Assembly (NCBI GenBank): GCA_037719665.1 | Contig: JBBJLU010000024.1 | Coordinates: forward strand, 12,770 to 36,769 | Direction of reading: 5' to 3' | From: Ferruginibacter sp. | GTDB lineage: Bacteria > Bacteroidota > Bacteroidia > Chitinophagales > Chitinophagaceae | DNA length: 24,000 nt | Shown: positions 1-24,000 of the stretch, one piece after another | Layout: the number at the start of each line of letters is the position of its first letter | Numbering within the stretch: position 1 is the first letter of the stretch | Notes under the pieces: generated by a model | Seen by the model: only the letters and a program-made list of their open reading frames with translations | Database searches by the model: none | What the model was told of the DNA's origin: nothing | Translations under genes and position numbers: made by a program

Positions 1-765
1 CGAAGGGGAAAGTTTTATTCCGGTATTTCCGGCCTGGTAATGCCGGGGCCAAGATCAACCTATCCGCCGGATTTCCGGGATAAGAGCCGCTTGGAGTATT
101 ACGCTTCTTTATTCAACAGCCTGGAGATAAACAGTTCCTTTTATAAAACGCCCAAAGAAACCACTGTAATTAAATGGGCAGTGGCCGTACCTGAGCAATT
201 CAAATTTACTTTTAAATTGTCCAAAGCTATCACGCATGTCAAGTGGCTGGATTATAATGAAGATGATGTAGAGCCATTCATGAAAACGATCGGGTATGCC
301 GGCCAGAAAAAAGGCTGCCTGCTGATACAATTCCCCCCTTCGTTAAAGATCGACAGGCTGGATCGGCTGCAAAAACTGTTGAGCGATATAGTTTGGAACA
401 ATGAAGATCAGTGGCAGTTGGCCGTAGAATTTCGTCATGCTTCCTGGTATGAGAAAGAAGTGTATGAGATCCTGGAAGAATATAAAGCCATTCCTGTATT
501 GCAGGATATCCCGGCATCTGCCACACCGGTACATGAAATAACATCTGATTTTATTTACAGGAGATTCCATGGTCCCGACGGTCGGTACCGCGGAAGTTAT
601 TCCGATGAATTCTTAAAGGAACATGCGGAGCAGATCCGCGATTGGCTCAGCGGCGGTAAAGATGTGTATTGTTATTTCAACAACACCATGGGCGATGCTG
701 TTAAGAATTTGTTGACCCTTCAGGAGTTTGTTGGGCTTACAACTATCGAATTAGCGGATAAATAA
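1..765 (+). CDS. DUF72 (YecE/UPF0759-like) family protein, 5' end outside the window
   Basis: Frame 1 is open from nt 1 (RRGKFYSGISGLVMPG...), so the listed ATG at 40 is probably internal. SLEINSSFYKTPKETTVIKWAVAVPEQFKFTFKLSKAITH and the YRRFHG...YRGSYSDEFL segment are typical DUF72 motifs. Confidence 0.8.
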   Translation, partial: RRGKFYSGISGLVMPGPRSTYPPDFRDKSRLEYYASLFNSLEINSSFYKTPKETTVIKWAVAVPEQFKFTFKLSKAITHVKWLDYNEDDVEPFMKTIGYAGQKKGCLLIQFPPSLKIDRLDRLQKLLSDIVWNNEDQWQLAVEFRHASWYEKEVYEILEEYKAIPVLQDIPASATPVHEITSDFIYRRFHGPDGRYRGSYSDEFLKEHAEQIRDWLSGGKDVYCYFNNTMGDAVKNLLTLQEFVGLTTIELADK

Positions 766-794
766 AAGGTGCGGATCTTTCCGCACCTTTCTTT
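765..794 (+). terminator. Rho-independent terminator after the DUF72 gene
   Basis: AAAGGTGCGGA (765-775), loop TCTT, TCCGCACCTTT (780-790): a perfect 11-bp stem followed by CTTT. Confidence 0.6.
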
Positions 795-1037
795 ATATGG
801 ATTCAAAGGGATTTATTGATGACTGCCTGAGCCCCATTTCACCGACCTTCCTATACCGCTGTAGATAACGAGATTTCCGTCATTTTGGATGATCAATGAC
901 CGGGAATTTGCAAACCCTGTACCGACAATCAGGACTATGTGTTAAGATTCACTTTCTCATGGACGATACCTGGTGAACAGCGGGGTTTTTCCCGGTGCGG
1001 CATTTTATTTTGGCATAAAATTTACAAATCGATAATC

Positions 1038-3911
1038 ATGGGCTTAACTAAATACCGCGATAAACGTTCTTTTACAGAAACCCCTGAACCTAAGGGTGGC
1101 AAGTCGGAGGACAGCGACTTAAAGTTTGTGATCCAAAAGCATGCAGCATCACACCTGCATTATGATTTTCGCCTGGAGATGCGCGGCGTGTTGAAAAGCT
1201 GGGCCGTTCCGAAAGGGCCCTCCACTGACCCTTCGGTAAAAAGACTCGCGATGATGGTAGAAGATCATCCTTATGACTATAGGAATTTTGAAGGGATCAT
1301 TCCCAAAGGCCAATACGGCGGTGGTACAGTGATCGTATGGGATGAAGGCACTTACAGTACAACTGATGAGGAACCCGCCGGTGATAAGAAATCCGCAGAG
1401 AAAATATTAATGGCGGCATTGGAGAAGGGCAAGATCAAAATCATAATGAAAGGCAGGAAATTAAAAGGTGAATATGCACTCGTGAGATCCCACGGAAGAG
1501 AAGAAAATGCATGGTTACTGATGAAGGTTAAAGATAAATATGCGTCCGTGACTGATATTACAAAAAAAGAAAAGTCAGTATTGTCGGGGAAGACACTAAA
1601 GCAGGTTGCGGCCACGTCAGAAAATATTTACGGACAGGCTAAAGAGGAACTAAAAGAAAAAAAAAGGATAACAAGTTCAAAAAAGAGTGCGGGAGAAGTA
1701 CAACCTGACGCAACGTCTGCAAATGTTGACTTGCCAACTTTACTTAAAAAAGGAATAAAAAAGGCGCAGCCCGCTGATCTTGCACCAATGCTTGCCACAC
1801 TTACGGATAAGCCCTTTGATGCGCCCGGTTGGCTCTATGAAATTAAATGGGACGGATACCGTGCATTGGCATACACAAATAAAAAGACTGTAGAACTTGC
1901 ATCCCGAAATAATAAATCTTTTAATGAAAAATTTTACCCGATCGTAACAGCATTAAGATCCTTCGGGATGAACGCCGTGTTGGACGGGGAGGTAATTGTA
2001 GCGGATGAAAAAGGTATGGCCAATTTCGGAGACCTGCAAAACTGGCGTAGCGAAGCAGACGGTAACCTCCTATTTTATGTTTTTGATATACTGTGGTACG
2101 AAGGAAAGGATCTTACACATTTACCCCTCACGGAGAGACGGGCCATACTAAAAGCTATACTTCCTGAATCAGATAATATTTTGCTGAGCAATGATTTTGA
2201 AACATCGGGTCTGGATTTCTTTGACGCAGCCGAAAAAATGGGATTGGAGGGTATCATGGCTAAGAAAGCAGACTCTGCTTATAACAGCGGCGGAAGAACT
2301 ACTGATTGGCTAAAAGTAAAAACAGCTATACGCCATGAAGTAGTGATCGGGGGCTATACTAAAAACGAAGGCACGGCAAAACCTTTCAGTTCCCTGCTTG
2401 TGGGTGTGTATGAAAAAGGAAAACTGGTTTACAGCGGGAAGATCGGTACCGGTTTTAACGATAAGACACAAAAGGAAATGATGGCGTTGTTTAAACCGCA
2501 TATCATCAGCGAATCGCCGTTCAGTACGGTGCCCGATATCAACCAGCCTTCGCGATTCCGACCTGTCCCGCCAAAGGCTACGGCTACATGGCTTAAGCCG
2601 GTGCTGGTTTGCGAAGTAGCGTACCGTGAATTAACCACAGACGGTATCATGCGGCATCCATCTTTTCAGGGGATGCGTATTGATAAGGCTGCGAAGGCTG
2701 TGGGGAGGGATAAGGTGGTGAAGCAAGGGGAGCTAAAAGATGAAAAAGGGAAAAAAGAGAAAAAAGTGGGGCTAAGAGAACAAAGAGAGAAAGAGGTAAA
2801 AGGGGGGCTAAAAGTAAAACAAGGAGAACAAGGTATAAAAAAAGGGCTAAGAGAACAAAGAGGGAAAGAGAACAAAGAGGGGCTAAAAGATAAACAAGGA
2901 GAAAAAGGGGAAAAAGTGAAACAAGATGGAAAAGTAAAAAACGCAGATGTGGCGAAATATATAAAAGCACCGAAAGCGGCGGAAAGGAAGACGTTGTTGA
3001 ATCCTACTGATGAAACGCAGGTGAGGAAGATCAACGGTAAGGAGATAAAGTTTTCCAACCTCAACAAGATCTACTGGCCGAAAGAGAATATTACCAAGCG
3101 GGAATTCCTGAATTATTATTACCGCGTGGCACCGTATATTTTGCCCTGGCTGAAGGATCGGCCTCAATCTATGAACCGTTTTCCTAATGGCATTACCGGT
3201 AAAAGCTTTTATCAAAAAGATGTAACCGGAAAAGTTCCCGATTGGGTAGAAACTTTCCCATACGTGAGTGAGGGTATCGATAAAAAGTTCATGCTGTGTA
3301 ATGATGAGGCTGCATTGCTATATATGGCGTCACTGGGATGTATAGAAATGAATCCCTGGAGCAGCACGTATAAAAAACCCGACAACCCGGATTGGTGTGT
3401 GATCGATCTTGATCCGGATAAAAACCATTTCGATAAGGTGATTGAAACGGCATTGGTCACAAAAGAAATATTAGATGCTGCCGGTGCAGACAGTTATTGT
3501 AAAACTTCCGGCTCTACGGGACTGCACATTTACATTCCATTGGGAAAAAAGTATGATTATGAAGCATCTAAAGAATTCGCACGCCTGATCGCTCACCTTG
3601 TGAATGAGCGGTTGCCGAAGTTTACAAGCATAGAAAGAATGACAGCTAAGCGCCGCGGCAAATTATACATCGATTTCCTGCAAAACAGGCCACAGGCCAC
3701 GCTGGCAGCCGCTTACTCAGTAAGGCCGAAACCCGGTGCCACGGTATCAATGCCCCTGCATTGGGAAGAGGTGAAAAAGGGATTGAAGATGACGGACTTT
3801 ACGATCCATAACGCTCCCGCGCGGCTGGCAGAAACAGGAGATATTTTTAAACCCGTTTTGGGTAAAGGGATCAATATGGAAAAGGTATTGAAAAAAATAA
3901 GTGAGGAATAG
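1038..3911 (+). CDS. ligD: ATP-dependent DNA ligase LigD, three-domain form (3'-phosphoesterase, ligase, primase-polymerase)
   Basis: The N-terminus MGLTKYRDKRSFTETPEP...FVIQKHAASHLHYDFRLE is the LigD phosphoesterase signature. The central part has PMLATL...YEIKWDGYR (KxDG adenylation motif). The C-terminal part (KFSNLNKIYWP...MNRFPNGI...KTSGSTGLHIYIPL...IDFLQN) is the LigD polymerase domain. I prefer the ATG at 1038 over the track start at 939, because the 33 upstream codons do not resemble LigD. Confidence 0.9.
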   Translation: MGLTKYRDKRSFTETPEPKGGKSEDSDLKFVIQKHAASHLHYDFRLEMRGVLKSWAVPKGPSTDPSVKRLAMMVEDHPYDYRNFEGIIPKGQYGGGTVIVWDEGTYSTTDEEPAGDKKSAEKILMAALEKGKIKIIMKGRKLKGEYALVRSHGREENAWLLMKVKDKYASVTDITKKEKSVLSGKTLKQVAATSENIYGQAKEELKEKKRITSSKKSAGEVQPDATSANVDLPTLLKKGIKKAQPADLAPMLATLTDKPFDAPGWLYEIKWDGYRALAYTNKKTVELASRNNKSFNEKFYPIVTALRSFGMNAVLDGEVIVADEKGMANFGDLQNWRSEADGNLLFYVFDILWYEGKDLTHLPLTERRAILKAILPESDNILLSNDFETSGLDFFDAAEKMGLEGIMAKKADSAYNSGGRTTDWLKVKTAIRHEVVIGGYTKNEGTAKPFSSLLVGVYEKGKLVYSGKIGTGFNDKTQKEMMALFKPHIISESPFSTVPDINQPSRFRPVPPKATATWLKPVLVCEVAYRELTTDGIMRHPSFQGMRIDKAAKAVGRDKVVKQGELKDEKGKKEKKVGLREQREKEVKGGLKVKQGEQGIKKGLREQRGKENKEGLKDKQGEKGEKVKQDGKVKNADVAKYIKAPKAAERKTLLNPTDETQVRKINGKEIKFSNLNKIYWPKENITKREFLNYYYRVAPYILPWLKDRPQSMNRFPNGITGKSFYQKDVTGKVPDWVETFPYVSEGIDKKFMLCNDEAALLYMASLGCIEMNPWSSTYKKPDNPDWCVIDLDPDKNHFDKVIETALVTKEILDAAGADSYCKTSGSTGLHIYIPLGKKYDYEASKEFARLIAHLVNERLPKFTSIERMTAKRRGKLYIDFLQNRPQATLAAAYSVRPKPGATVSMPLHWEEVKKGLKMTDFTIHNAPARLAETGDIFKPVLGKGINMEKVLKKISEE
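2768..2917 (+). repeat. Two tandem 75-bp (25-aa) units inside the LigD ligase-polymerase linker
   Basis: GCTAAGAGAACAAAGAG starts at 2771 and 2846. GCTAAAAG starts at 2807 and 2882. The period is exactly 75 nt. The peptides are GLREQREKEVKGGLKVKQGEQGIKK and GLREQRGKENKEGLKDKQGEKGEKV. Confidence 0.85.
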
Positions 3912-3996
3912 CATTTCCGATCATTACAACTAACCCTGTAATAAAATTTGGCATACAAATTTCATAGTTACTGCACACGAACTAAAACCTACACAC

Positions 3997-4596
3997 ATGA
4001 AAAAGTCACCAGCTGCGAAATCAGCACCTAAAAAATCAGCCCCTGCACCTAAAAAGGCTGCTGCTAAAAACAGCGGAAAAATTAAAGCTAAACCGGATGC
4101 AGCCGAAGGGCTGAGGGACCTGTTCATTGATGAACTGAAAGATATTTACTGGGCGGAAAAAGCATTGACGAAAGCCCTCCCGAAAATGGCGAAAAACGCC
4201 ACCAACCAGGGCCTGAAGAACGCACTTCAAAAACACCTGGTGGAAACACAAAACCAGATCGTACGATTGGAGCACGTATTTGTGTCTATCGGTGAAAAAG
4301 CCCGTGCCAAGAAATGCGAAGCTATGGCGGGACTTATTAAAGAAGGAGAAGGCATCATGGAAGATACACAGGCGGGCGTTGTAAGAGATGCGGGTATCAT
4401 TTCTGCCGGACAAAAAACAGAACACTACGAAATAGCCAGCTACGGTACCCTTTGCGCATTTGCAAAAACACTGGGTTTGGAGAAAGCAGCTTCCTTGCTT
4501 GCAGAAACACTGGAGGAAGAGAAAGCAGCAGATTCCAAGTTGAGCGAAATTGCCGGCCACTCCATTAATATCGGTGCGGCAAGTGCAGATAAATAA
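3997..4596 (+). CDS. DUF892 (YciE/YciF-like) ferritin-like protein with an N-terminal Lys/Ala/Pro-rich tail
   Basis: The core DELKDIYWAEKALTKALPKMAKNA...HLVETQNQIVRLEHVF...CEAMAGLIKEGE matches the DUF892 pattern. The first ~35 aa are MKKSPAAKSAPKKSAPAPKKAAAKNSGKIKAKPDA. Confidence 0.8.
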   Translation: MKKSPAAKSAPKKSAPAPKKAAAKNSGKIKAKPDAAEGLRDLFIDELKDIYWAEKALTKALPKMAKNATNQGLKNALQKHLVETQNQIVRLEHVFVSIGEKARAKKCEAMAGLIKEGEGIMEDTQAGVVRDAGIISAGQKTEHYEIASYGTLCAFAKTLGLEKAASLLAETLEEEKAADSKLSEIAGHSINIGAASADK

Positions 4597-4638
4597 ACCG
4601 GGAGTTTAATTTTATACATTTTGAACCGTACTCGTTTT

Positions 4639-4669
4639 AAAGCGCTGTGAAAACGGCGCTTTATTTTTT
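4639..4669 (+). terminator. Rho-independent terminator after the DUF892 gene
   Basis: AAAGCGCTG (4639-4647) pairs with CGGCGCTTT (4654-4662) with one G-U pair. The loop is TGAAAA and ATTTTTT follows. Confidence 0.6.
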
Positions 4670-4754
4670 AACTTATCGGTCCTGTCTTTAAAGGGTATAA
4701 TACACCTCTTTGGACTGCATTTTGCCTTATATGTGTGTATAAAATTTTTGAATT

Positions 4755-5417
4755 ATGAAACGGATCATTGCAATAATTATATGTTCTTTATCGGCTTATA
4801 TTCCATATGCCCAAAGCACGTTAAACAGCACACAGGCAGCTACAAGTAATCTTAACCCACCCGCGAGTGCTCAACCTGTGCCCAATGCAACAGTGACGGA
4901 AAAGTCTGCGGCTACCGCAAAACCGTTGATCGCCCCGGCAGCAAACCCGGTACCCCCGATTTACCCGGGCGGAGACGTAAGAGCAGTGGAAACCAACAAC
5001 AACCTGATATTCCCGGCATCGCCGCCGTCACCTACACAGCCTATACAAAGAGAACCGCTCACCCCGGTTGAATCTAAGAATGTATTACAACCAACAAGGC
5101 CGCAAAGGGAAGAGAATTCCCGCGTAAATACAGCGACAGGAGTACAGGTACAAACCGGTTACATTGCCCCGGTGAACAATCGCCCCGTAACAAGAACATC
5201 AGGAGTAAAGCCGGTTACCCGTGCGACCACTACCACATCGCCTGCCACTGTTACAACTACCACCACCACCACATCTTCTAAAGATAACATCGCCATGAAA
5301 ATGGATGGTAGTGTAAGAACTACACCGGCAGACCGGGTAGGAACTACCGGTAAAACAAAGAAAGGCGCTACCGGCCGTTCTCAGGGAACTAAAACAAGTA
5401 CCTACAAAAAACCTTAG
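4755..5417 (+). CDS. Secreted low-complexity Pro/Thr/Asn-rich protein, function unknown
   Basis: Signal peptide MKRIIAIIICSLSAYIPYAQS. Long P/T/V-rich body including TTTTSPATVTTTTTTTSS. Basic C-terminus. No recognisable domain. Confidence 0.55.
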   Translation: MKRIIAIIICSLSAYIPYAQSTLNSTQAATSNLNPPASAQPVPNATVTEKSAATAKPLIAPAANPVPPIYPGGDVRAVETNNNLIFPASPPSPTQPIQREPLTPVESKNVLQPTRPQREENSRVNTATGVQVQTGYIAPVNNRPVTRTSGVKPVTRATTTTSPATVTTTTTTTSSKDNIAMKMDGSVRTTPADRVGTTGKTKKGATGRSQGTKTSTYKKP

Positions 5418-5515
5418 ACATCCCAAAGCCCGGATCGTTCATAATTAATAAATAATAATTAATAACTAATGATGCTTCAGGTCGCGTCTCTTTGAAGGGC
5501 CCCGGCAGTTCGACA

Positions 5516-5548
5516 ATACGAAGCCCCGAAATTTTCGGGGCTTCGTAT
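5516..5548. terminator. Perfect 16-bp-stem palindromic hairpin, candidate terminator for the 4755..5417 gene
   Basis: ATACGAAGCCCCGAAA-T-TTTCGGGGCTTCGTAT. It lies ~100 nt after the stop codon and only a weak T-rich tail (TGTAATTATT) follows. Confidence 0.5.
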
Positions 5549-5754
5549 TGTAATTATTAATTACTCTTTATTAATTTTTAAATAATAACTAATAATGTTT
5601 CTGGATAACAGTGATCACAGCCCGCATCTCTGTGAGGTGCCTCCTGCAGATCGATAAAATTACGAAGTCCCGAAAATTTACGGGTTCACATTATTACTTA
5701 TTAATTTTTACCTATTAATTATTAAGTTCCTTCCCGCATTTCCCTCAAAGCAAA

Positions 5755-5777
5755 AAGCCCCGAAATTTTCGGGGCTT
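5755..5777 (-). terminator. Rho-independent terminator of tsf
   Basis: Palindrome AAGCCCCGAAA-T-TTTCGGGGCTT. On the minus strand TTTTTGCTTT follows directly. It lies 34 nt downstream of the tsf stop. Confidence 0.65.
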
Positions 5778-5810
5778 CTCATTATTCATTATCCATTAAA
5801 AAATTATCCA

Positions 5811-6638
5811 TTAACCCAGCGCTACGCGCTTAAACTCTGTAAGCTTAAGATCTGCATCTGTAGCTTTAAGGTAATCTCCCACTGACTTTGCATTGTCCTT
5901 TACGAAAGGCTGTGCAAGCAATGTATTGTCTTTAAGGAATTTGTTCATTTTACCTACGGCGATCTTTTCAGCCATTTCTGCGGGCTTGCCTTCTGCTTTG
6001 ATCTGCTCGATAGCAATATCTTTTTCACGGGCCAGGGTAGCCGGGTCAACAGAAGTTTCATCTATTGCCAATGGATTCATAGCAGCGATCTGCATAGCTA
6101 CGTCCTTGCCTGCTTCAGCAGATTCTTTGCTCATACCTACCAACACACCCATACGGTTTGCACCGTGGATATAACTTGCTACGAACGGCGCTTCTATTCT
6201 TTCAAATTTCTGGATACCGATCTTTTCCCCGATAGAGGCCAACTTATCGTTGATCATATCAGATACTTTAGAACCGTTGATAGAAACTTCGTTCAGTTCT
6301 TCCGCAGTTTTTACGTTGTTGTCGATCGCAGCGTCTGCAATGCTTTGGGCAAATGCGACGAAGTCTGCGTTCTTACTTACAAAATCTGTTTCGCAACTGA
6401 TGCAAAGCACGATACCGGCTTTATGATCAGGAGTGGTCTTTGCGATGATAACGCCTTCTTTTGCTTCACGGTCGCTACGCTTTGCGGCTACCTTCTGACC
6501 CTGCTTGCGCAACCAGTCAATAGCTGCTTCAAAATCACCGTTGCTTTCTGTCAGTGCTTTCCGGCAATCCATCATACCGGCACCTGTAGCCTGGCGTAAT
6601 TTATTGATATCTGTTGCTGTAATTGTTGTTGTACTCAT
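5811..6638 (-). CDS. tsf: Translation elongation factor Ts
   Basis: ITATDINKLRQATGAGMMDCRKALTESNGDFEAAIDWLRKQG is the canonical EF-Ts N-terminal UBA-like signature. The gene lies immediately downstream of rpsB, as in most bacteria. Confidence 0.95.
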   Translation of the reverse strand: MSTTTITATDINKLRQATGAGMMDCRKALTESNGDFEAAIDWLRKQGQKVAAKRSDREAKEGVIIAKTTPDHKAGIVLCISCETDFVSKNADFVAFAQSIADAAIDNNVKTAEELNEVSINGSKVSDMINDKLASIGEKIGIQKFERIEAPFVASYIHGANRMGVLVGMSKESAEAGKDVAMQIAAMNPLAIDETSVDPATLAREKDIAIEQIKAEGKPAEMAEKIAVGKMNKFLKDNTLLAQPFVKDNAKSVGDYLKATDADLKLTEFKRVALG

Positions 6639-6856
6639 TTTATTTGGCCCCTGTTCTCCGCCGCGGCGAAGGAACTAAATTTAAAGTTTATAATTTTTTT
6701 TCCGACTTTAAAGCCGAAGCTTAAAAGTTCAATGAAGCTGTGCTGTACAAGAGTGCGACGCCACCGAAGCCGATTGAAGAACTTATGCCCGGATCATAAA
6801 ATATATTGATCTCAGCAACCACTCTACTGTCGAAATCCTAAGTTGATTGGCCCCGC

Positions 6857-7774
6857 CTATTTCCCTGCAGGCCTTCTTGCACCGCCGCCACCGCCCGGTC
6901 CGCCGGGTGTTCTGCGACGTTGTGCACCGCCACCGCCGGGTCCGCCGGGACCACGTCCTGCACCACCGGGTCCGCCGCTGCGCCTTCTGTCGTCACCGCC
7001 TTCCTGCTTATTTTCAAAACGGGCCGCTCTTGCTTCTGCACTTTCTTCGCTCTCTTCGCTTCCTTCATCTTCCTTACTGTTCTGACGGTCTGCAAGACCT
7101 TCAGCGATAGCTGCAGTGATATAGTTAACGATAATCGCAATTGATTTGGTAGCATCGTCGTTGGACGGGATCGCAAAATCAACTTTGTTCGGATCGGAAT
7201 TGGTATCCACCATTCCGAAGGTGCTGATGTTAAGACGCTTTGCTTCTGCCAAAGCGATATGTTCGTGGCCGATATCCACCATGAACAACGCTGCAGGTAC
7301 ACGGCTGATCTGTGCGATACCACCAAGTACTTTCTCCATTTTATCACGCTCACGTGTAAGGGTCAGTCTTTCTTTTTTGTTCAGGTTCTCCGCGCTTCCG
7401 TCGCCCAGCATCTTATCAATGCTCTGCATTTTCTTTACGCTCTTACGAACCGTGTTGAAGTTGGTGAGCATTCCCCCCAACCAACGTTCTGTAACGAACG
7501 GCATGTTTACGCGCTTTGCTGATTCCTGTACGATCTCTTTCGCCTGCTTTTTTGTAGCCACGAACATGATCTTTTTTCCGCTGCGTGCGATCGCTTTCAT
7601 AGCTGCTGCAGCTTCCTGCAATCCTTCCACTGTCCTGTTAAGGTCAATGATATGGATCCCTTTCTTTTCCGCAAAGATGTAAGGAAGCATTTTCGGGTTC
7701 CACTTTTTCTTCAGGTGACCGAAGTGAACACCTGCTTCCAGGAGCTGCTGTTGTAAGGAAGTATTATTTTCCAT
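6857..7774 (-). CDS. rpsB: 30S ribosomal protein S2 with a ~70-aa acidic then Gly/Pro/Arg-rich C-terminal extension
   Basis: LLEAGVHFGHLKKKWNPKMLPYIF...GIHIIDL...ILFVATKKQAKE-like core. The tail is ...EDEGSEESEESAEARAARFENKQEGGDDRRRSGGPGGAGRGPGGPGGGGAQRRRTPGGPGGGGGARRPAGK. Confidence 0.95.
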   Translation of the reverse strand: MENNTSLQQQLLEAGVHFGHLKKKWNPKMLPYIFAEKKGIHIIDLNRTVEGLQEAAAAMKAIARSGKKIMFVATKKQAKEIVQESAKRVNMPFVTERWLGGMLTNFNTVRKSVKKMQSIDKMLGDGSAENLNKKERLTLTRERDKMEKVLGGIAQISRVPAALFMVDIGHEHIALAEAKRLNISTFGMVDTNSDPNKVDFAIPSNDDATKSIAIIVNYITAAIAEGLADRQNSKEDEGSEESEESAEARAARFENKQEGGDDRRRSGGPGGAGRGPGGPGGGGAQRRRTPGGPGGGGGARRPAGK

Positions 7775-7924
7775 GTTTTGTTTTTGAAGGCCTCCCCAAA
7801 CCCTTCTGAAAGAGGGGCTTTTGAAGCCTGTATTTTTTAAAGTTTACAATTTTATTAAAGTCTTACCACTGGTCCCCGTCTCCCTTAAGGGATTCAGGGG
7901 GCCAACGCAGGGGCCGGTTCTCCC

Positions 7925-8314
7925 TTAACGTTTAGAGAACTGGAATGATTTCCTTGCTTTTTTACGACCCGGTTTTTTACGCTCTACAGAACGGGAATCC
8001 CTTGTCAACAGGCCGGCCGCTTTCAACACGGGGCGCAGTTCAGGATTGTTCTCGATGAGTGCGCGGGCAATACCGAGCTTTGCAGCTTCAGCCTGTCCTT
8101 TTACTCCGCCGCCGGTAGCATTGATCACTACGTTCCATTTGTCAGCAGCTTCCACGGTGTTCAACGGGATGATCACCTGGTTTTGCAGGTACACCAATGG
8201 GAAATAAGTTTTATAGTCTTTGCCGTTCACTGTAATGCTTCCTTCGCCTTTGCTCAGGAAAACACGTGTTACAGCTTCTTTTCTGCGGCCGACTGCGTTT
8301 ATTTGCTTTTCCAT
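7925..8314 (-). CDS. rpsI: 30S ribosomal protein S9
   Basis: GRRKEAVTRVFL...ATGGGVKGQAEAAKLGIARAL...LTRDSRSVERKKPGRKKARKSFQFSKR. Confidence 0.95.
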   Translation of the reverse strand: MEKQINAVGRRKEAVTRVFLSKGEGSITVNGKDYKTYFPLVYLQNQVIIPLNTVEAADKWNVVINATGGGVKGQAEAAKLGIARALIENNPELRPVLKAAGLLTRDSRSVERKKPGRKKARKSFQFSKR

Positions 8315-8384
8315 TTATTTGAGTTGCGGGTGGCGGGTGTTGGGTTGCATATTTGAAGTGCAAGCCGTTTCGCTACCCTTGTTT

Positions 8385-8843
8385 TTATTTGTTTGTGCGG
8401 TTAAAGTTTAGGTCCTGTGGTTTTTGCGCGCCATGCGGATGATCAGCCCCTACATATACAAATAGTTTTTTGTACATCTGTCGGCCAAGGCGATTCTTAG
8501 GAAGCATGCCTTTTACAGCTCTTTCTACGATCACTTCGGGACGACGTTTTTGCAGATCTTTTGCGATCTCACCTTTTTGGCCACCGGGGTAACCGCTATA
8601 GGTCAGGTACTCTTTCTCATCCATTTTATTGCCGGTTAAAACTACTTTTTCGCAGTTTGTAACGATAATATAATCTCCGCAGTCTACGTGCGGGGTGTAA
8701 TAGGCTTTGTTCTTACCGCGAAGGATCGCAGCGATCTTAGCACACATACGGCCAACGGTTTGATTAGTACCGTCCACAACGTACCAGTTGTGCGTTACGG
8801 TAGCCTCGTTCGCATGTTTAGTAGTGAAATGTAATTTGCTCAT
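8385..8843 (-). CDS. rplM: 50S ribosomal protein L13
   Basis: WYVVDGTNQTVGRMCAKIAAILRGKNKAYYTPHVDCGDYIIV. I prefer the ATG at 8843 (MSKLHFTTK...) over the GTG at 8864 used by the ORF track. Confidence 0.92.
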   Translation of the reverse strand: MSKLHFTTKHANEATVTHNWYVVDGTNQTVGRMCAKIAAILRGKNKAYYTPHVDCGDYIIVTNCEKVVLTGNKMDEKEYLTYSGYPGGQKGEIAKDLQKRRPEVIVERAVKGMLPKNRLGRQMYKKLFVYVGADHPHGAQKPQDLNFNRTNK

Positions 8844-9194
8844 TGTATTTTGTTTAAGTGACACCGCAGCTATCCCCGCGGTTTTTTAATGAGGTGCAAA
8901 AGTAGAGGGATATTTCATTTATTCAAAGGAAAAGGAGGGGTTTTTTTGAAGGCACATCCACAACTTATTGATATTCAATAAAAAAATAAGCGACTGTTTT
9001 TATTCTATAGTCTGAGGAAACAATTTTAATACGGGAACCCGTTTTAAATCTGAATGACGGTCACGCACTCTGCCTCATATGCCATTTATCAACAGAAAAC
9101 GATTTCCCTACTACTCAAAAAGATAACAATAACATCATATTTGGGAAACATAGCGGCAAGATACTTGTTCTAATATTAGGAAATAAACCATTTT

Positions 9195-9482
9195 ATGGAT
9201 AACAATAATAATACAACTGATCCCGGCAAACATGAACGTTTCAAAGATGAGCAGACCGATAAACGTGTTCATGAAATACTTGGTAATGAGTCTGACGAGG
9301 TCACGGAACAGGATATCCGCAACATCCGAACGGATGTGGGCGTGAAAGCGACCGAAAATGCTTCAGATGAAACTGCAGCGCATCTTCCGGACGGAAAGGC
9401 AGAAGAATTCCCCGAAGAGAAGAAAATAGAGGATGATTCCGATCCGAGTATAGATACTTCCTGGAATGTATTGGGAAGTTAG
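9195..9482 (+). CDS. Small acidic hypothetical protein (95 aa)
   Basis: An ORF with an ATG start in an otherwise empty region. It is very D/E-rich with no recognisable motif, and a strong palindrome follows it. Coding status is not established. Confidence 0.35.
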   Translation: MDNNNNTTDPGKHERFKDEQTDKRVHEILGNESDEVTEQDIRNIRTDVGVKATENASDETAAHLPDGKAEEFPEEKKIEDDSDPSIDTSWNVLGS

Positions 9483-9502
9483 GTAATGAATTAGCCTCCA
9501 CG

Positions 9503-9550
9503 GGTTAAACAAACAGCCCACGGTTTAAACCGTGGGCTGTTTGTTTAACC
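9503..9550. terminator. 48-bp perfect palindrome between convergent genes (candidate bidirectional terminator or protein-binding site)
   Basis: GGTTAAACAAACAGCCCACGGTTT (9503-9526) is the exact reverse complement of AAACCGTGGGCTGTTTGTTTAACC (9527-9550). There is no spacer. It lies 21 nt from the + gene stop and 23 nt from the - gene stop. Confidence 0.6.
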
Positions 9551-9572
9551 GTGGGCATTGTGTTATCCGTTT

Positions 9573-11013
9573 TTATGGTGTCCGATATATTTTGATCACC
9601 CCGTCGTTCTCGCTGCTCACGATCACCAGGCTCTTGCCAACCGGGCTTTGCGCCGCAGGAACAAACGTGATCCCTTCGGGTGCATCGCCGGTAAGAAGGG
9701 TTTTGATAAATACCGGTGCCGTTGGATCTGTTACATCATATAAAGCCAACATGTCTGCACGCTCCATCCCTACGAATGCTACTGTTTTCTTACCCATGAT
9801 CCCGATCGTTACGCCTTCGGGTTCCACTCCTTTATCATCGCTGCGCAGGTCATCATATTTACCGGCCGCTATTGCTTTAGATTCCAATTCATTTTTACTG
9901 TCCCAAACCCTGTCGCCGTTCAGGCCGTTCCAAACACTGAAAGAACGTGCGCCGAAAGAAAATAATTCATCGAAATCATTATCTGCACCGAAATCACCCA
10001 TGGTCCGGGTAATATTAAGACGGCCGAGTTTAGGTTCTGTTTTTAAAATTGCGAAATCAGGGAATACCATTGCATCAAGTGTAATGTCTTTGATTCTTTT
10101 GTTCTCCGCAAAGCCGGGGTAATCGCGCATGGTACATGCCTTTTACGTTCCATTGTCCCGGTAAGATCACCAGGTCCTTATCGCTCGGGTCGATGCTGTT
10201 CTCTGCAAGGCTGTAGTTCTTGAATCCTAACGGAAAAATGGCTGTAACAGATTTTGAGGGGAGATCAATTTTAGCGAACGCATTGTTTTCCTGCAACGTC
10301 ACCCAAGCGGTGCGACTGTCTGAAGAAATCGTTACATATTCCGGCTCTATATCCTGTGCGAAAGTGGCACCCGGGCCAAAAATGCGCAGTCCGCGGCTTT
10401 GCAGCGCAGCAAATTGCGAAGCAAAAGAAGCAAAGTCTACTGTTACTACTGCATAATCATCCGCCACGGTAATGATGGATACCGTACCTACCGGGTCAAT
10501 GGTATAGGCATCATTCGGTTCGCCTTCATTAGCAGAAACAATATATTTTCCGTCTGCTGAAAAGGTAACCATATCGGGCAAAGGACCTACCGTAACCTGT
10601 TTCAGCAGGGAGTAATCAGATGTTTTGAAAATGACGATCTTCCCCTGATCTGTTTTGGTTGTACCTTCCAGTGCTGCGGCCAGTTTGCCGTCAAATACCG
10701 ATACGCTGTTGATAAAACTGCCGTAGGGTAAAATATTAATATTTCCGATCAATGCGGGGGCGGAAGGGTTGGCCAGGTCTACAATATCTATTCGGCTGCT
10801 TCCGCCGGCATTGGTCACTACAAATAATCTTTTGGTGGAAGGGTCATAGGCAGTGATCTCCGCTGCACCCACACCGCTAAGGGTTATGCTGCCTACTTCC
10901 GCAAAGCCCGCTATATCTTCCTGTGCCGGTTCGGGTATTACCGGGGTGGTGTCGGTTTTTTTACAGGAGAAGATAGCTATACTGCAAAACAGTATGGAGT
11001 AAATAAATTTCAT
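9573..11013 (-). pseudogene. Beta-propeller lipoprotein (choice-of-anchor-I-like family) disrupted by a frameshift or internal deletion near 10075-10130
   Basis: The ORFs 10075..11040 and 9573..10130 are co-linear parts of one protein. The first part has a lipoprotein signal (MKFIYSILFCSIAIFSC), EITAYDPSTKRLFVVTN, LPDMVTFSADGKYIVSANEGEPND and IEPEYVTISSDSRTAWVTLQENNA. The second part has RDYPGFAENKRI...VEPEGVTIG...KSLVIVSSENDG. The frames overlap by 56 nt. Confidence 0.6.
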
Positions 11014-11199
11014 GAGTTGTTTTATGTTTTGAGGTCGCAACTTAGCCTTCCGATATTACGGTTATGTGAAGCAACCGTTATGGAATTATGAACTGCGGTT
11101 GTACGTATTTTATATGACCGGTTCCCGAAATTCAAATATTAAATTGTAATATTATATTGCCGCTTCCCGAAAGAGTGCGACAGTTACCAAACTATTCCC

Positions 11200-12450
11200 A
11201 TGCAACCAACTATTCAACCTATTGCACTTACGGAGCGTGCAACCATCCTCGACATCCTGCGCGGCATAGCATTGTTCGGAATTTGTATTGCTAATTACCC
11301 GATCCTTTCCATGTATGTTTTCCAACGACAGGATATTAAAGAGGCCATGTCAACTGCGGCGGTGGATCAATGGATACCCTATGTACATTTTGCCCTGATC
11401 GACGGGAAATTTTATTCTTTATTCTCCCTGCTGTTCGGTATCGGGTTTTCGATCATCCTTTTAAGAAACCAAGCGAAGGGGAAAAGCGGGTTAGGATATT
11501 TTTATCGTCGCCTTATTATCCTTGCACTGATCGGGTTGGCGCATGCATTCCTGCTTTGGAACGGAGATATTTTATTTTTATATGCCCTGATCGGGATGTT
11601 GCTCCCGCTTTTTAGAAATTTGAAAGACAAGACACTGATCATTACGTGGGCGGTACTGATCTTTTCACCGCTGGTCTTTGACCTGTTCAAAGGATTAACG
11701 GATAATAAATATAATCCCGCTAATTTCTTCTTTAATAATGCTATCGCCCTCGGAAACAAATATGGTATTACGCAGGATAACTTCGGTACATGGCAGGCGA
11801 TGAAAACAGAATACAGTGATGTGTTGAAATTTAACCACTCCGGTTTTTTCTGGCGCTGGGAAGGATTGATCAACAGCAACCGCTTGCCAAAAGTGCTCGG
11901 CATGTTCCTGCTCGGTTTGTATGTAGGACGAAAAATGATCTATGCAAAATTGGAAGAGCATGTTCCACTGTTGAAGAAAGTACAGAAATGGGGATTCCTC
12001 ATCGGCCTTCCGTTCAGTATCGGCCATGCATATGTGGAACTGAATCACCTGCCGGACGGTCCCATCGGTTTATTGCACCCGTTGTTTTATGCACTCAATG
12101 TGGTACCGCTGAGCCTGGCTTACACGGCCACGATCTGTTTATGGTACTTGCAACCGCGCAGCAGGAAACGGCTATCTGTATTTGCAGCACCCGGCCGCAT
12201 GGCACTCACCAATTATATATTACAGTCCTTCATAGCGATGGTGCTTTTTTTCGGTATCGGCCTTGGGTTTGGCGGAAAAACGCCCTTGACGTATGTGATC
12301 GTTATTGCTGCATTGGTCTACCTGTTCCAAATACTATTCAGCCATTTCTGGCTGCGGTATTTCAATTACGGTCCCGTGGAATGGATCTGGCGGCAGCTGA
12401 CGTATGGGAAGCGGTTGAAGTTGAGGAGGGTGAAGGAGATAAGTAGCTAA
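11200..12450 (+). CDS. DUF418 (YeiB-like) polytopic membrane protein
   Basis: ERATILDILRGIALFGICIANY at the N-terminus. Multiple transmembrane segments. GRMALTNYILQS and PVEWIWRQLTYG near the C-terminus are typical of DUF418. Confidence 0.8.
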   Translation: MQPTIQPIALTERATILDILRGIALFGICIANYPILSMYVFQRQDIKEAMSTAAVDQWIPYVHFALIDGKFYSLFSLLFGIGFSIILLRNQAKGKSGLGYFYRRLIILALIGLAHAFLLWNGDILFLYALIGMLLPLFRNLKDKTLIITWAVLIFSPLVFDLFKGLTDNKYNPANFFFNNAIALGNKYGITQDNFGTWQAMKTEYSDVLKFNHSGFFWRWEGLINSNRLPKVLGMFLLGLYVGRKMIYAKLEEHVPLLKKVQKWGFLIGLPFSIGHAYVELNHLPDGPIGLLHPLFYALNVVPLSLAYTATICLWYLQPRSRKRLSVFAAPGRMALTNYILQSFIAMVLFFGIGLGFGGKTPLTYVIVIAALVYLFQILFSHFWLRYFNYGPVEWIWRQLTYGKRLKLRRVKEISS

Positions 12451-12553
12451 GTAAATAAAGTAAATAAGTAATGCTAAGTATGTCCTCCGTGAGGGATATT
12501 ACCTTTCTTAAGAATTTATCAATGTAATCCGTAAGCAAAATTAAAACAACACT

Positions 12554-12865
12554 ATGCTACAATTAATGGTTCTTTACCCGCATCCTGCCGATGTGCAGCA
12601 ATTTGAAAAAGACTATGCTGATCATACGGCATTGTTTCATGAAAAAATGGGAATACCCTCTCATGAAAAACCATATACTATTACCAAATTTTTACCTACC
12701 CCGCATGGGGCACCGGCTTTCTACCACATCTTCAGCATGCCCTTTGATTCTCCTGAAGCATTGCAGGCCGCTTTGTCTTCGGCAGGTATGCAGGAAGTGG
12801 CGGCAGATGCGAATAGAATTTCTACGGGTGGACCTATAACGCTGTTGATCGGAAATGCGGGATAG
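12554..12865 (+). CDS. EthD-domain (TIGR02118-like) small protein
   Basis: 103 aa. It matches the EthD pattern: MLQLMVLYPHPADVQQFEKDYADHTALF...FSMPFDSPEALQAALSSAGMQEVAADANRISTGGP. Confidence 0.7.
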   Translation: MLQLMVLYPHPADVQQFEKDYADHTALFHEKMGIPSHEKPYTITKFLPTPHGAPAFYHIFSMPFDSPEALQAALSSAGMQEVAADANRISTGGPITLLIGNAG

Positions 12866-12887
12866 GCTTTTCAAACAAGGATCATTC

Positions 12888-13829
12888 ATGAAACGTAAGC
12901 GCTTCGGAAAAAAAATAATTTGGTTTGTTGTTTTACTTTTCATCTTCATGAACGTTGTTGCATTTTTTCATGGGTATAAGTTTACACATTTTACCGACCG
13001 AAACGTCCCGAAAACAAATGCAAAGGACCTTTCGGCTTTAAAGAAATTACAGATCATATTTTTTGGCATCGATAATCCCCGGCCGGTCAACACCGGGTTT
13101 CCTTCGCAGCCGTTTCAAACCATAAAACTTCAGAGCAATAAGATCATCGAGTGCTGGTATATTAAAGCGGCTCAGGCGAAAGAAACTGTCATCCTGTTTC
13201 ATGGTTATGCAGGGCAAAAATCATCTATGCTTGATAAGTCTGACGAATTCCATCGGCTTGGCTATAATACCCTGTTGGTGGATTTTATGGGAAGCGGAGG
13301 CTCGGAAGGAAATCAAACTACCATAGGGTATAAAGAAGCAGAGGAAGTTAAGACCTGTTTTGAGTTTTTATCCAAACAGGGCGAACAGAAAATATACCTG
13401 TTCGGCACTTCGTTGGGTGCTGTTGCCATTATGAAAGCAATCAATGATTACGGTTTACAACCAAAAGGAATTATCATCGAGTGCCCGTTCGGAACCATGT
13501 ACCAAACTACCTGTGCAAGATTTAAGATCATGAAAGTTCCTACGTTTCCCATGGCGGGCCTCTTGGTTTTTTGGGGCGGTGTACAAAATAATTTCCCGGC
13601 TTTTGAACATCAGCCTGTTGAATACGCTAAAAGCATTACATGCCCTGCATTGCTTCTTTACGGTGAAATGGATGATCGCGTAAGCCGTAAAGAGATCGAT
13701 AAAATTTATAATAATTTAGCCGGCCCCAAAACATTGAAAACCTACCCGCTTTCGGGGCATGAAAATTATTTATTAAAGTATAAAAAACAATGGTTGACGG
13801 ATACGCAAACTTTTTTAGAAGGGAATTAA
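12888..13829 (+). CDS. Membrane-anchored alpha/beta-fold serine hydrolase
   Basis: N-terminal TM helix (KKIIWFVVLLFIFMNVVAFF), a HG oxyanion-type motif (VILFHGYAG), a nucleophile elbow GTSLGA, and a C-terminal D...H (GEMDDRV...SGHENY). The ATG at 12888 avoids overlap with the EthD gene, unlike the track start at 12855. Confidence 0.8.
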   Translation: MKRKRFGKKIIWFVVLLFIFMNVVAFFHGYKFTHFTDRNVPKTNAKDLSALKKLQIIFFGIDNPRPVNTGFPSQPFQTIKLQSNKIIECWYIKAAQAKETVILFHGYAGQKSSMLDKSDEFHRLGYNTLLVDFMGSGGSEGNQTTIGYKEAEEVKTCFEFLSKQGEQKIYLFGTSLGAVAIMKAINDYGLQPKGIIIECPFGTMYQTTCARFKIMKVPTFPMAGLLVFWGGVQNNFPAFEHQPVEYAKSITCPALLLYGEMDDRVSRKEIDKIYNNLAGPKTLKTYPLSGHENYLLKYKKQWLTDTQTFLEGN

Positions 13830-13834
13830 AACAA

Positions 13835-13857
13835 GGCGGTCGTCTAAACCGGCCGCC
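13835..13857 (+). terminator. Possible weak terminator hairpin
   Basis: GGCGGTCG, loop TCTAAAC, CGGCCGCC (8 bp with one G-U). The downstream T-tract is poor. Confidence 0.3.
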
Positions 13858-13883
13858 CCGCTTATTACGTATATTCTGTAAAA

Positions 13884-14774
13884 TTGACCATCATTCCTTT
13901 CTCAAAGTTTTTTACTGCATTTGCCCTTGGCGCTTTTGCGCTCTGCATAAACAGTTGCGCTTTTAAAAGCATCAACCGCTCTAAAAATATTACCTACCTC
14001 CCTGCTGATGCTTCGGGTACCAAACCGGCACAACGATTAAATATTTTCGCACCGAAGAAAAAAAATGAACTGAAACCGGTGTTGGTATTTATGCACGGCG
14101 GCAGCTGGAACTCCGGAAAAAAAGGACTGTATAGCTTTTTCGGGACACGTTTTGCGAGGAAAGATGTGCTTACCGTTATTGCAGATTATCCGAAAAGCCC
14201 CGGGGCAAATTTTGATGAGATGGCATTGGACGTTGCCCTGGCGGTAAAATGGGTAAAAGAAAATATTGCTTCTTATGGCGGAGACCCAAATAATATTTTT
14301 CTTTCGGGTCATTCCGCGGGCGGCCACCTCGCTGCATTGGTCGGTATCAAAAAAGATTATTTCCGCAGGGTGGGAATGGCTAATCCTCTGAAAGGTATCA
14401 TCCTGATAGATGCTGCGGGCCTGGATATGTATGGCTATTTGTCGGGAGAAGGATATGAAGAAGGCAATACTTATTTGAAAACGTTTACCTCGGATCCCAA
14501 ACAATGGAAAGAAGCCTCGCCATGGTATTTTCTACACGACTCCATGCCCCCGATGCTTATCTACCGTGGCGGCAGAACATACCCGTCCATTGAAGAAGGA
14601 AATGAAAAGTTTGTCGCGGCAATGAAACCATTTGTTCCTACACCCACATATCAAATTTTAGAAGGTAAAAAGCATGTGCCGATGATATTGCAGTTTTTCA
14701 ATACTGCTAACCCGCGGTATAAAGAGATGATCGGGTTTATGAAAGAGAATAAGCCCGCCACAGAACATTTTTAA
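13884..14774 (+). CDS. Lipoprotein alpha/beta hydrolase of the esterase/lipase type (HGG ... GxSxG)
   Basis: Signal with lipobox (AFALCINSC), VFMHGGSWNSG oxyanion motif, and GHSAGGH nucleophile elbow. The track start is TTG and there is no in-frame ATG nearby, so the start is uncertain. The last 270 nt are repeated at 16721-16990. Confidence 0.8.
   Translation: MTIIPFSKFFTAFALGAFALCINSCAFKSINRSKNITYLPADASGTKPAQRLNIFAPKKKNELKPVLVFMHGGSWNSGKKGLYSFFGTRFARKDVLTVIADYPKSPGANFDEMALDVALAVKWVKENIASYGGDPNNIFLSGHSAGGHLAALVGIKKDYFRRVGMANPLKGIILIDAAGLDMYGYLSGEGYEEGNTYLKTFTSDPKQWKEASPWYFLHDSMPPMLIYRGGRTYPSIEEGNEKFVAAMKPFVPTPTYQILEGKKHVPMILQFFNTANPRYKEMIGFMKENKPATEHF
14478..14747 (+). repeat. Direct repeat copy A (functional 3' end of the esterase gene)
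   Basis: Aligns without gaps to 16721-16990. My hand count is about 27 mismatches in 270 nt. The encoded 90 aa differ at 4 positions (W/L, E/D, T/R, M/I). Confidence 0.9.
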
Positions 14775-14814
14775 AACCATTTACTCAATTCCCGGGTCTT
14801 AAAAATAGATGTGT

Positions 14815-14933
14815 GCCGAGGCGTCGTCTTGGACCCGCCGACAACAGTATTTTATGGAAGAATTTAAACAACTGTAATTTTTTTGACATTGATATATTTA
14901 TCGGGTCGGCGGGTCGCAGCCAAGGCCTCGGCT
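14815..14933. repeat. 119-bp imperfect inverted repeat (bulged long hairpin) just downstream of the esterase stop
   Basis: The left arm is GCCGAGGC-GTCGT-CTTGG-ACCCGCCGAC (14815-14842). The right arm is GTCGGCGGGT-CGCAG-CCAAG-GCCTCGGC (14906-14933). The paired blocks are 8, 5 and 10 bp, with a 5-nt bulge on each arm and a 63-nt AT-rich loop. Confidence 0.75.
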
Positions 14934-14978
14934 CTTAAGCGTGCAAGTTTGATCGGCCAACGGGGGCAGAAAAGTTTA
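14872..14978 (+). repeat. Internal copy (L) of the island right-end sequence
   Basis: CTGTAATTTT...GGGTCGGCGGGTC...CTCGGC...GA-C-G-CCAAC-GGGGCAGAAAAGTTTA aligns with 16623-16730. Copy R lacks the 11 nt GCAGCCAAGGC. Confidence 0.6.
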
Positions 14979-15013
14979 TTTATATTAGTGTAAACACCAT
15001 ATCTTCTTAGAAA

Positions 15014-16159
15014 CTAAATTTTATATTTTGCCAATACTTTTTCAAACACATTTGATTTAATAAAGTTTTGTTTCTTTTTATTTACCCGGATAATATTTAA
15101 AAATCCCAGTTCCACCAGCATTTTTAAATCCGCTCTTGCCGTAAAATTCGAAATATTAAACCTGCTTTCAATTTCTTTAGTATTGAACACTCTTTCCGAA
15201 TCGTCGTTTACAATTTTTAATATCTGCGCCATTCTATCATTCACCCCGGGAATACGCATAAATTTTGCAGCCTGAAACACTTCTTTCTGCTTTTGGTTTA
15301 TATAATCTTTTAAAGCATCAAAAGCTTTTTCCATTGTTTTTACATGGTAAGTTATAAAGTAACTCAGATCATTTTCATCTGTTTCTGTATATAAATAAGC
15401 CTTTTCATATTGTGTTTTTGTATCTTTTATTATTTTAGAAATAGAGAGATATTCTGTAAGCCAATACCCCTTCTTCAGCATATACCAATAAAATAAAGCC
15501 CGGGCCGTTCTGCCATTTCCATCGGTAAACGGATGTATCCAACCTATCATAAAATGAACAATACATCCTTTTATTATGGGATGTATAAATGTTTCGGATT
15601 CACTATTGCAAAACACACACAGATCATTTATAAGTAGTTCCAATTCCGTTGTTACCGGCGGTGTATGCACTATCTCACTTGTGGAATGGTCCACAACATA
15701 AACTTCATCATTATCTCTTAATCTTCCTTCATCCTCATTATCGTCTAAAGTTTTATTGGAAATTAATTTATGAACATTTAAAATATTTTTAAGCGTGATC
15801 TCATCATTCCTGTGCTGAATAATATGCTTCATGGTTATGAAATTATTCATAATCATTTGTTCAGATTTGCTTTTAGGCTTCTGATCCTTTTGTATCATCT
15901 CTTTCGCCTTTTTTCTTGTAGTGTTTGCCCCTTCCATCTGACTACTCGAAATTGCTTCTTCTATAATAGAACTTATTATGAATTTTGTTTTATCAGTTTC
16001 AGCAATTCCGATGTTGCTGCTTAAATTCCCCCCGATATGAAGATCAAAAAGATGTAATGCCCTTTGAAGATAATCGGTGACGGTATACTGAAAATTATAA
16101 TTGCCAAAGCGAATAGAATTGGACTTTAAATATCGCTCAAACTTTATTGCTTTCCACAA
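15014..16159 (-). CDS. Fic-domain protein (AMPylase/adenylyltransferase family) with an internal inhibitory motif and a C-terminal winged-helix-like domain; the N-terminus is probably disrupted
   Basis: The Fic active-site motif HPFTDGNGRTAR is present. An N-terminal SxxxEG-type inhibitory helix motif (SSSQMEGAN) is present. The C-terminal NTKEIESRFNISNFTARADLKMLVELGFL resembles a wHTH. The track start is a TTG. The same frame stays open and protein-like upstream to 16285 with no ATG, and an ATG at 16311 lies in another frame. Confidence 0.8.
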   Translation of the reverse strand: MWKAIKFERYLKSNSIRFGNYNFQYTVTDYLQRALHLFDLHIGGNLSSNIGIAETDKTKFIISSIIEEAISSSQMEGANTTRKKAKEMIQKDQKPKSKSEQMIMNNFITMKHIIQHRNDEITLKNILNVHKLISNKTLDDNEDEGRLRDNDEVYVVDHSTSEIVHTPPVTTELELLINDLCVFCNSESETFIHPIIKGCIVHFMIGWIHPFTDGNGRTARALFYWYMLKKGYWLTEYLSISKIIKDTKTQYEKAYLYTETDENDLSYFITYHVKTMEKAFDALKDYINQKQKEVFQAAKFMRIPGVNDRMAQILKIVNDDSERVFNTKEIESRFNISNFTARADLKMLVELGFLNIIRVNKKKQNFIKSNVFEKVLAKYKI

Positions 16160-16622
16160 CTCTACGGGTTCACCATCTTTAGCTTTATATTTGACCTTAT
16201 CCCAATATAAATAGTCATCCTGAATTTTTTTTAAAGTCCATCGTACCTCAATGATACCATCAATGGTATACTTTCGTGGTTTCTTTCAAATGTTGGTGCT
16301 TTTTCTATCATATCAGGGGAGAAACAAAAATAAACAAAATTGCGAGTTTATTGATAAATCTCGTAATTTTAATAAATATCAAGATTTAAATGATACAATT
16401 TTATACTTTGCAAATCATAATATATAGCATAATACTATTATATAATACTACTAAGACGGGTATAATATATAAAATGGAATAAATTGCGAGAATAATGAAT
16501 AATCAAGCGATTTCAATAATAGTGTTTAAAATTTCATTACGAATCACTTTTTTGACAGAAGGTTGATCTTAAAAGAGTAACAAAAAAACTCACTTCAAAA
16601 ACCTATACTCATAAACCAGCGG

Positions 16623-16730
16623 CTGTAATTTTACAGTGAGTGTTTTATATCCCTTAAAATTAATGGGTCGGCGGGTCCTCGGCAATTTAGTGGGGAATTA
16701 TGACTGACCAACAAGGGCAGAAAAACGTTT
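16623..16730 (+). repeat. Island right-end sequence (copy R) abutting the displaced esterase 3' fragment
   Basis: See copy L. It ends in GGGCAGAAAAACGTTTACC, where homology to the esterase gene (GAAAACGTTTACC at 14477) begins. Confidence 0.6.
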
Positions 16731-16990
16731 ACCTCCGATCCCAAACAATGGAAGGAAGCTTCGCCGTTGTATTTTCTGCATGATTCCATGCCCCCGATGC
16801 TCATTTACCGCGGCGGCAGAACCTACCCTTCCATTGAAGATGGAAATGAGAAGTTTGTCGCGGCAATGAAACCATTCGTACCTACACCCCGATATCAAAT
16901 TTTAGAAGGGAAGAAACACGTACCGATGATATTGCAGTTTTTCAATACTGCTAATCCGCGGTATAAAGAAATAATCGGGTTTATGAAAGA
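16721..16990 (+). repeat. Direct repeat copy B
   Basis: Gap-free alignment to 14478-14747 at roughly 90% identity. Confidence 0.9.
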
Positions 16991-17006
16991 AAAACGCGGG
17001 ACATGA
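16725..17006 (+). pseudogene. Displaced 3' fragment of the esterase gene (probably the original chromosomal end)
   Basis: The in-frame translation is TFTSDPKQWKEASPLYFLHDSMPPMLIYRGGRTYPSIEDGNEKF...MKEKRGT. A stop at 16701-16703 precedes it and no 5' part of the gene is present. Its TGA (17004-17006) directly abuts the stop of the convergent amidohydrolase gene (17007-17009). Confidence 0.8.
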
Positions 17007-18644
17007 TCATTTCTTAAAAACCTTTTCCCCGTTTACCCAAGTTCCTAAAATTTTAGTGCTTAAAATTTCATTGGGGTTACAATGCATCAGATCCTTATCC
17101 AGCATAATAAAATCTGCTGCCTTACCTCTTTCCAGGCTACCTTTTTCTTTTTCTTCAAATGCGGCCTTTGCCGCCCAGATGGTCATACCCCAAATGGCTT
17201 CTTTGCGTGTAAGCGCATTCTCAATTTGGAAGCCCGCAGCCGGAAAGCCTTTCGCATCTTTACGAACCACTGCGGCGTAAAATGTTTTTATGGGTTCAAT
17301 ATATTCCACCGGAAAATCTGTACCTAAAGGCATCCAACCGTTTGTTTGTAATAATTGTTTGTATGCATATGCAGTCTGTATACGTTGCGGGCCCACACGA
17401 TCGGCAGCCCAATACATATCACTCGTAGCATGCGTGGGTTGTACGGAAGGAATAATGCTGTAATCGGTGAAATAATGAAAATCTGCAGGGTCCATTACCT
17501 GAGCATGTTCTATGCGCCACCTTTTATCATTTGTTCCCTTCAAAACATCAGCATAAATTTTTAGGATCGTTCGGGCGCCACTATCGCCAATGGCATGGGT
17601 ACACATTTGCAGGGCAGAACGGGAAAGTTTTTCTGCAGCAGTTCTGAAATGTTGTTCATCACTTCCTAAAAAACCTTTCCACCCCGGCCTATCAGTATAA
17701 TCCTGCAGCAAACTTGCACCCCGTGAACCAAGCGCACCATCCGCATAAAATTTAAAACCGCCTACATGAAAACGTTCTGTTTTCAGGGGGCCGCTGTTTA
17801 TCCATCTTTCATAATAAGTACTGTCATCAGAAAGCAATGCAAAGATCTTCATCTTAAGCCCACCGTTTTTTTGTGCACTTTTTACAAGCTCTACCGTATG
17901 CTCGCTGATGCCGCAATCCTGCACACCGGTGAGTCCCGCAGCAAAGCAATAATCCTGCGCGGCGAGAAAATATTTATGTGCGAGACTGTCATTTAAAAGG
18001 GGTATTTTTTTTTCAGCGAAATGCATGGCATTATCTATGAGGATACCTGTGAGTTTACCGTTCTTTATTTCCACTTCGCCTCCCGGTATTTTTGTGGTGT
18101 CTGTTATCCCCGCCATATCGAGTGCCTTCTGATTCAGGAGTGCGGCATGACCATCTATTCGTTTGAGAAACATTGGCCGATCGGGAAAAAGGCTGTCAAA
18201 GATCTCTTTGTTTGGAAATTCTCTTACCGCCCAATCATTCTGGTCCCATCCCCGCCCATAGATCCAATGCATCGGTGCCGTCTTACTGTAAGCCGTTATT
18301 TTATTGATAACTTCTTCAAAAGAAGTTGTTCCTACGAGATTACTCTTCCACATATCTGTTGCATACCCTGTAAAATGGCAATGCGCATCTATAAAACCGG
18401 GAAAGATCGTATTGCCTTTCGCATCAATATTCTCCGTAGCGGTATACATTTTTTGTATGGAATCATTCGTACCGGTAGCTATTATTTTACCATCCAAAAT
18501 AGCCATAGACTGCGCTTCAGAAAAATGCTCATCTGCTGTATAGATCTTTGCATGGTGAATGATTAGAGAAACCTGTTGCCTGTTATTGCAGGAAGAAAAA
18601 GCAATTAAAAGAAGGATACTGTATACTAAGTTTGAGGATTTCAT
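17007..18644 (-). CDS. Amidohydrolase-3 (YtcJ-like) metal-dependent hydrolase, lipoprotein
   Basis: Signal with lipobox (LLLIAFSSC). FPGFIDAHCHF metal-binding motif. GFKFYADGALGSRGA, THAIGD and SVQPTHATSD segments are typical of the family. Confidence 0.85.
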   Translation of the reverse strand: MKSSNLVYSILLLIAFSSCNNRQQVSLIIHHAKIYTADEHFSEAQSMAILDGKIIATGTNDSIQKMYTATENIDAKGNTIFPGFIDAHCHFTGYATDMWKSNLVGTTSFEEVINKITAYSKTAPMHWIYGRGWDQNDWAVREFPNKEIFDSLFPDRPMFLKRIDGHAALLNQKALDMAGITDTTKIPGGEVEIKNGKLTGILIDNAMHFAEKKIPLLNDSLAHKYFLAAQDYCFAAGLTGVQDCGISEHTVELVKSAQKNGGLKMKIFALLSDDSTYYERWINSGPLKTERFHVGGFKFYADGALGSRGASLLQDYTDRPGWKGFLGSDEQHFRTAAEKLSRSALQMCTHAIGDSGARTILKIYADVLKGTNDKRWRIEHAQVMDPADFHYFTDYSIIPSVQPTHATSDMYWAADRVGPQRIQTAYAYKQLLQTNGWMPLGTDFPVEYIEPIKTFYAAVVRKDAKGFPAAGFQIENALTRKEAIWGMTIWAAKAAFEEKEKGSLERGKAADFIMLDKDLMHCNPNEILSTKILGTWVNGEKVFKK

Positions 18645-18774
18645 ACACCGAAATTAGCTAATGTGCTGATATGCTAATGTGCTAATTTTCAAATATGGTA
18701 ACCCTTCGGCCGAAAACTATATTCTTCGCATAAAAAATTATCCATTATCCATTATTAATTATTAATTTGATTCT

Positions 18775-20883
18775 ATGTTCAATGCACAACAGGTAAGGGC
18801 ACTTCAGCAAAGTTCTCACAAATGGCTTTCATTAGCGGAGGGAGAACTTACAGCAGATAATGCTGAAGAACTGCGCAACATCCTGCGTTTTCATGAACAC
18901 CGTTATTATGTGGAGAATGATCCCCTGATCAGTGATAGCGAGTACGACAACTTATTTAAAAAGCTGGAGCAATTTGAAAACGAAAATCCATTTTTAATAA
19001 CACCCGATTCCCCCACACAGCGGGTAGGAAAGAATCTGGTGAAAAACTTTCCGAAAGTGCAGCATATTGTGCCGATGCTTTCTTTGGATAATTCTTACAA
19101 TGCGGAAGATATGTTGGACTTCGACCGAAAAGTAAAGGAGCTTTCGGGGTTGGATCTCATTGAATATTGTATCGAGCCAAAGTTTGACGGGGCCGGCATT
19201 TCATTGGTCTATGATGATGATCAGTTGGTTCGGGGCATCACGCGCGGCGACGGCGAAACGGGCGATGACATCACTCCTAATATCAAACAGATCCGGTCAA
19301 TGCCCTTACGAGCGGCATTCTCTGATTACGGGATAGACCAGGTGGAGATACGCGGAGAAGTGATGATGAACAAAAATAATTTCGCAAAATACAATGAGGG
19401 CCTGGTAGCGGAAGGCCTGGCGCCGTTGGCAAATCCACGCAATGCCGCAGCAGGTACTCTTCGCATAAAGGACCCGGCAGTAGTAAGCAAAAGAAACCTT
19501 GAAGCCTTCCTATATCATGTCAGCTATTATACTGAAGTAACAACACAAAAAAAAGCCGCGCCCAATTCCCAATTCCCAATTCCTAATTCCCATTCTAAGA
19601 TGCTCCAAATGCTTTGGGACCTCGGTTTCAAAAGCCCTAAAAAGGAAATGATAGTGGTAAAGGGCATTGATGCGGTGATCAAACATGTCAATGAATTTGA
19701 AACAAAGCGTGATACCCTGCCTTACGAAATAGACGGCATGGTGATCAAGGTAAATGATATCGAACTGCAGGAACGTTTGGGGATGACCTCTCATCACCCG
19801 CGATGGGCGATCGCTTTTAAATTCAAGGCGAGGCAGGGTACCAGCAAATTGTTGGGAGTGGAGTACCAGGTAGGGAGAACGGGTGCTGTTACGCCGGTGG
19901 CGAAAATAGCCCCCACCCATGTAGGCGGAACAACCGTTACCAGTATCTCCATACATAACGAAGATTATATCAAAGAAAAAGACCTGCAGATCGGCGATCA
20001 GATCTTAATAGAGCGCAGCGGCGACGTGATTCCGCAGATCGTAAAATCGCTGTCGGAATTACGTGACGGCACGGAAAAAAAGATCATTTTCCCTACGCAT
20101 TGCCCGGTTTGTAATGATGAATTGGTGCGCCCGGAAGGCGAAGCCGTCTGGCGTTGTGTGAATATCAGTTGCGAGGCGCAGGTACTGGAACGGATGATCC
20201 ATTTTGTGAGCAAGGATGCCATGGATATCCGGAGTTTCGGGGAAGCCAACGTGCGGAAGTTTTATACGATGGGGATCCTGAAAGATGTGCCTTCTATTTA
20301 TGACCTCACTGCCGAACAATTAAAAGGGTCAGAAGGATTCGGCGAAAAGTCCGTCACCAATTTATTGGATGCCATCGAAGCATCCAAACAGCAACCCCTG
20401 CACCGGCTGATATATGGGTTGGGCATACGATATGTGGGAGAGACTACAGGCAAAACACTGGCACAGTCCATCCCCGATATTTTTGCATTGGCGGACATGG
20501 ATATTGAACAATTAAAACAAATGGATGATGTAGGCATTAAGGTTGCGGAAAGCATCAAAGAGTTTTTCAGTAATGCAGATAATATTGCTATGCTGCACTG
20601 TTTAGAAACTGCGGGTTTGCAAATGAAGTCAAATAAAAGTTCTGCTACCTCAGGCGAACTTGCGGGACAAACATTTTTATTCACCGGCACGTTAAATAAA
20701 CTGAAAAGGGCGGAAGCGGAAGAGATGGCTGAGGGGAAGGGCGGCAAAATATTAAGCGGAGTAAGTAATAAGCTCAATTACCTTGTGGTGGGAGATGATG
20801 CCGGCAGTAAATTGGAAAAGGCGAAGAAGATAACAACGGTGAAGATCATCAGTGAGGATGAGTTCATTAAATTATTGGAGTGA
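18775..20883 (+). CDS. ligA: NAD-dependent DNA ligase
   Basis: RFHEHRYYVENDPLISDSEYDNLFKKL (domain Ia). CIEPKFDGAG (KxDG). Cys4 zinc finger CPVCNDELVRPEGEAVWRCVNISC. HhH region. C-terminal BRCT (GQTFLFTGTL...). Confidence 0.95.
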   Translation: MFNAQQVRALQQSSHKWLSLAEGELTADNAEELRNILRFHEHRYYVENDPLISDSEYDNLFKKLEQFENENPFLITPDSPTQRVGKNLVKNFPKVQHIVPMLSLDNSYNAEDMLDFDRKVKELSGLDLIEYCIEPKFDGAGISLVYDDDQLVRGITRGDGETGDDITPNIKQIRSMPLRAAFSDYGIDQVEIRGEVMMNKNNFAKYNEGLVAEGLAPLANPRNAAAGTLRIKDPAVVSKRNLEAFLYHVSYYTEVTTQKKAAPNSQFPIPNSHSKMLQMLWDLGFKSPKKEMIVVKGIDAVIKHVNEFETKRDTLPYEIDGMVIKVNDIELQERLGMTSHHPRWAIAFKFKARQGTSKLLGVEYQVGRTGAVTPVAKIAPTHVGGTTVTSISIHNEDYIKEKDLQIGDQILIERSGDVIPQIVKSLSELRDGTEKKIIFPTHCPVCNDELVRPEGEAVWRCVNISCEAQVLERMIHFVSKDAMDIRSFGEANVRKFYTMGILKDVPSIYDLTAEQLKGSEGFGEKSVTNLLDAIEASKQQPLHRLIYGLGIRYVGETTGKTLAQSIPDIFALADMDIEQLKQMDDVGIKVAESIKEFFSNADNIAMLHCLETAGLQMKSNKSSATSGELAGQTFLFTGTLNKLKRAEAEEMAEGKGGKILSGVSNKLNYLVVGDDAGSKLEKAKKITTVKIISEDEFIKLLE
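19562..19595 (+). repeat. Heptanucleotide tandem repeat (CCAATTC x3 perfect, then CTAATTC and CCATTC) inside the ligA coding sequence
   Basis: Read directly: CCAATTC at 19562, 19569 and 19576, then two degenerate units. It encodes PNSQFPIPNSH in a loop-like segment between conserved blocks. Confidence 0.85.
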
Positions 20884-20997
20884 AATATTTATTACACGAA
20901 TTAGGCGAATTACACGAATTAAGGCGTATCTGCGAAAATCAGCGCGGATTCAATCTGCGAAGATCTGCGGGAAATGATCTGCGGTAAATAAAAAATA

Positions 20998-21666
20998 ATG
21001 ATAGAACAAAGCACCCTAAAATTTTTAAGTGACCTTAAAAAGAACAACACAAAAGAATGGTTTGACACCAACCGGAAAAAGTACGAATCCGCAAAGGAAG
21101 ATGTCAATAAAGCCATTGAGCGATTAATAAAAGCCATCGGCGCATACGATGAGCATATCGCAACTTTGCAGGCAAAAGAATGTACGTTCCGAATCAACAG
21201 AGATATTCGTTTTGCGAAAGATAAAACGCCGTACAAAACAAATATCGCCGGGTACTTTTCCAAAGGGGGAAAGAAAAGCGATGCAGCCGGTTATTACCTG
21301 CATATTGAACCCGGTAAGGCATTCGCTGCCGCGGGTTGTTGGTGGCCGGAAGCGAAGCAGCTTGCATCCATTCGGCAGGAGATCGATTATAATTTCGATG
21401 AGTGGAAGAAAATAATCTTTTCTGCAAAATTTAAAGCGGTATTTGCTGAAGGAGTATCTCAAAAAGACAGCTTGCAGCGTGCGCCCAAAGGATACGAAGA
21501 ATCGAACCCTGCAATAGCATTTATTAAATTGAAAAGCTTCGTCGTGTACCGGCAGCTTAGTGATGCAGAACTGACCGATAAAAACTTCGTAAAAAATATT
21601 GCGTCGATCTTTAAAGCTTCAAAGCCGATGGTGGATTTTTTGAACAGGGCGGAAACTGATCATTAG
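20998..21666 (+). CDS. DUF2461 (TIGR02453) family protein
   Basis: LKFLSDLKKNNTKEWFDTNRKKYE...FRINRDIRFAKDKTPYKTN...AGYYLHIEPG match the family signature. Confidence 0.8.
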   Translation: MIEQSTLKFLSDLKKNNTKEWFDTNRKKYESAKEDVNKAIERLIKAIGAYDEHIATLQAKECTFRINRDIRFAKDKTPYKTNIAGYFSKGGKKSDAAGYYLHIEPGKAFAAAGCWWPEAKQLASIRQEIDYNFDEWKKIIFSAKFKAVFAEGVSQKDSLQRAPKGYEESNPAIAFIKLKSFVVYRQLSDAELTDKNFVKNIASIFKASKPMVDFLNRAETDH

Positions 21667-21714
21667 AGAGAAAGGATCCTATAAATAACGCATTTCCTTA
21701 GGTAGCCCACTTCA

Positions 21715-24000
21715 TTACACTGTAAATAACTCTATTTTTACTTCATGATCTTTTCCGTCATCTACCAAAGGTATAGTTTCATTTTCCACGGTCATTCCAT
21801 CAACAGATAGTTTCATCTTTTTTTCAATTTCAGATTTTGACTGACTGAATTGAATATGGTAAATACTATTCCCGAAGCGATAACTGACCTCAAATTTTTC
21901 CCATTCTTCCGGGATACAGGGGGAGAAATTAAGCGTATTACCTTCTCTCTTTAACCCAATAAAAGAATTGATAATGAGCTGATACATCCAGCCTGCAGAA
22001 CCGGTATACCATGTCCATCCGCCGCGCCCTTTATGTTTTTCTTCAGCATATACATCAGCAGCAATTACATAGGGTTCCGTTTTGTACACGGCAATTTTAT
22101 TTTCCGTGTTACCCCGATTTATAGGGTTGATCATTTGTAACAGATCCCATGTTCTTTTCCTGTTGCCCTGTTCGGCAAAAGCCATTACCAGCCAGATAGC
22201 GGCATGCGTATATTGCCCGCCGTTTTCTCTTACGCCGGGCACATATCCTTTTATATACCCGGGGTTCAGATCTGATTTATTGAAAGGCGGATTGAATAAC
22301 TGTATAAGCCCTTCCTCTTTACGCACCAAGTGTTTATCTGCCGATTGCATTGCTGTACCAATACGTTCCGCATCTCCTGCTTTTGATAACACCGACCAGC
22401 TTTGGGCAATGGAATCAATTTTACATTCTTCATTTTCATGTGAGCCAAGCGGTGTGCCGTTATCAAAATAAGCCCGGCGGTACCATTCACCATCCCATGC
22501 CTCTTTATTAATATTGAGGCGTAATTTTTCAGCCTCTTCTTTACATTTTATTGAAAAGGCTTCATCATTTTTCAGCATAGCTATTTCTGCAAACCGCATC
22601 AAAACATCGTAAAGGAAAAACGCAAGCCACACACTTTCCCCTTTTCCTTCATTCCCTACCTTATCCATGCCGTCATTCCAATCTCCTGAACCGATAAAAG
22701 GCAAACCATGCACACCAAACTTTAATGCATGTTCAATTGATTTTACACAATGTTCATATAAACCTGCTGACAAAATTGACTTAACCGGGAGATCATAATA
22801 AGAATCCTCGCCAACGTTTAATAACCTTCCTTCCAGGAAAAATACCTGTTCATCTAATATCTCTTTATCTTCCGTAGTTGTTACATAAGCTGATGTTACA
22901 AAAGGGAGCCATAAATAATCATCTGAACAGGTAGTACGTACACCTCTGCCTGTAGGGGGATGCCACCAATGCTGTACATCTCCTTCTTTAAACTGCCGGG
23001 ATGCACACAAGAGGATCTGTGATTTAACAAGTGCAGGTTTTGAATGCATTAACGACAGCACATCCTGCAACTGGTCCCTGAACCCGAAGGCACCTCCCGA
23101 TTGATAAAATCCGCTTCTTGCCCAAATACGGCTTGCAAGCGTTTGATAATTTAACCAGCCGTTTGCAAGCATATTTAATGCAGCATCAGGGGTTTTTATT
23201 TGTACGGCTCCTAATGCCTTTTGCCAATACTGATGGACCTTACCCAAAGCTTGCTGAGCTGCTTCCGACCCGGCACCTGCCTGTATAATATCCAATGCAT
23301 GCTGCATGTTTTTACCCGCACCCAACCGGAAAATTATTTCATATTCTTCTTCTTCACCCAAATTAATAACAACCTGGATCACGCCGCATGGATCGAGTAC
23401 AGCACCCGTTTTGCCGGATAACCTTACCCTGTTTAAACCATCGGGGTTATTCATTGTGCCGTTGCGACCAATAAATTCAGTCCTGTCGGTCGTTATTGCC
23501 TTATTAGTTCCGTCAGCATCAAAAAAAGCTACCCGGTTTACAAATTCTGAACTGTATGAATTTCTTGCAAGTATAGCACCGCTTCCTTCATCCAATTCCG
23601 TTATAATTTGCATCAGGTTTTTTGCCCGGTGATCACCTAAAACCCATTCCACATAACCGGTAGCAGTAATGCGACGTTGCCTGCCGGATTGGTTACGCAA
23701 TTTTAGTAAAATATATTTAACGGGATGTTCTATGTCAGCAAAGACTGTCATCTCCGAATAGATACCGTCTTCACTGTGCTCAAAAACACTGTAACCGAAA
23801 CCATGACGGGTAATATAGGGTGAACGGCCTCTGCAGGGAAGGGGGGCCGGGGACCAGAACCTGCCGCTTTCTTCATCCTTTAAATAAAATGCTTCACCCT
23901 TAAGATCTGTAACAGGGTCATTGTTCCAGGGGGTTAATCTAAATTCGTGTGCATTTTCAAGCCATGTGTACGACTGCCCGCTTTCTGAAATTATAGTTCC
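21715..24000 (-). CDS. GH94-type glycan phosphorylase or cyclic beta-1,2-glucan synthase-like protein, C-terminal part (5' end beyond the window)
   Basis: GGAFGFRDQLQD, GSGDWNDGMD, GGQYTHAAIW and GGWTWYTGSAGW are typical GH94 catalytic-domain blocks. The frame stays open from 23751 to nt 24000 (GTIISESGQSYTWLENAHEFRLTPWNNDPV...), so the M at 23751 is internal. Confidence 0.8.
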   Translation of the reverse strand, partial: GTIISESGQSYTWLENAHEFRLTPWNNDPVTDLKGEAFYLKDEESGRFWSPAPLPCRGRSPYITRHGFGYSVFEHSEDGIYSEMTVFADIEHPVKYILLKLRNQSGRQRRITATGYVEWVLGDHRAKNLMQIITELDEGSGAILARNSYSSEFVNRVAFFDADGTNKAITTDRTEFIGRNGTMNNPDGLNRVRLSGKTGAVLDPCGVIQVVINLGEEEEYEIIFRLGAGKNMQHALDIIQAGAGSEAAQQALGKVHQYWQKALGAVQIKTPDAALNMLANGWLNYQTLASRIWARSGFYQSGGAFGFRDQLQDVLSLMHSKPALVKSQILLCASRQFKEGDVQHWWHPPTGRGVRTTCSDDYLWLPFVTSAYVTTTEDKEILDEQVFFLEGRLLNVGEDSYYDLPVKSILSAGLYEHCVKSIEHALKFGVHGLPFIGSGDWNDGMDKVGNEGKGESVWLAFFLYDVLMRFAEIAMLKNDEAFSIKCKEEAEKLRLNINKEAWDGEWYRRAYFDNGTPLGSHENEECKIDSIAQSWSVLSKAGDAERIGTAMQSADKHLVRKEEGLIQLFNPPFNKSDLNPGYIKGYVPGVRENGGQYTHAAIWLVMAFAEQGNRKRTWDLLQMINPINRGNTENKIAVYKTEPYVIAADVYAEEKHKGRGGWTWYTGSAGWMYQLIINSFIGLKREGNTLNFSPCIPEEWEKFEVSYRFGNSIYHIQFSQSKSEIEKKMKLSVDGMTVENETIPLVDDGKDHEVKIELFTV

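Follow-up and report, generated by a model that had tools for sequence, protein, structure and literature searches.

Why does a gene for a ferritin-like protein lie directly downstream of ligD in this genome, and does its product take part in NHEJ? An initial annotation of the window (the whole stretch of 24,000 nt that we analyzed) described the product as a YciE/YciF-like DUF892 protein with a basic tail and suggested that it might be a Dps-like, DNA-protecting partner for NHEJ. The features of the window that bear on this question are:

1..765, forward strand: DUF72 gene (Tm1631/YecE family; PF01904, E = 9.5e-66), which starts 8 nt before the window
765..790, forward strand: intrinsic-terminator-like hairpin after the DUF72 gene (11-pair stem with 6 GC pairs, then a T-run)
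999..1026, forward strand: a pair of overlapping GGCAT boxes 5' of ligD (999-1003, GGCAT; 1011-1026, TGGCAT-N5-TTACA), with sigma-54-like (-24/-12) geometry
1038..3911, forward strand: ligD, with phosphoesterase, ligase, and primase-polymerase domains (Pfam)
3949..3964, forward strand: TGGCAT-N5-TTTCA box, 48 nt before the DUF892 ATG, overlapping a -7-like element at 3942-3950
3997..4596, forward strand: tailed YciF-like (DUF892) gene, 199 aa; codons 1-33 (3997-4095) encode a disordered Lys/Ala/Pro tail and codons 34-199 a five-helix ferritin-like core
4638..4671, forward strand: intrinsic-terminator-like hairpin (4638-4663) with an 11-pair stem, then TTTTTT, after the DUF892 gene

The open reading frame at 3997-4596 is present on the forward strand as initially annotated, encodes 199 aa, and has exactly the N-terminus that was quoted; we regard a 174-aa ORF on the other strand (4036-4560), and the further ORFs that overlap it, as shadows of this conserved gene. 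The protein matches PF05974 (DUF892) over residues 39-192 (Pfam, E = 1.5e-59, 201.1 bits versus a cut-off of 23.7) and covers positions 2-156 of the 159 in the profile. Its matches in the PDB include YciF from E. coli and Salmonella Typhimurium (2gs4, E = 2e-39; 4eru, E = 8e-42). Its AF2 model (mean pLDDT 90) has the same fold as these structures according to Foldseek (target-normalized TM 0.93, rmsd 1.0-1.1 Å), with 51-52% identity over the entire core. YciE is a weaker Foldseek match (TM 0.78-0.80). Salmonella YciF binds iron and has ferroxidase activity, which is impaired by mutation of Q54, E113, or E143 (the last of which is bridging) (bioRxiv 10.1101/2023.01.20.524870). These tested metal ligands are kept in the window protein, where they align with Q87, E145, and E175, and E54, E142, H143, E145, and E175 are invariant across 42 homologs. 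Thus, the window protein is a YciF-type di-iron ferritin-like protein with conserved fold and ligands, and by comparison with its Salmonella homolog, it is predicted to be a ferroxidase. To our knowledge, the work on iron and ferroxidase activity in Salmonella is the only biochemistry on any DUF892/YciF protein, and it does not tell where in the cell the protein acts.

Enterobacterial YciF has 166 aa and no basic tail. In contrast, the window protein and 83 relatives from Bacteroidota have an N-terminal tail that is polycationic and disordered. In the window protein, residues 1-33 are modeled as coil (AF2, pLDDT ~60) and have a net charge of +10, with 31% K, 43% A+P, and 3% D+E. The repeats are of the H1-like/PAKKA type, Lys/Ala/Pro with Ser/Thr, strongly basic and essentially without acidic or hydrophobic residues. 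In composition, charge, and disorder, this agrees with the initial description of a histone H1-like Lys/Ala/Pro tail on a ferritin-like protein. The tail is not a signal peptide, as there is no hydrophobic stretch. It must be translated, because there is no alternative start codon before the invariant residues of helix 1: from codon 2 up to those residues there is no ATG, GTG, or TTG, and a start at the next ATG (M64) would delete them.

Across the 83 Bacteroidota homologs, the tails range from 15 to 75 aa (median 30 aa), with a median net charge of +6 and a net charge of at least +4 in 71 of 83. The median tail has 25% K+R, 4% D+E, and 7% hydrophobic residues; lysine is used rather than arginine (649:38 by count over all tails), and 44 of 82 tails have at most one acidic residue. 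It is the composition of the tail that is retained among homologs, with sequence and length free to vary. DUF892 homologs in Bacteroidota have the tail whatever their neighbors, except for a tail-less copy beside LigD modules (in genome G291). The polycationic tail is therefore a family trait, and the tailed form is the standard one for DUF892 in Bacteroidota. Because the tail is present irrespective of the neighboring genes, it says nothing specific about NHEJ.

What might the tail bind? Only three other proteins in the genome have such a segment: topoisomerase I (TopA) and ribosomal protein L22, both at the C-terminus, and a 133-aa protein which has Lys/Ala/Pro repeats throughout and a weak likeness to histone H1. 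Repeats of the KKSAPKKAA type are common to the window tail, the 133-aa protein, and the TopA tail. The tails of mycobacterial Ku and HupB, of actinobacterial TopA, and of histone H1 (its C-terminal domain) have the same composition, with SAPKK and PKKAA units, and like the window tail they are all terminal appendages on a folded domain. The tails of Mycobacterium smegmatis Ku (PMC3553676) and actinobacterial TopA (PMC7398561) bind DNA or modulate its binding. However, the tails of Ku, HupB, and TopA sit on DNA-binding proteins, while the core of the window protein has no known DNA-binding activity, so the window tail would be its sole tether. From its composition, we predict that the tail binds DNA, with RNA, polyphosphate, or membranes as alternative polyanions.

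A ferroxidase with a basic tail recalls Dps, whose flexible lysine-rich terminal tail binds DNA non-specifically and condenses it (PMC9103930, PMC12642551). Both proteins have a helical bundle of the ferritin superfamily and a lysine-rich terminal tail, and the window protein is predicted to share the ferroxidase activity. Dps is made during starvation or stress, and we put the window protein forward for the same role, in which it would keep iron/H2O2 chemistry off the DNA. The window protein is not a member of the Dps family, as in Pfam it matches only DUF892 and not PF00210, and Foldseek matches to Dps chains have E > 0.009. The architectures differ as well: the metal site of YciF lies within a subunit, whereas Dps forms a 12-mer cage with a ferroxidase center between subunits. 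The Salmonella YciF complex is about 110-120 kDa (bioRxiv 10.1101/2023.01.20.524870). Still, it is reasonable to see in the window protein the same "ferroxidase plus basic tail" logic as in Dps. We also considered whether DUF892 replaces Dps in this genome, in which we found no match to ferritin/Dps (PF00210). This remains a weak hint: the assembly is 86% complete, so the absence of Dps may reflect missing sequence, and within the same family, 29 of the 40 genomes have a PF00210 protein.

We then asked how tightly the DUF892 gene is tied to ligD. LigD has a Lys/Glu-rich linker in addition to its three domains. Translation of ligD probably begins at the ATG at 1038 and not at the predicted GTG at 939, because the phosphoesterase match begins two residues after the methionine encoded at 1038. 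Between the stop codon of ligD and the ATG of the DUF892 gene there are 85 nt (3912-3996), and a consensus scan of this gap found no terminator on the forward strand. The initial annotation was thus correct that the two genes are co-oriented with no terminator between them, but not in giving the spacing as 86 nt. The strong terminator-like hairpins at 765-790 and 4638-4671 bracket ligD and the DUF892 gene as one unit. Upstream of the first terminator is the DUF72 gene, whose product is a predicted endonuclease-IV-like TIM barrel (PMC3828134). The GC content is unremarkable. A comparison with three genomes of the same genus, meant to reveal the insertion of an island, gave no empty site: synteny breaks at tsf, and nothing to the left of tsf is conserved.

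There is no Ku in the 24,000-nt window, which bears out the initial annotation. The assembly (2.62 Mb, 86% complete) has a single Ku gene, located on another contig (G000:C43:41265-41801), more than 25 kb from each end of that contig. It is not adjacent to ligD; rather, it lies directly after a gene for topoisomerase IB.

The initial annotation also allowed that the DUF892 gene might have its own promoter, and indeed there is a conserved promoter-like box upstream of it. The -7-like element that was proposed is at the position given, but TAAAATTTG at 3942-3950 exceeds by one base the length of the -7 consensus of Bacteroidota, TAnnTTTG, with which AAAATTTG agrees at 7 of 8 positions. In 10 homologous loci of the Chitinophagaceae type, a GGCAT box lies 37-62 nt 5' of the ATG. 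GGCAY-N5-TT is found at 8 of 80 homologous loci, versus a mean of 0.2 after shuffling, although some of the sites counted had also served to define the pattern. Within this genome, ligD, DUF892, and topIB-ku are each preceded by GGCA[CT]-N5-TT[GTA]C. A sigma-54 promoter has GG at -24 and GC at -12 with 10 bases between them, and these boxes have the GG and the spacing but not the near-universal GC, which is replaced by TC (DUF892 and topIB) or AC (ligD). The sigma-54 SM4 promoters of Flavobacterium psychrophilum share the -24/-12 geometry but not the lack of the -12 GC, and dnaK is sigma-54-dependent in that organism (PMC9723704); dnaK of this genome has TTGGCAC-N5-TTGA. The genome encodes rpoN and three enhancer-binding proteins. 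We call the boxes sigma-54-like.

We looked for a wider regulon behind the TGGCAT box and dropped the idea. The strict pattern has 14 matches across the genome versus about 16 expected, mostly within genes, so it is not enriched. A PWM built from 10 orthologous sites was dominated by AT-richness and reverse-complemented start codons and did not give a clean set; ligD ranked only 16th. The genes behind the other intergenic matches are mixed (CMD/AhpD-like, START-like, desaturase, YkuD, glycosyltransferase, and TamB-like). What we keep is the narrow statement that ligD, DUF892, and topIB-ku all carry the box. We know of no general stress factor of the RpoS, SigB, or EcfG type in Bacteroidota. 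In alpha-proteobacteria, NHEJ genes belong to general-stress regulons: in Sinorhizobium and Sphingopyxis, EcfG/RpoE2 directs the transcription of ku and ligD along with that of catalases and other general stress genes (PMC6379672, PMC7083833). These regulons are from another phylum and use another sigma factor than the boxes here would.

Gene neighborhoods across Bacteroidota show that the arrangement recurs. LigD or Ku is within 6 kb of DUF892 at 6 of 80 homologous loci. Of about 26 sampled genomes that hold both, 6 have a tailed DUF892 no more than 10 kb from LigD or Ku, versus about 0.4 expected by chance, and these 6 genomes span four taxonomic families. On the DUF892 tree, linkage changes 9 times, and at least 6 of the changes are forced by well-supported branches. 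The linkage is found in at least six independent arrangements, far above chance. The neighborhood pointed out in the initial annotation does recur in relatives, then, but at a minority of loci: NHEJ genes are neighbors at 7 of 81 DUF892 loci, and about 90% of loci are without one in the vicinity. More common as neighbors are catalase, Nei-like plus DUF72, TopIB, and receiver genes (response regulators). At 16 loci, a Nei-like gene and then DUF72 lie immediately downstream of DUF892 (20-94 nt); other recurrent neighbors are Pyrid_ox_like (18 loci), TopIB (13-14), KatE (12-13), and UDG (4). In enterobacteria, yciF belongs to the RpoS-dependent yciGFE operon and is associated with stress. The window gene is likewise stress-associated, as judged by these neighborhoods, but unlike enterobacterial yciF it has DNA-repair enzymes as neighbors and a different type of promoter. 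DUF72 is linked to both LigD and DUF892 in many genomes. No paper in the library searched contains both terms, DUF72 and LigD, and their linkage nominates DUF72 as a partner enzyme for bacterial NHEJ.

Could ligD and DUF892 be adjacent in this one genome by chance? The unconserved gene order to the left of tsf in the three same-genus genomes would fit, as would the many DUF892 loci that are far from NHEJ genes. The excess of linked genomes, their several independent arrangements, the upstream box common to ligD and DUF892, and the linkage of DUF72 to both make chance a very improbable explanation. At the other extreme, DUF892 might be a dedicated accessory factor that acts physically with LigD at DNA ends, with Ku supplied in trans; it might shield the ends from iron damage, recruit or stimulate LigD, or partly replace an adjacent Ku. 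The shared orientation, the 85-nt gap, and terminators outside but not inside the pair are consistent with this. So are the same LigD-DUF892 order in a genome from another family (G026), the operon-like DUF892-Ku-LigD strings at four Flavobacterium loci, and the proximity of DUF892, in G026 and G042, to a second copy of LigD that lacks Ku. However, 10 of the 34 genomes with Ku have no DUF892, and three families (f12, f21, and f23) run NHEJ without it, none of their sampled members with Ku having the gene; so DUF892 is not a required component of NHEJ. Conversely, about 25 genomes have DUF892 and no Ku. In two families, DUF892 does go with Ku (f1: 5/5 Ku-bearing genomes versus 1/11 without Ku; f5: 7/7 versus 5/15), but lifestyle and common descent confound such co-occurrence. 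Nor does the tail track NHEJ linkage: G291 lacks it on the copy next to LigD modules, and that of the G026 copy is short and carries only +3. Furthermore, DUF892 has a conserved promoter box of its own, and YciF functions in enterobacteria, which lack NHEJ. With NHEJ genes in the minority among its neighbors and its tail independent of them, a specific partnership with NHEJ, as the initial annotation suggested, is not supported, and we consider a dedicated accessory role improbable.

A less specific explanation is that the protein serves in the general stress response, that its tail has some function other than tethering it to DNA, and that ligD is adjacent because stress genes cluster in islands. 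The tail might instead bind RNA, ribosomes, polyphosphate, or anionic membranes, form condensates, or act as a hydrophilin-type desiccation protectant. L22, one of the three other proteins in the genome with such a segment, binds RNA; Ser/Thr is abundant in the Flavobacterium tails (median S+T 29%), which look less H1-like than the window tail; and many neighbors of DUF892 are stress genes unrelated to DNA (catalase, YtxH, DUF4142, SDR, and sugar-nucleotide genes). On the other hand, LEA and hydrophilin proteins are polyampholytes, while these tails are polycations nearly without acidic residues. The repeats here match those of the genome's own H1-like protein and TopA tail, and the operon-like coupling to DNA enzymes (Nei-like plus DUF72, LigD/Ku, TopIB, and UDG) is repeated and specific. 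We consider this explanation rather unlikely.

Our preferred explanation, which we hold with a little better than even confidence, is that the protein is a nucleoid-tethered, Dps-like ferroxidase within a stress and DNA-repair regulon, and that its adjacency to ligD reflects co-regulation and not a required role in end joining. The core, whose fold and ligands are conserved, would oxidize or sequester Fe2+, as suggested by its Salmonella homolog. The tail would anchor the oligomer to a polyanion, and its composition and likeness to the tails of Dps, H1, mycobacterial Ku, and TopA point to chromosomal DNA as the most likely one. In non-growing cells, iron would thereby be cleared from places where Fenton chemistry could harm DNA. 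The gene would belong to a variable set that includes LigD/Ku, DUF72, a Nei-like glycosylase, topoisomerase IB, and UDG, with GSP26-like, YtxH, and DUF4142 proteins and a large catalase as further members. Here, sigma-54-like GGCAY-N5-TT boxes before ligD, DUF892, and topIB-ku apparently drive the set; in Flavobacterium, tandem TGTAA sites would do so instead. On this view, the gene follows ligD because the two are regulated together and serve one end, the integrity of the chromosome in quiescent cells.

More tentatively, Bacteroidota might have an unrecognized class of nucleoid-associated protectors, analogous to Dps, in which an H1-like tail tethers a YciF-type ferroxidase to DNA. These proteins would be part of a phylum-wide, stress-inducible genome-maintenance module, regulated in a sigma-54-like or AraC-type manner, that also contains LigD/Ku, the nuclease-like enzyme DUF72, a Nei-like glycosylase, and topoisomerase IB. 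DUF892/YciF is a widespread family of stress proteins, and the finding of a phylum-wide tailed variant that recurs in operon-like strings with DNA-repair enzymes leads to the testable idea that it shields DNA from iron. It also adds to the view of how Bacteroidota arrange the protection of the quiescent chromosome.

The initial annotation reported an open frame at 3997-4596 on the forward strand. This frame is present, has 199 codons, and encodes a product that starts with the reported Lys/Ala/Pro sequence. The Pfam domain DUF892 covers residues 39-192 (E = 1.5e-59). In a phmmer search with the protein, YciF from Salmonella (4eru, E = 8e-42) and from E. coli (2gs4, E = 2e-39) were hit, and YciE at just E = 3e-7. 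By sequence, then, the core is YciF specifically and more than merely ferritin-like. An AlphaFold2 model (42 homologues as input; mean pLDDT 90) contains five helices (residues 34-67, 71-97, 108-123, 128-158, and 162-197). It fits 2gs4 and 4eru with a target-normalised TM of 0.93, an rmsd of 1.0 Å, and 51-52% identity; chains of Dps and bacterioferritin are distant relatives only (E > 0.009).

[quoted passage not shown] In the phmmer alignment, these residues correspond to Q87, E145, and E175 of our protein, and E54, E142, H143, E145, and E175 are invariant across the 42-sequence alignment. Because the ligand residues of Salmonella YciF are conserved, the protein likely has a functional metal site. 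The Ferruginibacter assembly has no match to ferritin/Dps (PF00210), which is present in 14 of 14 control genomes. A replacement role for the tailed YciF would fit this, but the assembly is only 86% complete, and most genomes of the family (29 of 40) have PF00210.

The N-terminal tail (residues 1-33) is predicted to lack secondary structure, with a pLDDT of ~60 in the model. It must be translated, because there is no alternative start codon from codon 2 to the invariant residues of helix 1. A basic low-complexity N-terminal extension was present at all 80 loci that we fetched with the protein (from Flavobacterium, Chitinophagales, Cytophagales, Saprospiraceae, and various MAGs), and it ends at a conserved junction, G-x-[VI]-K-[AP]-K-x-x-A-A-x-G-L. 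Across 83 homologues, the median tail is 30 amino acids long (range 3-75) with a net charge of +6 (at least +4 in 71 of the 83). The median composition is 25% K+R, 4% D+E, and 7% hydrophobic residues, and lysines outnumber arginines 649:38. Composition is held while sequence and length drift freely, as would be expected for a disordered segment that binds polyanions and unlike the polyampholyte hydrophilins.

A scan of the whole Ferruginibacter genome (G000) identified similar segments in only three other proteins:

G000:C71:19776-21170 (L091), topoisomerase I, Lys/Ala/Pro tail at the C-terminus
G000:C34:68962-69441 (L090), ribosomal protein L22, Lys/Ala/Pro tail at the C-terminus
G000:C15:71746-72147 (L089), 133-amino-acid H1-like candidate (P0004), almost all Lys/Ala/Pro repeats of the same KKSAPKKAA type

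The 133-amino-acid protein matches the NCBIfam family for histone H1-like DNA-binding proteins (NF038053) weakly, below the cut-off (E = 8.6e-5), and is a candidate histone H1-like nucleoid protein. Since the other bearers are these three, tails of this type go with nucleic-acid-binding proteins in this genome. The topoisomerase I tail is reminiscent of the lysine repeats in TopA from actinobacteria. Similar tails bind DNA or modulate DNA binding in Ku from M. smegmatis (PMC3553676), in actinobacterial TopA (PMC7398561), and in Dps (PMC9103930, PMC12642551). By analogy, we infer that the DUF892 tail may bind DNA.

Directly 5' of the DUF892 gene is ligD (1038-3911, +), as originally described; domain matches show a three-domain LigD (phosphoesterase, ligase, and primase-polymerase). 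Translation probably starts at the Met at 1038 and not at the GTG at 939 chosen by the ORF finder, as the domain matches begin just past this Met. (A long Lys/Glu/Gly-rich repeat linker, 2686-2990, joins the ligase and polymerase domains.) The gap from the ligD stop to the DUF892 ATG is 85 nt, not 86 nt as first given, and in a consensus scan it contains no terminator on the + strand, in agreement with the initial annotation. The features that flank the pair are:

1-765, DUF72 gene
765-790, +, strong terminator-like hairpin/T-run behind the DUF72 gene (consensus scan)
4638-4663, +, strong terminator-like hairpin/T-run behind the DUF892 gene (consensus scan)

With terminators on both sides and none in the gap, ligD and the DUF892 gene are bracketed as one unit.

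Does this arrangement identify the protein as a partner for end joining, as was initially proposed? Among the 80 loci (with 6-kb flanks), four from Flavobacterium have DUF892, Ku, and LigD in this order on the same strand; upstream of three of these strings is a divergent UDG gene. One Flavobacteriales MAG has Ku-LigD 3.3 kb from DUF892, and one Ginsengibacter MAG has LigD adjacent and divergent. We also searched 300 Bacteroidota genomes (at least 90% complete) for DUF892, Ku, and the LigD polymerase domain. About 26 had a strong DUF892 plus LigD or Ku, and in 6 of these (the source genome, G026, G042, G062, G291, and G146) DUF892 was within 10 kb of LigD or Ku, as compared to ~0.4 expected by chance for ~4-Mb genomes with two to three gene copies. 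G026, from another family, has the same LigD-DUF892 order as the source genome; in G062, DUF892, a permease, and TopIB run divergently from Ku-LigD. In a maximum-likelihood phylogeny of 84 DUF892 proteins, 12 rows are NHEJ-linked and imply 9 state changes, at least 6 of them forced by well-supported branches, so the linkage was repeatedly made or broken. DUF892 was also more frequent in Ku-bearing than in Ku-less genomes of two families (5/5 vs. 1/11 in f1 and 7/7 vs. 5/15 in f5). However, DUF892 was missing from 10 of 34 Ku-bearing genomes, including every sampled Ku-bearing member of three families (f12, f21, and f23), and ~25 genomes have DUF892 without Ku. All of these tallies are confounded by lifestyle and by the non-independence of related genomes. 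Nor does the tail track the linkage: the copy in G291 has no tail, and that in G026 has a short one (+3). The association thus holds as a common stress and DNA-repair neighbourhood and not as a required NHEJ partnership. None of three genomes from the same genus (G182, G194, and G266; L106-L108) has LigD, Ku, or DUF72, and there is one weak DUF892 only; gene order is conserved with them up to tsf and then broken, so the entire left part of the contig (C93) is non-syntenic.

Neighbours recurring near DUF892 in the homologous loci
Small receiver proteins: 41 loci
Pyrid_ox_like/GSP26: 18 loci
DUF72: 17 loci
Nei/Fpg-like glycosylase: 16 loci, 20-94 nt downstream of DUF892, almost all in one Flavobacterium clade
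Topoisomerase IB: 13-14 loci
Large catalase: 12-13 loci
DUF4142, YtxH, DUF2383, SDR, AraC: further recurrent neighbours

These neighbours are commoner than the NHEJ genes, and NHEJ linkage is a minority arrangement among DUF892 loci. The linkage of DUF72 to LigD looks stronger than that of DUF892 to LigD: of 39 Bacteroidota genomes with LigD, 9, which represent seven taxonomic families, have the two within ~3 kb of each other (the source window, G115, G150, G292, G284, G013, G023, G214, and G291). In 8 genomes, DUF72 lies no more than 8 kb from DUF892. DUF72 is the Tm1631/YecE family, predicted to be endonuclease-IV-like (PMC3828134).

The sole Ku gene of the assembly (2.62 Mb in 94 contigs) is on contig C43, over 25 kb from both contig ends; at this locus (L003:7094-9012) it has a topoisomerase IB gene immediately 5' and a Pyrid_ox_like gene alongside. 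Both families also occur on either side of the tailed DUF892 gene in Flavobacterium, in a conserved gene order (TopIB, DUF5661, two unknown genes, DUF892, Nei-like, DUF72, Pyrid_ox_like, and two receiver genes; L022, L023, L025, L035, L036, L047, and others).

The -7-like element TAAAATTTG that was suggested as a separate promoter is present at 3942-3950. It is one base longer than the TAnnTTTG consensus and overlaps a conserved TGGCAT box. GGCAT is found 37-62 nt 5' of the ATG in 10 homologous loci of the Chitinophagaceae type, and 8 of 80 loci have GGCAY-N5-TT at the matching position (shuffle mean 0.2, maximum 3), although this pattern was partly derived from the same sites. The boxes in the source genome are:

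3949-3964, TGGCAT-N5-TTTCA, 5' of the DUF892 gene
1011-1026, TGGCAT-N5-TTACA, just 5' of the ligD ATG
999-1003, second GGCAT, 5' of ligD
Contig C43, GGGCAC-N5-TTTCT, 5' of topIB-ku

Genome-wide, there are just four matches to the 13-position pattern that the boxes at 3949-3964 and 1011-1026 have in common. (One sequence on C43, GAGGCATAAAAATTTCATAA at 43167, +, ~1.1 kb past ku, is identical to the DUF892 box at 17 of 20 positions and lies 77 nt 5' of a TamB-like gene of 1748-1787 amino acids.) The geometry is sigma-54-like. The genome encodes rpoN and three enhancer-binding proteins, and its dnaK carries TTGGCAC-N5-TTGA; dnaK of F. psychrophilum is sigma-54-dependent (PMC9723704). On the other hand, the boxes do not have the GC that is canonical at -12, matches to the strict pattern are no more frequent across the genome than expected (14 vs. 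~16), and a PWM scan of the genome gave no clean regulon. In Flavobacterium loci, a different design predominates, with two TGTAA sites 21-23 nt apart and 77-90 nt 5' of the ATG (17 of 80 loci vs. a shuffle mean of 1.1; L013, L014, L017, L032, L038, and 12 more). These stand ahead of a TAnnTTTG -7 box, and genes for small AraC and receiver proteins commonly lie close by. Stress control of NHEJ genes has a precedent in the general-stress regulons of alpha-proteobacteria (PMC6379672, PMC7083833).

YciF and Dps-type tails were already known. Among the papers listed in our literature searches, none dealt with tailed DUF892 or with a DUF892-NHEJ link, and none combined DUF72 with LigD. Four points appear to be undescribed: that the standard form of YciF in Bacteroidota is lysine-tailed, that it is linked to DNA-repair genes in a quantified arrangement re-invented repeatedly, that the tail resembles the genome's own H1-like protein, and that DUF72 is linked to LigD.

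As the most likely mechanism, we propose that this protein, which has the family, fold, and conserved ligands of YciF plus a conserved polycationic disordered tail, and whose gene has recurrent neighbourhoods and an upstream box shared with ligD and topIB-ku, would be a ferroxidase that is held on the nucleoid by its tail. Dps would be a functional analogue, although the protein is not a member of the Dps family. If co-induced, it would be made along with end-joining and base-excision enzymes once growth stops, and ferroxidase activity on the nucleoid would lower Fenton damage to DNA.

Follow-up and report, generated by a model that had tools for sequence, protein, structure and literature searches.

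Two diverged copies of an esterase gene end flank a putative decayed defence island in a Ferruginibacter genome

The window analysed here, a stretch of 24 kb from a Ferruginibacter sp. contig, carries at positions 14478-16721 a segment that we judge about as likely as not to be what decay has left of a defence island obtained by horizontal transfer; a foreign esterase end would have come with it, through recombination that was either anchored by homology or illegitimate. Defence islands cluster at hot spots between core genes, and the entry of islands without mobility genes is seldom visible. This locus retains a physical footprint of entry, a duplicated flank whose two copies show a dS of 0.62, and a related island on an unrelated metagenomic contig (L008) independently preserves another such footprint, left by the same lineage of islands with other boundaries. 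Footprints of this kind, at hot spots of recombination, are already known, and the locus does not represent a new type of mobile element.

The duplicated flank is an ungapped direct repeat of 272 nt formed by positions 14478-14749 (copy A) and 16722-16993 (copy B), offset by 2244 nt and 90% identical, and this pair is the only long repeat within the window. The preliminary description had reported an ungapped repeat with about 27 differences; the repeat is real, but 28 differences were counted and the coordinates of copy B had been placed one base too low. Upstream of both copies, identity drops at once to background (5-10/30 per block), and past 14749 and 16993 the tails diverge, reading NKPATEHF* after A and KRGT* after B. 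Copy A (+ strand) corresponds to codons 199-289 of an esterase ORF of 296 aa (13884-14774, + strand), a BD-FAE/Abhydrolase_3 alpha/beta hydrolase. It is in frame with the 5' part of the gene and, followed by the A-specific C-terminal tail NKPATEHF and stop codon (14750-14774, + strand), forms the final 98 codons of the ORF, in agreement with the earlier view that this copy completes the esterase. Neither the B tail nor the 3' end of the amidohydrolase gene located downstream is significantly similar to the A tail; an amidohydrolase 3'-end relic 3' of copy A, as found in L008, seemed plausible by eye and was rejected as not significant after local alignment against shuffles and an nhmmer profile search. 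Copy B with its own tail KRGT and stop codon (17004-17006) spans 16722-17006 (+ strand) and is an orphan esterase 3' end, starting at codon 199 and devoid of the 5' part.

Comparison of the two copies indicated that 27 of the 90 aligned codons are unlike (28 nt), 23 of them synonymously and four with a residue change (W/L, E/D, T/R and M/I). As previously stated, the differences thus affect 4/90 residues and lie mostly at synonymous sites, third codon positions holding 25 of the 28. The Nei-Gojobori method gave a dS of 0.62 and a dN of 0.021; the resulting dN/dS of 0.034 excludes the drift of an in-place duplicate for copy B, and four or fewer amino-acid changes would have a probability of P = 0.0003 if B had drifted freely after duplication in place. 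Copies A and B have diverged under purifying selection, and the earlier claim that both evolved under coding constraint holds. At most about 8 unconstrained substitutions are compatible with copy B, a recently orphaned end that has been free of constraint for at most ~3% divergence. The nearest esterase among 5.8 billion proteins is 78% identical, and copies A and B are equally distant from 30 homologues, so that outgroups do not polarise A versus B.

The stop codon of copy B directly touches that of the convergent amidohydrolase gene (Amidohydro_3, 545 aa; 17007-18644, - strand), and the order amidohydrolase-ligA-DUF2461 is kept in relatives. At the related locus L006, an intact esterase ends 2 nt from the amidohydrolase stop without any insert. 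Judged from this gene order, the junction between B and the amidohydrolase is the ancestral arrangement, as had been supposed. The content of the spot differs among loci: it is empty in L006, occupied by one small gene of 148 aa in L005 and L007, by the Fic remnant in the window and by an island of at least 8.5 kb in L008. A single esterase is present at the locus in L005-L007. No near-identical empty site was found, the relatives recovered by the genome scan all being at 72% identity or less. Counterparts of the left-flank genes (Hydrolase_4, EthD and DUF418) are absent from L005-L007, so that the left side is uninformative on the start of the imported DNA.

Between the copies, the G+C content is 0.329 (14750-16721) compared to 0.430 in both copies and both flanks, and it falls to 0.24-0.35 within 15050-16700; a windowed profile confirmed the break at the repeats and the higher A+T content of the insert that had been described. 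Because it is AT-rich and because positions 15008-16531 are 88% identical to the island on the unrelated contig L008, the DNA between copies A and B is, by composition and similarity, foreign. It had been said to carry only a Fic gene; this gene is present, but it is frameshifted and is accompanied by a gene relic and by repeated motifs.

The Fic gene (15014-16311, - strand) belongs to a SoFic-like 432-aa family and encodes a HPFTDGNGRTAR core, an SSQMEG inhibitory motif and a C-terminal DeoR-like wHTH. Its product matches Pfam Fic (E = 1e-17), PADLOC SoFic (PDLC03963, E = 9e-47) and SoFic chains of the PDB (E = 1e-14). From the start codon ATG at 16311-16309, the reading frame is interrupted by a 1-nt deletion near 16238 that leads to a stop at 16233-16231 (codon 27); this deletion is scored relative to the L008 and L009 copies and may be an assembly indel error. 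The leftover ORF (15014-16159) would yield 381 aa from an internal TTG, and the gene is probably dead in the window. In the upstream region (16327-16519), a palindrome-bearing unit TTGCGAG...CTCG[C/T]AA occurs twice (16327-16375 and 16471-16519) and is also kept in L008 and L009, which makes this region a likely operator or promoter. SoFic is a Fic-domain anti-phage defence protein (PMC12249575). The window family shares with it the Fic core HxFx(D/E)GNGRxxR, the N-terminal inhibitory motif and the C-terminal wHTH. By contrast, it is a distinct 432-aa Bacteroidota family that scores 70.6 bits against the NCBIfam SoFic equivalog NF046030, far under its cut-off of 550, the L008 Fic gene is followed by only 37 bp without an antitoxin-like small gene, and the window copy is frameshifted. 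Neither the Fic protein nor the 796-aa methyltransferase-like protein described below has relatives in IMG/VR. A phage or plasmid origin was considered and rejected, as IMG/VR was blank for both proteins and plasmid and phage collections matched the Fic core only.

The L008 island is undecayed, extends over at least 8.5 kb beside an esterase and belongs to the same lineage as the window island (Fic dS 0.30). It encodes the SoFic-like Fic AMPylase, an HNH protein, an NPPY methyltransferase-like protein, a PIN toxin-antitoxin pair and an ORC/CDC6-like ATPase. From an island of this type, the window retains the frameshifted Fic gene, a 58-nt piece of the methyltransferase-like gene and the copies of a motif of ~80 nt. 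The 58-nt relic (16592-16649, - strand) corresponds to the final ~19 codons of the 796-aa NPPY gene; it reads KLQPLVYEYRFLK* where L008 has KLQPMVYEYGFLK*, at 86% identity to L008 5220-5163. It was the only gene relic, with no recombinase, among six-frame fragments of the non-coding parts. The duplication in L008 comprises the whole esterase, 80 nt upstream of it and a 33-codon amidohydrolase fragment, without any break at codon 199. The order is resident est2 (start codon absent), the amidohydrolase fragment, the imported upstream region, a full est1 and Fic, with no motif between esterase and Fic. The est1 and est2 genes are ~63% identical, est1 being far closer to the esterases of other lineages. 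The esterase backgrounds of the window and L008 share ~73% nucleotide identity, and synonymous sites between copy A and est1 are saturated while the Fic dS is 0.30, which implies that the Fic-adjacent esterase copy was not co-inherited with Fic. It should be noted that this island lineage adjoins an esterase 3' end in both backgrounds, which have diverged too far for exchange by RecA; this hints at site preference.

The ~80-nt motif is present twice in the window, with one additional partial inverted copy, and once each in L008 and L015. The left copy (14891-14977, + strand) is G+C-rich and ends with GGGGCAGAAAA; the right copy (16653-16729, + strand) ends with GGGCAGAAAA, which is fused directly to esterase codon 199 of copy B. 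The partial inverted copy constitutes the left arm (14815-14842) of a long imperfect hairpin (14815-14932) whose 28-nt arms (the second at 14905-14932) are 82% complementary and separated by a 62-nt loop. The 3' end of the motif (GGGCAGAA) is sharp and has a different, unrelated neighbour in each of three data sets, being also a breakpoint in L008 and, with an AAAG microhomology, in L015. At the junction of the right motif with copy B, CAGAAAA | ACGTTT faces TTGAAAA CGTTT of the esterase, with GAAAA as the sole shared run, shifted by one base. Copies of the motif are rare: JGI metagenomes gave one true match, and none was found in IMG/VR or beside homologues of the 587-aa ATPase. A MITE or insertion-sequence end is not supported, as no target-site duplication was found at any copy, nor is an attC-like folded site: the consensus fold shows no compensatory pairing, and of four folds of single copies three do not surpass shuffled sequences. 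Two further identities were rejected: that of a known RNA, tRNA fragment or terminator, as Rfam, ARAGORN and a terminator scan gave no match and there was no covariation; and that of a common repeat, given the lack of copies in IMG/VR and beside the ATPase homologues and the single match in the JGI metagenomes.

The preliminary description had moved from shared constraint to an origin of the two copies in different lineages. This step is not compelling alone, since two functional paralogues followed by a recent deletion give the same pattern. Two esterase paralogues of the same genome, in tandem as in L008, would then have long remained functional around the island until a recent microhomology deletion, from the motif 3' end to codon 199, left copy B. 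Such a history accords with the fact that A and B are mutually closest (96% identical at the amino-acid level, anything else reaching at most 82%), with the brief constraint-free period of B, with the several deletions that have clearly hit the window island and with the tandem full-length esterases at this locus in L008. It is nevertheless quite improbable, the second copy in L008 being xenologous and not an in-place duplicate, the loci L005-L007 having one esterase here, and more steps being required than for a single import.

A second explanation, unlikely though conceivable, is an integrase element of the e14/phage-21 type with an attP that contains a replacement esterase 3' end. Integration at codon 198/199 would have generated attL (esterase with A) and attR (right motif with B), the recombinase having been lost later or acting in trans and the G+C-rich motifs on both sides of A being arm-type binding sites. 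The topology agrees with that of icd/icdC around e14, a comparator that we checked: its 165-nt repeat has 12 nucleotide differences and 2/54 residue differences, with intE/xisE inside. Like the window (28 nt and 4/90 residues over 272 nt), the cryptic prophage e14 and phage 21 in E. coli icd show mostly synonymous differences between 3'-end direct repeats that bracket foreign DNA, the proximal copy completing the gene and the distal one being an orphan (the icdC pseudogene). Also consistent with this explanation are the presence of GTCGGCGGGTC three times flanking copy A in circular permutation, the recurrence of the motif 3' end as a sharp junction and the position of the island lineage (Fic dS 0.30) at the esterase 3' end in two very divergent backgrounds; the excised circle would have the junction ...GGGCAGAAAA|ACGTTTACCTCGGATCC. 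By contrast with e14, which has intE, xisE and a fixed attachment site, the insert in the window consists of 2.2 kb of defence genes in decay. Pfam scans of all large ORFs and a tRNA search detected neither a recombinase nor a transposase or tRNA in the 24 kb, in accordance with the reported lack of a recombinase in the window, and the 8.5 kb of the L008 island likewise gave none. The far end of the L008 island lies off the contig and a recombinase there is possible; this end was sought through three close homologues of the 587-aa ATPase (L019-L023), whose loci proved unrelated. Further evidence against an element of this type is that L008 lacks the motif between esterase and Fic, that its motif copy does not keep the GTCGGCGGGTC core and that the motif is rare. 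Moreover, the differing duplication boundaries of the window and L008, together with the saturated divergence of the Fic-adjacent esterases while the cargo is not saturated, argue against a fixed attP, as no esterase-derived attP would have travelled with the cargo. The suggestion of a small element of the integrase type that brings a replacement end is accordingly not supported. From the suggestion that the element is either mobilisable in cis or decayed, we retain the decayed remnant.

The motif might also serve as a site on which a recombinase encoded by the host acts in trans, so that defence cassettes of Chitinophagaceae are docked and shuffled there, with codon 199 as a secondary target; this we regard as highly improbable. 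Observations that fit such a reading are the sharp motif 3' end with its three partners, the two direct copies that bracket the Fic cassette and the use of the esterase 3' end in two very divergent hosts. As for an assembly artefact, in which variants of the esterase end from two strains or species would have been merged into a single contig, two apparent frameshifts in the window (in Fic and in a choice-of-anchor I gene) could reflect an error-prone assembly, and no proteins identical to the Fic or amidohydrolase products, hence no independent copy of the contig, are on record. A chimeric join would, however, swap alleles inside shared sequence and not insert 2.2 kb of unrelated DNA, the junction of the right motif with B has only GAAAA in common, and L008, an independent data set, shows an esterase duplication around the same island. 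An artefact is thus extremely improbable.

A published parallel to our preferred reading, the import of an island with a foreign esterase end, is offered by displaced T6SS modules and Rhs orphan 3' ends, for which homologous or homology-facilitated illegitimate recombination was proposed (PMC5361080). In Rhs, CDI and T6SS loci, an incoming module with a homologous anchor displaces the resident 3' part and the orphan stays downstream; no dedicated recombinase is involved, and the sites are recurrent hot spots of mosaic ancestry. Copy B fits this pattern, being a 3' part that lies downstream, promoterless and startless, joined to its ancestral neighbour. The difference is that the variable 3' end itself, a toxin tip, is the cargo in those systems, whereas here a housekeeping-type esterase domain, nearly unchanged at the protein level, is what has been duplicated, and a defence island forms a separate cargo.

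According to this import reading, the island, which would occupy a variable spot between the convergent core genes for the esterase and the amidohydrolase, may have arrived with a diverged esterase end from a related lineage, the esterase homology serving as anchor. Anchoring could have proceeded by single-crossover (Campbell-type) insertion of a circularised fragment or by homology-facilitated illegitimate recombination. The other junction may have arisen where the motif ends in its A-rich 3' stretch, or a full second esterase may have been cut down to B later on, by a microhomology deletion. Against the proposal, known cases of homology-facilitated illegitimate recombination usually involve the loss of recipient DNA and not its duplication, and the microhomology at the junction, GAAAA, is short, A-rich and out of register by one base. 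Since the C-terminal third of the hydrolase fold lies in the duplicated part, selection would have maintained a single intact esterase. An integrase encoded by the element would have played no part and the remnant would now be immobile; RecA recombination between A and B could still remove it and restore a 292-aa esterase. The term imported rests on the topology and on the L008 precedent, since a donor and a close empty site were not found.

Pan-genome surveys of E. coli and Pseudomonas have described defence-island hot spots between conserved core genes. The present locus resembles them in its fixed core pair (esterase and amidohydrolase) with variable content across relatives and in the kind of genes that make up the cargo, from SoFic-like to ORC/CDC6-like ATPase genes, and is otherwise an ordinary example of a known pattern with no sign of present mobility. 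To our knowledge, a direct physical trace of entry is seldom seen in such surveys; the window differs in providing one through its duplicated, synonymously diverged flank. Together, the window and L008 offer a natural experiment, if a small one, on how recombination drives the turnover of islands in Chitinophagaceae, and the two loci show the pace at which such an island is whittled to gene stubs.

The source organism is a Ferruginibacter-like member of the Chitinophagaceae, and the sole long repeat in the window consists of two direct copies of an esterase 3' end, copy A at 14478-14749 and copy B at 16722-16993 (272 nt, ungapped, 90% identical, offset 2244). The preliminary description of this repeat was accurate overall, only its second interval being placed one base too low. 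Copy A lies in frame at the end of the esterase ORF (13884-14774; BD-FAE/Abhydrolase_3); copy B lacks the 5' part of the gene, and its stop codon (17004-17006) abuts that of the convergent amidohydrolase gene (17007-18644). The G+C content is 0.329 between the copies compared with 0.430 in the copies and both flanks, which bears out the discontinuity claimed earlier. Comparison of A with B revealed differences in 27 of the 90 codons, 23 of them silent and 4 residue-changing, and third codon positions hold 25 of the 28 nucleotide differences. With the Nei-Gojobori method, dS was 0.62 and dN 0.021 (dN/dS 0.034). So few replacements would arise with P = 0.0003 if the orphan had drifted freely after duplication in place, and at most about 8 unconstrained substitutions fit copy B. 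That A and B are mutually nearest relatives speaks for long-lived esterase paralogues trimmed by recent deletion, an explanation to which we give a low probability.

Our database searches returned no close relative, the best esterase match being 78% identical. The gene order esterase, convergent amidohydrolase, ligA and DUF2461 is preserved in more distant relatives. In one of these loci (L006, GCA_038225275.1), an intact esterase ends 2 nt short of the amidohydrolase stop; this is the 'empty' form of the junction between copy B and the amidohydrolase gene, in support of the earlier proposal that this junction preserves the original arrangement. In two other relatives, L005 (10748-11206) and L007 (10766-11212), a 148-aa gene, frameshifted in L005, lies between the esterase and the amidohydrolase and represents a further state of this variable spot. 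The junction is thus variably occupied among these relatives.

A fuller island of the same lineage was found in L008 (Logan, SRR13094682), which matches window positions 15008-16531 at 88%. Read in the window orientation, L008 comprises the esterase est2, without start codon, and then 33 codons from the 3' end of the amidohydrolase gene (E = 6e-6). The upstream region of the esterase is next repeated ahead of a complete esterase, est1, and 37 bp separate est1 from Fic. Genes for an HNH_5 protein and for proteins of 147 and 796 aa come after Fic, and beyond them lie a 76-aa/PIN pair, the junction motif described below and a 587-aa ORC/CDC6-like ATPase, after which the contig ends. The tandem esterases (8597-10560) are about 63% identical, est2 having no ATG, GTG or TTG start. 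est1 and its upstream region are imported, and est2 with the amidohydrolase fragment mirrors the orphan end of the window. L008 represents the same kind of event, in which a foreign esterase copy stands beside Fic and the resident copy is displaced, with different boundaries. The pieces retained in the window, compared with the gene content of L008, show that its island is the skeleton of an L008-type island. One such piece lies beyond the Fic upstream region: 58 nt (16592-16649) that match, at 86% identity, the 3' end of the L008 gene for the 796-aa NPPY methyltransferase-like protein and still encode KLQPLVYEYRFLK followed by the stop. The junction sequences and the independent structure of L008 make an assembly artefact unlikely as the origin of the arrangement.

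Homologues of the 587-aa AAA ATPase (L008 212-1975; L019-L023) in Bacteroidota, Bacillota and Shewanella share 55-89% identity. In those Bacteroidota contigs that were inspected, a 228-aa gene precedes the ATPase gene, in some together with one of 250 aa. This set, which gave no PADLOC match, is a candidate horizontally mobile defence operon.

The Fic ORF of the window (15014-16311; L008 counterpart 7261-8559) belongs to a 432-aa family with 72-90% identity across Bacteroidota, unusually conserved among Chitinophagia, Flavobacteriia, Cytophagia and Bacteroidia (protein matches P0121-P0240; loci L009-L014). Its members are found as single-gene inserts at unrelated loci, homology stopping 3-6 nt past the stop codon; in L014, the neighbours are HepT/MNT and Gp49/HTH toxin-antitoxin pairs together with a group II intron reverse transcriptase. 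The window protein shows the HPFTDGNGRTAR core together with the inhibitory motif SSQMEG, and has a wHTH at its C terminus. It resembles SoFic by the PADLOC model (E = 9e-47) and by solved structures (E = 1e-14), while falling below the NCBIfam SoFic equivalog cut-off. Alignment with L008 and L009 places the true ATG at 16311 and reveals a 1-nt deletion near 16238 leading to a stop at codon 27. This frameshift could be an assembly indel, since a second gene of the window, encoding a choice-of-anchor I domain, is also split (overlapping ORFs 9573-10130 and 10075-11040, minus strand; apparent frameshift near 10100). Assembly indel errors or genuine pseudogenes may account for these two apparent frameshifts in 24 kb. 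At three loci (window 16327-16375 and 16471-16519; L008 about 7040-7250; L009 about 9950-10000), a conserved palindrome, TTGCGAGAT...ATCTCGCAA, is found 30-60 nt ahead of the Fic start; the window and L008 have a second copy 144 nt farther upstream. The palindrome resembles an operator and would possibly be bound by the wHTH domain of Fic itself.

The insert is further marked by a G+C-rich junction motif of about 80 nt with the 3' end GGGCAGAA(A/T)A (window 14891-14977 and 16653-16729; L008 1972-2051; L015 487-564), of which a partial inverted copy (14815-14842) gives rise to a 28-bp hairpin. This 3' end is a breakpoint in three data sets with three unrelated partners: esterase codon 199 (window), codon 3 of the 796-aa gene (L015, with AAAG in common) and the stop codon of the 587-aa gene (L008). 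The motif is rare in metagenomes and gave neither an Rfam match nor covariation. Two readings suit its 3' end: it may be a hot spot where hairpin-prone, A-rich sequence favours illegitimate joins and deletions, or it may be a genuine site of recombination. The junction motif is the sole element here that might be new. Precise excision, if any, predicts a circle junction in which GGGCAGAAAA is joined to ACGTTTACCTCGGATCC, and a restored site in which esterase codon 198 meets copy B in a 292-aa ORF.

The locus bears a known type of footprint, foreign DNA at the 3' end of a gene with an orphan end left behind, as around the E. coli cryptic prophage e14, where we found the icd/icdC repeat to be 165 nt long with 12 nucleotide and 2 amino acid differences, and in Rhs and T6SS orphan modules (PMC5361080). 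In the present case the setting is a defence-island hot spot and the cargo a SoFic-like gene (SoFic: PMC12249575). The preliminary description read it as the work of an integrative element. The topology indeed equals that of icd/icdC, and the island lineage is found at an esterase end in two hosts whose divergence is too great for RecA exchange. However, e14 contains intE and xisE, whereas no recombinase, transposase or tRNA was found throughout the window, in agreement with the earlier statement on recombinases. In addition, the duplication boundaries differ between the window and L008, and synonymous sites of the Fic-adjacent esterase copies (A, 14478-14749; est1, L008 8612-8875) are saturated when Fic shows a dS of only 0.30. 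The same island lineage therefore adjoins an esterase 3' end in two backgrounds that are very far apart, and neither an esterase-derived attachment segment nor a replacement end travels with the cargo. The differing boundaries and the saturated esterase copies speak against a fixed attP and thus an element like e14; with no recombinase, no constant boundaries and no joint inheritance of end and cargo, the locus falls outside the integrase-type class. An integrase-type origin, although plausible, has a rather low probability.

Most likely, a defence island residing at the hot spot in a related lineage entered together with part of the esterase of that lineage. Esterase homology would have anchored the entry, whether by a single crossover of Campbell type or by homology-facilitated illegitimate recombination, and the second junction may have arisen at the A-rich end of the motif, or else a full second copy of the esterase was cut back later by deletion. 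Selection would have retained one intact esterase, the resident end becoming the orphan B, and most island genes would have been deleted after entry or already lost before it. Of this history, the sequences document the repeat, the pattern of selection, the foreign composition, the kinship with L008, the decay and the lack of a recombinase; which way the import ran, what kind of crossover took place and when the deletions occurred are inferred.

Elsewhere in the window, a LigD gene (939-3911) combines phosphoesterase, ligase and primase-polymerase domains, and contains at 2725-2949 a purine-rich tandem repeat (period 36/39/75) encoding a Lys/Glu/Gly-rich linker. The AT-rich intergenic region 5438-5727 holds three units at 123-nt spacing, with hairpins of the type CCCCGAAATTTTCGGGG.
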